A stretch of DNA of 64,000 nt from a virus (IMGVR_UViG_3300020576_005620:32001-96000), one strand, 5' to 3'; positions 1 through 64,000 are shown, counted from the first letter of the stretch. The notes: generated from the sequence alone by a model not told the origin. Numbers and translations are program-made.

Positions 1-184
1 GAAGAAATCAACAGAAGAGGAGGAAGAATCACAATGACTTTTTCTGTAAACTTGGTAATTTTCTTGATATTAGCTATCTGTATTGTTTTAACTATTAAAG
101 TAGTTAGAATTTTAATCTCTAATTCAGAATTATCACCACCTATTGACGACCAAGAACTTCTATTAAACGAAAAAGATTACTCAA

Positions 185-1252
185 ATGAAAGATACGAAAA
201 TTACAAATAAAAAGATCTTAGATCTTTTGTTTTTAGACCCAATTAACGCTGATAAATTTCTGAATCAAAATACTGATGCTGTGCTAATTACACAGAACGG
301 TTATAAGGTACTATCTACACAGGCCTCTCATAGAAATCCTCCAACAGGATTTGCTGCTTCTATTCCAAATGAACTTGGAACTAATTGGCAGGTTCTAGCT
401 GAACATGGTGGAAGGTTTTCTCTGCATTCTGGTGTTAAGTGCCCAAATGTACGCAGGGCATTTTTAGAAACTTTGGGCTGTGTATACGAACCCATAACAC
501 TTACTGCTATTCAAGAAGTGGCAAATAATTTGCTTAGTGAGTCTAGAGTAATTGCATCTATTGTTTCTAAGCCTATTACACAAGAATATCTCTCAGAAAA
601 AGAACTTAGGGAATTAAAAGAATTCCAGATGTCCCTGTTCAATGTTCCTCATATACATCCAATTAACAAGGAAAAGGCTCTTAAAGTTCTTGAACAAAGC
701 ACAAATGAAGATTTAATAAATTCTTTAGGCAGGTTTTTCAAAGAAAATGGAGTAACTGTTATAGCTCCAGAAGTATATGAGAATAATCCATTCTTTACCC
801 AAAAAGCTATATGCGACGGGGGCTACTCACAACTTAGGGAAGCTTATCTTATAGTTAAGTTTAATCTTTTTGATGGAGATAAGCAGCTAGACGATACTTT
901 TTACGCTGTAGTATACCACAAAGGTAGGCCAAATATTTCTTTTGCCTATTACGATGCAGAAAGGGAACTTCTCCTACCTAAGGGAGAATTTCAAGTTAAT
1001 AATGTTTGTACAGCTATTAAGAGTATTCTTCATTATGCAGAGAACGGAGATTTTAAATTACCTATAGTAGATGTAACAGTGCAGACTTTTCTGAATCCTA
1101 TTATTGGTTTTAAACAAAATACTCCACAATTCACATCCTTCTCTGGCGGTGTAACTGAAGCACAACTAGCTGCGTCTCTAAACCCAATACCATCTTCACA
1201 AGTCAAATATCTTTCTTTGAAACTTGAAAAAGAGAACATTTCCTTTCCATGA
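185..1252 (+). CDS. hypothetical protein
   Basis: 355-aa ORF, coupled (ATGA overlap) to thyX; no motif recognised. Confidence 0.75.
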   Translation: MKDTKITNKKILDLLFLDPINADKFLNQNTDAVLITQNGYKVLSTQASHRNPPTGFAASIPNELGTNWQVLAEHGGRFSLHSGVKCPNVRRAFLETLGCVYEPITLTAIQEVANNLLSESRVIASIVSKPITQEYLSEKELRELKEFQMSLFNVPHIHPINKEKALKVLEQSTNEDLINSLGRFFKENGVTVIAPEVYENNPFFTQKAICDGGYSQLREAYLIVKFNLFDGDKQLDDTFYAVVYHKGRPNISFAYYDAERELLLPKGEFQVNNVCTAIKSILHYAENGDFKLPIVDVTVQTFLNPIIGFKQNTPQFTSFSGGVTEAQLAASLNPIPSSQVKYLSLKLEKENISFP

Positions 1253-2052
1253 TTAGCTTTACTTCAAAACCAGAAGTCGAATATATCCAGCATGTGGGCA
1301 ATGATTTAACTTTTGCTAGAGCAGCATGGGTGAGTACAAATCAAGATGGTTTAATTCCTCCATGTACTTGTAATAGAGTTATTCATGAAGAGGAATGTGC
1401 TGTTACAAAGTTCGAAAAGAAGTATGCCGGTGTTATCAATTTCTTAATGAAACATCGGCATGGATCTCCTTTTGAACATGCTTCTCTTACTATAAGAGTT
1501 AAAGCCTCTTTATTTCTTTTTAGGGAATGGCACAGGCATAGAGTAGGATTCAGCTATAACGAACTTTCTGCTAGATATACAGTTCTGCCTCCTGAGTTTT
1601 ATATACCGTCTAGTGATAGACCTATGTTTAAACCAGATAAATGGAAACCATCTGCTCCTACATTCTTAACACTCGATGATCTTTTAGAAATTGATCCTAC
1701 TGGAAAACTTCACAAAGAAAAAGAACAATCATTTGAGGAATGGGTTGAAGAATGTTGTATATTCTATCAGAAATCTTACGAACTATATGAAAGAGGTCTT
1801 GATATGGGTCTTGATCCAGGTCTTGCAAGAATGGTAAATCCAGTTGGGATGCAGACAGTATGTTGGGTTACTTGTAATCCAAGATCTATTATGCATTTCT
1901 TATCTCTCAGAACCCACGATGAAGATGCATCATTTGTTTCGTATCCATTGTATGAAATCAATGAAGCTGCCAACATGTTGGAAGATCTATTTAAGGAACT
2001 TTGGCCAGATACTCACAAAGCTTTTTGTGATAATGGCAGAGTTTCACCGTAG
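1249..2052 (+). CDS. thyX: FAD-dependent thymidylate synthase ThyX
   Basis: HGSPFEH and RHRVGFSYNELSARY (RHRx7S) ThyX signatures. Confidence 0.97.
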   Translation: MISFTSKPEVEYIQHVGNDLTFARAAWVSTNQDGLIPPCTCNRVIHEEECAVTKFEKKYAGVINFLMKHRHGSPFEHASLTIRVKASLFLFREWHRHRVGFSYNELSARYTVLPPEFYIPSSDRPMFKPDKWKPSAPTFLTLDDLLEIDPTGKLHKEKEQSFEEWVEECCIFYQKSYELYERGLDMGLDPGLARMVNPVGMQTVCWVTCNPRSIMHFLSLRTHDEDASFVSYPLYEINEAANMLEDLFKELWPDTHKAFCDNGRVSP

Positions 2053-2064
2053 TTGGGGATAAAA

Positions 2065-2211
2065 ATGTACAAATGTCCTAATTGTGGTCAATCATTCAAT
2101 TTAGCGGACACAGATACCTGCTATTGCAGTGAGTGTCAAGAACTAATTAGTGTTACTGAATGTTGTGAAAAACTCATTCAGTACCCCGAAAAATCCAAAA
2201 TTATACACTAA
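2065..2211 (+). CDS. small Cys-rich Zn-ribbon protein (48 aa, not in ORF track)
   Basis: MYKCPNCG...CYCSEC fills the gap between thyX and the NAMPT-like gene. Confidence 0.6.
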   Translation: MYKCPNCGQSFNLADTDTCYCSECQELISVTECCEKLIQYPEKSKIIH

Positions 2212-2215
2212 TCAC

Positions 2216-3763
2216 ATGAATTACTTTACATCCCCTTTTGAAAGAGAAGACTTCTACAAACTGAGTCATATTCTATTCTACACTGGTATCTCTGGGACTT
2301 ATGCTACATATACCCCAAGAGTATCAAGAAGACCAGGTATTGACAAAATGGTTGTGTTTGGTCTACAAGCTTTTATTGTAGATCTTCAAGAATCTTTTCA
2401 AACTCAATTCTTTAATCTTACTAAGGAAGAAGCTCTTTCTAGGTTTATTCAATTCAATGAAGAAACAGGTAGAGTTGTAGATGAAAGATTTACAACAGCT
2501 CTTGAAAAACTTCACGATCTTGGATATCTTCCAATTAAGATAAAGGCTTTAAAAGAGGGGACGCTAATTCCGCACAATCTTCCTATGTCTACTATTCAGT
2601 CAACACATACGGATCATTTGTGGGTAGCACAGTGGGTAGAAACATGGATGTCTACGGAAACATGGAGAATGTGTACATCAGCTACCACAGCTTACTATTA
2701 CAGAAAAATTCTTAATGAATATAGGGAAGCAACATCAGAAATTGATTGGTTAGGTGACTGGCAGTGTCATGACTTCTCTGCACGAGGTATGGCTGGTTGG
2801 GATGATGCAAGTATGTCAGGAGCAGGTCACTGCCTCTTCTTTACTGGAAGTGACACTTGTTCAGTTGTTCCTTTTGTAAGAAAGTTTTACCCCGGTAATA
2901 ATGGACTAGTTTTAAGTTCAGTTCCTGCAACAGAGCACTCTATACAGCAGTCATTTATGGCTATGCATAAAAATATCACAACTGCAGAATCTGACCTTAT
3001 GTACACGAAGAATACTTTAGAAAAGGTTCCTACTGGTGTTGTTTCTCAAGTATCTGATGGATACGATTACTACAGATTCTTAAGAGAGACTCTTCCTGCA
3101 GTCAAGGATATGATCATGGCTAGAGATGGCAAGTTTGTGATCAGGCCTGATTCTTCTCCTAAGACTCCATATGAAATTCTGTTAGGTGATCCTGATGCCC
3201 CTGAGGGCTCTATCGAAAGAATGGGTACTATTCCTTATCTTGCAGAGCTGTTTGGAACAAGTCTTAACAAGAAGGGGTATAAAGTACTTGATCCCCATAT
3301 CGGAGTTATCTATGGTGAGGCTATTACTCTCCTTCTTTGGAAGAAGATTCTACAGGGTCTAAAGGATCTTGGCTTCTCTTCTGATAACATTGTAGTAGGT
3401 GTGGGTTCTGCCAGCTATACAGGCTATGGTGGTGGAATTGAAGAAAGAGATACTTATCAGCCTTATGGTATTTCAAGAGACACCCACGGTCTTGCGATTA
3501 AGGAAACAGGTGTTCTTATTGAACAAGAGGACGAACTAAATTGGGAACCAACTTACAAAGATCCTGTAACAGATACAAGTGGTAAGAAATCTCACTTTGG
3601 TTTAGTACAGATTTTGGAAGAGGATGGGGAGTTCATTGTCAAGCAAGATGTCACCCCTGAAGAAGAAGCTTCTGGCTTGCTAGAAACTATCTTTGAAGAC
3701 AGCAAGATTACAAGAATGCAGTCTTATGCTGAAGTTCGAGAAATTGCAAAGAGTTACTTATGA
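2216..3763 (+). CDS. nadV: nicotinamide phosphoribosyltransferase-like (Namat/NAMPT)
   Basis: DFYKLSH, HDFSARG, VPATEHS, SDGYD, VIRPDS, KDPVTD..KKS motifs; ATG at 2216 preferred over GTG at 2150. Confidence 0.93.
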   Translation: MNYFTSPFEREDFYKLSHILFYTGISGTYATYTPRVSRRPGIDKMVVFGLQAFIVDLQESFQTQFFNLTKEEALSRFIQFNEETGRVVDERFTTALEKLHDLGYLPIKIKALKEGTLIPHNLPMSTIQSTHTDHLWVAQWVETWMSTETWRMCTSATTAYYYRKILNEYREATSEIDWLGDWQCHDFSARGMAGWDDASMSGAGHCLFFTGSDTCSVVPFVRKFYPGNNGLVLSSVPATEHSIQQSFMAMHKNITTAESDLMYTKNTLEKVPTGVVSQVSDGYDYYRFLRETLPAVKDMIMARDGKFVIRPDSSPKTPYEILLGDPDAPEGSIERMGTIPYLAELFGTSLNKKGYKVLDPHIGVIYGEAITLLLWKKILQGLKDLGFSSDNIVVGVGSASYTGYGGGIEERDTYQPYGISRDTHGLAIKETGVLIEQEDELNWEPTYKDPVTDTSGKKSHFGLVQILEEDGEFIVKQDVTPEEEASGLLETIFEDSKITRMQSYAEVREIAKSYL

Positions 3764-4638
3764 ACGAAAAATTAACTAACCTCTGTAACGATCAAATCAG
3801 GATAAAAACAAAAAGACTAAATCCTTTAGATTCAGTAAGAGTTAGATTTGGTGTCTATAGGTTCCCTGATGGGCAACTACAGGTTATATTCCATAAGAAT
3901 GATATTGATCAAGTTTTAACTAATCATTTATTCATTGAAGCTTCCTGCTATACTCCAGAACTTCTTCACATTTTAGAGCAAATTTTGTTTCTTTTAACAA
4001 AAAAAGGCTGTACTATGTCCATAAAAGTTCAATATCTTTACGGAGCTAGGTCTGATAAAGATGAATCAGAAGAGTTTTATACTTGTAATGTTTCAGAATT
4101 AGCTATTGAAACTATCGGAAATTACTCAAAATATGGTTTTAACTACTTAGCACCGCACTGTGCTATGCACAGTGACAATACAGATTTCTCCCTACCTGAA
4201 GCTATGGATATGTCTAAGTACAATTGTATTTTGTTTCCTGACAAAAGCGCAAATTTAAGGTACAAGAAAACTACTGATGTTTTCAACTATCCTTATATCA
4301 TTGCATCAAAAAGAAGGGATCAAGATTCTGGAAAAATTGTATCCTATGAAGTACCTGAACTAAGTCCCCCTCATAACCGAGTTTTAGTTATTGATGATCT
4401 TTGTGATTACGGTACGACTTTCAAGCTTCTTGCGGAAAATCTTGGTGATAATGTAAAGAAGGATCTTTTCATTCATCATGGTGTGTTCACAGAAAATGCT
4501 CCATCAAGATTGTTAGAGCACTACGAGAACATTCATGTCACTAACTCTCTTCCATTTCCAGAAATGTGGAAGCAGCAACTCTCTCAAGAGCAAAAAGACA
4601 GACTTCATATACATAATGTCTGGATAATAGAAAAATAA
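3760..4638 (+). CDS. prs: ribose-phosphate pyrophosphokinase-like (Adps/Prs)
   Basis: FPDGQ, YLYGARSD, FPDKSA, VIDDLCDYGTTF PRTase loop, HGVF, VTNS. Confidence 0.9.
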   Translation: MNEKLTNLCNDQIRIKTKRLNPLDSVRVRFGVYRFPDGQLQVIFHKNDIDQVLTNHLFIEASCYTPELLHILEQILFLLTKKGCTMSIKVQYLYGARSDKDESEEFYTCNVSELAIETIGNYSKYGFNYLAPHCAMHSDNTDFSLPEAMDMSKYNCILFPDKSANLRYKKTTDVFNYPYIIASKRRDQDSGKIVSYEVPELSPPHNRVLVIDDLCDYGTTFKLLAENLGDNVKKDLFIHHGVFTENAPSRLLEHYENIHVTNSLPFPEMWKQQLSQEQKDRLHIHNVWIIEK

Positions 4639-5021
4639 TGAAACTAACTTCATTCCAAATTGCATTCTTAATTCACCAGGTAACATCTCAGATACCTAGA
4701 CCAGATGGTTCTAAAGTATCTCCATGGGCTGCTTTACCTGAAAGTGCAAAACAGAATGCAGCGAATGCAGTTAGAGAATTAATGCGCACTCCTCTTTCTT
4801 CCCCAAAAGAACATCATGATCTCTGGATGAGACCACTCCTAGAAGATGGTTGGACAAAGGGGGAGTATAGTGCTGAAAACAAAACCCATCCCTGTATTTG
4901 TAAGTATGAGGAACTAATCCCTTCAGAACAATTAAAAGATGAACTTTGGCAAACACTAATAGAAGTATTCAGAAAGTATTATAGTGAAGAAGAAAGTTCT
5001 AATCTTATTATAGGTATTTAG
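4638..5021 (+). CDS. RyR-domain protein
   Basis: HDLWM...GWTKG...KTHPCI..YEEL..EQLKD, the RyR repeat pattern. Confidence 0.8.
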   Translation: MKLTSFQIAFLIHQVTSQIPRPDGSKVSPWAALPESAKQNAANAVRELMRTPLSSPKEHHDLWMRPLLEDGWTKGEYSAENKTHPCICKYEELIPSEQLKDELWQTLIEVFRKYYSEEESSNLIIGI

Positions 5022-5022
5022 A

Positions 5023-5328
5023 ATGAAACTAAAGAAATTGTTCTGCAAGCATAAGTTTATTGTTAAAGAGGCTAAATTTGATTACGGGTATTCAATACCT
5101 GCAGTTTCTTCTTTAGGCTTAACGGAGTATGCATATTGTTATTCATATTCTACTGACCTCTACGCTGTTCCTAACACAATTATACATACGTACTTTAAAG
5201 TGAAAAAACCGTATGTTTATTTGTATGCAAAACAGTGTGTTCATTGTGGTAAGGTACTAGCTTGTGATGCCTTTGAAGCGCAACAGAAAGAAAGAGAAAA
5301 TGAGATTCTTAAGATAGAGGGATTCTAA
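5023..5328 (+). CDS. hypothetical protein (FCKH...CxxC)
   Basis: ORF with LFCKH N-terminus and CVHCGK. Confidence 0.7.
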   Translation: MKLKKLFCKHKFIVKEAKFDYGYSIPAVSSLGLTEYAYCYSYSTDLYAVPNTIIHTYFKVKKPYVYLYAKQCVHCGKVLACDAFEAQQKERENEILKIEGF

Positions 5329-5329
5329 G

Positions 5330-5339
5330 CTCTATTTGG
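5330..5339 (+). promoter_or_regulatory. CTCTATTTGG motif, candidate phage late promoter
   Basis: same 10-mer at five gene boundaries; here upstream of the tRNA island. Confidence 0.5.
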
Positions 5340-5500
5340 TATAACAAAATGAAAGAAGACGATATTGATGATCTTGATTCTCAGGAGTATTTAGATTCTT
5401 TAAAGAAGATTGAAGAGAAAGGTACTGAGAAGTTAAGTGAAGATATAAAAAAGCTTAATTAGGAATCTATTGAAAGATTTTCTAAGCTAAATAAGTTTAC

Positions 5501-5575
5501 ACGGCAATAAGTTAAGGATAAAGACTACCGGGGGCGCACCCGGCAAAGTAGTTTCGAGTACTACATGCCGTACCA
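5501..5575 (+). tRNA. atypical tRNA-like gene with 6-nt anticodon loop (GGCGCA)
   Basis: ACGGCA/TGCCGT acceptor, D stem AGTT/GACT, CCGGG/CCCGG stem, GTAGT-TTCGAGT-ACTAC T arm, encoded CCA. Confidence 0.75.
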
Positions 5576-5579
5576 ATTT

Positions 5580-5662
5580 GGGGATGTGATCCGAGTGGTA
5601 AGGAGCTAGACTGCAAATCTTGTGTGAAAACAACGAAGGTTCGATTCCTTCCATCCTCTCCA
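5580..5662 (+). tRNA. tRNA-Cys(GCA) with long variable arm
   Basis: cloverleaf, loop CTGCAAA, U73, CCA, variable region TGTGAAAACAAC. Confidence 0.92.
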
Positions 5663-5685
5663 ATTTCATCAGTTAAGAATCCAAT

Positions 5686-5775
5686 TTTGCAAAGAAAGGG
5701 TAATGAGCGGAGCAGAAACTCTCGTTATTACATCGCCTGTTGTCTGTAACTTCATATCAAGACAGCCTTTGCAAA
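5686..5775 (+). ncRNA. unknown structured RNA, copy 1
   Basis: TTTGCAAAG/CTTTGCAAA closing stem, two internal helices; near-identical copy at 8157-8250. Confidence 0.7.
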
Positions 5776-5783
5776 CAATTTAA

Positions 5784-5874
5784 GGATAGGTGGCCGAGAG
5801 GCTTAAGGCACTAGTCTTGAAAACTAGCGACCCCCTCAAGGGGTCCGTGGGTTCAAATCCCACTCTATCCTCCA
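5784..5874 (+). tRNA. tRNA-Ser(TGA)
   Basis: cloverleaf with long variable arm, loop CTTGAAA, CCA. Confidence 0.95.
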
Positions 5875-5893
5875 AAATAATAAAAGTGAACCA

Positions 5894-6481
5894 ATGTATA
5901 ACTACGGCTTTATAGTAGACTTAACTAATTACAATTGCGAATTAGATTTAGCTACTTTTGTCTTTGATTTAGAGGGTGATTTTGATTTTCTTGAACAAGA
6001 AGGTTATGAAGAAATTGAAGCATTGAAATCAAAATCAGTTTTTGTTTCTATTAGTTTTATAGATCAGATAACTAGTGATACTGGCTTTGCGGTACGAAAT
6101 GCTTTTTTGGAAAACTCTCCCTATGTTTTTGAGTGCGATGACTCTGGTATAACATTTTTTAAAGATGAAGACATGTCTAAGGTATTAGAAAGGCATATTG
6201 AAAAATTAAAAACTCTTGAAGGTACTATTGTTATTGAAAAGGGCCAACCCAAAGTTAGAACATTTGAGAAAGGTAAGCCTATGACTTTTCATCCAGCTAA
6301 TTTCTCTGTAAAGTTTTTATTTTTTGAAAAACCTTCTGATAATTTAATAGAATTTCTAAAAGAAAGGTGTAGAGAGTATTTTTATCAGCTAGCAATACTT
6401 TTCAGAAAAACTAATAGTGATCCTACACGAATAATTGGTTTTAGGGAAGAATTTACCACAAAAACCTACAAAGATATATAG
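5894..6481 (+). CDS. hypothetical protein
   Basis: 195-aa ORF between RNA genes. Confidence 0.75.
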   Translation: MYNYGFIVDLTNYNCELDLATFVFDLEGDFDFLEQEGYEEIEALKSKSVFVSISFIDQITSDTGFAVRNAFLENSPYVFECDDSGITFFKDEDMSKVLERHIEKLKTLEGTIVIEKGQPKVRTFEKGKPMTFHPANFSVKFLFFEKPSDNLIEFLKERCREYFYQLAILFRKTNSDPTRIIGFREEFTTKTYKDI

Positions 6482-6486
6482 CTTTA

Positions 6487-6611
6487 ACTAACCCATAAGC
6501 GGCTATAGGGTTAGTAGTCCAGCCTGAGCAATGTTCTACGAGGTGTTGACGATTCACCTGGCGTCACATTGATCTAGTAAATATGGTAGAATAAACCTAG
6601 ATAATCTCAGG
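6487..6611 (+). ncRNA. unknown structured RNA (hairpin + three-way junction with two potential pseudoknots)
   Basis: ACTAACCC/GGGTTAGT; CCTGAG/CTCAGG, CAATGT/ACATTG, AGGTG/CACCT, ATCTAG/CTAGAT; no long ORF. Confidence 0.55.
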
Positions 6612-6621
6612 ATCATAACAA

Positions 6622-6752
6622 TTTAGGTAATCCCCGGTAAACGGGAGAGGAAGTTTAGTAAGAATAGGTGATTTCCTTTCGGAAGTCTGACCACTGCGCC
6701 AGCCCTGCAGCCCTTGGATAAATTACTACACCGCATAATGGGATTACTTAAA
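6622..6752 (+). ncRNA. unknown structured RNA closed by a 13-bp terminal stem
   Basis: TTTAGGTAATCCC/GGGATTACTTAAA plus internal helices. Confidence 0.5.
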
Positions 6753-6757
6753 CAAAT

Positions 6758-6833
6758 GGCGGCAAATACAAAGGGTCGAGTGAGCAGTTTTTCAGGCTGT
6801 TATTAGCGGGTTCGAGCCCCGCTGCCGCTCCCA
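6758..6833 (+). tRNA. atypical tRNA with TTC (Glu) anticodon
   Basis: GGCGGCA/TGCCGCT acceptor, GCAGT-TTTTCAG-GCTGT, GCGGG-TTCGAGC-CCCGC, CCA; has A8, G1:U72, C73. Confidence 0.75.
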
Positions 6834-6967
6834 ATTTTAGAGAAATAAACTTATGGAAAATGTAGTATACTTACTAGCACTGGGATTGTTTATGTTTGTT
6901 ATGTTTAATGCAGACAAAATTTTAGACATTATCCACGATTCGGTAAGAAAAAAGAAATAAAGCTCGT

Positions 6968-7044
6968 GGTGGTTATAGCTCAATTGGCAGAGCATATGCT
7001 TGTGGTGCATACTGTTGTGGGTTCGAGTCCCACTAATCACCCCA
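6968..7044 (+). tRNA. tRNA-His(GTG)
   Basis: cloverleaf, encoded G-1:C73, loop TTGTGGT, CCA. Confidence 0.95.
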
Positions 7045-7051
7045 AAATTTA

Positions 7052-7522
7052 GTGAATACTATGACTATAAAAGAAACTATTGTAGGCTCTCATTGCTTTA
7101 CATTTAACAAAAAAGATAACGGTGGAGAAGCTTTATCTTTAAGATCTACTTTTTTCACTAATGGTGATCCAGGTATATTTTTAAGACAGGAATTATCTTT
7201 AAATTCTTATTGTAATACAGCTACCTTCCATATAAATTTTGAAATTACACCTGATATATTAAGAAATTTAGCTGATGAGTTGGAAGAGGCGATTAAGACT
7301 ACCCTTTCTGTTCAATCTACCAACTATACACATGAAACGTTAGTAGGATCAGTTTTTAAATCATCTAAATTTTCTCAAGATTATCAAGTCTGTTTTCTAG
7401 AAGAAGGCAGTCACTATTTATTAGCTAATTGTGTTACAGGAGTAGTGCCCGAAAACTTCATATTCGCTGATTTTGAAGATCTAGTTAAAGAGTTAAAAGG
7501 AAATTGGACACCTTGTGATTAG
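7052..7522 (+). CDS. hypothetical protein
   Basis: 156-aa ORF. Confidence 0.7.
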   Translation: MNTMTIKETIVGSHCFTFNKKDNGGEALSLRSTFFTNGDPGIFLRQELSLNSYCNTATFHINFEITPDILRNLADELEEAIKTTLSVQSTNYTHETLVGSVFKSSKFSQDYQVCFLEEGSHYLLANCVTGVVPENFIFADFEDLVKELKGNWTPCD

Positions 7523-7994
7523 TATGGATATAACAGAACTTGAAAGACAAAAAGAACAACTAGAAAAACAATTAGCTGAAATCAATCAAAAGCTTCAAAC
7601 AGATCCAGTTTTTCTTGAATCTTTCTTAAGTTTAGTGGATAAACTAGGTTTTGTTAAACATACTGAGCACAGTAAAAATTCATATAAATTGTTTTCTGAA
7701 GATAGAAGTGTAGTGTGTATTTTGGAAGCCGATTTAGAGAGAGATATATACACTTTTAGCTTTACAGAGATTGAAACTTGTGGCGGTATAAAATCTTATA
7801 CATTAATTTCAAAAGAAAAGTTACTTGACTATCTTAACACACCTTTAACTTTTACTCATTACGAAATTACTGTGAAAGAGAAGTATGAAGAATGGGAACC
7901 TGAAGAAGAGTTTCAAAATACTTTAAAAAACGCATCTAATAATGATGATGAGGAAATAGAAGTCATCAAAACGGTTACTTTCTTTAAAGAGTAA
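7515..7994 (+). CDS. hypothetical protein
   Basis: 159-aa ORF with N-terminal coiled coil. Confidence 0.7.
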   Translation: MISMDITELERQKEQLEKQLAEINQKLQTDPVFLESFLSLVDKLGFVKHTEHSKNSYKLFSEDRSVVCILEADLERDIYTFSFTEIETCGGIKSYTLISKEKLLDYLNTPLTFTHYEITVKEKYEEWEPEEEFQNTLKNASNNDDEEIEVIKTVTFFKE

Positions 7995-8004
7995 CATTTA
8001 CAAT

Positions 8005-8157
8005 TTCCTATGATCTCGAAAGAGAGTGAAATGGCTCATGCTATGGGTTTACTAGCATACTAAAAACCCTGCATTTTCTACCCTACGAGAACCTTTTGCC
8101 AAAGTTGGGTACAAGCATCCGTATGCAGGTTGATCTTGTAAATTTCTCTCATAGGAA
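8005..8157 (+). ncRNA. unknown structured RNA with two potential pseudoknots
   Basis: TTCCTATGA/TCATAGGAA closing stem; TCTC-GAAA-GAGA; ATGCTA/TAGCAT; TACCC/GGGTA; TACAAG/CTTGTA. Confidence 0.55.
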
Positions 8158-8250
8158 TAATTGCAAAGAAAGGGTAATGAGCGGGATAGCAAGCTCTCGT
8201 TATTTCCAACCTGTGTCTGTAACTTCATATCAAGACACCTTTGCAGTTAT
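8157..8250 (+). ncRNA. unknown structured RNA, copy 2
   Basis: paralog of 5686-5775 with stems preserved. Confidence 0.7.
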
Positions 8251-8252
8251 CT

Positions 8253-8328
8253 GGCCTTGTAGCATAGCGGTTAGTGCGCCATCCTGTCACGGTGGAGTGC
8301 GAGGGTTCGAATCCCTTCAAGGTCGCCA
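8253..8328 (+). tRNA. tRNA-Asp(GTC)
   Basis: cloverleaf, loop CTGTCAC, G73, CCA. Confidence 0.95.
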
Positions 8329-8363
8329 AGTTTTGATTCCCCTAAGTTAGTTGCCTTCTTATA

Positions 8364-8573
8364 ATGAAAGTATACTTAACTTTTTTTCATATTGATTATG
8401 AGAGCACTGTCTGCCTTTCGGTTCACTCCTCTAAAGAGGGTGCAATAAAAAGAATAGAAGAGAGCTTAGTGTCAGATGATAATGGTGACAAATATGAATT
8501 TGACTCTGAATATTGTACGTGGTATCTTAACGGATATTCATATTCAATAGAAGAAGAAGATTTGTTAGACTAG
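8364..8573 (+). CDS. small hypothetical phage protein
   Basis: 69-aa ORF, MKVY...SVHSSKEGA...YSIEE pattern. Confidence 0.7.
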   Translation: MKVYLTFFHIDYESTVCLSVHSSKEGAIKRIEESLVSDDNGDKYEFDSEYCTWYLNGYSYSIEEEDLLD

Positions 8574-8578
8574 GGGAA

Positions 8579-8858
8579 TCGAAGGTTTAAGGAGTTGCCA
8601 CTCCTTAGATGAGTTTACGTAGATCTCATACAACTACGAGCCGTGTAAGCTGGCACAAGCTGCCTTTTTGACTCAGGGTTAAGTCTAACTCTAGCGTCCG
8701 CACTCGCGTTAAAGTGATAAGTTGTTTCCTGATTTCTTGCATTAAAGGAAATTAGATCGCTCCCCTAGCGTTCAAGAAAAAAGGGTCGTTTACGTAGGGT
8801 TCTAGAACAACCTGCGTATCTTTGGGGGAATAAATAGTGGCAACTATCCCCCTTACGA
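8579..8858 (+). ncRNA. unknown ~280-nt multi-hairpin RNA
   Basis: no long ORF; many hairpins; complementary 5' and 3' hairpin loops (TGCC/GGCA). Confidence 0.55.
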
Positions 8859-8862
8859 TTTT

Positions 8863-8949
8863 GGAAGGTTGGCTGAGTGGTTAAAGCAACGGTTTGGAAA
8901 ACCGTCACCTCTTAGGGGTGCATAGGTTCGAATCCTATACCTTCCGCCA
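8863..8949 (+). tRNA. tRNA-Ser(GGA)
   Basis: cloverleaf, long variable arm, loop TTGGAAA, CCA. Confidence 0.95.
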
Positions 8950-8960
8950 AGGAGTTACAA

Positions 8961-9359
8961 GTGGAATTAAAAAATCTAAACAAAGAATCAATCGTTTCAA
9001 TAGATGAAATCACAAAAAAGACAGTTGGTGGATTTCTTATAAGGGGTATCGGGTCTCTACTTATTCCCTTTGTTTTGTGGCTCACCTATTGCTGGTTCTG
9101 CAACAAATATAGTACGCCGCAATTTTTTAGCTTTTCAGATTTTATCATAGCTACTACTGCTCTTCTTCTTTTGCAAAATACAGGATATAGCCCTACTCAA
9201 GCAGGTACTGTTGATGTTGCTTCTGATGATCCAAATCAACTGATTAGTAACGTTAAAAAGTACGTAACTCAAGCTTATATGGCACTAGCTATTAAATGGA
9301 TTGTCTCTCCATTAGTGGGCTTAGGAGCTATCTATCTCCTTTTTACTTTCACAAAATGA
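8961..9359 (+). CDS. membrane protein
   Basis: three hydrophobic segments. Confidence 0.7.
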   Translation: MELKNLNKESIVSIDEITKKTVGGFLIRGIGSLLIPFVLWLTYCWFCNKYSTPQFFSFSDFIIATTALLLLQNTGYSPTQAGTVDVASDDPNQLISNVKKYVTQAYMALAIKWIVSPLVGLGAIYLLFTFTK

Positions 9360-10168
9360 ATATTCAAAAAGAGATCGTTGAGCATTATAACGAAAAAGTT
9401 TCCAAGAGAGTAGATACAAGAATCAGACGAAGAATTACCTATTGGCAAATGCGGGTTGATTTAGGTGTCTATATAGCTGCGATTATTCTTCTTGGAATCT
9501 TCACAGGTAATGCTGCCTTTTTTGTACTTGCAATATTCATAGCTACTATGGGGGCACTTGCAGTTGGTATTTCATGTTCTGGAGTACGCGTACACTGGGA
9601 TTCTTATTTTGTCCCCATAGGTATATTTTCTTTCTTAGTACCCACTCTCGAAATTAAGAAAGAGAAGAAAAAAGTAGCTATTACACCTAAATCTTTAGCA
9701 GAACCTAGTATTTATTCTAGGGCATTCTGCTACTATTCTGATAAACTAGTTAATGATTATGATTACATCATTAAATCAATAACTAACAAGATCCAAGAAT
9801 GTAATTCTCATCTTGAATCAACTAATGCTTTCTTAAGCAATCCTAATCTGGAAGATAGGCAGGAACTTGCCCAGTTGTTAAAAACCAAGATTGAAGGACA
9901 TCTACAAATTCTTCAAGAGCAAAAAGATTCTGCTGAGTTAGGTCAGGCAGAGCTTAAGAAGGAACTTGGACAATTAAGAGCATCTATTGACCAAAGAGAG
10001 TCTTTGTATGGGCTGGCCGCTACGTACAATTTAGTTGTGTCTACAGAAGAAGATATAGCTCTCTTTTCTAAGAGTCTTGAGAGATTAAATCAAATCAAAC
10101 AAGAGGTCTTTGTCAAGATTAACACAGAGAAAGAGCTTCAAGTATTAAATCTTAAAGCTTTATCTTAA
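9356..10168 (+). CDS. membrane + coiled-coil protein, paralog A
   Basis: starts MNIQKEIVEHYNEKV; colinear similarity to 10185-11018. Confidence 0.75.
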   Translation: MNIQKEIVEHYNEKVSKRVDTRIRRRITYWQMRVDLGVYIAAIILLGIFTGNAAFFVLAIFIATMGALAVGISCSGVRVHWDSYFVPIGIFSFLVPTLEIKKEKKKVAITPKSLAEPSIYSRAFCYYSDKLVNDYDYIIKSITNKIQECNSHLESTNAFLSNPNLEDRQELAQLLKTKIEGHLQILQEQKDSAELGQAELKKELGQLRASIDQRESLYGLAATYNLVVSTEEDIALFSKSLERLNQIKQEVFVKINTEKELQVLNLKALS

Positions 10169-10184
10169 CAGGTGAAATACACAA

Positions 10185-11018
10185 GTGAATATACAGCAAG
10201 AAATCGTCGAGTATTACAATAAGAAAGTACTAGAGGAAAGAAAATCCCTTACGTACTACATAGATATCTATACTATGATATCAGATGTTCTTCTTTACAC
10301 ATTAGTACTTAACTTCCTTATCCCCTCTGGAACAACTGAATGGTGGGTAAACTATATGATTAAACCTGTTGTAATCTTTATGGTTTCTCTTATTGTCTGC
10401 ATAGTAATTTCCTCAGCATCAGGAAAAGTTGTTGGTAGTGGGGGTGGTGACGGCCCATGTGGACCAGTTAGTTACTTTTCTTCTTTCTTTAAAAGAGAAA
10501 AGCAAATTAAAAAAGCTCAAATTACTTCTTTATCTAGTGTAGAACCAAGCATTTTTTCTAATGCTTTTGAGTTCTATTCTTCTAAGTTGGATAATGATTA
10601 TACTTATGTCATTAAACAACTAGGAGAGAAACTTGCTAATATTGATGAACATCAAAAGAAAATAAGAAACTTTAAGCATTTAGATACAAAAAAGGAAGTC
10701 GTTCAACAACTTAATGAAAGACTTTCTTCTCAAAAAGATGTTTTTCTACAACAGCTTACTATTGCGAATCAAGCACGAAGTGAACTGCAAAAAGAGCTAA
10801 ATTCTGTGTTATCTATGTGTCAAGAATCAGAAGAACTTTACTCTATTACACAGACGTATAATCTAATTCATAACAATGAAGAAGATATTGCTCTGATCAC
10901 TAGTGCATTAGAGAGATTAAGCTCTATTAAAGAAGAGGTTATTCTGAAGATTAAATCTGAAGAAGAAGCTATGGCACTTTCTATTATTGAAATGCCACAA
11001 TTAGAGAGAGTTGGCTGA
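10185..11018 (+). CDS. membrane + coiled-coil protein, paralog B
   Basis: starts MNIQQEIVEYYNKKV; shares EPSI.S.AF..YS.KL.NDY and EEDIAL...LERL with paralog A. Confidence 0.75.
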   Translation: MNIQQEIVEYYNKKVLEERKSLTYYIDIYTMISDVLLYTLVLNFLIPSGTTEWWVNYMIKPVVIFMVSLIVCIVISSASGKVVGSGGGDGPCGPVSYFSSFFKREKQIKKAQITSLSSVEPSIFSNAFEFYSSKLDNDYTYVIKQLGEKLANIDEHQKKIRNFKHLDTKKEVVQQLNERLSSQKDVFLQQLTIANQARSELQKELNSVLSMCQESEELYSITQTYNLIHNNEEDIALITSALERLSSIKEEVILKIKSEEEAMALSIIEMPQLERVG

Positions 11019-11093
11019 GTTGGCTTAAGGCACCGGTCTGCTAAACCGGAGGAGTTTCGGCTCCCACTGGTTCGAATCCAGTACTCTCTGCCA
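11005..11093 (+). tRNA. tRNA-Ser(GCT)
   Basis: cloverleaf, long variable arm, loop CTGCTAA, CCA; overlaps the upstream CDS stop. Confidence 0.95.
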
Positions 11094-11118
11094 ATACTTA
11101 ACTAGAGAGGATAACAAA

Positions 11119-12029
11119 ATGAACTCGCAGGACGCATACTAGGGGTAGTTAACAAACATTTCCTAGAATTTAACTACCCCCTAATAACTAAAAACACTAA
11201 CATACTGCCAGAAGACAAATCTACTTTATTTGTTTGTAGCGGTATGCAGGTAATACAAGATAACTTTACTGATCCGGTTTTGGAAAGGTGTTCTAGTTTA
11301 CAGTCTTGTATCAGAACAAATGACATTGATCTAGTAGGTGATGGGTCGCATCTTACCTACTTTGAAATGTTAGGAAACTTTTCCTTCCAAAACAATGACT
11401 ATGATTCCGCATGTCTAATGTGGAATAGAATCATAAGAGAGCTTCATCTTCCAGTTAGTCATATAACAGTTCATCCTACACAACAAACTCATTCTCTTCT
11501 GTGGAAGGGATTGGGATATCTTGTTGTTGAAGATGATTCTTGTGTATGGTCTAATGGAAATATAGGGGGCTATTGCTGTGAAGTCTTTTGTGATGATCTA
11601 GAAATAGGGAATCTTGTTAACCCATTAGAACACTCTGTGGATGTTGGATTTGGGTTTGAGAGACTTGTTCAAGTCCTTGAAGGCAAGGAAAGAGTTGATG
11701 AAACCTCTATTTTTGATACCTCCCTCCCACCAATATTAAGAGACCATATAAGAACACTGACTTCATTTAACAATGCAAGTGTAGAACCAGGATCTAAAGG
11801 TCCTAACAGTATTTGCAGACAATTAGTGAGAAGAATCATTCAATATGAATCTCCTAATTTACCAAGTTGGTTGAATGTTTGGATTGAAAAGGAGCAAAAA
11901 CTCCTAGAACAAAAGCAGAGTCTTTTAATTAAGTACAAAGATCAATTTGTAAACAAACCATTTGAGTACTGGTACCAAACTTATGGCTTAACTGAGGAAG
12001 AAATAACTCAGTATCTTGGCTCTATTTAG
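11119..12029 (+). CDS. alaS: minimal alanyl-tRNA synthetase-like protein (catalytic domain only; start uncertain)
   Basis: STLFVCSGMQ, QSCIRTNDIDLVGDGSHLTYFEMLGNFSF, GYCCEVF, LEIGNLV, VDVGFGFERL, DHIRT; homology runs upstream of the track start at 11244. Confidence 0.88.
12020..12029 (+). promoter_or_regulatory. CTCTATTTAG motif variant
   Basis: about 34 nt upstream of a virion-like gene. Confidence 0.45.
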
Positions 12030-12062
12030 TAGAACTATTTTTAGTTCAAAAGGTAGAGCAAT

Positions 12063-14171
12063 ATGCCAGAACCAAATACTAGTTACGCAAATATACATAT
12101 TGATAATAATGGCAACGTTGCTATTAGTACTACTCAACCGATGACAAACTTCACGGTTGGTGCTCCTTCAGGTATTGTTCTACAGATAGATGGAACAGCC
12201 TCTTTCCGTGATTTAATAGGTGCCGGTACCCGCCTTACCGCCGCATCCAGCGGTGGTGTACTTGTACCTATTAATCTTAGCAGTGCTTCTTTAGCTGTTT
12301 CTGGTACTAACCTTGTTGTTTCAAATCTTGAAGCTTCCAGTTTTAGCACCAATCTAAAAGCAGAGATGAGAGATAACTCTTTCTCAGATCTTGCACTAAG
12401 AAATACAGTAAGTCAAGTTAACCGTGGTCCAGTTGTTATTAGAAACAATTCGGATGTTTATGATGTCTATATCAAAGCTGGTCAGTATGAGTGGTCAAAG
12501 TGGTCCATTAGTCAGAGTGCAGCTGGACGAAGACATGGCATCAAAGAAATCCACATTGAGAATTGGTTTAACTGGGCACCTCTTATGTCTTCAAGCACAG
12601 CTTGGAGAACTGCAGGAAGCAATGTAAGATACAGTGTTAATACCTACGCTATTGGTGGTATTCAGCCTTACTTTACTGATGGCTGTTCTTGTGATGTAAC
12701 TATCACAGGTGAAGGCCCACTCTTCATGTATTTGATGGCAAGAAGTGGTACAGGAAGTAGTGGTACTGTTCAAGCAGCTCTTGTGTCTGGTCCTACTGTG
12801 GACTACGATAACTGGGAGCTCTATCACCACGTTCAGAGTACTGACTCTTATGCACCTGCATTTAGTAGGATTCATCCATATCTTCCATATGGTACATACA
12901 CTGTAAGATTGACACACACCTCGAGTGGTGCTTCTTACCCAGCTGAAGCGTTCCCAATTGCTTTAGGCTTTGCTAATGGTACTCCATATGAGAAAGCAAA
13001 TACTATAGTAAAACACGCACCTACGCTTGCAGGATTCTGCAAGGAAGATGGATCTAGCTATACAAGTATTGTAGCTACAGATATGACTTCTGGTGGTTTA
13101 ACAAACACCGTTAACCACGATTCTCCTAAGGATTTTGACACAGGTGGTCCTTACTACTTTGTTGTTGGTTCACCGACTGGTCACCATGTAAACAAAATAG
13201 AATTGGAGTTCATTGTTGCTAACTCTGGCGGTGGTACGCTTAAGGTGTATTACTGGAATGGATCTGCTTTAGCAGAAGCCAGTCTCCATATGAACACCAT
13301 GGGGTCAATGAACAATGATGGTTATGTGTCATTCTACACCCCTACAGACATTGTTGCAAACACTGTTAATAGTCACACAGGATATCATTACTACTTAAGA
13401 AGTTCTACATCCATGGGTGGTGTGCAGTTCAACAATGTTTGGCTTCATTCACAGGTACCATTCTACCAAGAAGTTAAATATCTCAATCATGAGACTAATT
13501 CTGAATTGGAAATGGTAACTTGTAGATATGAGAATGGTCCTACAAGTAACGAACAGGACATGGGTGGTGGACATGATAACGAAGCTAGAACTTCTTTTGA
13601 TATCCTTGCCGATGGAGTAAGTATTGTTTCTTCACTCACAAATGGAAAGGCTCAGAAAGCACAATCTATTGTCTTTAAGCAGGAACTAAGTTTGTTTACA
13701 AACTTCCAAGTTACTGGATCTGCTGTAGCTCAGTATTCGTTGAGACATGAGATTGGAAGTGGTGGAATTGCTGTTGACTGGTACATGACATACCTTGCAC
13801 AGTCAACTCTTAATCCATTCTACTATCCTTACATGCTCCCCTCAAACATTAATGTGTTTAGCCACATTAACTGGGTTTACTCAGATAGAATAGTAACAAC
13901 CACCCTTCCAACAACTGGTGAAGTTTCTAAAGTTGGTGGAGAGGCAGTTGGTGCTTTCTTTACTTCTACTGAACATAAGTACAGACTAGGTATTTCAACC
14001 CAGTTTGCACAGGAATCAGCGTATAATTATAGAAGTGGTGATACTTGGTTTGTTCTTACTATAAACCCGTATTCCAAGATTTACTGTCATGGATCTGGAA
14101 ACACTAATGGTTACATTACTGTTCCAGCTAACCATACAATCTTTGGTAAATCTTTCTATTATTGTTATTAA
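12063..14171 (+). CDS. putative virion/tail-associated protein
   Basis: N-terminal GNVAISTTQP fibre-type repeat; Ser/Thr/Gly-rich, beta-rich. Confidence 0.6.
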   Translation: MPEPNTSYANIHIDNNGNVAISTTQPMTNFTVGAPSGIVLQIDGTASFRDLIGAGTRLTAASSGGVLVPINLSSASLAVSGTNLVVSNLEASSFSTNLKAEMRDNSFSDLALRNTVSQVNRGPVVIRNNSDVYDVYIKAGQYEWSKWSISQSAAGRRHGIKEIHIENWFNWAPLMSSSTAWRTAGSNVRYSVNTYAIGGIQPYFTDGCSCDVTITGEGPLFMYLMARSGTGSSGTVQAALVSGPTVDYDNWELYHHVQSTDSYAPAFSRIHPYLPYGTYTVRLTHTSSGASYPAEAFPIALGFANGTPYEKANTIVKHAPTLAGFCKEDGSSYTSIVATDMTSGGLTNTVNHDSPKDFDTGGPYYFVVGSPTGHHVNKIELEFIVANSGGGTLKVYYWNGSALAEASLHMNTMGSMNNDGYVSFYTPTDIVANTVNSHTGYHYYLRSSTSMGGVQFNNVWLHSQVPFYQEVKYLNHETNSELEMVTCRYENGPTSNEQDMGGGHDNEARTSFDILADGVSIVSSLTNGKAQKAQSIVFKQELSLFTNFQVTGSAVAQYSLRHEIGSGGIAVDWYMTYLAQSTLNPFYYPYMLPSNINVFSHINWVYSDRIVTTTLPTTGEVSKVGGEAVGAFFTSTEHKYRLGISTQFAQESAYNYRSGDTWFVLTINPYSKIYCHGSGNTNGYITVPANHTIFGKSFYYCY

Positions 14172-14188
14172 CAAAGACTACTAAATTT

Positions 14189-14537
14189 GGGGCTGTCAGG
14201 CTTCGATGGTGTACTAGATACCTTAGTTGCAGGGCGTGGATGTATCCTTGGCCACGTAAAAATGGATATAAAAAATAAGCGACAAATCATACGCTTTCTT
14301 GGGTTAATTACCTAAGCCGCTGAAAGATGGACGAGTTAGAGTACTCTGATGCGGACGAATTGAACTAACTAAGCTCAAAAACTTTTGTTTAAGGTTGGGA
14401 GTCGAAAATTGAATTAAACAAGACTTCAGATAGGTTTGTCCTTCCCAAAATCTGATTTTACTAAATAAGGAAAAACTCTGTAGTAGCTGACGTTGAAGGT
14501 AGATCAGAAGGGGGTTCGATTCCCCCCAGCTCCACCA
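14189..14537 (+). ncRNA. ssrA: tmRNA
   Basis: 5' GGGGCTG...TTCGA, 3' GGGGTTCGATTCCCCCCAGCTCCACCA with G3:U70; tag ORF 14281-14307 (DKSYAFLG*). Confidence 0.95.
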
Positions 14538-14569
14538 AATTTTAAATGGTTAAAATCCATTAAACTTTA

Positions 14570-14596
14570 GGGGTCCCAATTGGGACCCCCTTTTTT
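14570..14596 (+). terminator. intrinsic terminator
   Basis: GGGGTCCCA-AT-TGGGACCCC followed by T6. Confidence 0.8.
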
Positions 14597-14599
14597 ATC

Positions 14600-14860
14600 A
14601 TGGAGACCTATGTAGAACTAGACCCCAACCATCTTTGGTCGGAACCTGAAAAAGTAACTTTAGAAAATCTATTTGTAGAAGAAGATTATCTATGGGCTGA
14701 GTATAAATCAGAAGCATTTCTTGTAATTATGAAGCTGGATTATTGTGCTTTATACCATGAAAAAATAGTCTTATTTAAGGGAGATTACTACTTTTGTACT
14801 ATTGATACTAGAAAATATCTTAATGGTGAAGTAAATGATGTTGAACTTAAGGCTATATAA
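14600..14860 (+). CDS. tandem paralog family member 1
   Basis: YHEKIVLFKGDYY...LKAI. Confidence 0.75.
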   Translation: METYVELDPNHLWSEPEKVTLENLFVEEDYLWAEYKSEAFLVIMKLDYCALYHEKIVLFKGDYYFCTIDTRKYLNGEVNDVELKAI

Positions 14861-15186
14861 TGGAGTTACCACCAACTAACGATACTTTTTCTGTGGAAGA
14901 ATTGATAGAAAAAGGTATCTTTATTAGTCCTTTTGGGTTAATAACTAGAAAAGATAGAGAAACATTGTTTTTACATCACCTTTCTTCTCGTAAAACTAAT
15001 AACAGTTTTGACTTACTAGTAAGAGTTTCTGAAGAACAAAATGTTGTTAGAAGTGTAGGCTGTAACTATAAAAATATGAAGAAATACCAGAATAAAATAG
15101 TTTTCTTTAAAGGTTCTCCTTATATTTTTTCATCTGAGGGACCTACCTATCATGGGTTTCATTCAATCTCCCTAGAACCTATATGA
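14860..15186 (+). CDS. tandem paralog family member 2
   Basis: YQNKIVFFKGSPY...LEPI. Confidence 0.75.
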   Translation: MELPPTNDTFSVEELIEKGIFISPFGLITRKDRETLFLHHLSSRKTNNSFDLLVRVSEEQNVVRSVGCNYKNMKKYQNKIVFFKGSPYIFSSEGPTYHGFHSISLEPI

Positions 15187-15494
15187 TTAACTTAGAAGAC
15201 TATGCAGATTCTTTTGTTGTCTCAAGCGTGTCACTTCATCCAATACCTTTGATTCCTTCTAACTTTGAAATATCAGAGGGGAGTTTTATGCGGGTAAGAG
15301 ATAAACTTGGAATTTTTGATATACTTCTAATTCTCAATATAGACCCAAACTTCCAAAAGTTTAATGGGCAAGTTGTTTCTTTTAAAGATGCTCCTTATTT
15401 CGTTTCTTTGGAAAAGTATAAAGGATTTATACCTATAATTAATCAAATGGATCCTTCTGTGACTGGTTATATGTTAAAATTAGAGGCTGTGTAA
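15183..15494 (+). CDS. tandem paralog family member 3
   Basis: FNGQVVSFKDAPY...LEAV. Confidence 0.75.
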   Translation: MINLEDYADSFVVSSVSLHPIPLIPSNFEISEGSFMRVRDKLGIFDILLILNIDPNFQKFNGQVVSFKDAPYFVSLEKYKGFIPIINQMDPSVTGYMLKLEAV

Positions 15495-15772
15495 TGGACA
15501 TAATAGAACTGAACATTAAACATCTTGAGTGCCAATCTAATCGTCTTTTTACTCTTGATGACCTTTCTATTGACCCCTCTACTGGCCAGCTTACGTACTA
15601 TACCGGTATTACCCGTTTTATAGTAAACATAGGCACTAATTTTACTTTTCTTTACAACGGCAAAATTGTTTTCTTTAAAGAAGTAGCCTATTTTTGCACT
15701 ACTTCTAAAATTCCACTCAAACTATGTGGTATTACTGCCCTTAGAGGGTGCACAAGGTTTTCTCCGATTTGA
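15494..15772 (+). CDS. tandem paralog family member 4
   Basis: YNGKIVFFKEVAY...FSPI. Confidence 0.75.
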   Translation: MDIIELNIKHLECQSNRLFTLDDLSIDPSTGQLTYYTGITRFIVNIGTNFTFLYNGKIVFFKEVAYFCTTSKIPLKLCGITALRGCTRFSPI

Positions 15773-15773
15773 C

Positions 15774-16139
15774 ATGGAAGACTTTTTTGATTACTTAGAC
15801 TTTCTTTTTATAGAGATCCGGGCTCAGGATAATGAAGATCACTTTGGTTTTACAAAACTTGTCTCTCTTTCAACACATATTTATGTATCTGAGGGTGGCT
15901 ACAAGGGTGCAGCTAATATAAGATTTAGAGTTATATACAATATTCACCCCTCAAAAGCCTTTTTGTTTTCTTATTACAGAGTTGGTGAAGCAGAGAGTGG
16001 TTACTTTGTCTGTACAGATTCTGATCATTATCTCCTATTCCATGGAAAAGTTTTTAGTGTTAGGAATAAACCATACATAGTTGTGTGTGAAGAAGACACT
16101 GTTGCTAAAATGTATTACTTTTATTTAGAGGCTATATAG
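15774..16139 (+). CDS. tandem paralog family member 5
   Basis: MEDFFDYL...FHGKVFSVRNKPY...LEAI. Confidence 0.75.
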   Translation: MEDFFDYLDFLFIEIRAQDNEDHFGFTKLVSLSTHIYVSEGGYKGAANIRFRVIYNIHPSKAFLFSYYRVGEAESGYFVCTDSDHYLLFHGKVFSVRNKPYIVVCEEDTVAKMYYFYLEAI

Positions 16140-16408
16140 TGTCAATAATACAATTAGATGTAAGACATCTTCAGTGTTACAATTATAATTTTTACACCCT
16201 TAAAGACCTTATTATTGATCCTAATACCTGGCATCTTTACTGCTGTATGGGGAGAAGTCGTTTAATTATATCTATAAGCAATCCATATACAGAGCTATAC
16301 CATAGTAAAGTTGTCATCTTTAGGGGGCAACATTACTTATGTAATGTTATGAAAACAAAAAACCAGCTTGGTAGTTTTGATGTTAATACGACTTTTTACG
16401 TAATCTGA
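16139..16408 (+). CDS. tandem paralog family member 6
   Basis: YHSKVVIFRGQHY; closest to member 4. Confidence 0.75.
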   Translation: MSIIQLDVRHLQCYNYNFYTLKDLIIDPNTWHLYCCMGRSRLIISISNPYTELYHSKVVIFRGQHYLCNVMKTKNQLGSFDVNTTFYVI

Positions 16409-16410
16409 TT

Positions 16411-16768
16411 ATGGAAGATTTTTTTCGACTACTTAACCTATCTCTATATAGAGTATCAGTATGATGAGGACTGTCCTGCTTTTGCAAAATTGGATTTGTT
16501 AGCAGACTCTAGTTATGTTTCTATAGGAGGGTATAGAGAATGTGTTAATTTATGGTTTTCATCACATAGAAATAATATTATTAAGAAAACCTTTCTAAAA
16601 GCTTACTATAAACCTGGAAAAATACAAGGATACTATGTCTGTACATATTTTAAGTACTGTCACATATTCCACGGAAAAATTTTTAGCATTAAAGGTATAC
16701 CATATTTAGTTCAATGTGAAGAGAATGTTATAGATAATATGTATTACCTTTGTATAGAGGCTGTTTAA
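16411..16768 (+). pseudogene. tandem paralog family member 7, frameshifted in a T7 run
   Basis: removing one T restores MEDFFDYLTYLYIE... in frame with ORF 16490-16768, colinear with member 5. Confidence 0.7.
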
Positions 16769-16769
16769 T

Positions 16770-17060
16770 ATGTCCTGTATTAATATCAATCCTTCTCATT
16801 TTTTTATAGTGTTTAATTGTAAGCCCCCACAGATAGAGAATATTTTTATCAATGAACAGGGGTATCTTAGAACTAATTCTACTGGTATTAATAATAGAAT
16901 ATTTCTTAATCCTCTGTTTGTCTCTCATTATGACAAGAAGATAGTTTCCTTTAATCGCAGTTCTTACTATTGTTCAGTACAGACTACTTATCAAAGTTTA
17001 CTTGACTTTGTTGTTCTTACAAGAAATCCATACTACTATCTTAAGTTAGAAGAAATATGA
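16770..17060 (+). CDS. tandem paralog family member 8
   Basis: YDKKIVSFNRSSY...LEEI. Confidence 0.75.
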   Translation: MSCININPSHFFIVFNCKPPQIENIFINEQGYLRTNSTGINNRIFLNPLFVSHYDKKIVSFNRSSYYCSVQTTYQSLLDFVVLTRNPYYYLKLEEI

Positions 17061-17431
17061 ACGAAGAACAACTATTCAATTCGTTTGATGCACAGGAACT
17101 AAAGCAATTTTTAAAACTATGTCAACTTCCTGTGGATAAAAAAGTTCAAAAAGAAGATTTTAAAGTATATGATGAGTACTTTGATCCCTGGCCCTTCTTA
17201 TCAGGAAGGTTTCTAAGAATTTTCATTAATAACTCAACTGTCTCTGATTTATGGGGCACACCAGTAGTTCCACAAAGTATTGCTAAGGCTTTGCAAAATA
17301 AGGTTATTTTTTTAAATGGTATTCCGTTCTATGTAAAAACTATTGCAACTGCGGAACCAAGTAATTTGCGTGATTTAGAGTCAAGTGAACGTTGTCGTTC
17401 CTTCTACTCTGTAACAGTAGAAGAAATTTAA
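17057..17431 (+). CDS. tandem paralog family member 9
   Basis: LQNKVIFLNGIPF...VEEI. Confidence 0.7.
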   Translation: MNEEQLFNSFDAQELKQFLKLCQLPVDKKVQKEDFKVYDEYFDPWPFLSGRFLRIFINNSTVSDLWGTPVVPQSIAKALQNKVIFLNGIPFYVKTIATAEPSNLRDLESSERCRSFYSVTVEEI

Positions 17432-17453
17432 CTATTAAAGAGGTTCTATAGTA

Positions 17454-17594
17454 ATGAGTATAATGATATGTAGTACATGTGACAGACAACCAGACACAGA
17501 TTTCCAAGATTTTGATTATTCTACAATGCAGTGTGAACAATGCATTTCAAAGGGGGTAGAACCTGTAGAATTTCATCCTGAATATAAATCTTAA
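17454..17594 (+). CDS. small CxxC...CxxC protein (46 aa, not in ORF track)
   Basis: ICSTCDR...QCEQC. Confidence 0.55.
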   Translation: MSIMICSTCDRQPDTDFQDFDYSTMQCEQCISKGVEPVEFHPEYKS

Positions 17595-17651
17595 GTTCTT
17601 TATAAAACAAAACAGATTTAAAAACTTTCCTAAAAGGAATTTAGAAAATAC

Positions 17652-17987
17652 ATGAAACGAATCCAACATAATGGAACTGAATATTCAGTTACCTTTACTT
17701 ATGAGCGGAAAGTGACTAAGAAGAAGGTTCGAGGCAAGGTTGCACCAACCGATCTCGAGCGTACTACTTGCACAATTCTTGAAGGTCAAATTGGGTCTAA
17801 GGATACTGAAAAGACTGTTGCTCATAAAGGCAGCTGTTCTCAGTTTATCAAAGACAACCCTAATAGAAATGTCGGAAGACATGAGTCTTTATCTAAGGCG
17901 TTGAGTAATGTACCAAATGGTCCAGAACTTCGTAAAGCAATTATTGAAGGTCTTAAACTAAGATCTTCAGGTTGTTCTACGGAATAA
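17652..17987 (+). CDS. phage hypothetical protein
   Basis: 111-aa ORF, DNPNRNVGRHESLSKAL pattern. Confidence 0.7.
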   Translation: MKRIQHNGTEYSVTFTYERKVTKKKVRGKVAPTDLERTTCTILEGQIGSKDTEKTVAHKGSCSQFIKDNPNRNVGRHESLSKALSNVPNGPELRKAIIEGLKLRSSGCSTE

Positions 17988-17999
17988 GGACACTAGTTA

Positions 18000-18338
18000 A
18001 TGAACATTTCATCAGAAGTAAAAAGCCTAAGAGAATTTTTGGACAGTACAGATCTTTCTGTTAGAGACGCAGCTCACGCAATGGGCCTCCATAGAGATAC
18101 TATCTATAGTTGGTTTAGAAAGGGTGCTGTGCCGAAGCCAGAAAATATTGCCCAAATTAGAAGTTTCGTTGTTGGTAGTAAGAGCTCCAAATCAGAGACT
18201 GTATCTTCAGCTTCTGCAGCCCCTAAAAAGGCTACTTCTCCAGCCCCTTCCAAATCAACAAGAGCTCTGCTAAATGAAGCTAAACAGCTCACAAGCAGAC
18301 TTCACGAAATTTACTCTATCTTAGAATACAACAGCTGA
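18000..18338 (+). CDS. HTH (Cro/XRE-like) DNA-binding protein
   Basis: SVRDAAHAMGLHRDTIYSWFRKGAVP. Confidence 0.8.
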   Translation: MNISSEVKSLREFLDSTDLSVRDAAHAMGLHRDTIYSWFRKGAVPKPENIAQIRSFVVGSKSSKSETVSSASAAPKKATSPAPSKSTRALLNEAKQLTSRLHEIYSILEYNS

Positions 18339-18366
18339 TAAGAGTGTAAAAAAATCATATAATCTA

Positions 18367-18885
18367 ATGACTTCCACAACTACTACTGAACCACAATATC
18401 AACAGCTGATTGCAGAGTTGATGACTCTTGCTGGCTCACCCTCTCACGCTCCATACGTTGAGAGGGTGCCTGTAAGGTTGAAAGAGGCCTTTGAAGGTAA
18501 AGACATTATTCCTCTTGATACTTGGCTGGTCCAAGCAGCACTTGGAAACCTTCTAGCAGTTAAACCTCTTTCCCCGAGTCTTGATCCTACTACTATGAAT
18601 CAAGAAGTTATTGAAAGTGGTTTTCACGATCAGAAAACCATACAACAACTAGCAAACCTGGGTGTTGAATCTGGTCTTTTCACACCAACAAAAGCGGATG
18701 TTGGACTGTCTCCTGCAGACTTAATTGTCCAAGATCCTTCATTACTAGGAGCAGCTAATGCTTTCCGGGAAAAATATCTCTCTACTTTTGCAGCATATGT
18801 TAAGGAGGATGATCCAGACCCTATAAGTGTTAGATTGATTGAACTAGCTCATATTCTTAAAACTAATGGGTATTCACCTAGCTAG
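18367..18885 (+). CDS. hypothetical protein
   Basis: 172-aa ORF. Confidence 0.7.
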   Translation: MTSTTTTEPQYQQLIAELMTLAGSPSHAPYVERVPVRLKEAFEGKDIIPLDTWLVQAALGNLLAVKPLSPSLDPTTMNQEVIESGFHDQKTIQQLANLGVESGLFTPTKADVGLSPADLIVQDPSLLGAANAFREKYLSTFAAYVKEDDPDPISVRLIELAHILKTNGYSPS

Positions 18886-18920
18886 TTTTAAATGACTAAT
18901 TCGTCAATCGTTCCAAGTAA

Positions 18921-19460
18921 ATGATAACGAACGAAACGAAAACTACCGGAAATTCACGAAGATATTACGTCAAGCCTAAGACTGGATCATTGACTGCCTC
19001 TTTCAGAGGTGAAAATGGTTTTGAAGATGCTGGACAGTTTAATTCTGTAAGTGGTAACCTGGTGTATGTCACTATTGTCAGAGACCCTGGTACGCAGAAA
19101 AGTAAAACTACCAAGGGATATGACGCTTACGATGCTCTTCAAATTCTTCTAGTTGATGAAACTACTAAAGAAGAATATGTAATTAGAAGTGATGTAAAGA
19201 GAACCTTTGCATGGCTTTTAGCTTCTAGACTTGCTGGTGTTAAAGCTGGTGATTTGGTGAAGCTAACCACAAGACCTGGAGACAAAGAAGAGGTAACTCT
19301 TCCAACACTTTATGTCTTTAGCGAAGTTACTGAAGAGTGGGTACGCGTAGAAGCTGAACAATTTCCTGAAGGTAGGGATGAGAAAGTAGCTCTCGGAATA
19401 CAGAGAGTTAAAGAACATCCTTCCTATAAGGACTTTGATGAACCTGCTACAAGTGCCTAG
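18921..19460 (+). CDS. hypothetical protein
   Basis: 179-aa beta-rich ORF followed by a terminator. Confidence 0.75.
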   Translation: MITNETKTTGNSRRYYVKPKTGSLTASFRGENGFEDAGQFNSVSGNLVYVTIVRDPGTQKSKTTKGYDAYDALQILLVDETTKEEYVIRSDVKRTFAWLLASRLAGVKAGDLVKLTTRPGDKEEVTLPTLYVFSEVTEEWVRVEAEQFPEGRDEKVALGIQRVKEHPSYKDFDEPATSA

Positions 19461-19473
19461 TCTATAAGACTAC

Positions 19474-19496
19474 AAAGGGGGTGAAAACCCCCTTTT
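19474..19496 (+). terminator. intrinsic terminator
   Basis: AAAGGGGGT-GAAA-ACCCCCTTTT. Confidence 0.7.
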
Positions 19497-19509
19497 AGGA
19501 ATAAAAGAT

Positions 19510-20019
19510 ATGATGAATGTTTTAATTGTCGCTGCACTCGTTTTGAATTTTCAGAACTCTGCAGTCGAAGTAAAGGGTCAAGAAATTGACCAAGCAGCTA
19601 AGAAACAAATTGTTTCTCTCTTCCCCGGTACGAAAGCACCGCCTAAACAAACTCCTTTACAGGAAAAGTACAGGTCCTTTCTAAAGGGAGATGTCAATGC
19701 TGTCAAACCAAGAATTATGAATTCTACTGCCTACCTTCCCACAGATGGTTCTTCAAGAAGTCTTACTGCTTCTGGTAGAACTGCTAGAAGAGGCATTATT
19801 GCAGTAGACCCAAGACAAATTCCCATGCATTCTCTAGTTTATGTAGAGAATTATGGATGGGCTGTTGCGGGGGATACAGGTGGGGCAATCAAGGGAAACA
19901 TTATTGATGTTTGTATTGAGAGCAGATCCTCTTGTATGAATTGGGGTAGAAGAAAAGTTAAAGTTTGGGTGTATCCACAAAAAATTACTTCTGACCTGAA
20001 AAGAAGAAAAACACGCTAA
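19510..20019 (+). CDS. secreted 3D-domain (lytic transglycosylase-like) protein
   Basis: signal-peptide-like N-terminus; STAY..TASG..IAVDP..IP..GDTGGAIKGNIIDV. Confidence 0.9.
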   Translation: MMNVLIVAALVLNFQNSAVEVKGQEIDQAAKKQIVSLFPGTKAPPKQTPLQEKYRSFLKGDVNAVKPRIMNSTAYLPTDGSSRSLTASGRTARRGIIAVDPRQIPMHSLVYVENYGWAVAGDTGGAIKGNIIDVCIESRSSCMNWGRRKVKVWVYPQKITSDLKRRKTR

Positions 20020-20053
20020 TATATGGGGAGACTTCTCCCCATTAAAATTACTT

Positions 20054-20989
20054 ATGAAAATCCTGAAATTTAACGAGTTCAACAAATTTATTAGTCTTTT
20101 CAAATGCCACGCTGAAACAAAACAACTTCCTACTTTTTCTCAAGCTCAAGCTCATTGTAAGGATTTAACTGAAGAGTCTTATAAAGAAATTATGTTGGAC
20201 CTCGCACTTACCAACATGTCTGCGTCAAGAACTTCTTGGGCTCTATTGAAAAATATAGAAACTTTTGGTTCTCTATCCTATTCTAAGGATTTCGAACCTG
20301 AGATTGGAAAATTATCTATTCTGGATCTTTATGAGCATAGTACGGTTTCAAGTAATCATATTTCTCATAGATCTTACTTCTTGCAAGCTAACGAAGATAT
20401 TTCCACCATGGCTTTAAATGTATCCAATATAAAAAGAAGAATAGAAAAACAGCTGATATTCTCAGGTGTTACAATTGTATCTATTTATTTTGGTACTTTT
20501 AAACAAACTGCCTCTGTCTTTCCAGACTATCAAAAAGAACACTCTATGTATTCTCAGGTGTTTGGCGGCGTTCCTTACATGTTAAATGAAGCAGATGGTG
20601 GTTATTACAGTTATCTAGGCCCGGCATTTTTGGTTGAGTTCCAAATGGAGCTTGAAGATGGACGAAAAACACGTCAAACAGTTTGTGTAACTACTATTGA
20701 ATTGGTAAATGAGGTTATTAAACGCTACCCGAACTACTACCAAAAAACTGGGTACCCACATTCTAACCACGATGTAATTGCTCTTTGTACAGACTATTGT
20801 GAAAGAGAAGAACTACCGGGTGCAGTTGACGGACAGTTAACAAACATTTTTTCCAACCCTAGAAGCTTAACACAATGGTTTCTTAGTTCTTGCCTGTTGG
20901 CTCAGGCACAAAAAGGAAACAAACTTAAAGGTTTAGATGTAAGTAATTCTTCAAAGGTAAAGAGGCTGAAGGAACTGCTTGATGTATAG
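20054..20989 (+). CDS. conserved-Cys C-terminal domain family, paralog 1
   Basis: YCER...PRSLTQW...KLKGL..SN..KVKRLKELL. Confidence 0.75.
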   Translation: MKILKFNEFNKFISLFKCHAETKQLPTFSQAQAHCKDLTEESYKEIMLDLALTNMSASRTSWALLKNIETFGSLSYSKDFEPEIGKLSILDLYEHSTVSSNHISHRSYFLQANEDISTMALNVSNIKRRIEKQLIFSGVTIVSIYFGTFKQTASVFPDYQKEHSMYSQVFGGVPYMLNEADGGYYSYLGPAFLVEFQMELEDGRKTRQTVCVTTIELVNEVIKRYPNYYQKTGYPHSNHDVIALCTDYCEREELPGAVDGQLTNIFSNPRSLTQWFLSSCLLAQAQKGNKLKGLDVSNSSKVKRLKELLDV

Positions 20990-21629
20990 CATTGGGATAA
21001 ACGGTTACTTCTTTCCACTAGAAGAGAAGAATGACTTAGAAAATAAAAGCTTTCAGGATTTGTTAGCTAAGAAATTGGAAATTTTTCCAGTTAGTATAGA
21101 ATCTGTTACTCGTGGGTTTTATATTCAACTCTTCAATACTTTATCAGAGTATGAAGAATCATTCTATCCATCTGAATCTAAGAGAAGAAAGCTTTATAAG
21201 TCTTTGTATAAGCACATAAATCGCAAAGATTTTGAGAATTTTCATGTTGATTATGAGGGAAATGATTTTGGTTACCAATATTTTTCTTCGGCTTTTGATG
21301 TTAAGTTAGTATGTGAAAAAAGATTCTTTAATGTAATTGTTGCAACTAAAGAAGACATTAATCTTTACTTAACAGAATATGAGAAACCAGAAAACTACAC
21401 TATACCGAGTGATACAGTATTTGTCGCATCTACATGGTGCCAAAGATGTTCCTATCCTGGTTCTGAAGATGGGGATATAATGAGCATTTTCTCAGATCCA
21501 ATGTCTGTTGAAACATGGATTATGAATCACGCCCTTCCAAAACTCCAAAGAGATGGATTAACTGTTCCTGGTCTAGAGACATCTTCTAGGGCAAACATAA
21601 GCAAACTTAAAAAACTACTTGAAACCTAA
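20979..21629 (+). CDS. conserved-Cys C-terminal domain family, paralog 2
   Basis: WCQR...PMSVETW...TVPGL..SS..NISKLKKLL. Confidence 0.75.
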   Translation: MMYSIGINGYFFPLEEKNDLENKSFQDLLAKKLEIFPVSIESVTRGFYIQLFNTLSEYEESFYPSESKRRKLYKSLYKHINRKDFENFHVDYEGNDFGYQYFSSAFDVKLVCEKRFFNVIVATKEDINLYLTEYEKPENYTIPSDTVFVASTWCQRCSYPGSEDGDIMSIFSDPMSVETWIMNHALPKLQRDGLTVPGLETSSRANISKLKKLLET

Positions 21630-21721
21630 ATTGTAAGATATGAAACTATGTATATATCAAGGAGAGTGCATATGGTAGACGTTAGGTAGGACTTAGTTTC
21701 CTACCGTTCCGAAAAAATACC

Positions 21722-22213
21722 ATGACAAACGAAGCACGCGTTCTTCTTAATTCATCACAGATTGGTCCTGACTGCATGGTCCTGATCAACCTCTCAAACA
21801 ACGACAACTCTAGCAAGAGAATCAACGTAAACGAAAGTATTACGCTGAAGGATCTTGGTCTGGGTGGCGGTTCTACCGCACAGGCCCCTAACTGGGCTGA
21901 CGCTCAGGCAAAGATGACCGTTGTTTGTGCAAACCCAGCTCTGTCAGCTTCTGAAAAGGCTGCTGCTGTGCAACAGATTACGAAGGACTTCACCGACGCT
22001 AGCGCCAAGTACCAGGAGGTAAATGGCGGTAACATCACCGACATGGTTGCTGTAAAGGCAGCCTCTTTCATCTGCGAAAAGTACGGCTTTTCGTCAACCG
22101 ATAAGGACGGTACTGTTGTCCTGAAGGCCGAAAACCTTCTTGTTTCAACAATGATTACTCCTAAGGGCGAACTGCTCTTCAGTGTCACCGGCACTGCTGT
22201 TTGGGGTAAGTAA
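21722..22213 (+). CDS. putative ubiquitin-like (beta-grasp) modifier; function is inference
   Basis: ubiquitin-like beta1-beta2 pattern, C-terminal ...AVWGK, C-ending codon bias, own terminator, near an E1. Confidence 0.4.
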   Translation: MTNEARVLLNSSQIGPDCMVLINLSNNDNSSKRINVNESITLKDLGLGGGSTAQAPNWADAQAKMTVVCANPALSASEKAAAVQQITKDFTDASAKYQEVNGGNITDMVAVKAASFICEKYGFSSTDKDGTVVLKAENLLVSTMITPKGELLFSVTGTAVWGK

Positions 22214-22217
22214 TCTT

Positions 22218-22255
22218 TTTGGCTGGGGGAAACCCCAGCCAAATTTCTATTTTTT
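22218..22255 (+). terminator. intrinsic terminator
   Basis: GGCTGGGG-GAAA-CCCCAGCC with T-rich tail. Confidence 0.8.
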
Positions 22256-22265
22256 ATAAACCCAA

Positions 22266-23702
22266 ATGAAAACTATTGACCTTAAGGAAAAACTTCAGAA
22301 TTTCAAAGAAAACCACTTCTGGGGGGCTCCGACATATAATACAAGAGCTTTGTCATCAGGTGGTTATTCTTTCGCTTTAACCCTACCTAAAGAATTTGTT
22401 GAGAAAAAGTTTGGAATTCCTAGTGTACTAGCTGCTAGGTTTTATTCTCAAAACGCACCCTCTGGACGAGTTAATCTACATAACCTAGATCTTTCTCATA
22501 TTTCCGTGGAGGAGGGTGTATGTAAGGTTAAAAAGCCGACTCAAAAACCAAACCTTACACCACAAAACTACTCAGCAATAAGAGAAGAATTTATTGAGAA
22601 ATTCCCCGAGGCAAATGTTTCTCAATTCTTAAACATTATTTCTCCATATGCAAATTCAAGCTATGCTTCAATTTTTGTAAACTGGATAGTAGAAAACTAC
22701 ACGTCTCAAACTTCTTCAGAAGTTTCTGAAGAATTGGATTTTCAAAATGATATGATTTCTAAGGAAAATCCTGGTTTCAGAGTAAGATTTAGAAAGAAGT
22801 CACATGATACTGGTTCTGAAGTCTACAGTGTAGGTGCAGAAATTGTTAATCTTATCACTGAAATCTTTGGTGTTTCTAATTACTACGTCTCTAGTTATCT
22901 ACAAACAAAAACAAAAGTAAATCCGCTTGCTGTAAGTCCCCTGGATCTTAAGTCATTTAGGGTTCCAAAGCCTGGTGAGCTTACAGACAAACAAATTAGT
23001 GAATATCTTTCTCTACCAGCACGAAGAATCTCAAGCTGGGTTACTGTGTATTCACATAAATGTGAACTTGATTTTGAAGAAAGAGAAAGGGTTCTTGAAA
23101 TTGTAAAACAAGAACTAGCTTTGGTTCCTGATGTAGAAGTTACTGACATCTCTCAAAGATACATTATGTATGTATCTGACGAATCAGGTGAAAAGAGATG
23201 GGAGCTTACGCAGGATGCCTTCAATCACCCTAAATTTGGCAAGAAGATCTTTGAAAATACAAAGATGGCTGGCCATGATGTAAGTGGAAGCGTAGTCAGT
23301 CCTGCAGTAATTTACATTGGCAGGGCATGGGCTGTTCACTATACTGTTGGTGGTCTTGATCCTTTAGCTGGAAACCACGTTCTTGTTGCTACTGAAGAAC
23401 AAGTAAGAGAAGCTTTTAGTCAATATAGACCTGACCTTCTTCCTAGCGATTGGAAACCATGGGCTCCGCTTATGTATATTGCCAATCCTCAGTGGTGTGA
23501 ACGAAATGGTTCTCATAACTATCATCGAGGCTACGACCTATCTTCACCTATGCAGAGAAGAAACTCCCTTCTTACTTGGACACTAGGTTCTCTTGCTAGC
23601 AGGTACAGAGAAAAGACTGGTAGTGAGCTTCCAGGTATTATGACAACTAATGGTGTCAGTAATAAAGCTAAGCTCGCTAAACTAGAACAACTATTGAAAT
23701 AA
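22266..23702 (+). CDS. conserved-Cys C-terminal domain family, paralog 3
   Basis: WCER...RNSLLTW...ELPGI...SNKAKLAKLEQLL. Confidence 0.75.
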   Translation: MKTIDLKEKLQNFKENHFWGAPTYNTRALSSGGYSFALTLPKEFVEKKFGIPSVLAARFYSQNAPSGRVNLHNLDLSHISVEEGVCKVKKPTQKPNLTPQNYSAIREEFIEKFPEANVSQFLNIISPYANSSYASIFVNWIVENYTSQTSSEVSEELDFQNDMISKENPGFRVRFRKKSHDTGSEVYSVGAEIVNLITEIFGVSNYYVSSYLQTKTKVNPLAVSPLDLKSFRVPKPGELTDKQISEYLSLPARRISSWVTVYSHKCELDFEERERVLEIVKQELALVPDVEVTDISQRYIMYVSDESGEKRWELTQDAFNHPKFGKKIFENTKMAGHDVSGSVVSPAVIYIGRAWAVHYTVGGLDPLAGNHVLVATEEQVREAFSQYRPDLLPSDWKPWAPLMYIANPQWCERNGSHNYHRGYDLSSPMQRRNSLLTWTLGSLASRYREKTGSELPGIMTTNGVSNKAKLAKLEQLLK

Positions 23703-23710
23703 AGAACAAA

Positions 23711-24451
23711 ATGTATAAACTAATTGTAGTAGGGGCTGGCTCTCTTGGCGAAGACTTCTGTATTGAAGCTGCCAGGAGAGCTTTTGCTCAACAAATGCCA
23801 CTTCAAATAACACTTATTGATTTCGACACTATTGAAGAGAGAAATCTGGCTTCTCAAGGATTCCTTCCTTCAGAAGTTGGAACTTTGAAAGCAGAGAGCG
23901 TTATCAACCGAATATCACAGTTTCCTCTTATTACTGCGAAAGCAGTAACAGAAAAGGTTACTGAGGAGAATTGGGAGTCCCTACTGGAAGTAGATGAGAA
24001 TACAACTATTGTTGACGTAGTAGATAACTATCCTACTCGTGTTCTTCTATGGACAGCTGGACAGGCTCTTAATGTTCCAGTATTGCACGCAGGAATGGCT
24101 ACTGATGGAAATGGCCAAGTAAGTTGGAATTATAAAGAAATGGATTCCTTCTCGTTGTCTCCTAAAAATACTTCACCTGATATGCAGGCTAAGTTGAAGG
24201 AGGCACCTGATGTTAAACTTCCTCCGTGCCAGCTTAATGCTTTTAGGCAGTTGATTAGAAATACAGCCATGGCTGCAGTCACTGCTTACTTTATCTCCAT
24301 TGGTTGTGACAACACTAAGACTTTTATGAGTGATGGTGAAAATGTTGCAGAAAGAGGCCTTTTCTCTACTTGGAAGACAAGTATTAATTCTATGAACTAC
24401 TGGAAAGAAATGACTTTCTACATTGACCCTAATGGAGCACCAAGTGAGTAA
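23711..24451 (+). CDS. ThiF/MoeB/E1-family adenylyltransferase
   Basis: VVGAGSLG, IDFDTIEERNLASQ, GTLKAE, DVVDNYPTR; candidate catalytic Cys in LPPC. Confidence 0.92.
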   Translation: MYKLIVVGAGSLGEDFCIEAARRAFAQQMPLQITLIDFDTIEERNLASQGFLPSEVGTLKAESVINRISQFPLITAKAVTEKVTEENWESLLEVDENTTIVDVVDNYPTRVLLWTAGQALNVPVLHAGMATDGNGQVSWNYKEMDSFSLSPKNTSPDMQAKLKEAPDVKLPPCQLNAFRQLIRNTAMAAVTAYFISIGCDNTKTFMSDGENVAERGLFSTWKTSINSMNYWKEMTFYIDPNGAPSE

Positions 24452-26819
24452 CGATTCTCCTGGAATGAAAATTATTAATGGTAAGCCTTTCTATTTAGAA
24501 GAAGACGTAACCTACACGCCGGAACATTCAAAGACACCAATTCTTGCAAAAATAGCAAGCTTCTTTGAGAATGATAGAATTTATCTTACCTATTCTTCAC
24601 CAACTGGTGAAGTTTATACATCAGTTTCTCCAAACACAATCAAGAAGTTGACAGAGGACAACTCTGTTTTAAATCCTGGAGAACTGACTGCGAGGGCAAT
24701 TGAGGATATCTTTGAAGAGCAGTTTTCCAAAGAAGTTGAGGAATCTGTAATAGAGAAGAAGTTTGAATTAGATCAAAACTCCTTTATGTACTACAAAAAC
24801 CTTAAGATTGGGGATCATGTTATATTCAGGGATAACCCTGGTGATTACACAGGTTCGTGGTCTGGTTTTGGAAAGACAGCTGTTGTTACTGCAATAAATC
24901 GGAAGGAGGAGGGGTTTACTGCGAAGATTGTTGATGGCGGTAGTTATGTCAATGCCTGGTCAAATCAAATCTTCAGAGTTCTCACCCCAATTAAGGACGA
25001 TGATAAGCCAGCAACACCAAAGGCTCTCCCTATTTATGAATCTGGTAAGGTTCTTTTCCTAGACAAGCAGTATGTTCCTCTAGGATTTAGCAGCAACTTA
25101 GTAAAGGTTAATTACTATAATGCTGAGACAGATACTTACTGTGTAGATTTCATTAAAACATCGGATCTTCCTAAGGAAGCTTTGGCTTTAGCCAAGGATT
25201 TTCTGGTGCCTAATGGTACTATTAAGAGCTATGTAGATGGTGGTCAGGACATGAACTACCAGCCTACCACTAGCAGTAGCTCATCTAAGTCCACCCCTTC
25301 CACATCATATAATACAAAGGTGTATTTTAAGGTGTATGGCGGAAATATCCTCTATCCAACTTACTTTAACAAAGATGAGATGGATAAAGCCATGGCTAAG
25401 ATAAGCTATGAATCTGAGACGGTTGATGGTCAACTGTCAAAAGTCTTTACCATTAAACCTGAGCATACTGCTTGGAAAAAGGATACTTCTAAGAATCCTT
25501 TAATGTGTGCCTATGATGCTACCTCAAAGTTCTTAGATTCGATCTTAGGTGTTAAGATTGACTCTGATGATGCCTCGTGGTATAAATCTCATCCGTTAAT
25601 TACAACTAACGGTCTTCCACAGGAGCACACTATTACTGTATTGAATGATCTTGTATCTATTTACGGTATTGGTATTAAGAAGGTTTACTGTAGAAAGGGC
25701 ACTTCTGCATTCCCAGAAACTCTTAAATGGCAGCAGGTACTAGGTATTAATCCAACTGCTCAAATGACTCGAGATGCATCTAATGAAGAATTCCTAAGCT
25801 CTCTTCCAGAAGAAGCTAGAGAATTTCTTAATGCGTCTTCTTGGGATTTTGAGTATGTGGACGAACTTCCGAAAGTTCCACTTGTTATTATGAATGGTGG
25901 TTCAGGTTCAACAACTTGGGCTGCTGGTTTGGGACATGCTAGTTATTCCTCTCCTAGGGGATATAAAGGCAATGGTTGGTATATTGCACTTTCTTACGAT
26001 AGAATCGAAAACTGTAATAGATTTGTAGATCCACCAACAACAGCTGGTACAGAAGGTACTAACGATATTCTTGATATTTCCAACTGTAAGGATGATGAGG
26101 GCAACCTTATTAAAACTAGTGTCGAAAAATCCTATAGTTGGCAGAACTCTTCTAATAGTGGATATAAGTCATCCGAAGGAGGCCCCCAATCGGGAACCCC
26201 TTTTCAAAACAGCCAAAAGAAGAATTCAGCCAAGAAACCTTCTGGAATGGATACTTCGACTACTACGATAGATACCGCTCTTAGATATGCTTCGGGTGAT
26301 ATTAAGAGATTCAAAGCAGCTGGTGGGATTGGTCTTTCTAAGAAAGGTGCCCATCCTCTGATGCAAGGTTTTACTCATTTTTTAAAAACCTTGGGTTTAA
26401 AAAAAACTGACTTAACCAACTGTGATCTCAAATATTCATCGCCCCAAATTAGGAAGATAGCTGCCTATTTTGCTGAGAACTTCTGCAATGCAGAATTCGA
26501 ATATCCATACCCAAATGTGGAGGATGGTCTTATGTATCTTGCAGATTGTGCTAGCTCTCTCCCTGTTGGACCAAATAAGGAAGTTCTTTCTTATTCGGAA
26601 GTCTATGAAAGGTTCGAAGATAAGGTTGAGAAATTTCTTGATTTCTTAATCATTGATTGTGGGTATCTAAACACTTACGCATTTCTTTGCGCTATCTACA
26701 CAAAAGTGAAGTTGATTCATCCTAAGTCTTCAAAAGAAGACTTTACAGATGAACACTATCAACTTATGTTAAATGATTTGTGGGAAGCTTTGCATCCTAG
26801 TGACGATACTCTTTACTAA
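24444..26819 (+). CDS. multidomain protein with KOW/SH3-like and putative C39/papain-like peptidase domain
   Basis: LKIGDHVIF...KTAVVTAI; PLMCAYDATSKFL...TTNGL...YGI; VPLVIM...GHASY. Confidence 0.55.
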   Translation: MSNDSPGMKIINGKPFYLEEDVTYTPEHSKTPILAKIASFFENDRIYLTYSSPTGEVYTSVSPNTIKKLTEDNSVLNPGELTARAIEDIFEEQFSKEVEESVIEKKFELDQNSFMYYKNLKIGDHVIFRDNPGDYTGSWSGFGKTAVVTAINRKEEGFTAKIVDGGSYVNAWSNQIFRVLTPIKDDDKPATPKALPIYESGKVLFLDKQYVPLGFSSNLVKVNYYNAETDTYCVDFIKTSDLPKEALALAKDFLVPNGTIKSYVDGGQDMNYQPTTSSSSSKSTPSTSYNTKVYFKVYGGNILYPTYFNKDEMDKAMAKISYESETVDGQLSKVFTIKPEHTAWKKDTSKNPLMCAYDATSKFLDSILGVKIDSDDASWYKSHPLITTNGLPQEHTITVLNDLVSIYGIGIKKVYCRKGTSAFPETLKWQQVLGINPTAQMTRDASNEEFLSSLPEEAREFLNASSWDFEYVDELPKVPLVIMNGGSGSTTWAAGLGHASYSSPRGYKGNGWYIALSYDRIENCNRFVDPPTTAGTEGTNDILDISNCKDDEGNLIKTSVEKSYSWQNSSNSGYKSSEGGPQSGTPFQNSQKKNSAKKPSGMDTSTTTIDTALRYASGDIKRFKAAGGIGLSKKGAHPLMQGFTHFLKTLGLKKTDLTNCDLKYSSPQIRKIAAYFAENFCNAEFEYPYPNVEDGLMYLADCASSLPVGPNKEVLSYSEVYERFEDKVEKFLDFLIIDCGYLNTYAFLCAIYTKVKLIHPKSSKEDFTDEHYQLMLNDLWEALHPSDDTLY

Positions 26820-27071
26820 AATTTGTTACTAGGTACTTTAGGTTTTTCTTCATTTTGTCCTAAAGTATCTGGTAACATACCTATGTGGACAGCATACTAA
26901 ATATCCTGAAACTACTAATGTCAATAGGAAATGTACTTTCTGATATAGTGAGAGCTGTATCAATGGCATACAATGCTTATTGCAGCTCGCATACGGATGA
27001 TAGCTATTGCCAGTCCAACTAGTGATGACAAATGTGGGGTGGCAACACCCCAACAGATCTTTTTTTTAATT

Positions 27072-27695
27072 ATGGAACCCCCGAAGCTCTTTAAAATGGC
27101 GGAAGCCGCAGTCCGCAGTGCAAATTTTAAATCTAGATTTAATCTGGATGTCTGCGATGATGCTGTTTCTATCGTCTATGGTAATCTTTTAAAAGCTTCT
27201 TCTTCAGATTCTTTACAGGGTGATCCTTATAATTATTTGAAGAGGTGTGCTACTAGAATGGCTAATAAAGTCTATACTCGTTCTACTCTACCTGGATACC
27301 TAGCCGTTGAGCCTAACTGGGTCCCAAACGGTTTGACAGAGCAAACTGTAGAACTTTATACTTGCAAAAGTACCTATTCAGAAGAAACTTACAGAAATTG
27401 TTTGAGAGAACCTTTAATGGTTGAAACTCTTACAGAAGCTGTTTACGAAAAGACAGAATTAGAAAAACTTCTTAAGAGAGTTAACTCTATAAATAACAAT
27501 AACTACGATAAAGTTTTTAATAAAGACAAGTTTTTCCTAAAAGTAGCTCCTCTAGTACTTTCCTGTCTTATTGATAATGGTAGTTTGGAAGATATTAAGG
27601 CTGAGTTTTTTAGAAATAAATTATCTGAGCTGACTAAATTTTCAGAAAAAATAATTCCTAGAATAGAAAGAATAGAGAAGTATTTAGAAAAATGA
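27072..27695 (+). CDS. sigma-70 region-2-like (ECF-like) protein
   Basis: DDAVSIVYGNLL...DPYNYLKRCATRMANK resembles ECF region 2. Confidence 0.45.
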   Translation: MEPPKLFKMAEAAVRSANFKSRFNLDVCDDAVSIVYGNLLKASSSDSLQGDPYNYLKRCATRMANKVYTRSTLPGYLAVEPNWVPNGLTEQTVELYTCKSTYSEETYRNCLREPLMVETLTEAVYEKTELEKLLKRVNSINNNNYDKVFNKDKFFLKVAPLVLSCLIDNGSLEDIKAEFFRNKLSELTKFSEKIIPRIERIEKYLEK

Positions 27696-27904
27696 GCACA
27701 CCCAATTCAGAAGCTATAAAGATAATAAGGGGAGCTGTACCTTTTCATGATGGTTTTTTGCTTACTGCAAAGACAACTGTTTTTGAGAAGGATTTCGATG
27801 TAGAAAACCAGTCTCTTTTTTCTCTTAATAATTTCTTTCTAATTTGTACACATAAAACTAAAATGAGCAACGGAGACATACTCTTAGAATGCGTCAAAAT
27901 CTAA
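27692..27904 (+). CDS. hypothetical protein
   Basis: coupled small ORF. Confidence 0.55.
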   Translation: MSTPNSEAIKIIRGAVPFHDGFLLTAKTTVFEKDFDVENQSLFSLNNFFLICTHKTKMSNGDILLECVKI

Positions 27905-28170
27905 AACTACACTGTCAAAGTTTCCTCCACTGTGAGGGATCTGAAATTACATGTTCTTGCGGGGCATATACGCCCGCACTTATCCATACCGAATGTCTTG
28001 TTGAAACTGCTGGAAAGCATGTCAACGAACTAACGAAAGAAGACTTCGACGATAAAGAACAAAAAACAATAGACACAGTTTGGGAATGTGCTTGCGGCAA
28101 CCAGCACACTTCCACTATTCATCCACCAACCATTGATAAAATCACAATTGAGACCAAACTAGACAAATGA
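27889..28170 (+). CDS. Cys-rich hypothetical protein
   Basis: CSCG and CACG motifs. Confidence 0.6.
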   Translation: MRQNLKLHCQSFLHCEGSEITCSCGAYTPALIHTECLVETAGKHVNELTKEDFDDKEQKTIDTVWECACGNQHTSTIHPPTIDKITIETKLDK

Positions 28171-29432
28171 GCACTTCCCTTAAAATCGAACAAGAAGCAA
28201 CTTACACAATGACTGGCCGAGAGGCTGCGCAAGCCTTAATGTGGGCTTATGATGTCGAAAGGACTGAGGGTGAAAGATGCGTTATGAATCTGATCGGCGC
28301 ACCTGGCAATGCTAAGACCAGTATTGTTCAACAGTTTACGGAGAAACTTCGTAAAGTCAGAGAAGATCAACAGCTTGGTACAACAGCTTTGTATTCCCTT
28401 CGACTAAACCAGGCAGACCCTACAGACTTGAAGGGTGTTCCCTGCTTTATCGAAGTTGACGGAAAACAAATGTGTACTTTTGCTTCTCCAGAAGTTTTTC
28501 CTCTAGTAGGATGTCCAACTTCTGGCAAAGCTGATTTTGTGGTAATTCACCTTGATGAAATGCCACAAGCACCAAAGAGTATGCAAAATCTTGCTGCTAA
28601 TATCATTGACGGAGTTATTGGTGACAATACCCTAGACTTTTCTAGAACTCTTATTATCACATCTGGAAACAGAAAGCAGGATAACGCTGCTACTTACGAT
28701 ACACCATCAAACGTAAAAACTCGACTAACAACTATTAACATTAATTTGACATATGATGAATGGCGAACATGGGGTATCGAAACTCAAAAAATCTCAGGTG
28801 TTGTACTTGGTTTTCTGGAAAATTACCACGGTACTTACTTCCAACACCCTAATCCACCTGCTGACCTGGTTACTTATCATAATCCAAGAACGTGGCATAA
28901 GGTAAGTTCTTTTATCAAGGCTTGGCCAGGAACTCTTACGGAGTGGGCTAAGTCACCTTTAACACCTTCAATTGTTTCTGGAACAATTGGCGCAGGAGCT
29001 GCAGGACCCTTCCTAGAATTCTGCAAAACTCTTGATTCGCTCAATATTGAGAGTGTTTGTGCAGGTCACAGTCCGGCAGCACCGTCCTCAGAGAAGATGG
29101 ATGTATGGTACATGGCTTGCGGTGAATTTGCATTCCGAATCAGCAAGATGGGAAGCTATCTAGAAAAGATAGTAGAGCAGAAGAAGGTTGAACCTAATGC
29201 TTCGATGCTGACTGAGGAAGACAGAAAGGTTCTCAAGAATATTGGTGACTGGATGCTCAAAGCCTATAAGGATGGCAATGCAGACGTAGCCTTTATTACT
29301 CTTGTACATAGACTTCAAAGCAAGGCGGCTATTAATACAATCAGAAAGATTACTAATACTACCGAAGAGTTTAAGTCTTGGAGGGAGTTGATTAACATTC
29401 TTGCAAGTACTGCTAATACTAGGACCGGATAA
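28167..29432 (+). CDS. MoxR-like AAA+ ATPase
   Basis: GAPGNAKT, DPTDLKGVP, IHLDEM, SGNR, NPRTW. Confidence 0.9.
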   Translation: MSTSLKIEQEATYTMTGREAAQALMWAYDVERTEGERCVMNLIGAPGNAKTSIVQQFTEKLRKVREDQQLGTTALYSLRLNQADPTDLKGVPCFIEVDGKQMCTFASPEVFPLVGCPTSGKADFVVIHLDEMPQAPKSMQNLAANIIDGVIGDNTLDFSRTLIITSGNRKQDNAATYDTPSNVKTRLTTININLTYDEWRTWGIETQKISGVVLGFLENYHGTYFQHPNPPADLVTYHNPRTWHKVSSFIKAWPGTLTEWAKSPLTPSIVSGTIGAGAAGPFLEFCKTLDSLNIESVCAGHSPAAPSSEKMDVWYMACGEFAFRISKMGSYLEKIVEQKKVEPNASMLTEEDRKVLKNIGDWMLKAYKDGNADVAFITLVHRLQSKAAINTIRKITNTTEEFKSWRELINILASTANTRTG

Positions 29433-29434
29433 TT

Positions 29435-29689
29435 GTGAGCAACAAAGTAGTAATAGTGCCCGTTATAGATAAAAATAAGGGGCACTATCCCGAAAGCATA
29501 CTAGTCTTTAACAATAAGATGGTATACTTTGTTGATAAAGAAATCGGCAAAGAATTTCTTAGGAAACAGATTGGTAATGATAAAGCATTTTTTAAGGCCT
29601 ATGATGCTGGATTTATTTCCTTAAAAGTCATTGAGGATGAAGATAGTGTAGAAGACATTATCCAAAAAGGAGAACTATACAATGGATGA
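29435..29689 (+). CDS. hypothetical protein
   Basis: 84-aa ORF between the AAA and vWA genes. Confidence 0.65.
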   Translation: MSNKVVIVPVIDKNKGHYPESILVFNNKMVYFVDKEIGKEFLRKQIGNDKAFFKAYDAGFISLKVIEDEDSVEDIIQKGELYNG

Positions 29690-31034
29690 AGCAACGTTAG
29701 AAAAAGTAGAAACTAAACCGGAAAATAAAGCACCTGATGCTACACCAGAGGAGCTTAGGGCAATTAAGGAAACATATTCTAGTGACAGAAATCAGCTTCT
29801 TCTTCAACATCCATGGTTTGGCATGATTATTATGGGGCTTTCTCTTAATGCAAGCCAAGAAATTCCTATTGCTGGAGTCACCTATACTAAAATCTTCTTC
29901 AACCCAATCCACTCCTCTAGAAGAAAAAATGGCTGTAAGAGCTATCCAGAACTAAAATCTGACACAAGATTGTTTCTTTTGTGTCACGAGCTTCTACATC
30001 CATCGTTAGGGCACTGCTCCTACCCAGCAAGTAATGCCTATAACCACAGGCTTCAAAATATTGCAATGGACGCTGTTATTAACAGAATTCTTTGTGACAA
30101 GGGTGGCAAGTTTTCTTCCTATAAGGAAGCAATTAGAACTGATATTGCTGGTGGTGTATTTATAGGATCAGATACTGATGTCCTAGAAATTGGGATCCCA
30201 GGTTCTGATACTTTTTACTCCATCAAAATTCCAGGTCTTTTAAATGCAGATTGGCCCTATATTTACGAGTGCCTAATTAAGGCTTCTCAAGGCTCTGATG
30301 CTGGAAAACTAAAGATAGCGGCGGAGGCTTTTGGTGATAAATTTCTCGATACACTAGAAGATCCAGAAGCAGATTCTTCTTCTTTGTCTACAGATAGAAC
30401 CAGCTTTTTGACCAGAGTAAGCGGAATTTCCCAAAATCATTCTTCTACTCCAGGCTCTTGTCCAGGTGAGGTTGAAATGTACATTAGTGCCCTTTTCTCT
30501 CCTAAGATCTCCTGGACAAGAAGATTGAGATCTTCTGTTGAACAAAGCATAGTTAAGGAAGATTTCTCATTTAGAGTAAATTCAAGAAAAGCTCATATTG
30601 CTATCCTTCCACTCTTAGATCCCAAGCCTGTTTACAATGTCTACGTTGCTCTAGATACTTCTGGTTCAATGTCGGACAGGGATATTTCAGAGGCTTTGGG
30701 TGAGTTGAAAGGTTTGAGAGATACCTACCCTATGACTTTAACAGTTATTCAATGTGACTATGCAATCAGTGACGTTAAAGTCTATGATGATTCGCAGGAT
30801 ATTAACTGGGAAAAATTTTCAATAGCTGGTAGGGGCGGCACTACTTTTGTTCCGCCAATTACTTATGTAAATGAGCTGTATGAAAACGGAGAGATTGCGC
30901 CTCCGTCAGTATTTGTCTATTTTACAGATGGCTATGGAGACTTTCCAGAACAACCCGAGTACCCTGTTATTTGGGTAAGAGCTAAAAATGGTTACAAAGA
31001 TTTTCCATTTGGGGAGATAATTGATATTGAGTAG
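29682..31034 (+). CDS. metallopeptidase-like + vWA domain protein (DUF2201 type)
   Basis: HELLH...H, NIAMDAVIN; DTSGSMS MIDAS, GRGGTTF, YFTDGYG. Confidence 0.9.
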   Translation: MDEATLEKVETKPENKAPDATPEELRAIKETYSSDRNQLLLQHPWFGMIIMGLSLNASQEIPIAGVTYTKIFFNPIHSSRRKNGCKSYPELKSDTRLFLLCHELLHPSLGHCSYPASNAYNHRLQNIAMDAVINRILCDKGGKFSSYKEAIRTDIAGGVFIGSDTDVLEIGIPGSDTFYSIKIPGLLNADWPYIYECLIKASQGSDAGKLKIAAEAFGDKFLDTLEDPEADSSSLSTDRTSFLTRVSGISQNHSSTPGSCPGEVEMYISALFSPKISWTRRLRSSVEQSIVKEDFSFRVNSRKAHIAILPLLDPKPVYNVYVALDTSGSMSDRDISEALGELKGLRDTYPMTLTVIQCDYAISDVKVYDDSQDINWEKFSIAGRGGTTFVPPITYVNELYENGEIAPPSVFVYFTDGYGDFPEQPEYPVIWVRAKNGYKDFPFGEIIDIE

Positions 31035-31401
31035 TAATCCTGACGAACATTTAACCGAAACCCCTATTGATATTACTGGTAAACAGCAGACTGTTTTTGG
31101 ATATGGGGGTCTTTATCTTAAACTCACTGCTACTAAATCTGGATTTGGTTACACAGTTACTTTAGACACAAACCTTCCTACTATTGAGGCAAAGAGTTTA
31201 ATGGTAAAGGATAGTGATGAAGTAGATGACTGTTTCCATGGCTTGGTAGAGATATGGAAAACTGCTCACTCAGCCTATTTCAAAGATAGCGGTCGAGTAA
31301 ATAAACCCTCTAAGGTAACAATTGTAAATGGGAAACACAGAGATGTTATGTCTTTCTTAGATATTGATTTCCCTTCAACAGACGATGAGCAACCTATATA
31401 A
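31021..31401 (+). CDS. hypothetical protein
   Basis: 126-aa ORF. Confidence 0.65.
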   Translation: MILSSNPDEHLTETPIDITGKQQTVFGYGGLYLKLTATKSGFGYTVTLDTNLPTIEAKSLMVKDSDEVDDCFHGLVEIWKTAHSAYFKDSGRVNKPSKVTIVNGKHRDVMSFLDIDFPSTDDEQPI

Positions 31402-32122
31402 TAAACTTTTTAAGAAAGGTTTGAAGGAGATTAGATCTTCTACTTCAGGGTCTAAGTTAATTGACAGAGCTGTACACCTGCAATCTGGTGGGTTCACTCT
31501 TGTAAAAGGTGAACCCTATGTAGGTATTACAGCTTTCTGTCTGCAAATTGCAGAACACTTTTCAAAAAAGAACCTTGTTGTATATGTTGATGTAAATAAA
31601 AATCTTAACTCAGATCGGACTCAACATATAAAAACAGACAATTTTATCTTTGTGCAGCCTTCTTCGCATCTCCCTGTCATAGAACTGGCTTCAGCTATTT
31701 TTCAAGAATTTGGTGAACCAATAATATTTATCTTTGATCAAGGGAGCCTGATGCCAGATGGGGGAAGTTTAGAACAGACGGCGGTTTCTTTAAGAAAGAT
31801 CAATCCGCTTAACACTGTTATAGCCGCAGAGAGAGAAAAGTACAAGGCTACTGACTTATGGGGAGAAAGGATCTTTTTAAGTTTTGGAAAGAGGTTCTAT
31901 TATGACAGAGAACTTTATGGCCACCAAATCTTAGTGAAAGGTGGGAAAGGCAAAAGTGAACATTTTGTCTCCCATTTTACTGGGAGATTGTCTCCTGGCT
32001 TTGAGAGTGCTTTCTTAGAAGTAGAAAATGGCAAACAGAAAACAGAAGTTTTCAATTACGGCCCAGTGACACAAAAAGGTTTTTGGGCTTTTCTTGCAAA
32101 AGTATTAGCGAAAGGATTTTAA
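31385..32122 (+). CDS. degenerate RecA-superfamily protein
   Basis: STSGSKLIDRAV..GGFTLVKGEPYVGITAFC (Walker A Lys lost), VVYVD, IFIFD. Confidence 0.6.
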   Translation: MSNLYNKLFKKGLKEIRSSTSGSKLIDRAVHLQSGGFTLVKGEPYVGITAFCLQIAEHFSKKNLVVYVDVNKNLNSDRTQHIKTDNFIFVQPSSHLPVIELASAIFQEFGEPIIFIFDQGSLMPDGGSLEQTAVSLRKINPLNTVIAAEREKYKATDLWGERIFLSFGKRFYYDRELYGHQILVKGGKGKSEHFVSHFTGRLSPGFESAFLEVENGKQKTEVFNYGPVTQKGFWAFLAKVLAKGF

Positions 32123-32578
32123 ATGATAATTAGATTACCTCACCCAATTGAGAGAATGCGTGGTGGTGGGATAGTTGTTACTGTTGAGTGCTCTGAGGGC
32201 ACAGAAACAGTATCTAACTTTGCCATTGCTACTTCTGATAGTGAAGCAGATATTCAAAAAGCCATGGATACTGCAGTTGAAAAATGTAAATCTCAACTAG
32301 AAGTGGCTAATAAAAATCACTATCCTGACATTGTTATTTCTCTTACACAAGATGCAGTAATGAAGGGATACAAGGAAGGAAATCTTCTAGACGAAGAAAC
32401 TCTTAAACTCCTTCAAAGTCCATGTGATGAGCATAAACAAAAAGAGCTTAATATTCTTTGTGAGACTTTAGGTATTGAAAAGATAAATACCTCTGCTAAA
32501 GGGTATACTATGTTGCAGACAACAGCTCTAATAGCAGGTCTTAAGAAATGGGCTAAGTCTCTGGAATCCACAGCATGA
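32123..32578 (+). CDS. hypothetical protein
   Basis: 151-aa ORF. Confidence 0.7.
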   Translation: MIIRLPHPIERMRGGGIVVTVECSEGTETVSNFAIATSDSEADIQKAMDTAVEKCKSQLEVANKNHYPDIVISLTQDAVMKGYKEGNLLDEETLKLLQSPCDEHKQKELNILCETLGIEKINTSAKGYTMLQTTALIAGLKKWAKSLESTA

Positions 32579-32895
32579 CATTTGTTATAATCGGCTCAAT
32601 TGTATCACATACAAGTAAAGGGGAGGTAATAGTCCAAGACAGATCAACAAAAGAACAATTTACTATTATTCCCCTTGACGACGAAATGTTAGAAATGGAG
32701 GAAGGTACTGATGGTATCATCATTGGTACTTTTTGCAAGGGCATATACAAGGCCCAAATTTATGAACCAAGGAAACTGCTAGAACCTCTCTATGATGTAG
32801 ACCTTATGGATATTGCTGGGCAATTTGTTCATGACTTAAAAGGCGATCCATTTCCAAACATATTTGACAAACTTCAAAAAAAAGTTATTGATTAA
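32575..32895 (+). CDS. hypothetical protein
   Basis: 106-aa beta-rich ORF. Confidence 0.65.
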   Translation: MTFVIIGSIVSHTSKGEVIVQDRSTKEQFTIIPLDDEMLEMEEGTDGIIIGTFCKGIYKAQIYEPRKLLEPLYDVDLMDIAGQFVHDLKGDPFPNIFDKLQKKVID

Positions 32896-32901
32896 TTACC
32901 T

Positions 32902-33204
32902 ATGAATTCCTCACTCTTTTCCTTTTATATTAACCAAAAACCATCTGTGTGTAAGAAGAAAGCAAAATTTCCTACGAAAGCGGATGCTATTAAGAATAGA
33001 AAAAAACTAATAGCAAGAAGGGGGGACGCAGGACGAAAATCTCGTGTATTTTATTGTGTTTGCTGTAAATCTTATCATGTTGGTAAGCCTTTGAAAAATC
33101 AAGAATATGAGAAAATTGAAGACTCACAAGAAGAACAATTTATTAAACAATTCTCAGAACCAGATGACACTAAACCAGAAGACTCTCATATGGAGGATAG
33201 CTGA
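32902..33204 (+). CDS. Zn-binding phage protein
   Basis: CKKK.KF.TK..A...YCVCCKSYH. Confidence 0.65.
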   Translation: MNSSLFSFYINQKPSVCKKKAKFPTKADAIKNRKKLIARRGDAGRKSRVFYCVCCKSYHVGKPLKNQEYEKIEDSQEEQFIKQFSEPDDTKPEDSHMEDS

Positions 33205-33239
33205 GCTAAGTAAGGAGGTTACTTCTTTGAAAGAAGATT

Positions 33240-33713
33240 ATGACCTTCTTAATGCTGAGTGCAAAAAATATGGCATCTTTAGATGATAACCTCATATCGG
33301 ATTCTGGCCCCTCTAAAACACTCTTTCTTCATAGGCAGTTAAAGTATATGGATAAGAACATTATTCATAGAAAAACATCTTATACAGTGCAAGATCTTTG
33401 GGCATACTTTATTCTGTCATTTAATTACCAGGAAGCATCCCCATTAGGTCTTCATATTTCGAAAGAAGATCTTAAAACACAGAGAGAGAAGTTATTAGAA
33501 ACTGAGAAAGAACCTGATCAAAAAGAAATTGACTTCATCTATAATTCTGTAAATTCTCTAGGATTAGATGTTGTTCTTTTCTCTATAGACGAAATAGTCC
33601 CTTCAGACTCTAAAAATAATCAAAGACCAAGTATACTCTCTATACTAGACTATGCACCAATTGCAATAACTAATGTAAAACGCTTAATTTTGGAAGAACG
33701 AATCTCTAAATGA
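33240..33713 (+). CDS. hypothetical protein
   Basis: 157-aa ORF coupled to the helicase. Confidence 0.65.
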   Translation: MTFLMLSAKNMASLDDNLISDSGPSKTLFLHRQLKYMDKNIIHRKTSYTVQDLWAYFILSFNYQEASPLGLHISKEDLKTQREKLLETEKEPDQKEIDFIYNSVNSLGLDVVLFSIDEIVPSDSKNNQRPSILSILDYAPIAITNVKRLILEERISK

Positions 33714-34768
33714 ACGATCCAACAGCGATAGATTATGTTGATACAGACTTTTTAGTTAATAAATTTTTAGAAGTTGAGGAAAAGATGGTAAAAAATAGTA
33801 CCGGAAAGCCTCATATGAGTTACTTTGATTCTGGGGAAAATGATTCAATCATTAGAATACCAAAGAGAAATTTCTCTGATGGTGTCCCCACCTTTGATCA
33901 AGCTTTGAATGACTATACTTCGGGAATTCTATGTCTTGCTGGTAGAGCAAATGCAGGTAAATCAACTGCCTTTGTTTCGACAATGACTGGTGTTTTAGAA
34001 TCAAATGAAGATACTATTGTTTTAGACTTTTCTTTTGATGATCCTCCTAGAAAAAGGCTTCAACAAATCATAGCAAATATAAGCGGTCTACGTTTTATAG
34101 ATATTGCTCAAGTAGGTGAACTAAAATCAGTAAAAGCTTCTATGTATGAAGAGGCTAGAAACAAGTTCTTTGACTGGGTTAGTTCTGGTAGATTAGTACC
34201 ATTTAGTCATGTTGAAACTGTACCTAATAAAGCTAGGGTAAATGTTAGAGATTTCAATGTTATCATTAGAAAAATGAAAACATATAGAAGTCAATTCCCT
34301 TCAGCTAAACTTGTGTTCTTTGTAGATGGGTGGAATAACCTAGATACAGGAAGTCTTAAAGGTTATAGTGAGCTTCAGATATACAATGAAATGTTAAAGA
34401 GGCTTCAATCTGCTTCTGAAGAGTATGAAGTTAAACTATTTCTTTCATCTCATCTTAGAAAATCATTAGAAAAAAGACCAAGCGTTCAAGACATAAAAGG
34501 TACTTCCAATATGGAGTTCGATGCAGTCTCTATTATGATTGCTAGAAATGAGTATAGAGAAAATGCTTTATCTGATCCTTTAATGTGGGAGGATGAAGTC
34601 GGTGATCTTCACCCAATTCTAACTCTAGAAGTCCATAAGACTAAAGTTTCTGAATGGGACTATCCTTTGTTTATGATCCTTAATAGTGGATCCTGTAGAA
34701 TGACCCCTATTCCGCCTATATCATATACATCTTATTATGAGTTATGGAAGGGGAGGAAGGCTAAGTGA
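33710..34768 (+). CDS. dnaB: DnaB-like replicative helicase
   Basis: AGRANAGKST, FVDG, SSHLRK, RPSVQDIKGTSNMEFDA. Confidence 0.88.
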   Translation: MNDPTAIDYVDTDFLVNKFLEVEEKMVKNSTGKPHMSYFDSGENDSIIRIPKRNFSDGVPTFDQALNDYTSGILCLAGRANAGKSTAFVSTMTGVLESNEDTIVLDFSFDDPPRKRLQQIIANISGLRFIDIAQVGELKSVKASMYEEARNKFFDWVSSGRLVPFSHVETVPNKARVNVRDFNVIIRKMKTYRSQFPSAKLVFFVDGWNNLDTGSLKGYSELQIYNEMLKRLQSASEEYEVKLFLSSHLRKSLEKRPSVQDIKGTSNMEFDAVSIMIARNEYRENALSDPLMWEDEVGDLHPILTLEVHKTKVSEWDYPLFMILNSGSCRMTPIPPISYTSYYELWKGRKAK

Positions 34769-35241
34769 GCGAAAAGAACGTAGAAATTATGGGAGTTAAA
34801 CTCCCGCCCTCAACAACCTTTTTTAAGGCTCTTATTGCTAGCAGAGATGCTACACCAGAAGAGCTTATAAAAATACAAGACGAACTGTTGTTTCCTTCAG
34901 CTAATAACTGGTTAATAGCGGTTGCTAGATTTTACGAAATTGAACATAGAGAAGACCCAGAATTATTGCTGGAACATCTATTTATGCTTCAAGAAGCTCA
35001 TGCTGATATTTCTGGTCTATGTAAAGCTATTTTTAGAAGAACTAAAAGTGACCTTTATATTAAGATGTTGGAAGCACCAGCAGATGACGTAAAGAAAAAA
35101 CCTATTGCACACGACGCTAGAGAGTACTATGCTAGAAAGGCTGGTTCTTCTTTGGAAGGTTTAGAAGACCTTCTAGAGAAAAAAGGATCCTACCTTCTGA
35201 ATAGAATAATGACTCTAAGGAATAGTAGTAGCAGGTATTGA
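34765..35241 (+). CDS. hypothetical helical protein
   Basis: 158-aa ORF. Confidence 0.65.
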   Translation: MSEKNVEIMGVKLPPSTTFFKALIASRDATPEELIKIQDELLFPSANNWLIAVARFYEIEHREDPELLLEHLFMLQEAHADISGLCKAIFRRTKSDLYIKMLEAPADDVKKKPIAHDAREYYARKAGSSLEGLEDLLEKKGSYLLNRIMTLRNSSSRY

Positions 35242-35678
35242 TAATGACGAAAGAACTAAGATCCCTATTAATGACACTTAGATCAGTACTTGGTGGGAAA
35301 ACACCTTACTCTGATCAAGAAAGCTCTCCTATACCTTTTGAGCTTTTGAAAGAAACTTTATCAGCACAACTTCTTCAAATTGAAGAAACAGATGACTTTA
35401 AGAATATCACCAAGGGTGAAGAGAAGGTTGTACTTTATGGCCAGATAACAGATTATCTTTATGATAACTCTGATTTCTTTGAGGACTCTCCTGCGTATGA
35501 TAGTGATGACGGAGATCTAAACATAAAAGAGCTGACTTCTGATGAATTAATGTCTTTTATTAAAAGCAATTCAGGAGAAGTTTTTGAGTATTTTGTTGAA
35601 TCTTCTCAGTCAGAAGCAGATAAGCATAAACAAAACCAACCATATCTAAAGGTAGAAATAACTAAGTACGAAGGCTGA
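35238..35678 (+). CDS. hypothetical acidic protein
   Basis: 146-aa ORF. Confidence 0.65.
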   Translation: MIMTKELRSLLMTLRSVLGGKTPYSDQESSPIPFELLKETLSAQLLQIEETDDFKNITKGEEKVVLYGQITDYLYDNSDFFEDSPAYDSDDGDLNIKELTSDELMSFIKSNSGEVFEYFVESSQSEADKHKQNQPYLKVEITKYEG

Positions 35679-35688
35679 TAATAGTTAA

Positions 35689-35895
35689 ATGAAATTTTTA
35701 AGAGAAATACAAGATGTCTTAAAAAAAGAAAAAATAACTATTGAAGTCCTTCGACATAAGAAACACTACATATTGAAATGCAAAAATTCAGGTGGTAAAG
35801 AAATTATTACAACTGTAAGTTCTTCAACTGCGAGTAAATTCGCACATAAAAGAATAGTTTCTGACATCAAAAGGGGGTTTAAAAATAACTCCTAA
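35689..35895 (+). CDS. small basic protein, possibly HicA-like fold
   Basis: helix-KKHYIL-strands-helix pattern. Confidence 0.45.
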   Translation: MKFLREIQDVLKKEKITIEVLRHKKHYILKCKNSGGKEIITTVSSSTASKFAHKRIVSDIKRGFKNNS

Positions 35896-36268
35896 CTGGA
35901 AGACAGCAGAACAAAAAGTTGCCAGACTTATCGGGGGTAAAATTACCCCCGGTTCTGGCAATAAATTTATAAGAGGAGATGCCATTAATGGGCGAAGTAG
36001 GTTGGTTGAGGTTAAGCAAACTAATTCCGAAACACTAACCCTTCAATATAACTGGTTTCGAATCTTAGAAACATATGAATTAGATCATGAAGTTGCTCTT
36101 GCAATTTTCTTTTTTAAGGACGGCTATGTTTACTACCCGATAGGTGGACAAAAAACAACCCAAGAATGGTCTACTCGAGAAGTTAAACATGACAGCCTTC
36201 CACAATTTATAGAAACACCTAAACAGACTTGGGAACTGTATCCATTAGATTCCCTAAAAACATGGTAA
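35885..36268 (+). CDS. PD-(D/E)xK Holliday-junction-resolvase-like nuclease (probable ATA start)
   Basis: in-frame upstream of the track ORF: WKTAEQKVARLIGGKITPGSG...GDA...VEVKQT; AGGGGG SD 7 nt before ATA. Confidence 0.75.
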   Translation: MTPNWKTAEQKVARLIGGKITPGSGNKFIRGDAINGRSRLVEVKQTNSETLTLQYNWFRILETYELDHEVALAIFFFKDGYVYYPIGGQKTTQEWSTREVKHDSLPQFIETPKQTWELYPLDSLKTW

Positions 36269-37227
36269 ACAGCTTAGAAGACGAACTAATAAAAAAATTT
36301 GGAACACCAGTGTCAAACACTGGTTCCGAAATAAAGTTTATCTGCCCTAAATGCGGCCATAAATCTCTGGTTGCAAGTTTAGATGCTGGAGTATTTTATT
36401 GTTTTGTCTGCTTTTTTGGTAAAGGTGAGAAACCTTTAATTGCTTCTAAGACAACATCAAGTAGAACTAGAGTAGATCATAATATGCATCTACGAGTTTT
36501 ACACTGGCTTTGTGATAATCTTACTCTCTCCAACGAGCACAGAAAATACTTAAAAGAAAGAGGTCTTTACAACCCCGATAAGTATAGAATATCAACAGTG
36601 CCTTTCCAAGTGGAGGCCCACTTACAAAGAGTTTTTACTATTGAAGAACTTCTTGCTAGTGGCTTTTTTAAGCCTTCACTAAAGAGTGGTATAACAGGTT
36701 GGCCAGCACTCAAGCCTGATAGAATTTTTATCCCGTACTGGGTTGAAGATTCTATAATTGGCTGCAAAACTAGAGTTGATCCTTTAGATTTTGAGCAAGA
36801 ACCAAAGTATGCAATACCTTTTGGCTCTAAGATAGCTAAGCATTTATGGTGCCCCAAACCTTTATGTGGGGATGTTATAATCACTGAAGGGGAGTTTAAA
36901 GCTGCTGCTGCTTGTGACTTAGGCTTTACAGCAGCATCAACTAATGGAATTAATGGAGCTTCTGCAGCAGTATTGCACTTGCCTAAATATATAAAAAAAG
37001 GTAAAATACAGAGAATCTTTATAATCTACGATAATGAAATTAAACCTAATGAAGTTTCATTATCAACCTTTCAAGCTGAATACTTAGCTAAAACACTACC
37101 GAACGCTGTAAAAGTTACTTTACCACTATTAACAAACCAAACTAAGCAGGATTTAGATTCTTTCTTAGTTTCGGAAGGGGAGGAGGATCTTTATTTTCTT
37201 CTCGAGCAAGCATGGAAAACAAGATAG
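36261..37227 (+). CDS. dnaG: DNA primase (Zn finger + TOPRIM)
   Basis: CPKCGH...CFVC; ITEGEFKA; IYDNE; QDLDSF. Confidence 0.88.
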
Positions 37228-38225
37228 AACACAATTTCACAATACTGGAAGCAGAAGCCTACAAGAAGTTTAAAAAGGCAGAAAAACTATTCTTTGAACA
37301 AGTACCGCCCTATGTGCAAAAAATTATGCTAAGGGACAAGAAACTTGTTGAACACTGGGCTGAAGTAGAGGATTTGACTAAAATTCCAGCAACAGATGAA
37401 GAATTTTTTGACTATCTCTATAATGAAACAACTAAATGTCAAGCTTGTGCTTTGTGTGAAGGTAGAACACTTGTTGTTCAACCAGATGGTGGAATAAGTT
37501 CGGATATTCTAGTTGTAGGAGAAGGTCCAGGCTTTTTGGAGGATCTATCAGGGATTCCTTTAGTAGGTCCAAAAGAACTTGTAAATAGCAGATGTAATCT
37601 ATGCACAAAAAGTCAAAAATGTTATTCTCATAGACTTCTTAAAGCTCCAGATGATTGGGGTAGAAGAGCTAAACATGTTATCTGCGCTAATGTTCCAAGT
37701 ACTACTCCTACTTTACCTAAAGAAGGTTTTTACTTGCGAAGTGCGGGGTCAATCATAGATGGCATAATTCTAACAACATTTGGTACTATGATGCCTAGAC
37801 AGAATTGGATAAATAAATGGAAGAAGGACAACCCAAATTATGCTGGAGTTGATGTCTCGCCATGGTTTATCACTAACTCTGTTCTGTGCAGATCCTACGA
37901 TCCAATAAGATTTCAGGATACGACACCAGAAAGTGTGCCACGAAAAAGCTGTAAGAAATGGCTTCTCTGTCACTGGGCATTGACCCAGCCTAAATCTATC
38001 GTATGTCTTGGTAGACCGGCCTTAGAGAGCTTTCTAGGCAGTGATGTGGCCGCAGCAGGAGTAGCTCCAGGACAAGTTTTAGATACTAAGTATGGGAGGA
38101 TCTTCTTCCAAACACATCCTGCAGCTATAATGCGAGAAAACAACAAAGAGGCTCAGGCGTATGGTTATGCTAAACTAGCAGAAACCTTCAGACAAGCAGC
38201 AGTATATGCTGGTTATGATTTTTAA
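37212..38225 (+). CDS. family-4 uracil-DNA glycosylase-like protein
   Basis: CQACALC, VVGEGPGFLED, ITNSVLCR, IVCLGR, THPAA. Confidence 0.88.
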   Translation: MENKIEHNFTILEAEAYKKFKKAEKLFFEQVPPYVQKIMLRDKKLVEHWAEVEDLTKIPATDEEFFDYLYNETTKCQACALCEGRTLVVQPDGGISSDILVVGEGPGFLEDLSGIPLVGPKELVNSRCNLCTKSQKCYSHRLLKAPDDWGRRAKHVICANVPSTTPTLPKEGFYLRSAGSIIDGIILTTFGTMMPRQNWINKWKKDNPNYAGVDVSPWFITNSVLCRSYDPIRFQDTTPESVPRKSCKKWLLCHWALTQPKSIVCLGRPALESFLGSDVAAAGVAPGQVLDTKYGRIFFQTHPAAIMRENNKEAQAYGYAKLAETFRQAAVYAGYDF

Positions 38226-38904
38226 AACTATGGATATATTTTCAAGTAAAGTTCTTATTATTGGTATTTGTGGAAGGAAGGGGGCGGGTAAAGATACCTT
38301 AACGAGCTTCTTTCCGTCTTTTTATCCTAACACAGCATCTCTTGCATTTGCAACGGAAGTTAGAGAAAGGGCAGCAAAAGCCCTTTGTTATGGCGGCATA
38401 GAAAATATGTTTGCTAACCAAAAAGAAGTCTCTAAATTGATCTCTTCACATGAAGATATTCTTCACAAGTTTTTAAGTCGTGATAAAGTATCTGTAAATG
38501 GTGTAGATATTGAACTAAAAGAATTGTTTAGACCTTTTATTGTTTCTTTTGGTCAGACATTTAAAACTCTCCATGGAGAAGATATCTGGATAAAGAAGTG
38601 GGAAAATAGGGTTTCAAATATGCCAGCTAAACCAGGATACAATTTAATTGTTATCCCTGATCTAAGATTCCAATCTGAGTATGACTGGTTGAAAAAACTT
38701 GGCGGTAAAGTTGTAAAAGTTATCTGGCCAGATGATCCCACAGAAATTGACGACAATCCTTCAGAAAAAGAACACCTTAATTTTGAGTGTGATTTTGATA
38801 TAATAAACTTTAGGGAGTATGATAAGCTTTACAATGACTTTTCAGAAAACCTAAAACCTATGATAGATACTTGGATCAATGAGAGGGCAGAAAGTGGATT
38901 TTAA
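38215..38904 (+). CDS. deoxynucleoside monophosphate kinase
   Basis: GICGRKGAGKDT, IPDLRFQSE, PSE. Confidence 0.88.
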   Translation: MIFKTMDIFSSKVLIIGICGRKGAGKDTLTSFFPSFYPNTASLAFATEVRERAAKALCYGGIENMFANQKEVSKLISSHEDILHKFLSRDKVSVNGVDIELKELFRPFIVSFGQTFKTLHGEDIWIKKWENRVSNMPAKPGYNLIVIPDLRFQSEYDWLKKLGGKVVKVIWPDDPTEIDDNPSEKEHLNFECDFDIINFREYDKLYNDFSENLKPMIDTWINERAESGF

Positions 38905-39379
38905 GGTAGAAGCTCTTACACTTTCGGATAAGTGGGATGCTAGATTTTTAGAACATGCAAAGCAAGTTTCTCTTTGGAGTAAAGACCCATCCACACAAGT
39001 AGGTGCTGTAATTGTAAATACAGAAACAAGACAGATAATCTCTAGTGGATATAATGGTTTTCCTATTGGTGTTAAAGATCTATCGTCAAGATACGAGGAA
39101 AGACTTCTTAAGTATAAACTTGTAGTACACGCAGAAGCTAATGCTATTGTGTTTGCCCAAAAAGATCTTAAAGGAGCTACACTTTACTGTTATCCATTTA
39201 TGCCCTGTACTACTTGTGCTGGATTGATTATTCAAGCAGGTATTAAAAGAGTTGTTTCTTATATTACTCTTGATGAAAGGACTGAAAGATGGTGGGAAGA
39301 ACATTTTCAGTATACAGTGTTAATGTTCGAAGAGGCTGGGGTACAATTAGACTTGTACAAATACGAAAATGAAAGCTGA
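38894..39379 (+). CDS. dCMP deaminase
   Basis: SKDPSTQVGAVIV, GYNGFP, HAEANA, PCTTC. Confidence 0.95.
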   Translation: MDFKVEALTLSDKWDARFLEHAKQVSLWSKDPSTQVGAVIVNTETRQIISSGYNGFPIGVKDLSSRYEERLLKYKLVVHAEANAIVFAQKDLKGATLYCYPFMPCTTCAGLIIQAGIKRVVSYITLDERTERWWEEHFQYTVLMFEEAGVQLDLYKYENES

Positions 39380-39998
39380 AATGTTAATGTATTCCGGGAA
39401 CGTCATTGATGTTCTTAATCTTACAGAAAATGATATTCTCCTTGGGGATATTTTTCACGGCCTCTCTAAACAGCAAAGATTTATGGGGCAAATGGAGCCT
39501 GACTATACTGTAGCCCAGCATTCTGTACTTTGCGCCAGACTTCAGGCTCTTGATAGATATGTGTCTAACGAACAAATTCTTTGGGCACTAATTCATGATT
39601 TTCAAGAAGCCTATGTAATGGATATTCCAACCCCTATTAAGAATAACCTCTATATTAAAGATGAAAAAACTCTTTCTTATATATCTTTTAGGGAGAAAGA
39701 GAATGAAATTTTTGAAACCATTATTAAAGCTTTGAGAATAGACTGCTACAAAGAAAATATTTCATATGATGATCTTTTAAATGTTGATAAGCTCATGCTT
39801 AAAATAGAACAAGCAGTCTTCTCTACAGATCTTGACTTTTTAAAGAAGTACCCAGAGACGGTATACACTTCAATTGGAAAGATGTCTAATCAAGAAGCTA
39901 AAGTTCTTATCACTGATTCATACAAGGAAGTTGTTTCCTGTCTTTATTACGGCAAAGACATTAATCCTATGACCTGTCCGGTATTGCTTGGCGTATGA
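39369..39998 (+). CDS. HD-domain 5'-deoxynucleotidase (YfbR-like)
   Basis: RFMG..YTVAQHS...IHDFQEAYVMDIPTPIK. Confidence 0.9.
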   Translation: MKAEMLMYSGNVIDVLNLTENDILLGDIFHGLSKQQRFMGQMEPDYTVAQHSVLCARLQALDRYVSNEQILWALIHDFQEAYVMDIPTPIKNNLYIKDEKTLSYISFREKENEIFETIIKALRIDCYKENISYDDLLNVDKLMLKIEQAVFSTDLDFLKKYPETVYTSIGKMSNQEAKVLITDSYKEVVSCLYYGKDINPMTCPVLLGV

Positions 39999-40969
39999 TA
40001 GTACAAAAACTTATTTTAGATAACTATAGGAGCTATGAACATAGTGAAATAGAACTTGATTCAATATTTGTAATTGAGCCAGGGGATCTTTCTAATCCTA
40101 ATGATTGTGGAAAAACTCACATCTTTAGGGCACTTAGAATGATTCTGTTTCATGAAAGTTTTCCTATAACACATCTAAGATATGGTGAAAAAGATGGTTA
40201 CGTGGAAGTCCATCTTTCAAATGGCTATAAAATAAGAAGAGCCTGGGAAGGAAAAGTTCATTTTACTTATGTAACTGATCCTAAGAATAAAACAGAGAAG
40301 TTAAAAGGAACTAATGATACGGCAGCTTTAGTAAAGAGTATAACTAATTTTACTAAGGTAAAGTTAGAAGAAAAAGATGTTTCTGGTATTGATTTTAACT
40401 TTATCACTACTAGAAGAACACCACCACTTCTTGATGAAAGGGGTGATACTATTCTAAAGAAATTCTCTTTAATAATGGGGTGCCAGGAGATTGAAGAGGC
40501 TGTTTCGTCTTTTACTTCTGAATTAACTAAGGTTAACTCTGAAATAACCAAACTAGAAAAGCTTAGTCTAAACTCAAAAGAGGTTCTTGATTCAAAACAA
40601 ACTCTTCTTTCAGAAATAGAAAATCTTCTTAAAGTAACATCTGATAAAGAAGACGAAATAAAAGCTCTTGAAAACAAACTTGTAAAGTTAAATAGACTAT
40701 CTATTGTTTCTAAGAAAATAGGTCTTATTGAAAAGATACCAGGCAATTTAGAAGCTATTAATGGAAGGATCTCAGTTTTAAAGAAGTGTCTTGAAAAGGG
40801 CCACTCTGTGTTACAATTGCTTAATAAGTATGTGTCTAACACCGAAAAGTTACATACTTTAACACAACAGATAGAATTAACAAGTGAAGAATTACTACTA
40901 TTGAACGAACAAAAACAAAAAATCTTAAAGCAACTTGGTATATGTCCAACTTGCGGCAGCAATCAATGA
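39995..40969 (+). CDS. sbcC: SbcC/Rad50 N-terminal half (Walker A, coil, Zn hook)
   Basis: LDNYRSY, NDCGKT, coiled coil, terminal CPTCG. Confidence 0.85.
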   Translation: MIVQKLILDNYRSYEHSEIELDSIFVIEPGDLSNPNDCGKTHIFRALRMILFHESFPITHLRYGEKDGYVEVHLSNGYKIRRAWEGKVHFTYVTDPKNKTEKLKGTNDTAALVKSITNFTKVKLEEKDVSGIDFNFITTRRTPPLLDERGDTILKKFSLIMGCQEIEEAVSSFTSELTKVNSEITKLEKLSLNSKEVLDSKQTLLSEIENLLKVTSDKEDEIKALENKLVKLNRLSIVSKKIGLIEKIPGNLEAINGRISVLKKCLEKGHSVLQLLNKYVSNTEKLHTLTQQIELTSEELLLLNEQKQKILKQLGICPTCGSNQ

Positions 40970-41382
40970 GCAGCGCACCAAAACCTCAAAACAAAGTAGT
41001 ATCTCATAAGGACTACACAATCAAAGTTTCTCGACTATACGATGAAGAAGGATATGGCTATACTGAAGCTTTTATGTATTCTAAAGATGGTCAGGTTGTG
41101 TTTTTTGAAAGTTCGGCTGTATTAAACCCTCTTTCTGAGCTAACTAATAACTATAAAAAAAAGTTAGATGAATTCTTGGAAACTAAGTTTCCTAAACTAA
41201 ATAAAGAGGCTCTTAAAACTGCTTCAGAGAAACCTAAGAGAACTAGAAAAGCGGCAGAGCCAAAACCAACTCCTGCTCCAGTTAAAAAAGTTGATTCTAA
41301 CGAAACCTTTTCCGCCATTATTAAAGATCTTGATAGAATAAAGAAAGTATGCCAAGAACTTCAAAAAAGTCTAAACAACTAG
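40966..41382 (+). CDS. hypothetical protein
   Basis: ORF between sbcC-N and sbcD. Confidence 0.65.
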   Translation: MSSAPKPQNKVVSHKDYTIKVSRLYDEEGYGYTEAFMYSKDGQVVFFESSAVLNPLSELTNNYKKKLDEFLETKFPKLNKEALKTASEKPKRTRKAAEPKPTPAPVKKVDSNETFSAIIKDLDRIKKVCQELQKSLNN

Positions 41383-42344
41383 GAAACCCAGTCCTATTCT
41401 TTACAGATCTCCACATAGATAAAAAGAAATACTCTAATAGAAAGATAGGTCTCTGGGAAGACATGTCAAAATCTTTGAAGTTTGTAATTGAGACAGCAAA
41501 ACAATACAACGCCTGTTCCGTTTTATTTGGAGGAGATCTTACAGATATATTTGATTGGCGTGTAATGGATATCTATCTTCTTACTAAAATGTTAGAAGAT
41601 TTTGCACCTATTCCGACTTTTGCTGCTATAGGGAACCACGATGTTCCAGCAGACGAGATAAACTTTCTTCCATATACTGCAGCAGGTATAGCGTATTCTC
41701 AAGCTAATATTTCTACAAGCATGACTCGTAAGTCAAGTAGGAAAGGTTTTCTTATAGAGTTTATTGATAATTTTTGTCTTATATGTTGTGATTGGGGGTA
41801 TTTCTACCAACTTTCAGAATTCATAGAAGAGAACATGTCTTTGATCAATAATAATCATATTGTTGTAGTTTCATGTCACCATAACTTGGCAGATAGAGAA
41901 TCTGAGCATACTTATTATTGGAAGACTGAGCCTATACATAAGAGAATTGATTATTTCTTCTCTGGAGATATACACAATGGTTACGGCCCAGCTTTGCATT
42001 CAAACAAACATACTGTATGTGGAAATCCTGGTGCTGTAGTTAGAAAACATATAGGCGAAGCAAACAATACTCCATCTCTCTTTTTACTCTATCCCTCAAG
42101 AGAAATACTAAGAGTTCTAATTCCTGGGCCAACTAAAGAAGAACTATTCTACTTTGAAAAGGATTCTACAGAAGTTATTGAAAATGATTATAACTCAGCT
42201 ATAGAAGCAGCTAAAAATGCTAAAGCAGTGGATCCTAAAGAATTGTTAGAAGAAGTAGCACTTGAAATAGGTACTCCGCAAGAAAGTCTTGATCTTTTCT
42301 TAGACAAAATAACTGCTAAGGATGGCCAAATCTATGGCAAGTGA
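41349..42344 (+). CDS. sbcD: SbcD/Mre11 metallophosphoesterase nuclease
   Basis: TDLH, GGDLTD, GNHD, CHH, GDIH, NPG. Confidence 0.9.
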   Translation: MPRTSKKSKQLGNPVLFFTDLHIDKKKYSNRKIGLWEDMSKSLKFVIETAKQYNACSVLFGGDLTDIFDWRVMDIYLLTKMLEDFAPIPTFAAIGNHDVPADEINFLPYTAAGIAYSQANISTSMTRKSSRKGFLIEFIDNFCLICCDWGYFYQLSEFIEENMSLINNNHIVVVSCHHNLADRESEHTYYWKTEPIHKRIDYFFSGDIHNGYGPALHSNKHTVCGNPGAVVRKHIGEANNTPSLFLLYPSREILRVLIPGPTKEELFYFEKDSTEVIENDYNSAIEAAKNAKAVDPKELLEEVALEIGTPQESLDLFLDKITAKDGQIYGK

Positions 42345-42684
42345 GGAGTGTTATTATAGTGGTGATTGGGAATTTATTGGAGAAAGTAAAGCTGATGATA
42401 ATCCAGAGAAATTAGCAGAAGCTATTAAAGAGGTCTTTGAAGAGTATTATATAGTTGAATCTAATGTGGATGTAGACTCCTCCTCTTTTCATTACTATGA
42501 TACACTTGATCCCTTAGAGATATTTATTTCATTAGCTACAAAATTCCCAAAATATCTTATTTGCATAAAAGAGTACGGGTCAAATGACTATCCTGATGGA
42601 ATAATGTATTTTCGTGGAAATGTTCTCGAAACCCTTCGACCTACTATTACTTTCCCTGAGCTAAGGTTTTTAAAACAAAAATGA
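42334..42684 (+). CDS. hypothetical protein
   Basis: acidic ORF. Confidence 0.65.
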   Translation: MASEECYYSGDWEFIGESKADDNPEKLAEAIKEVFEEYYIVESNVDVDSSSFHYYDTLDPLEIFISLATKFPKYLICIKEYGSNDYPDGIMYFRGNVLETLRPTITFPELRFLKQK

Positions 42685-43353
42685 TGTTACTGTCTTATTT
42701 ATGTTCTCTTTTAGTATCCCACGCTATTGTAGGAACTATAGTTGCTTTTGTAGGTATCTTTAAGAAAAGAGGGGATCTTGAATATTTTGGTATTAACATT
42801 GTACTCTTTGCTTTTGTGTACATTTTTATTTGTTTAGCATTGGGGTTAGGATAATTACTTGTAAAACAACAGATTTATATCATGAAAGATCAGATTATTA
42901 AGAACATAGAAAATATAAAGAAAGAGATGGCTAGCCTATCTACCTTACTGACCCAGGAGCAGGAATATGTTTTATTCCCTTGAAATCTTTTGACATTTCT
43001 CTTAAAGTTGCTGGAGATATTTTGGGCGGAGTAAAAGAGTGATGACTGAAAAAGAAAAAAGAGAAGCGTATATACGAGCGTCAGACAAAAGAGTAAGCCA
43101 TTGGTCAGAGTCAAAAAGGGAGGCTTTTTACAAGGCTGTTAGAAGGCTTGAGGAGCCCACAAAACCTCCTAAGAAAGAAGGTGATGAGTAGTGAGTGCAA
43201 GCGCATTTTTCAATAGGATGCTACGAGAAGCCAGAACTGAAGAATATCGGCGGAAAGTGATGCTTGAAAGGATTCTCAGGCAGGTTGAAGAGAGAAAACA
43301 GGAAGACGAGAGGTTTGCTAAAGAACAAGAACGTACGGTGTTAAACTGGTTTC

Positions 43354-43794
43354 GTGATGTTGCTGCTAGCACTCAAAAAAGAGAATCATAGTGTGACAGA
43401 AGAAATATTAAAACTTAGAATAGAGAAATTTGATAATCGTCTTGGTATGCTTTTAGAAGAATACGAGGACTACGAAGATTCTCAAAAAGTCACTGAAGAA
43501 ACTCCTTCTGAAGAATTAGTCAACCAAATTAAGCGTTACGGCTACGCACTTATTAAAGAATTTGGAGATAATGAAGCAACTGCAGTTGTGTCTGGTTTTG
43601 AAGAACCAGGGGTCTGCAGAATCGTTTTACAGAACAGAGAATTAATCAAAAGATGCTCTGTAGTTGTTAATGATTATGGCTGTGTCTACTATCACGAAGT
43701 AACGAAAGGTTTTGGATCTAAAAGAATAGATGGGAAGTTTTCTCCGGCAGAGATTTGTTACTTTGTAAAGCTATATTTCAATCATAATGAATAA
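43354..43794 (+). CDS. hypothetical protein, paralog of the 44346 C-terminus
   Basis: YGYALIK...KRCSVVV...EVTKGFG...EICYF. Confidence 0.7.
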   Translation: MMLLLALKKENHSVTEEILKLRIEKFDNRLGMLLEEYEDYEDSQKVTEETPSEELVNQIKRYGYALIKEFGDNEATAVVSGFEEPGVCRIVLQNRELIKRCSVVVNDYGCVYYHEVTKGFGSKRIDGKFSPAEICYFVKLYFNHNE

Positions 43795-44335
43795 AAATAC
43801 AATTAAACAAACTTTGTGGTTTTACATAATTTCTAAAGGTGTTTTAGTTACACACCTTGAACCCCACGAAGAATCCTGGTCAGCTGGAACACGAATTTCA
43901 GATTTCTGGGACTATTATGGTGGTACACAGGAAGTTCGTTACAAATCTATTGTTGACTTTACAGAAGATGACTCTTCTATTGATTGGGAACTGACACAGA
44001 ATCCTTTTGATAATGTCTGCTATGAATTTTGCGGATCAGAACAACCATCCTCATCAATACCTACATTAGCTGGTACTTTATACATGCAAAATGGTAAAAG
44101 GTATTGTTGGATCTTAAAATTTGACATAAACCTAGAAAATATTATTTCTGTTCTAGAGCTAGTGCAGAAATTTGAATCAAAAACAGAATCAGATGTTTTA
44201 GCTGCAACTAAGAAGAAATTTGTAAAAGCTTTGGCAGCTGTAGAAAAAAAGCTGGTGGAAATGAGTAAGTATTACAACACTGATGATGATAGTTATAGAG
44301 ATTCTGCAATTTCACGAGAGCTAAGAACGAATTGA
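43787..44335 (+). CDS. hypothetical protein
   Basis: 182-aa ORF. Confidence 0.7.
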   Translation: MNKNTIKQTLWFYIISKGVLVTHLEPHEESWSAGTRISDFWDYYGGTQEVRYKSIVDFTEDDSSIDWELTQNPFDNVCYEFCGSEQPSSSIPTLAGTLYMQNGKRYCWILKFDINLENIISVLELVQKFESKTESDVLAATKKKFVKALAAVEKKLVEMSKYYNTDDDSYRDSAISRELRTN

Positions 44336-44345
44336 AAAGTGAATT

Positions 44346-44978
44346 ATGAATTTTTACGATGAAGAGACAAAAGCTTTCATGGAGAAGTCTGGTTGGATTT
44401 ATAAAGAGGCTGATAAATGTTTTACTATCAAACGAAGCACTTGGGGCATGTCCATATATGACTGCCATACTCTCAGTGCATACGATCCAGATACGTCTTT
44501 TAGCATACAGATTCCCTATATGAAATCTTTTGATGCAGCTCTTCGTACAGCTAATTCTGTTTTGGAAGGATTTACTGAGAAAGAGTTAGTAAAGAAGACT
44601 CAGGAAAACATTGATATCGAGACAAAGAATTTTGAAGTTGAGTTAGCGGATGAAATTCTGACTATGAAAACAGAGTTTGAATGCATAATCCCGCCTGAAC
44701 TTATTGCACAAACTCGGAAATACGGTTACGTATTTATAAAAACTTTTGCCCTTAAGAGTGATGTAAGTGTATCTATAGAATTTCACGATGAAGAAAGTGT
44801 AAGAATTATACTACGGCATTGGGGGAGAAAGAAAAGATGTTCCGTTGTTCTTGAAGCAGATAAGTGTCTCTACTTTATGGAAGTGACTAAAGACTTCGGT
44901 TATAAGAAAATAGAAGGGAACTTCTGCCCAGAAGAGATATGTTACTTTGCAAATTTATTTTTTGACCACGATGAATAA
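44346..44978 (+). CDS. hypothetical protein, paralog of 43354
   Basis: YGYVFIK...KRCSVVL...EVTKDFG...EICYF. Confidence 0.7.
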   Translation: MNFYDEETKAFMEKSGWIYKEADKCFTIKRSTWGMSIYDCHTLSAYDPDTSFSIQIPYMKSFDAALRTANSVLEGFTEKELVKKTQENIDIETKNFEVELADEILTMKTEFECIIPPELIAQTRKYGYVFIKTFALKSDVSVSIEFHDEESVRIILRHWGRKKRCSVVLEADKCLYFMEVTKDFGYKKIEGNFCPEEICYFANLFFDHDE

Positions 44979-44983
44979 CTACA

Positions 44984-45340
44984 ATGGAAAGAATAAAAGA
45001 ACCTAAAAGAGCTTTACTTTACGCTGCTTTAATACCAGAATTGCAGCATTTAGGCAAGCTTTTTGGCTATGCTATCTGTTTTCATGGATCACTCTCTACA
45101 GATCTTGATCTTGTTGCTATTCCTTGGATTGAACAAGCCAAACCACCAGAAGACCTACTAAATGCTATTTGTGCCTATGTTGGGGGTAAACTAGTGGGAT
45201 CACCGTCTATAAAACCACATGGACGAATGGCATGGTCAATCTATGATATCTCTAATGAATACGGGGGATTAGCCCCCTATATTGATATCTCAATTTTACC
45301 AATGAAATTTACATCTAGTGAAACAAAAAATTCCTCTTAG
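44984..45340 (+). CDS. minimal nucleotidyltransferase-like protein
   Basis: HGSLSTDLDLVA (GS-x-DxD) and a distal YIDIS. Confidence 0.6.
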   Translation: MERIKEPKRALLYAALIPELQHLGKLFGYAICFHGSLSTDLDLVAIPWIEQAKPPEDLLNAICAYVGGKLVGSPSIKPHGRMAWSIYDISNEYGGLAPYIDISILPMKFTSSETKNSS

Positions 45341-45755
45341 GAATCTAGAGAAAATTTTAAGTATGAGTTATAACATAACTAATTGGAAGACTTTATTAAT
45401 TGAGAATCTTCAAGTATCTATTTCACATTTCAACGAAGTTAATAACAGACTAGAGGATGGCTGGAAATTACGTCTTGACAATATGGTGTGGACAGATGGG
45501 GGTCTAACTGTACAGGGTGGTTCTGAAGGATTTGAATTAAAGGCTGTAATTTGTGAAAAAGATATGTTAAAAATTGAGCATATCGAGAATTATGGTGAAG
45601 GTTCTGGTACTTGGCATAGAAACTTTGTAACACCATTACTTGCTCAATCCACCGGGAAACTAAGTGCAAGACTTGTTTGGGAAGCTGGAGATTTTCTAGA
45701 AATTGAAAAATGGGAAAATGGCGTACAAATTTCTATCCCTATGGATGAATTTTAA
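45318..45755 (+). CDS. hypothetical protein
   Basis: 145-aa ORF. Confidence 0.65.
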   Translation: MKQKIPLRNLEKILSMSYNITNWKTLLIENLQVSISHFNEVNNRLEDGWKLRLDNMVWTDGGLTVQGGSEGFELKAVICEKDMLKIEHIENYGEGSGTWHRNFVTPLLAQSTGKLSARLVWEAGDFLEIEKWENGVQISIPMDEF

Positions 45756-46054
45756 TGGAGGTTCAAAAATTCGAGGACTTTTTAGTTCAAAACAAATTAC
45801 AGCTTTATACAAAAGATAGCAAGGGAAGGTACAGCGTAATAAATTGTACTAGAAAATTTTCTATAAACGAAAATGGTTTTCTATGCACTGTCTATAGAGG
45901 AGCTAACTATAAAGAAATCAGTGTATTTAAACCCAATATGCCCAAATTTTATAACAATTTTTTCGATTTAAGGGGACAAATTATCTACTTTATTGAAACT
46001 AGTCACACTAATGTTGGGCGAGATTACATACGAATGAAAGCATCTTTCTTATGA
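45755..46054 (+). CDS. hypothetical protein
   Basis: 99-aa ORF. Confidence 0.6.
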   Translation: MEVQKFEDFLVQNKLQLYTKDSKGRYSVINCTRKFSINENGFLCTVYRGANYKEISVFKPNMPKFYNNFFDLRGQIIYFIETSHTNVGRDYIRMKASFL

Positions 46055-46563
46055 ATATACTACACAAAGAAAAATCAGGACCCTTTGCTTCTGTTGTTAG
46101 AGAATTTTTTGGGGACAAGAAGTATAGGTATTTATATTCCCCAAGCTATGGTAATCAAACTGATCTTGATACTGAAAAGATATCAATAGTATCAAGACCA
46201 ATGAATAATAGGACAATAGATACAAAACGTTGCACCCTTTCTGCAACAGATGGAAAGCATTGGTTTTATTCTTTTATTGAATCTTGTCATGAGTACATAA
46301 ATGATGGTTATGCTTATTCTATAGAGATGGATTCTGATGAAATAATAGTCGAATTTACTCTATCTTCCCCTAAAAAGGGGAAGGAATTTCATGATTTTGT
46401 AAATCTTTTAGTTATTTGGGAGCAAGAAAATGATCTTCTTATTAAATACAATTCTTTTCTGGCAGATAGAGTTAGGGAAAATTCTGAATTAGTGCGAAAA
46501 ATTAATCTTCTTGAGGAAGAACTTAATGGTACTAAGGCTAAGCTCTATTTGGATAACCCCTAG
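46051..46563 (+). CDS. hypothetical protein
   Basis: 170-aa ORF. Confidence 0.65.
   Translation: MNILHKEKSGPFASVVREFFGDKKYRYLYSPSYGNQTDLDTEKISIVSRPMNNRTIDTKRCTLSATDGKHWFYSFIESCHEYINDGYAYSIEMDSDEIIVEFTLSSPKKGKEFHDFVNLLVIWEQENDLLIKYNSFLADRVRENSELVRKINLLEEELNGTKAKLYLDNP
46543..46552 (+). promoter_or_regulatory. CTCTATTTGG motif
   Basis: about 23 nt upstream of a tail-fibre-like gene. Confidence 0.5.
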
Positions 46564-46574
46564 AGAATTTAATA

Positions 46575-48335
46575 ATGGCTTTAGAAAAGTTTCCTGATGG
46601 ATTTGAGAAAATCTTATACGATGAGCAGATTCCAAGAGTTTTAGAAGAACTCCAAAGACAGTCTTTTTCTTCTAATTCTATTTCTGTATCTGGACTTATA
46701 ACCTTAAATAGGTTATACGATTCTTCTCAATCAACTGGAGACTTGGTTTATTTTTCTGGAAGTGAGTGGGCAAGGTTTCCTATTGGAAGCTCCGACTCAC
46801 TTCTTTCTTCTTATGGTGGGAACCTATCTTATAGAACTCTAGCTGCAAGTGGTGGTGTTGTTCTTAATTCATCACCAGGTCATTTTGCTTTTAGCTTGTC
46901 TGCCAATCTTAATGCTCTTAGCAGTCTAGATTCTACACCTGGTTACTTAGTACAAACAGGTGCTTCAACTTTTACTAAAAGAACCCTAGTTGCTGGAACT
47001 GGTTTAAACATAACTAACACAACTGGTGGTGGAAATCCAACTTTCTCTCTAGCCGATACATCTGTTGCCGCAGGTAGTTACGGCACTTCTACACTAATAC
47101 CCTCCTTCACTGTTGATGCTCAAGGCAGATTGACTGCAGCCTCCTCTTTGGCAGTCTCTGTTTCCGGTGCAGGAGGGTTAATGGGGGCTGGTTCAACTTA
47201 CCAAATTCCATTCTTTACTGGTACGCATACTGTAACAGGTACTTCAGCATTGTCCTGGAACTTTGCAACAGGATTGCATGTAAGTAGCGATGTTAGCATA
47301 GGCGGCAACCTGGTTGTTAATGGTGATCTTACTTCAATCCAATCCAACTCAGTTAGCTTGACTGATACTCTTGTTAAATTTGGATCTGGGAACCCCTATG
47401 ATATTACCGACCTAGGTTTCTATTCAGAGTATAACTTTATAGGTTTTCCTAGATTTACTGGATTATTTAGAGATGCTACTGATGGTTGGTATAGGTTATT
47501 TACTGGATCTTTTGAAGAACCTAGCACAACTGTTAATACTTCAGCTTCTGGGTATGTAAAAGCATCTCTTCAAGTAGGGGACCTTGACGCGCAAAATACA
47601 GTCATTACTTACGGTAAAACAACCGGTTATTTTGGGGTCCAGAACGATGATAATCTGGTTCCCTTTGCAGTTGGTGGGATTGATGGTGTAGCTCCATCAT
47701 TTGAAATCTTTGTTTCATCCAGCAGCGTATTTTTCCAAGCGTATAATAGAAATAGTTTTTCCTACGCTCCGCTATTCATAGATGCAGATTCAATGTATAT
47801 GCGTCCAGGTGGAAGCACTAAATTTTCTTTAACCCCTTCAGAAGCTGCTTTTACAGTTCCAGTAACTGGTCCTTCAGCACCTACCGGAGCTGCAACCCAA
47901 CAGCTTGCTACAACCAGCTTTGTAACTGCAGCGTTAAGCGGCCAGATAAAGTTAACTCCTAATGTACTATTGGTAGCTGGCTATACACCAACTGGATCAG
48001 GTATTGACTCAGTAAAGTGGATGGCTCCCTTCCACCCTGTAACAGGAAATGCTGTGGTCTATAATGTTCTAAGAGTAGACGCAAGAGTGGAAACTCCTGG
48101 TTCTTCAAGTGCAAGAATTAATATAATGAAATCTAGTGGTAATGGTGCTTTCTCAGGCACGAAACTCTTGACTAATGAAATGTGGATTGGAAATACTACA
48201 AGAGAAACATCGGGAATTACACCCCACTTTGCGGTTAGTACCATTACCTCTGGAGATAAAATAGCTGCATTTTTTGAGAATATAGGTACAGGTGTAGAAG
48301 AATACACAGTTCAGGTACAATTAAGAGAACAATAA
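46575..48335 (+). CDS. tail fibre-like protein
   Basis: AGSYG...TVDAQGRLTAAS, GGNLVVNG, TQQLATTSFV fibre repeats. Confidence 0.75.
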   Translation: MALEKFPDGFEKILYDEQIPRVLEELQRQSFSSNSISVSGLITLNRLYDSSQSTGDLVYFSGSEWARFPIGSSDSLLSSYGGNLSYRTLAASGGVVLNSSPGHFAFSLSANLNALSSLDSTPGYLVQTGASTFTKRTLVAGTGLNITNTTGGGNPTFSLADTSVAAGSYGTSTLIPSFTVDAQGRLTAASSLAVSVSGAGGLMGAGSTYQIPFFTGTHTVTGTSALSWNFATGLHVSSDVSIGGNLVVNGDLTSIQSNSVSLTDTLVKFGSGNPYDITDLGFYSEYNFIGFPRFTGLFRDATDGWYRLFTGSFEEPSTTVNTSASGYVKASLQVGDLDAQNTVITYGKTTGYFGVQNDDNLVPFAVGGIDGVAPSFEIFVSSSSVFFQAYNRNSFSYAPLFIDADSMYMRPGGSTKFSLTPSEAAFTVPVTGPSAPTGAATQQLATTSFVTAALSGQIKLTPNVLLVAGYTPTGSGIDSVKWMAPFHPVTGNAVVYNVLRVDARVETPGSSSARINIMKSSGNGAFSGTKLLTNEMWIGNTTRETSGITPHFAVSTITSGDKIAAFFENIGTGVEEYTVQVQLREQ

Positions 48336-48928
48336 TGCCCCAGCATTTAAAACCTAATTCAGATATTACTGTAACCGATTTAGTCCCGTGGCGTGAAGGT
48401 GTTTTAACAACACCCTGTTGGGATAGACTTAATGATTCTCCTTTTCCTATTGTAGATGGCGAGACTTTTGGTTATTCAGATATGGTTGCAGTCAATCTTC
48501 CTCTATCTGTTAACAATATATTAGGTCTTTCTCCTGGGTTAACTCCTGGTCGAAGAAGTGGTTATCCAGATAACTCCCCTGCAGAGTCGGGACATATCCT
48601 GCGAGTTAACTCATCCTCTTCCACAACTATTTATGTACAGTTTGAACTCCGTGAAGGAAGTACTGTTATAGCTACAACCAGCTCACTAAGTCAAGGTGTT
48701 GGAGATGGTCTTAAGACTTTTGAATACTATCTTACTGTGTCCGAAGCCAATAGTATTACTGACTACACTAATTTAAGATTTGTAATCAAGGATCCTGGTG
48801 GTAATGGACCTTACGTAGTTAACCCATCCGACCCACCCTACCAACAATTTCCTTACTTTTTAGAATCTGTTGAATTAGAGATACCTACTACTGCAAGAAG
48901 AAGAACAAGTGATGCAACTTATTTATAA
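48335..48928 (+). CDS. putative virion protein
   Basis: coupled to the fibre gene; beta-rich. Confidence 0.55.
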   Translation: MPQHLKPNSDITVTDLVPWREGVLTTPCWDRLNDSPFPIVDGETFGYSDMVAVNLPLSVNNILGLSPGLTPGRRSGYPDNSPAESGHILRVNSSSSTTIYVQFELREGSTVIATTSSLSQGVGDGLKTFEYYLTVSEANSITDYTNLRFVIKDPGGNGPYVVNPSDPPYQQFPYFLESVELEIPTTARRRTSDATYL

Positions 48929-48934
48929 CTATAT

Positions 48935-49234
48935 ATGAGCAACTTACTTTCTCAAGAATCTATAGATTCTCTTAAAAAAACATTAGCTGAGACAGAACAG
49001 AATATAAAAAAAGCTGAACAAGCTTCTTTAAGATTGTCCGTTCAGCAGGAAAACTCTAAAAAAGAATTAGAATCCTTTTATTTAGAATTAACAGAATTAG
49101 TCGGTAGTGATAGTCTATCATCTCTGGCTAACCTAACAAGTGAAATAATAAACTCCATCGAAGTGAATAAAGAACAATTGCAGAACGATCTTAGGAACGT
49201 GATGGATTTAATTGAGCAATTCGACAAACTTTAA
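48935..49234 (+). CDS. coiled-coil protein, possible middle piece of split SbcC
   Basis: heptad-rich; overlaps the sbcC C-terminal gene. Confidence 0.6.
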   Translation: MSNLLSQESIDSLKKTLAETEQNIKKAEQASLRLSVQQENSKKELESFYLELTELVGSDSLSSLANLTSEIINSIEVNKEQLQNDLRNVMDLIEQFDKL

Positions 49235-49838
49235 TACATCTTCTGTTAAGCAACAGTTCTCTATGAGACTGGGCTCATTTATGTCAGAGGCCCGTTTAAA
49301 TCAGGAGACTAATGAACAGATAGCGGAACTAAAAAAAAGAAAGGAAGTTTTGCAGGATGCTATATTTCTTGGAAAGGCTTGTTCAAAACGAACACTATCT
49401 CTATCTGAACATCTAGCCAAGCTTTGTTCAGATGGTTTAACAACTTTATTCGGAAAGGAGTATTCCTTTATATACGAACCTTTCTACGAAAAAGATCTTC
49501 TTAAAGGTGTTACACCTAAAATGAAATCTCCAGGTGGAGAATTTGATTCTATTTCTGTTTTTGGAGATGCTGCATATCAAACTGTATCTGTAATCATTAA
49601 TACGGCAGTTCTTCTTTTTCTTGGGTCAACTCCCAAGTTTATCTTTTTCGATGAACCTTTTTCTAATATTAACTCTGCTCTCAGTAAAAGAGCCTGGAAC
49701 TACATAAAGACCATGGCTGAAAAAACTGGTGTTCAAGTAGGTATTATATCACACATGCAAATGGACTCTAATGTAAAATATCTAGTAACGAAGAACAACC
49801 AAGGAATTTCTTCAGTAGAAAGAGTTATCAATGACTAA
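49212..49838 (+). CDS. sbcC: SbcC/Rad50 C-terminal half
   Basis: coil, degenerate signature FGDA, IFFDEPFSNI Walker B, IISH H-loop. Confidence 0.85.
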   Translation: MSNSTNFNTSSVKQQFSMRLGSFMSEARLNQETNEQIAELKKRKEVLQDAIFLGKACSKRTLSLSEHLAKLCSDGLTTLFGKEYSFIYEPFYEKDLLKGVTPKMKSPGGEFDSISVFGDAAYQTVSVIINTAVLLFLGSTPKFIFFDEPFSNINSALSKRAWNYIKTMAEKTGVQVGIISHMQMDSNVKYLVTKNNQGISSVERVIND

Positions 49839-50670
49839 AAAATTACCTACAATCATATTTAATACTAAAAGTATAGAATGGTTTTGTGCTTTCTGTGCTG
49901 CAGTTAAAGAGATTAATAACCTAGGTGGAACTGCTTTTATTAACTTCAAGGGGGCTTCCTTCAAAAATAACTACCCTTTCAAGTCTGATTCTGAAATTTT
50001 ACCTGAGAGTATAGAGGGTGAAGTTATTGTCTTAGAGGAACCAGAGGAGGATGTTTACGAACATCTAGATGAGCTATTTGCAAAACAATGGCAAGAGTAC
50101 ACCTACAAGAACCATGGTGTTAATATCTCTGAGGAACAAGCAAAGGGCCCGCATTCTATAGCAAGAATAGCTAGAGCTTTAGTTACATCTAAACTGGGGA
50201 TATACTATGAACCCCACTATCTTACTCCTTCCATTAAAGAGCCAACTAACTACGATATACTTTGCCCGCAAAGCTTAGAAAAGTATTTAGATATAGTTAA
50301 AAAAGAAAAACCAGATTTTACTTACCTAGTATATCCTGATGACTATACTCCACTTACCGAGATTTGCAGCGAACCTAAAATAGTTATTACATCTCCGAAA
50401 AGAAGTGATAATATTTTGCTTAAGGGTAAATATAGAGGACCAGATTCAATGGATAGAAATCCTCTCATACTTTCTATTGTTGAAGAGAAAAGTGAAGATC
50501 CAGGGAGATTTTTCATTAACATGGCTTCTTTGTATTATATAAATGCTATGGAGGACAGCTCTCCTGAAACTATTATTCCTATGTCTATTCAGGAATACAA
50601 TAACAGGTTGAAGTACGGATTCAGCCATGTTAGATACTTGAAAAAGGAAAAACCTGGTGTTTCGGTGTAA
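49831..50670 (+). CDS. hypothetical protein
   Basis: 279-aa ORF. Confidence 0.7.
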   Translation: MTKKLPTIIFNTKSIEWFCAFCAAVKEINNLGGTAFINFKGASFKNNYPFKSDSEILPESIEGEVIVLEEPEEDVYEHLDELFAKQWQEYTYKNHGVNISEEQAKGPHSIARIARALVTSKLGIYYEPHYLTPSIKEPTNYDILCPQSLEKYLDIVKKEKPDFTYLVYPDDYTPLTEICSEPKIVITSPKRSDNILLKGKYRGPDSMDRNPLILSIVEEKSEDPGRFFINMASLYYINAMEDSSPETIIPMSIQEYNNRLKYGFSHVRYLKKEKPGVSV

Positions 50671-50884
50671 ACTGTGCCCAAAAGGTGAAATCAAGACCTT
50701 AGTTATAGGTATACTAGGGGCGGATGAGTTGGTGCAAGATAGTTCAGTTCTTTCTGTCGAAAAGAAACTATTTAGTCTCCAAAATCTGCCCACTGAACCT
50801 AACTTCTTCAGAATTTTAATTATTGAGAAGTGCGATTATTGTGGTAGTACAAAAGTTTTAAATGAGCAAATTAGTAATAGATGA
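50657..50884 (+). CDS. small CxxC...CxxC protein
   Basis: CKLC...CDYCG. Confidence 0.6.
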   Translation: MFRCKLCPKGEIKTLVIGILGADELVQDSSVLSVEKKLFSLQNLPTEPNFFRILIIEKCDYCGSTKVLNEQISNR

Positions 50885-51308
50885 AAATCTAAGTTTAAAA
50901 AATCTATACAGAAAGGGTTTACAGGTTTCGCTTTATACGCCTGTAAACCCTTATTTTTCTCTTGCATACATGTCAGCCCACAGGTTAGTTGCAAGAATTC
51001 AATCAGTATCTAAAGAATTAGTAGAACATGCGTGTCTATGGGAATTATCCCTCCTTATTTGGGGTGGTGATCCAATAACAACTGCAGAAGAAACATATAA
51101 AGATCTATGCAAACAGTTTGACATAAAGGAAGCTGATCCACTATCTTTAGCTAAAATTAAAGAAGTAGATTATCAAATTTCTTCTAATGATTTCAGTCTC
51201 CTAGAGAAAGTTGTAGACCAAATAGGTATAATGCCTATCTCGAGAAATGCATTTAACAGAGAAGTGTTTAACAGCATGAGGGAGGACTTATTCAGTGACA
51301 ACACCTGA
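50862..51308 (+). CDS. hypothetical protein
   Basis: 148-aa ORF. Confidence 0.65.
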   Translation: MSKLVIDENLSLKNLYRKGLQVSLYTPVNPYFSLAYMSAHRLVARIQSVSKELVEHACLWELSLLIWGGDPITTAEETYKDLCKQFDIKEADPLSLAKIKEVDYQISSNDFSLLEKVVDQIGIMPISRNAFNREVFNSMREDLFSDNT

Positions 51309-53364
51309 GGTTAAACAACTTAATAGTAGTTTTTGCAGGGAAAAGAATGGGAAATTAATTGGCAAGTATGTCTACATGGTTAAGGAAGATGAAGAACAAT
51401 TCTGCGAATTAATGCAGTCTTTTCTTAACACGTACAAAGCCAACTCCAATTTCTTCTTAACAATTGATCTTGAAACAGATGGTTTAGATTACATTAATGG
51501 AAATATCCTTTTGTTTTCTATATCATGGAATGGAAAACACGCCATGGTCTTTTCTCCATACTTTATGTTTGGGGAGAATCCAACTAGGGAAACTAACAGA
51601 TGCTATGATTTATTGTTAAAGGTTCTTGAAGTTGTCCCTATCAGCAACCAAAACATCAAGTTTGATGCAAAGTGGTGGTATTACCAATATGGTATCCTAG
51701 TCAATATTTTCTTCGATACCATGGTGGCTTCACAGCTCTGCTATGCAGGTTGCTGGCCAGCAATGACATTTGCTCTGGATAACATTGTTAAATACATCCT
51801 CTACCCTATGGAAATATCCAAGGGGCAGCAAACATCGTTCATTGGTCAACCAGTGACACAGGAGCCAACGTGGGACCAAGTACACTATGCTGCTAATGAC
51901 TCACTAGTCAGCCATAGACTTGTTGAACCTCTTATATCTAGACTTCATAATAATAATCTCTATAATGTGTGGAAGGAGATTGAGCTTCCTTTGATTACAA
52001 GCCTTATTATTAGTGAAGTTACTGGGGTAGCTGTTGACATACCTGCGGTTAAGGAAGCGTATAGTTCTGCAAAGATCAATCAGAAGAAGGTATACGATGA
52101 TATTCAGAGTGTCTATTCAAGTATGCCCCCTGCTATAAAACCGGTTACTAAGGATAATCTCTTTAATCCTAACTCCAGTCAGCAAGTTATTTCAATCTTG
52201 TCAGCAATGGGATATATGATTACAAGTTCAAGCAAAGATGCTTTGAGCAATGTGCTTCTGAAATATCCTGATGCCGATATTGCAAAACTCATATTAGAGT
52301 ATAGAAAGATACATAATGGAAGTATAAAGTACTTTAAAGCTTGGCTTGAAGAACATATTAATCCTTCCACAGGGTGTATTCATCCTAACTTTAAAAGCTG
52401 TCACGCAGATACTGGAAGAATGGCATCTTCAGATCCCAACATGCAGAATATTCCTCCTGGCTTGAGGCATCTAATTATTGCTAAGCCTGGTAGAAAAATC
52501 ATTACTGCAGACTATAGCCAGTTTGAATTTAGAGCAGCTGGTGCGTACACCGGTGAACAAGTTCTAATTGATCTGTATTGTGAGAGAGCGGATCTTCTTC
52601 CAATCATAAAGAACATCGCATCAAAGTATGGAGAGGCAGATCCAGATCACTTTGTTAAGTCTGTTAAAAAGGGCAAGATTACAGTAACTCCGGGAGAGCT
52701 GGAGATGGTGGATAAATTTGCCTTTACTGACGTTCACAGAAGAAACTCTGCTCTTGTTCTGGGTACGGACGTTAGTCAGGTAACTGACAAAGATAGAGGT
52801 CTTGGAAAAACTTTAGGGTATGCTCTGCTTTATGGAGCTGGTCCTGGTAGAATGCTGGAACAGCTTTATGGAGAGGGATTCTTTAATATCACTATCAAGG
52901 ATTGTTCCTATTACCGAGATGTCTTTATGAAACAGCTTCCTAAGGTTGCACAGTTTATTAAAGAAACTCATGAAAGAGTAAAGAACCCTGGATTTATAGA
53001 AACTTTCTGTGGAAGAAAGAGGTTTTTCACTTTACCTCCTGCGTATCAGACAAGGTACTACGAACAAAAACTTGCAGATGCACAAAGACAGGCTGTGAAT
53101 GCTGTGTTCCAGGCGTCTAACGCAGACGCTACAAAAATGAGTTTGGTTGAAGCTACGGCTTCTTTCAACACTAGATTTGAAACTGATATTCCAGTTGTAC
53201 TTCTAAACGTCCATGACGAAATAGTAAGTGAAGCTTGGGAAAGCAATGTTGATGAAGCAGCTGATTTACTTGTGAAAATTATGATTGAGTGTGGAGAGAA
53301 ATCCCTTGACAAACGAATTCCAGTGGAAGTCAGTATGTCAATTGGGAATTCTTGGACTAAGTAA
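51295..53364 (+). CDS. polA: family A DNA polymerase with 3'-5' exonuclease
   Basis: IDLETDG, NIKFD, YAAND; TGRMASSDPNMQNIP, ADYSQFEFR, KTLGYALLYG, VHDE. Confidence 0.96.
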   Translation: MTTPEVKQLNSSFCREKNGKLIGKYVYMVKEDEEQFCELMQSFLNTYKANSNFFLTIDLETDGLDYINGNILLFSISWNGKHAMVFSPYFMFGENPTRETNRCYDLLLKVLEVVPISNQNIKFDAKWWYYQYGILVNIFFDTMVASQLCYAGCWPAMTFALDNIVKYILYPMEISKGQQTSFIGQPVTQEPTWDQVHYAANDSLVSHRLVEPLISRLHNNNLYNVWKEIELPLITSLIISEVTGVAVDIPAVKEAYSSAKINQKKVYDDIQSVYSSMPPAIKPVTKDNLFNPNSSQQVISILSAMGYMITSSSKDALSNVLLKYPDADIAKLILEYRKIHNGSIKYFKAWLEEHINPSTGCIHPNFKSCHADTGRMASSDPNMQNIPPGLRHLIIAKPGRKIITADYSQFEFRAAGAYTGEQVLIDLYCERADLLPIIKNIASKYGEADPDHFVKSVKKGKITVTPGELEMVDKFAFTDVHRRNSALVLGTDVSQVTDKDRGLGKTLGYALLYGAGPGRMLEQLYGEGFFNITIKDCSYYRDVFMKQLPKVAQFIKETHERVKNPGFIETFCGRKRFFTLPPAYQTRYYEQKLADAQRQAVNAVFQASNADATKMSLVEATASFNTRFETDIPVVLLNVHDEIVSEAWESNVDEAADLLVKIMIECGEKSLDKRIPVEVSMSIGNSWTK

Positions 53365-53368
53365 TGGT

Positions 53369-53408
53369 AAGGACCTTTACCGGTCCTTTCTGTTTTTTAC
53401 GGTATAAT
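53369..53408 (+). promoter_or_regulatory. terminator hairpin followed by TATAAT -10 box
   Basis: AAGGACC/GGTCCTT + T run; TATAAT 53403-53408 just before the recA ATG. Confidence 0.55.
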
Positions 53409-53414
53409 AAATAC

Positions 53415-54617
53415 ATGGCAAAACGAAAAGAAAAAGATGCAGCCATAGAAACACCTGAACAACAAGCTGTAGCAAAGCTTTCTATTCTTCAAAAGATAAC
53501 AAACGATATTAACAAAAAATATCTAGGTGGTAAAGAAGATGTTACACCTATTATATCTGTTGGAAAGGATATAAAGGAACAGCTTTCTCCTAAGTTTATT
53601 AAGACAGGGATTGGTATCTTAGATGAAAAACTTGGGGGTGGTATTCCTAAAGGAGCTGTCTCTACAATATCTGGGACCCCCGGTTCTGGTAAAACTTGTT
53701 TAGGTCTCATGCTTGTTGCTGAAGTACAGAAACAGGGTGGAACTGCAGTCTGGATTGACGCAGAGCCTCCGTTCCCATATCTCATGGCCATTCTTTTGGG
53801 TGTAGATATTGACTCTCTTATAATTGTACGAGCTGCAGACTATGGTGAGCAGATTCTAGACATACTGCATGAACTGCTGTATGATCCCGATAATAGACTT
53901 ACCAGAGGGATTGTTGATTTAGTTATTGTTGACTCTTTGAATGGTATGGTGCCTAAAGCACAGTACGATAAGGGCGAAAAAGATGGTTTAGCTGGTTCTA
54001 CAATAGGTAGAAGAGCCGCTATGCTTTCTAAATGGCTTGAAGAGTTGGCCGGTCGAGGTATGCTTAGAGAGGGAACAGCCCTTGTAAATATAGCTCAACT
54101 TAGAACTAATATCAATGCTTATGGTGCGCCAGATCAAATTTCTGGAGGTAATGCGGTTAGATTCTTCTCGAAGCTAATAACAGTTCTTGCTAAAAAGAAA
54201 TTGGAGAAGGCACCTACTAAGGGCAAGGATGGCGAGGATGATATTGGTCACACAGTCGCATTTGATGTTAGAAAGAACAACATCGTAGGCAGACTTGGAA
54301 GAGGTCAATATAATGTGCTTTATGGTTTGGGTGTTGATGACAGCATGGAGATCTTTACAAATGCTCTATCTGCTGGAATTATATCTAAAAGTGGTAAGGC
54401 AAACTACCTATTTAAAATACCTAATGAAGACGGAGAAATCAGAGAATTTCTTGTCGAAGGTGGTATTGACGTTGCAAGAGCTTTAGTCCGAGAAGACAGA
54501 GCACTTAAAGCGGAATTAACAGAAGCGTTAAAGATACAGGCAGTTCCTGAGAAAGAAACTGACTTTGTTGATCTTGACGAAGTATTGGTGGTACCAGAAG
54601 GTATCGAAGAAGAATAA
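53415..54617 (+). CDS. recA: RecA/UvsX recombinase
   Basis: LGGGIPKG, GTPGSGKT, WIDAE, IVDS, AQLR, GGNAVRFF. Confidence 0.94.
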   Translation: MAKRKEKDAAIETPEQQAVAKLSILQKITNDINKKYLGGKEDVTPIISVGKDIKEQLSPKFIKTGIGILDEKLGGGIPKGAVSTISGTPGSGKTCLGLMLVAEVQKQGGTAVWIDAEPPFPYLMAILLGVDIDSLIIVRAADYGEQILDILHELLYDPDNRLTRGIVDLVIVDSLNGMVPKAQYDKGEKDGLAGSTIGRRAAMLSKWLEELAGRGMLREGTALVNIAQLRTNINAYGAPDQISGGNAVRFFSKLITVLAKKKLEKAPTKGKDGEDDIGHTVAFDVRKNNIVGRLGRGQYNVLYGLGVDDSMEIFTNALSAGIISKSGKANYLFKIPNEDGEIREFLVEGGIDVARALVREDRALKAELTEALKIQAVPEKETDFVDLDEVLVVPEGIEEE

Positions 54618-55034
54618 ATGATTATTTCTACTGTACATGGCAACTTAACAGCTGACGCTGAATACCTAGAGCTATCTGGCTCTAAACTACTGAAGTTCAC
54701 TGTAGCTTCAAATAACAAACCTAAGAAGAAGGGTGTTAATCCTGGTGCTACTTTTGTGGTGTGTTCCATTTGGGGTGAAAGAGGTGAAAAGCTTGCTGAA
54801 TATTTGACTAAAGGCAAGCCAGTTATGGTATCAGGAGAACTTGAAAATAGATCCTGGTCAACAGAAACTGCTAAAGGAATGTCAACTGAACTTAATGTAA
54901 CTACACTTGAGTTTATCTCTACTGGTCAAAGTTCTCAGGAGGACTCCAAACCAGTTGGAAGTGGTGCAACCAAAGCTGTAAGTGCTAAGGTTACAGCACC
55001 AGCTACTCCAGATCTTCCTGATATTGAAATCTAA
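54618..55034 (+). CDS. ssb: single-stranded DNA-binding protein
   Basis: GNLTADAE, WGERGEKLAEYLTKGKPVMVSGEL, acidic tail. Confidence 0.93.
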   Translation: MIISTVHGNLTADAEYLELSGSKLLKFTVASNNKPKKKGVNPGATFVVCSIWGERGEKLAEYLTKGKPVMVSGELENRSWSTETAKGMSTELNVTTLEFISTGQSSQEDSKPVGSGATKAVSAKVTAPATPDLPDIEI

Positions 55035-55426
55035 TGAAGGAATGTGAGACTCCTGTTTTGGGTACCGGGTATATTCCCGGTGCCTTAAGCTTTTGTCAAA
55101 CATTACCTGTTGGTACTCCAGTAAAATTAGTAAGAGAACCTGATAACCCCTATGATCCATTTGCTATAGCTGTCTTTGTTGATGGTAGGCATATTGGGTA
55201 CATACCTAACAAAGGTTATTCTTGTTCAGAATGCTGGGGACCTGTTGATATCAGATTATTTGTCTGTAAGAAATGTGGAAGCGATCAGGTAGTAAGTGGC
55301 GGTTTAGCCACAAGACTTACTAATGCTAATCTAATTGAAAACTCTGAGGGATTCATTTCTGAAAATCTCGGAGAAAACGTGCAAACTCCCGTGAAAATAA
55401 GAGTAATCTTTCCCATAAAGAGATAG
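55034..55426 (+). CDS. HIRAN-domain protein with Zn-ribbon insertion
   Basis: LVREPDNPYDPFAIAV...HIGYIP; CSEC...CKKC. Confidence 0.88.
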   Translation: MKECETPVLGTGYIPGALSFCQTLPVGTPVKLVREPDNPYDPFAIAVFVDGRHIGYIPNKGYSCSECWGPVDIRLFVCKKCGSDQVVSGGLATRLTNANLIENSEGFISENLGENVQTPVKIRVIFPIKR

Positions 55427-55430
55427 AACC

Positions 55431-55440
55431 CTCTATTTGG
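55431..55440 (+). promoter_or_regulatory. CTCTATTTGG motif
   Basis: intergenic copy upstream of nrdB. Confidence 0.45.
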
Positions 55441-55461
55441 GATACAGTATTAATCTCCTAA

Positions 55462-55508
55462 GAATTTGCCAGTTGACTCGGATCAACTGGCAAATTTTGT
55501 CCTATAAT
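55462..55508 (+). terminator. strong hairpin/terminator followed by TATAAT
   Basis: AATTTGCCAGTTGA/TCAACTGGCAAATT; TATAAT at 55503. Confidence 0.65.
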
Positions 55509-55580
55509 AACAATAATACTGATTACCTCTAACTATTGAATATCTAGTGACTTGAACATTTTAATTTGAAGTTCAGTACA

Positions 55581-56588
55581 ATGATTTTTAAAGAACAAAT
55601 TGCACGAAAACCGGATAACTATCCGTGGGCTCAAGAGTTTATCAAGGCAATGTGGAACGGCCACTGGACGCCTGAAGAGTTTAACTTTATTAACGATTAT
55701 CACCAATTTAAGACTGTTATGTCCGAAGAGGAAAGGGTTATTATAACCAACACTCTATCAGCGATAGCTCAGATTGAGATTGCAGTCAAGAAGTTTTGGT
55801 CAAGACTCGGGGACAATCTTCCCCATCCGTCATTAACAGATATGGGTATTGTTATGTCGGCTATCGAAGTTATCCATAATAAAGCTTATGAAAAGCTTTT
55901 AGACATTCTACAGTTACAGGATTCTTTTGAACAGAACCTTAAGATTGATGTTGTTAATGGTAGAGTCACCTATTTAAGAAAGTACTTAGACAAAGTTTAT
56001 ACTAACGATAAGAAGCAGTATGTCTATGCTTTAATTCTCTTTACTTTGTTTGTTGAGAACGTATCTCTCTTCAGCCAGTTTTATATCATCCTATGGTTTA
56101 ACAGATACAAGAATGTTTTAAAGGATACTGCGCAGCAAGTTCAGTACACTAAAAACGAAGAACTGATTCATGCTCAGATTGGTACTAAGGTTATCAATAC
56201 GATTAAATCAGAATATCCAGAACTATTTGATGAGGAATTGGAAGCCCGAATAAGGCACGAAGCTGAGGAAGCTTTTAAAGCAGAAGCTAAAATTATTGAT
56301 TGGATGCTAGGTGAGTATAACGAACCTAATCTTTCTGCTCCTGTTCTGAAGGAGTATGTGAAGAATCGAATCAATGAATCCCTTCACGGAATTGGTTTTG
56401 AAGTCCTCTTTGAGATTGATCCAGAATTGTTTGCTAAGACTGAGTGGATGATTGAAGATACCGAAGGCAATGCTATGACGGACTTCTTCCACAAAAGACC
56501 TACTGAATATGCTAAGAAGTTTGCAAACTTTAATGCAGATGAAATTAGGAATAACGTTCTTCAAAGATATTCGGAGGATCAAGGTTAA
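55581..56588 (+). CDS. nrdB: ribonucleotide reductase class I beta subunit
   Basis: WTPEE, EVIHNKAY, VENVSLFSQF, EELIH, DFF. Confidence 0.95.
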   Translation: MIFKEQIARKPDNYPWAQEFIKAMWNGHWTPEEFNFINDYHQFKTVMSEEERVIITNTLSAIAQIEIAVKKFWSRLGDNLPHPSLTDMGIVMSAIEVIHNKAYEKLLDILQLQDSFEQNLKIDVVNGRVTYLRKYLDKVYTNDKKQYVYALILFTLFVENVSLFSQFYIILWFNRYKNVLKDTAQQVQYTKNEELIHAQIGTKVINTIKSEYPELFDEELEARIRHEAEEAFKAEAKIIDWMLGEYNEPNLSAPVLKEYVKNRINESLHGIGFEVLFEIDPELFAKTEWMIEDTEGNAMTDFFHKRPTEYAKKFANFNADEIRNNVLQRYSEDQG

Positions 56589-58231
56589 TGTCAGAAATTG
56601 TTTGGCTTAATGAAGATTCAAAGCAGATCTTAAATAGGGGTTATCTTAATGGTCTTACTGTAGAAGAAAGATTGAAGCAAATTGGGGATAGGGCCGAGGA
56701 GATTCTAGGGATTCCTGGCTACTCTGTTAAATTCCAAGATTACATGGCTAGGGGGTGGTTCTCATTATCTACGCCTATGTGGGCAAACTTTGGTAATGAT
56801 AGAGGACTCCCTATTAGTTGTAATGGTTCCTATATTCCAGATGATTTAGGTGGAATTCTGGAGAAAGCCTCTGAGGTAGGCATGATGACCAAATATGGTG
56901 CGGGTACCTCTGCTTATTTTGGTCATGTTAGAGGTAGAGGAGAAAAGATATCTAGGGGTGGAACTACAAGTGGTTCCGTCCACTTTATGAGTCTGTTTGA
57001 ATCTACAACCAGTATTGTCAGTCAATCAAACATTCGAAGAGGTGGGTTTGCTGCTTATCTAGATGCTGATCATCCAGATATTATGGAATTTCTTGATGCT
57101 CGAGAAGAGGGTCATTTCATCCAGCATATATCTCTTGGTGTCTGCATTTCAGATGAATGGATGGCTGACCTAAAGGCAGGTAAAGGTAGAAACTGGGAAG
57201 TCTGGACACGAATCATTAAGAAAAGATACGAAACAGGTTATCCCTATATTGTATTTACAGGTAATGCAGAAAGAGGGAAACCACAAGTTTACAAAGACTT
57301 GGATATGAAGATTCTGTCTTCAAATCTATGTACGGAAATTTTCCTTCCACTCTTGCTTGATGAATCTTTTGTATGTGTTCTATCATCAATGAATTTATTC
57401 TATTATGATGACTGGAAGGATACTGATGCTGTAGAAGTTCTTCTCCAACTTCTGGATGCATCTGTAACTGAGTATGCTGAAAAAATAAAGGATATTCCTT
57501 TTATGTCAGCTCCATACAATTTTGTTACCAGACACAGAGCTTTGGGACTTGGTGTTCTTGGCTGGCACAGCTACCTTCAGAAAAATATGATTCCTTTTGA
57601 GTCAATGAAAGCAAAGATGCTTAACAACTCGATTCATAAAAACATATTTGAGAAGGCTACCAAAGCAAGTCAAGACTTAGCTAACCTTCTTGGTGAAGCC
57701 CCTATTATGAAGGGAAGAGGAATGCGAAATGCTACAGTTATGGCTATTGCACCAACTACAACTTCATCAGCTATTCTCGGACAGGTATCACCTTCTGTAG
57801 AGCCTTTAAGAGATAATTACTTTGTTAAGGATCTCGAGAAGGGTAAATTTACATACAAAAATCCAGCTCTTCTAGAACTCTTAGAAAAGAAGGAAAAGAA
57901 TACTCCTGCAACTTGGAGAAGTATTCTGAAGAAGGGTGGTTCTGTACAACATCTAACATTCTTAACAGACGAAGAAAAAGCTGTTTTCAAAACGTTTGGT
58001 GAGATCTCTCAAAAAGAAATTATCATCCAGGCTGCTCAAAGACAGAAATACATTGATCAAGGCCAGTCTATCAACCTCATGATTGATAGAACCGTCCCAC
58101 CAGAGGACACAGCTTTGCTTTTAATACAAGCTTACGATTTAGGTCTAAAATCATTGTACTATCAGAGAGGGACTAATCCTGCTCAAGAACTGAGTAGAAA
58201 TGTCCTTACATGTGTATCTTGTGAAGGCTAA
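56588..58231 (+). CDS. nrdA: ribonucleotide reductase class I alpha subunit
   Basis: GLPISC, SNLCTEI, AIAPT, DQGQSINL, KSLYY, C-terminal CVSCEG. Confidence 0.96.
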   Translation: MSEIVWLNEDSKQILNRGYLNGLTVEERLKQIGDRAEEILGIPGYSVKFQDYMARGWFSLSTPMWANFGNDRGLPISCNGSYIPDDLGGILEKASEVGMMTKYGAGTSAYFGHVRGRGEKISRGGTTSGSVHFMSLFESTTSIVSQSNIRRGGFAAYLDADHPDIMEFLDAREEGHFIQHISLGVCISDEWMADLKAGKGRNWEVWTRIIKKRYETGYPYIVFTGNAERGKPQVYKDLDMKILSSNLCTEIFLPLLLDESFVCVLSSMNLFYYDDWKDTDAVEVLLQLLDASVTEYAEKIKDIPFMSAPYNFVTRHRALGLGVLGWHSYLQKNMIPFESMKAKMLNNSIHKNIFEKATKASQDLANLLGEAPIMKGRGMRNATVMAIAPTTTSSAILGQVSPSVEPLRDNYFVKDLEKGKFTYKNPALLELLEKKEKNTPATWRSILKKGGSVQHLTFLTDEEKAVFKTFGEISQKEIIIQAAQRQKYIDQGQSINLMIDRTVPPEDTALLLIQAYDLGLKSLYYQRGTNPAQELSRNVLTCVSCEG

Positions 58232-58271
58232 GTGTGCAAACCCATTAGTGCAATCTACAGGTGGTTGAGAC

Positions 58272-58313
58272 AAAAAGGGTGGTCCTAGTGACTGCCCTTT
58301 TTTGTGTTATAAT
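58272..58313 (+). terminator. terminator followed by extended -10 (TGTTATAAT)
   Basis: AAAAAGGG...CCCTTTTTT then TGTTATAAT. Confidence 0.65.
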
Positions 58314-58323
58314 GGTCTTATAC

Positions 58324-58608
58324 ATGAATTCAGAAACGAATTATAAACCCAACTCAAGAGTAGCCTCCATTACTTTTACTAGAACTATAGTAGAAAAAGG
58401 CACCATACTTGTACCTATTGACACCCCAGAAACTGCACCAGTTTCTCTTGTTAAAAAAGCTGCTATTCAGGCTGCTGAAAAAGCCCTCTTTCATGCTAAC
58501 GAAGTAGAATACAAAATCTCTGCTATAGGTTCTGTTGCAGATGTCACTGAAGTATATTACGTAGATGAGGACGGGGATATAGAGGTTGAAGACCCTCTAA
58601 TTATTTAA
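58324..58608 (+). CDS. hypothetical protein
   Basis: ATG at 58324, downstream of the -10 box. Confidence 0.65.
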   Translation: MNSETNYKPNSRVASITFTRTIVEKGTILVPIDTPETAPVSLVKKAAIQAAEKALFHANEVEYKISAIGSVADVTEVYYVDEDGDIEVEDPLII

Positions 58609-58610
58609 CT

Positions 58611-58961
58611 ATGGACATACCAAACCATTACTATTTAACTGTTGTTGAAGAGCAGAATAAATCAACAATTGATATCTATTCGGTTCCCTATTCTGTTAGA
58701 CAGAAAATTATAGATCTTTTTGCAGAAGGCTATGGTTTGGTATGTATTTCACAAGGACCGAAAAAGAATAAAAAAGTCCTTCTACTCTACACTGATGATA
58801 AGAGTCTATCTAGAGTTATATCGGATAAGTATAATGATATTTACTCCTTAACCCCCTTTCCAGTAACTATAGAAGAGAAAACTTTAAAGTGGATAGGTGG
58901 AAGGACGGAACCAAAGGTAGAGATCACAAATGGCTTTATTTACGGAGCAAAGTTAATTTAA
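58611..58961 (+). CDS. hypothetical protein
   Basis: 116-aa ORF. Confidence 0.65.
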   Translation: MDIPNHYYLTVVEEQNKSTIDIYSVPYSVRQKIIDLFAEGYGLVCISQGPKKNKKVLLLYTDDKSLSRVISDKYNDIYSLTPFPVTIEEKTLKWIGGRTEPKVEITNGFIYGAKLI

Positions 58962-59368
58962 TGTTAGATTACAATAAGTACACAAAAGATTCCTCAAACT
59001 TTAACATAACCAAAGAGGGTTATGAAAAATGCAAAGATAGAATCTCCAATTATGTTGAGATGCTTCACCATTGCATAGGCATAGTAACAGAAAACGCAGA
59101 GCTTTTAGATGCTCTGAAGAAGCATATTTATTACAATAAAGATATTGACATTCCTAATCTTGTCGAAGAGGTTGGCGATATACATTGGTATGCTGGACAA
59201 CTTCTAACCCTAACCGCAGAACTAGCTGGGATTACTCCTCAAGAAGTGCTAGCTATAAATACCAGAAAACTAAGCAAAAGATATCCTGATAAGTTTTCTG
59301 AAGATTCTGCGATTAATAGAGACTTAGAAGAGGAAAGAGCTGTTCTAGAAGACGGAGTATCTAACTAA
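58961..59368 (+). CDS. MazG-like NTP pyrophosphohydrolase
   Basis: GIVTENAELLDALKK...EEVGDIHWY...NTRKLSKRYP. Confidence 0.9.
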   Translation: MLDYNKYTKDSSNFNITKEGYEKCKDRISNYVEMLHHCIGIVTENAELLDALKKHIYYNKDIDIPNLVEEVGDIHWYAGQLLTLTAELAGITPQEVLAINTRKLSKRYPDKFSEDSAINRDLEEERAVLEDGVSN

Positions 59369-59853
59369 TGTTACAGGAGGTAGTTCTATTAGCTATCCGA
59401 GTGATATTTCTTTTTCTAGGAATATATCAACTGATCGTAAATTCTCAGATCTATAAAGACTTTGTAGGTGAACCAGCTACCTCCTATACTATCTCTCCCA
59501 CTGGAACTGTTATAAATAAAGGTTCCACAATTCTTAAGGGAAAGAAAGATAAAGTAGTTGTGAATGGAGAAGAGGGGGATTCACCTCTCTCCGTAACTAT
59601 TACTACAAAGTCGAATTACTTGTTTTCAAGTAAACAAGTTGCTATGGGTTATTTAGCTGAAACTATACAGGCAAAGACATCCCATGGTTTCACACTCTTC
59701 TACGGAGAAGATAATGATGGTATTGATTTCTTTATGTTAAGTAGAGATAAATCTTATCCTGAAAAAGTGTATTCTTCTTATACTTATGGAAGAACTATGA
59801 CAGATGTCTTATCTAAATTTAAGCCTAGCTTAATGCAAAATAACCCCGCCTAG
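59368..59853 (+). CDS. membrane-anchored hypothetical protein
   Basis: N-terminal hydrophobic segment. Confidence 0.65.
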   Translation: MLQEVVLLAIRVIFLFLGIYQLIVNSQIYKDFVGEPATSYTISPTGTVINKGSTILKGKKDKVVVNGEEGDSPLSVTITTKSNYLFSSKQVAMGYLAETIQAKTSHGFTLFYGEDNDGIDFFMLSRDKSYPEKVYSSYTYGRTMTDVLSKFKPSLMQNNPA

Positions 59854-59874
59854 AACAGACGGGGTTATTTTTTT
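59837..59874. terminator. bidirectional terminator at the strand switch
   Basis: AAAATAACCCCG/CGGGGTTATTTT between convergent genes. Confidence 0.8.
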
Positions 59875-59883
59875 AGAATCGAA

Positions 59884-60261
59884 TTAGGCTATGCCTAGTT
59901 TTAGGCTAATGTCAGCGGTAAAACCTCTAACATTGTTGATTCTAATTCTAAGAGGTGGAGTTTTATCAACCTGAGCATTAATAACAATTGAAGTACTGTA
60001 CAAAGCCCATGGAGAGTTATCCATAATCAATGAAGCCTTCAAGATGTTGACTTCTACGCCATTGAGGGTTGTTTTTTCCAGCCCGATAATCACATCAGCT
60101 GGTCCAGGAATTGACAAAGTTTGCTGCCCACCAAGCTTGATGTCTGCTACTTCGAACTCCTGATTCACAGTTGACTTAACTGTCTTGTTCCATTTAAATG
60201 GACCGATCTGATCTCTAAACTTAATAGAGTATTCGCCGCTTGCTTTAATTTTGACTTTCAT
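59884..60261 (-). CDS. hypothetical protein
   Basis: 125-aa ORF. Confidence 0.7.
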   Translation of the reverse strand: MKVKIKASGEYSIKFRDQIGPFKWNKTVKSTVNQEFEVADIKLGGQQTLSIPGPADVIIGLEKTTLNGVEVNILKASLIMDNSPWALYSTSIVINAQVDKTPPLRIRINNVRGFTADISLKLGIA

Positions 60262-60265
60262 CTTT

Positions 60266-60862
60266 CTAACCTGACATGTATTCTAAGAGCTTTGTTTTCA
60301 AACTCTCAGGAATTTCTGATTTAGGAACAGTCTCCCCACTTAATATGGAATCAACAATTAACTGTTCCCTGAGTTCTAAGCTCTGAATCCAAAGATTGAA
60401 CAGAACTTCGTCCTCAAATTCGTGGACATCCTCGCACTCCTCTAGGTCAATATGTTTACAGCTAATATTGCCTTTTGTCATATCAACTATAGCTTCCTTG
60501 AAACAAAGAACTATAGTAGACGCTAGATTAGTTTCGCACCGGATAATGGCTTCTAAGACAGCTTCCCTACCTGTGTTGTATAGTTCCTCTTTGTCGAAGA
60601 CGGATAGTTGTTTCTTTAACGATCCAGCTATAACATCAAATGGGGTGTCCTTACTACCAAAGTATCTAAGAAAAGTTTTTTGATAACTAGATCTCCAGTT
60701 AACTCGCCCAGTCATACAAACATGGACTAAGCTAACCACCATTCTTTGAAACATGTATAAAAGGCGGTCTCGTGCCTCTATATCACCAGCCTTAGCTTTT
60801 TCTAGTAAAGCTGGGATATCATCTGGATTGAATCTCTCTGTAGAGGATGCTTTCTTCTTCAT
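60266..60862 (-). CDS. sigma-70-family-like factor
   Basis: LLEKAKAGDIEARDRLLYMFQRMV...EELYNTGREAVLEAI; C-terminal LELREQLIV. Confidence 0.7.
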   Translation of the reverse strand: MKKKASSTERFNPDDIPALLEKAKAGDIEARDRLLYMFQRMVVSLVHVCMTGRVNWRSSYQKTFLRYFGSKDTPFDVIAGSLKKQLSVFDKEELYNTGREAVLEAIIRCETNLASTIVLCFKEAIVDMTKGNISCKHIDLEECEDVHEFEDEVLFNLWIQSLELREQLIVDSILSGETVPKSEIPESLKTKLLEYMSG

Positions 60863-60870
60863 TACAAAAT

Positions 60871-62004
60871 TTACCGACTACCTCTAGATCTTCTTTGTGG
60901 TTTAGAGCGCCTTGTTCTACTTTTTTCAAAAGTCATTCTTTCAAAGATATCTTCATCATCATCGTGATGATATCTTGGTTTTGAAAACTTAGATTCAGAT
61001 ATGGAAGAGGGTGATATGACTCTTGGTTCTCCGTCTAGAAGTCTTCTCAATTCTGGTTTTACTATTTTCTTAGTTAGAATTGCATCTGCAGCCTTAACAA
61101 TATCGTGATGTACAGCTAACTCATCAAAAGCGTGAATTTCTATAGCACAGTCAAACGGAGGTACCGTTTCTCGCTCTTGTACGGTCTTCTGTGACCCTCT
61201 TCGCTTCGCTTCGTCGTCTGATAGGGTAACTGTCTTAACGCCGCCTACAAGCCCCGCTAGAGGCTTATTAAGCACTAAGTCTTCCAGTACCTGTCCGTGC
61301 GCCGTTGCAATAATTTGGACACCACGCTTCGCAATTGTTTGTACAGCCAAACTTTCTTCAACAGTAGAAACTTCATCAATGATGATAACCTGCGGATTGT
61401 GATTCTCTACAGCCTCAATCATGACATCATGCTGGGCTTTAGTTGGTGGAACTTGTATTCTCCTAGCCCTGCCAATAGCTGGGTGTGGAGCATTTCCTTC
61501 ACCACCAATTTCATTACTAGTATCTACTACCACAACCCTCTTTCCAAGATCTGAAGAGAGGATTCTTGCTACTTCTCGAAGAAGTGTAGTTTTTCCAGTA
61601 CCGGGAGATCCCAACAATAAAAGACTTTTATTCTCTTCTAGAAGATCTTTAATAAGTGATGCGTTACCTGCGAAGGGTCTTGCAACCCTAATGGTTAACC
61701 CAACAGGGGCACCTTTCTTATTAACAATTCTAGAGACTCTGTGCAGTGTGCCGTTAATACCAGATCTATTATCTATCCCCGGTTCCTCAACCCTAGATAT
61801 AATATGCTCTAAAGTTTTTAGATCTACCACCACGTCTGTTATAACGGTGCGGTTACCAAGGTAGAGAAGTTCTACACAACGATCAAGGTCCAATGCTATC
61901 TCTACTAGAGAGTCTGGATCATCAATCATTGATTTGATTTTCGTAGGGAGAATGGTGAGAAGTAGATCGAGATCTGATTCTGTGCGCTTTTTACGGTATG
62001 CCAA
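60871..62004 (-). CDS. Ycf45/SpoIIIAA-like AAA ATPase
   Basis: NRSGINGTLHRVS, GSPGTGKTT, VDTSNEIGG, AVENHNPQVIIIDE, ATAHG. Confidence 0.92.
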   Translation of the reverse strand: MAYRKKRTESDLDLLLTILPTKIKSMIDDPDSLVEIALDLDRCVELLYLGNRTVITDVVVDLKTLEHIISRVEEPGIDNRSGINGTLHRVSRIVNKKGAPVGLTIRVARPFAGNASLIKDLLEENKSLLLLGSPGTGKTTLLREVARILSSDLGKRVVVVDTSNEIGGEGNAPHPAIGRARRIQVPPTKAQHDVMIEAVENHNPQVIIIDEVSTVEESLAVQTIAKRGVQIIATAHGQVLEDLVLNKPLAGLVGGVKTVTLSDDEAKRRGSQKTVQERETVPPFDCAIEIHAFDELAVHHDIVKAADAILTKKIVKPELRRLLDGEPRVISPSSISESKFSKPRYHHDDDEDIFERMTFEKSRTRRSKPQRRSRGSR

Positions 62005-62144
62005 AAATTTCTCCTAAAACTCCTAAAGGCGATGACTCACTAACTTTAGGAGAAGTTCCTTACAAGAGAGTGTGCCTTTAGTTGCCAAGTGGCCAATGCT
62101 AAGCTAAGCTTAGTTGCACAGGTGAGCCACAGGAGGTGACTCAC

Positions 62145-62154
62145 CCAAATAGAG
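62145..62154 (-). promoter_or_regulatory. CTCTATTTGG motif (minus strand)
   Basis: intergenic and co-oriented with the - strand genes. Confidence 0.5.
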
Positions 62155-62158
62155 GCTC

Positions 62159-63013
62159 TTAGTTAGTCAGCTCAACTGCGCCAGATTGCAGGAGCTTGAT
62201 CTTGAGGTGAAGAGCGTTAGCAACATCTCGTAAAAATACCCAGGTATTTCCTTTTTCATCAATGCTGCTTATGTTAAGTTTGAACGTTGAGAACGTAATA
62301 AAGTTCCCAGACTTTTTAAGAGTGCTAACTAGACTGCTGTCAAGAGCAGTTAAGAAAGCTCGTGCAGGTACTTGAATCCTTCCATCCTTCTCCCTAGTAT
62401 TGGTAAACAATGTTTTGTTTGGAAGGGTAATTGTGGGTGATTCAAATGTTTCAACCTGATCTTCATGATCATCCTGAGACCCCATATATTGATGAAGCCT
62501 AGCTATAATGTCCGCCTTGTTTACTTTAGTCCCTGGGCAGGTCTTAGATGTTTTGGGATCATCTCTGTGAAACTTAATACTCTCTGGTGAAGCTCCCAAA
62601 CTCTCCAACATAATTGCACCCGCAGCGATAGCATTATCTCTAACTTTAGCTCCTCGCCCAGTTGTAAAAGATTCATTGTCGTAGTCCCCAAGCATTTCCA
62701 TACCCCAATATCTGGAGTTGAACGAAACAGCGTGTACCCCTCTTCTATCCATTCTTTGGAATACAATAATGCCATCACCAACATCATCAATGAAAATGTG
62801 AGGTGCGCCGTTCCACCCCAAAGTCTTTCCGTAATAATCTCGAAGATTAATTAGGTGTTGGGCTGAAAAACCGTTAGGTCTCTGCGCCAAGGAAGGGGAT
62901 GCAGTGTGGTGGTAAGTAACTGAAATAGGTTTGAAGGAAGAAAAAGTTAAGCCCGAGAGGTACTGTTTAAATTCCTCTCGGGTCATTCTCTTTCCAATAA
63001 ATGGAATTGACAT
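62159..63013 (-). CDS. N-acetylmuramoyl-L-alanine amidase (endolysin-like)
   Basis: YHHTA, GWNGAPHIFID, GVHA, GMEMLGDYD, FHRDD..TSKTCPG. Confidence 0.9.
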   Translation of the reverse strand: MSIPFIGKRMTREEFKQYLSGLTFSSFKPISVTYHHTASPSLAQRPNGFSAQHLINLRDYYGKTLGWNGAPHIFIDDVGDGIIVFQRMDRRGVHAVSFNSRYWGMEMLGDYDNESFTTGRGAKVRDNAIAAGAIMLESLGASPESIKFHRDDPKTSKTCPGTKVNKADIIARLHQYMGSQDDHEDQVETFESPTITLPNKTLFTNTREKDGRIQVPARAFLTALDSSLVSTLKKSGNFITFSTFKLNISSIDEKGNTWVFLRDVANALHLKIKLLQSGAVELTN

Positions 63014-63016
63014 AGT

Positions 63017-63637
63017 TTACTTCGTCACAATTTTGCTGAAATCAGGTCCAGCTGTTGCTTGCAGAATTGCTTTTTGATCAATCTGTTGTGGCTGCTGTTG
63101 GCTGGCACTTTCAAAGATTGCAACAATCATGCACATAATTCTCATCTCAGCTGGGGTTGGTTGGAAGCCAATACCAGCCTTTGCCAAGAGCTGGGAAACA
63201 CCGTACTTCATATCAAACTGTTGAAGTGCGATCATTTCTCTCTTAGATTTTGTCATAAACGAAACAAAGAGTTGAACAGGGGCTAGAGCATTAAGATACT
63301 CTGGGTTAGCCTGTGCAAAATAACCAGTAGGAGCAGACTTTACTGGAATGGATTTACACATTTTTCTGAATTCTTCGTTGACTGTTTCCCAATCCAGCCC
63401 GCTTGAATCATTGAAGTCTTTAGGCAAGTCTGCTAAACTAAGTGCCTCTGAAACTGTTTCGTACAAATCTTCGTGAACAGTCAGAGACTCAATAGCGTCA
63501 CCACTTGTGGCGAATCTAAGTATAGCGTCTGAGAGGAGAGGCTTTAGCTCTTCAATCTGTTCCTCTTTTGTCTTCTTTGTCAGTTCCCACTCGTTGAACT
63601 TTGTTTCCACTATCTGAATCGGGTTTTCTGTGCTCAT
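63017..63637 (-). CDS. hypothetical protein
   Basis: 206-aa ORF. Confidence 0.7.
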   Translation of the reverse strand: MSTENPIQIVETKFNEWELTKKTKEEQIEELKPLLSDAILRFATSGDAIESLTVHEDLYETVSEALSLADLPKDFNDSSGLDWETVNEEFRKMCKSIPVKSAPTGYFAQANPEYLNALAPVQLFVSFMTKSKREMIALQQFDMKYGVSQLLAKAGIGFQPTPAEMRIMCMIVAIFESASQQQPQQIDQKAILQATAGPDFSKIVTK

Positions 63638-64000
63638 CTTCTGTACTTTTCTTTTTAGGTTTTAAAACTTCTTCTGCGTTTTGCAGAGAACCATCCGCAT
63701 CCTCAAAATAGATCTTATCCATTTTAGGTTCCTTTATTACTATTGTCTTGAACCCACTCTGCTAGTACTCTTGGCCTATCATAAACGATAACAGACCGAC
63801 CCTCTACTAACTTGAACGTAGGCTCTGAAAGTGCATCTTTTTTAGTAATGGCCAATAAAATATTGCCCCCTTTTAATACACCATTCACTACTGTATAGGC
63901 TTTTAACACTAACTGGAATTTATCTAGAGTTAAACTAGAAATGATTTCTAGAATGGGATCAAATGTTTCAAATGTCTGATTAAGCAGTGCCACAGAATAT

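Follow-up and report, generated by a model that had tools for sequence, protein, structure and literature searches.

The window analyzed here, a stretch of 64,000 nt, comprises bases 32001-96000 of a single-contig virus record of 194,459 bp (39% G+C, completeness ~84% by CheckV), and that record confirms the phage origin assigned in an earlier reading made from the sequence alone (hereafter the sequence-only reading). The genome encodes a family-A DNA polymerase, a UvsX-like recombinase, a ribonucleotide reductase, a NAPRTase-family enzyme, a short AlaRS-like protein and a ribose-phosphate pyrophosphokinase, together with 17 tRNAs and a tmRNA called by ARAGORN and one additional tRNA scored by Rfam alone. 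Its DNA polymerase reaches at most 28% identity to the best IMG/VR matches and ~27% to cultured phages, and by this measure no close relatives were found in either collection. Two copies of a ~90-nt element, A and B, lie directly 5′ of tRNAs within the window, and every gene and tRNA surrounding them is carried on the + strand. The features of the locus, with the single copy (C) found on a contig of a sister phage (L081), are the following.

5580-5662, + strand: tRNA-Cys(GCA), CCA encoded; ends 23 nt before copy A (ARAGORN/Rfam).
5661-5781, + strand: 115-nt segment that contains copy A, with its bounding CAATTT direct repeats; absent from the sister phage.
5686-5775, + strand: copy A; P1 5686-5694 with 5767-5775 (9 bp), P2 5697-5738, P3 5739-5766, P3 loop (L3) 5746-5759.
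5784-5874, + strand: tRNA-Ser(UGA), 8 nt downstream of copy A; expected RNase P cut 5783/5784.
8006-8156, + strand: closed structured domain of ~150 nt with a CCTATGA...TCATAGG closing stem and a GAAA-capped hairpin.
8157-8250, + strand: copy B; P1 8157-8168 with 8239-8250 (12 bp), P2 ~8172-8212, P3 8213-8238, P3 loop (L3) 8219-8232.
8253-8328, + strand: tRNA-Asp(GUC), 2 nt downstream of copy B; expected RNase P cut 8252/8253.
L081:15311-15409, sister-phage contig: copy C, the ortholog of copy B.

The sequence-only reading had described two copies of one structured RNA at 5686-5775 and 8157-8250, ending 8 and 2 nt before a tRNA and sharing an invariant 14-nt loop, and all of these points were recovered. 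The spacers are 8 nt for copy A and 2 nt for copy B because ARAGORN and Rfam both start the tRNAs at 5784 and 8253. The fold common to the two copies is a three-way junction, P1-P2-P3. P1 is the closing stem; two or three A residues after its 5′ strand, the long irregular hairpin P2 begins; and P3 is a 6-7-bp stem with a 14-nt loop, joined without a linker to the 3′ strand of P1. The loop, GTAACTTCATATCA in the DNA and GUAACUUCAUAUCA as RNA, is exact in A and B and invariant in all three copies, and no other site with fewer than 3 mismatches to it occurs in the window. When folded in context, A and B stay independent modules, and the P3 loop is 70-99% unpaired in the predicted fold. Copy B is additionally part of a larger arrangement, as the 8006-8156 domain abuts its P1 without a linker and tRNA-Asp follows 2 nt past P1, giving a 245-nt two-domain RNA 5′ of this tRNA. 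The upstream domain is ~92% identical to L081:15160-15310.

Copies A and B are each other's sole significant blastn match in the 194-kb genome (E ~1e-8 per block), and a covariance model run on the same genome scores them at 107 and 98.5 bits, with the next match at 15 bits (E ~1). Since both methods match A and B only to each other, the repeat is not a product of chance. A search of Rfam 15 returned no match over either copy, even at E≤10, which bears out the suggestion that the element belongs to no known family and rules out known ribozymes and riboswitches as well as YrlA, Drum, ROOL and GOLLD RNAs. A tRNA, tRNA-like RNA or tmRNA (clan CL00001) was rejected, as the Rfam tRNA model picks up the neighboring tRNAs and passes over the element. 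ARAGORN made no call for an intron-containing or mitochondrial-type tRNA at relaxed thresholds with introns allowed, and the 14-nt P3 loop does not carry the consensus of a T loop, which has 7 nt. A Y RNA working with Ro60, or a YrlA module, was likewise rejected, there being no YrlA match on the element; neither TROVE (Ro60) nor RtcB genes were found in the 194-kb genome.

Relatives were sought through the flanking NAPRTase-family gene in a large protein collection. At 92% identity this gene led to the sister phage, represented by Logan assemblies from four runs of one study, ERR12387315 and ERR12387321 to ERR12387323; its contig L081 is syntenic with the window at ~81% nucleotide identity in coding DNA and flanking genes. 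L081 carries one copy of the element, 2 nt before tRNA-Asp, and this copy C is identical in all four Logan contigs. Between tRNA-Cys and tRNA-Ser the same contig has a 6-nt spacer and no element. In more distant phages (60-64% identity in the NAPRTase-family gene), no element was found near that gene, and homologues of the neighboring 69-aa and 702-aa proteins were confined to the sister lineage. When IMG/VR was scanned with exact and degenerate patterns, only 14 chance 16-mers were returned, which the covariance model rejected; scans of JGI metagenomes returned only nine chance 20-mers, all at ≤22 bits; and scans of GTDB genomes gave one chance match, within a Thermoactinomyces coding sequence. 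A blastn search against GenBank phages matched the tRNAs and did not match the element. Nothing beyond the sister phage was thus found, so that three distinct sequences, spread over two closely related genomes, make up the family. It is a new family in both sequence and structure, tiny and confined to one lineage, and restriction to a single phage lineage is the best reading of these searches.

The third copy allowed us to examine how the fold has been maintained. The P1-P2-P3 architecture is the same in all three sequences, whether they are folded alone, in their tRNA context or by RNAalifold, which recovers P1, P2 and P3 unprompted. In an alignment of A, B and C fitted to the covariance model, standard pairs occupy 94% of cells, compared with 34-45% when the 3′ partner columns are slid by 1-3 positions. 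Three double compensatory changes are present, a U-A to A-U change in P1 and U-A to C-G and G-C to A-U changes in P3. The sequence-only reading had held that differences between the copies keep the helices, and with the orthologous copy C added, the compensatory changes in P1 and P3 agree with it. Its example from P3, GTTGTCT/AGACAGC in A versus GTGTCT/AGACAC in B, is also correct and amounts to one lost U.G pair: both nucleotides of this second P3 pair are deleted in copy B and kept in A and C. Shuffles equaled the observed covariation values in 9-19 of 500 trials, and because only three sequences from two closely related genomes are available, the covariation is suggestive and not statistically secure.

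The strand of the putative RNA could be approached in two ways. Fold z-scores against shuffled sequences are -3.4 and -2.6 for the two copies on the + strand, and weaker, at -1.9 and -1.5, on the - strand. In addition, U.G and G.U pairs in P1, P2 and P3 form on the + strand alone and become A.C mismatches on the opposite strand. Both the wobble pairs and the better + strand z-scores point to an RNA made from the tRNA strand. Substitutions are also spread unevenly over the element. Between A and B there are 0 differences in 56 nt that make up the P1 core, the 5′ block, the inner part of P3 and the loop, versus 10 differences in the 29 nt of the P2 tip and the P2/P3 joiner. The 16-nt 5′ block (AAAGGGTAATGAGCGG; consensus over the copies GAAAGRGUAAUGAGCGG) is free of differences between A and B. 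Copy C repeats this pattern against the ~81% identity background of the flanking genes: its loop is unchanged and its 5′ block differs from A and B at one position; the 3′ strand of its P2 is rewritten, and the hairpin still forms. Uneven substitution combined with kept helices is suggestive of a structured RNA under selection. More speculatively, AUGAG of the 5′ block may pair with UUCAU of the loop over 5 bp, a pairing noticed by eye in which all positions are invariant.

A quite improbable alternative is that the element has no function as RNA. It could be a segmental duplicate or an element acting at the level of DNA, such as a MITE-like inverted repeat or a protein-binding site, with its conservation reflecting youth or gene conversion. 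The surroundings of copy A give this some footing. Relative to L081, the window contains an extra segment of 115 nt between CAATTT direct repeats at 5661-5666 and 5776-5781, with a third CAATTT at 5682-5687; the first ~20 nt of this segment resemble the 5′ flank of copy B, so that copy A carries part of that flank, and P1 is itself an inverted repeat in the DNA. The concentration of differences in one third of the compared positions, the compensatory changes and paired deletions within helices, and the G.U pairs that make these helices strand-specific all speak against it, as does the small number of copies in a genome that encodes no IS200/IS605-family TnpB. Copy A looks like the outcome of a segmental duplication, or of a loss in the sister phage, by way of short repeats, and it could be a young segmental duplicate whose decay is still to come. 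Transposition of an element bounded by the inverted repeat looks unlikely, as the extra segment starts ~20 nt before that repeat. With two copies only, a MITE or an IS200/IS605-derived element (PATE, TnpB omega RNA) was also rejected, and neither an OrfB_IS605 nor a TnpB zinc-ribbon domain was found in the 194-kb genome.

The sequence-only reading had called the element a non-coding RNA, and this description holds because reading frames are not conserved among the copies. On the + strand, the ATG frames of the 5′ block differ between the orthologs B and C through indels, and on the - strand, frames starting at the ATG in the loop run for 28 codons in A, 58 in B and 7 in C, which disposes of a small protein on either strand. 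The same reading had gone further in proposing that the conserved loop binds a protein or RNA target. For this we found no support: no partner protein was identified, and no site complementary to the loop at fewer than 3 mismatches exists in the phage genome, so that an antisense action on phage mRNA was also rejected. Occurrences of a 12-mer of the loop elsewhere in the genome lie in unrelated contexts.

From the observed fold, strand, position and selective pattern, we tentatively favor, at somewhat less than even confidence, a trans-acting and autonomous RNA module that would be freed from a polycistronic precursor by tRNA processing and would carry a partner-binding loop and 5′ block. The ~90-nt element would be transcribed from the + strand within a long tRNA/mRNA precursor. 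RNase P, cutting where the downstream tRNA begins, would place the 3′ end of the element 2-8 nt past P1, which would then be a blunt, exonuclease-resistant helix. In the case of copy A, the other end would be set by 3′ maturation of the upstream tRNA-Cys. Once released, the RNA would act in trans, with a recognition surface formed by two invariant parts, the loop GUAACUUCAUAUCA, whose nucleotides are predicted to be unpaired, and the 5′ block; the partner would more probably be a protein than an RNA. What makes release by RNase P plausible is the position of the element, which shares its strand with bona fide tRNAs and precedes them by 2-8 nt. A helix that ends 2 nt from the cut could instead hinder RNase P.

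The same position leaves a small likelihood for a role in cis, in which the element serves as a pre-tRNA leader and influences the downstream tRNA in its maturation, timing or level, for example by occluding the single-stranded leader bound by the protein subunit of RNase P. Each of the three copies has a tRNA directly on its 3′ side, and counted from the cleavage site, the helix of B and C extends to position -3. However, the sister phage has the same tRNA-Ser(UGA) without the element, which is therefore not an obligatory leader of this tRNA; the downstream tRNAs (Ser, Asp) and the spacers (8 versus 2 nt) differ between the copies; and only two of the ~18 tRNAs of the 194-kb genome adjoin an element, leaving ~16 that do without one. 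A leader design common to those other tRNAs was rejected, as their upstream regions are unrelated. Judged from sequence comparison, a tRNA-Ser that dispenses with copy A in the sister phage and the presence of the element at two of ~18 tRNAs suggest that the element is autonomous.

It is also improbable that the element is a protective cap acting in cis, with no role in trans, in which P1 shields the 3′ end of the upstream RNA from 3′-to-5′ exonucleases. The RNA so protected would be the message of the ORF at 7052-7994, the 150-nt domain, or both. MALAT1 offers a parallel, in which RNase P cuts upstream of mascRNA and so produces a structured 3′ end. From the end of P1 to the cleavage site there are 2 nt in B and C and 8 nt in A, and copy B comes directly after a protein-coding block and the structured domain. 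Copy A, however, has nothing obvious to protect because it is preceded by a tRNA and not by an mRNA, and a simple hairpin would suffice for a cap, which leaves the invariant 14-nt loop and 16-nt 5′ block unexplained.

Under the trans-acting reading, one particular role can be put forward as possible, though on balance unlikely: the element may capture a specific host or phage factor through its invariant loop and 5′ block, for instance as a decoy or sponge that ties up a protein acting in tRNA processing, in RNA decay or against phages, its dose doubled by duplication into a second tRNA junction. If this were true, it would be the first small RNA of a phage tRNA cluster to be given a function. 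More generally, the element provides a compact case with a defined fold, a candidate recognition surface and a presence/absence contrast between sister phages, with its value limited by the three sequences of one lineage on which it is based. If expressed, it would show that RNAs other than tRNAs are freed by tRNA processing in a large uncultured phage, and it would become a tractable bait in the search for its partner.

Several known systems resemble the element in part. The putL and putR sites of phage HK022 also occur as two copies per phage genome and form an RNA of two adjacent hairpins. A put-type processive antiterminator, acting in cis on RNA polymerase for read-through of the tRNA/gene mosaic, would fit a place inside a long co-oriented transcription unit, yet we hold this to be very improbable. 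The element has a P1 closing stem that is without counterpart in put RNAs, and it appears to have neither a promoter-proximal position nor downstream terminators: in a scan with a sigma-70-type consensus, which may not be that of the host, promoter-like sites were not enriched and none lay just upstream, and only two terminator-like matches were found on the + strand, neither of them between an element and its tRNA. Both copies, moreover, fall within 2.5 kb of one transcription unit.

In mitochondrial transcripts, MALAT1-mascRNA and the tRNA-miRNA transcripts of MHV68, the end of a non-tRNA RNA is set when RNase P or RNase Z is recruited by a neighboring tRNA or tRNA-like fold, and in such tRNA-punctuated systems a structure beside the cut protects the new end. 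The element, with its putative cleavage, is like them by position only, and it differs from them in setting, which in their case is eukaryotic, organellar or that of animal viruses.

Among bacteriophages, GOLLD and ROOL are structured RNAs of phages and prophages that often lie beside tRNAs and are perhaps co-transcribed with them (PMC5737381). Unlike the element, which their models do not match, they are 500-800 nt long, widespread and represented in Rfam. In T4, the small RNAs C and D are made from the tRNA region and have unknown roles (PMC3014915). Like the element, these RNAs (rnaC/rnaD, the stable RNAs of species 1 and 2) are small and structured, belong to a phage tRNA cluster whose strand they share, and have a tRNA within a few nt. 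They differ in being longer (119 and 139 nt) and in lying 3′ of tRNA-Arg instead of 5′ of a tRNA; rnaC has a 3′ terminal canonical T arm and an acceptor-like stem that the element does not have, and the folds differ. Homology was rejected as well, as model R1 gave ≤12 bits when the T4 tRNA region was searched with filters off, and among the matches listed none lay mainly in rnaC or rnaD. By analogy of size, structure and setting, the best reading is that the element is probably closest in kind to the small stable RNAs of phage tRNA clusters, of which T4 RNA C and RNA D are the classic examples.

The tRNA region of the window is an indel hotspot relative to the syntenic contig of a sister phage (L081), as seen at window 5875-6482 and 7052-7522. 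Three ORFs differ between the two phages, none of which has a match in Pfam or PHROG, and additional tRNAs or tRNA-like units lie in the window and elsewhere in the virus record (G000:C1, whose coordinates run past the window).

Indel ORFs and additional tRNA-like sequences
Window 5894-6481: ORF of 195 aa, no counterpart in L081
Window 7052-7522: ORF of 156 aa, no counterpart in L081
L081:13288-13932: ORF of 214 aa, in the place of the window's tRNA-like unit
Window 5501-5575, + strand: tRNA-like unit immediately 5′ of tRNA-Cys (relaxed ARAGORN)
Window 6758-6833, + strand: additional degenerate tRNA (Rfam tRNA model, 35.8 bits)
G000:C1 about 191,845-191,925, - strand, outside the window: cloverleaf-like sequence within 130 nt upstream of tRNA-Ala

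L081 lacks the unit 5′ of tRNA-Cys. This unit ends in CCA and shows an acceptor stem together with a good T arm (GTAGT-TTCGAGT-ACTAC), but its ‘anticodon’ loop is 6 nt long; it is detected under relaxed ARAGORN settings only, with no Rfam call. The degenerate tRNA sits within a window insertion absent from L081 and is called tRNA-Glu(UUC) by relaxed, and not by default, ARAGORN; its CCA is encoded and its D/anticodon region is unusual. The cloverleaf-like candidate near tRNA-Ala reads GCCCCGG...CCGGGGC-U-CCA, includes a T arm and is absent from the ARAGORN listing. In L081 itself, tRNA-Asp begins at 15412 with U rather than G, producing a 1-72 mismatch, which is due either to a true variant or to an assembly error.

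Three further stretches have a counterpart in L081.

Stretches with a counterpart in L081
Window 6483-6618 (L081:14225-14358), + strand: non-coding, with 92.6% identity between window and L081
Window 8006-8156 (L081:15160-15310), + strand: closed structured domain of ~150 nt, from folding
Window 8570-8860 (L081:15745-16027), + strand: ORF-free stretch of ~290 nt, extending to tRNA-Ser(GGA)

The first continues directly into tRNA-His in L081, whereas in the window an insertion of ~340 nt, the one that holds the degenerate tRNA, separates them. The second, immediately adjoined by copy B of the duplicated RNA, has a closing stem (CCTATGA/TCATAGG) and a hairpin capped by GAAA, with ~92% identity between the phages. 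The third is part of a block with 87% identity. Neither the structured domain nor the ORF-free stretch has a match in Rfam.

Further downstream in the window, an AlaRS-like gene is followed after 2 kb by a tmRNA gene.

AlaRS-like gene and tmRNA
Window 11244-12029: AlaRS-like protein of 261 aa (Pfam tRNA-synt_2c)
Window 14189-14537: phage tmRNA, tag DKSYAFLG

Of class II AlaRS, the 261-aa protein matches the catalytic N-terminal portion alone.
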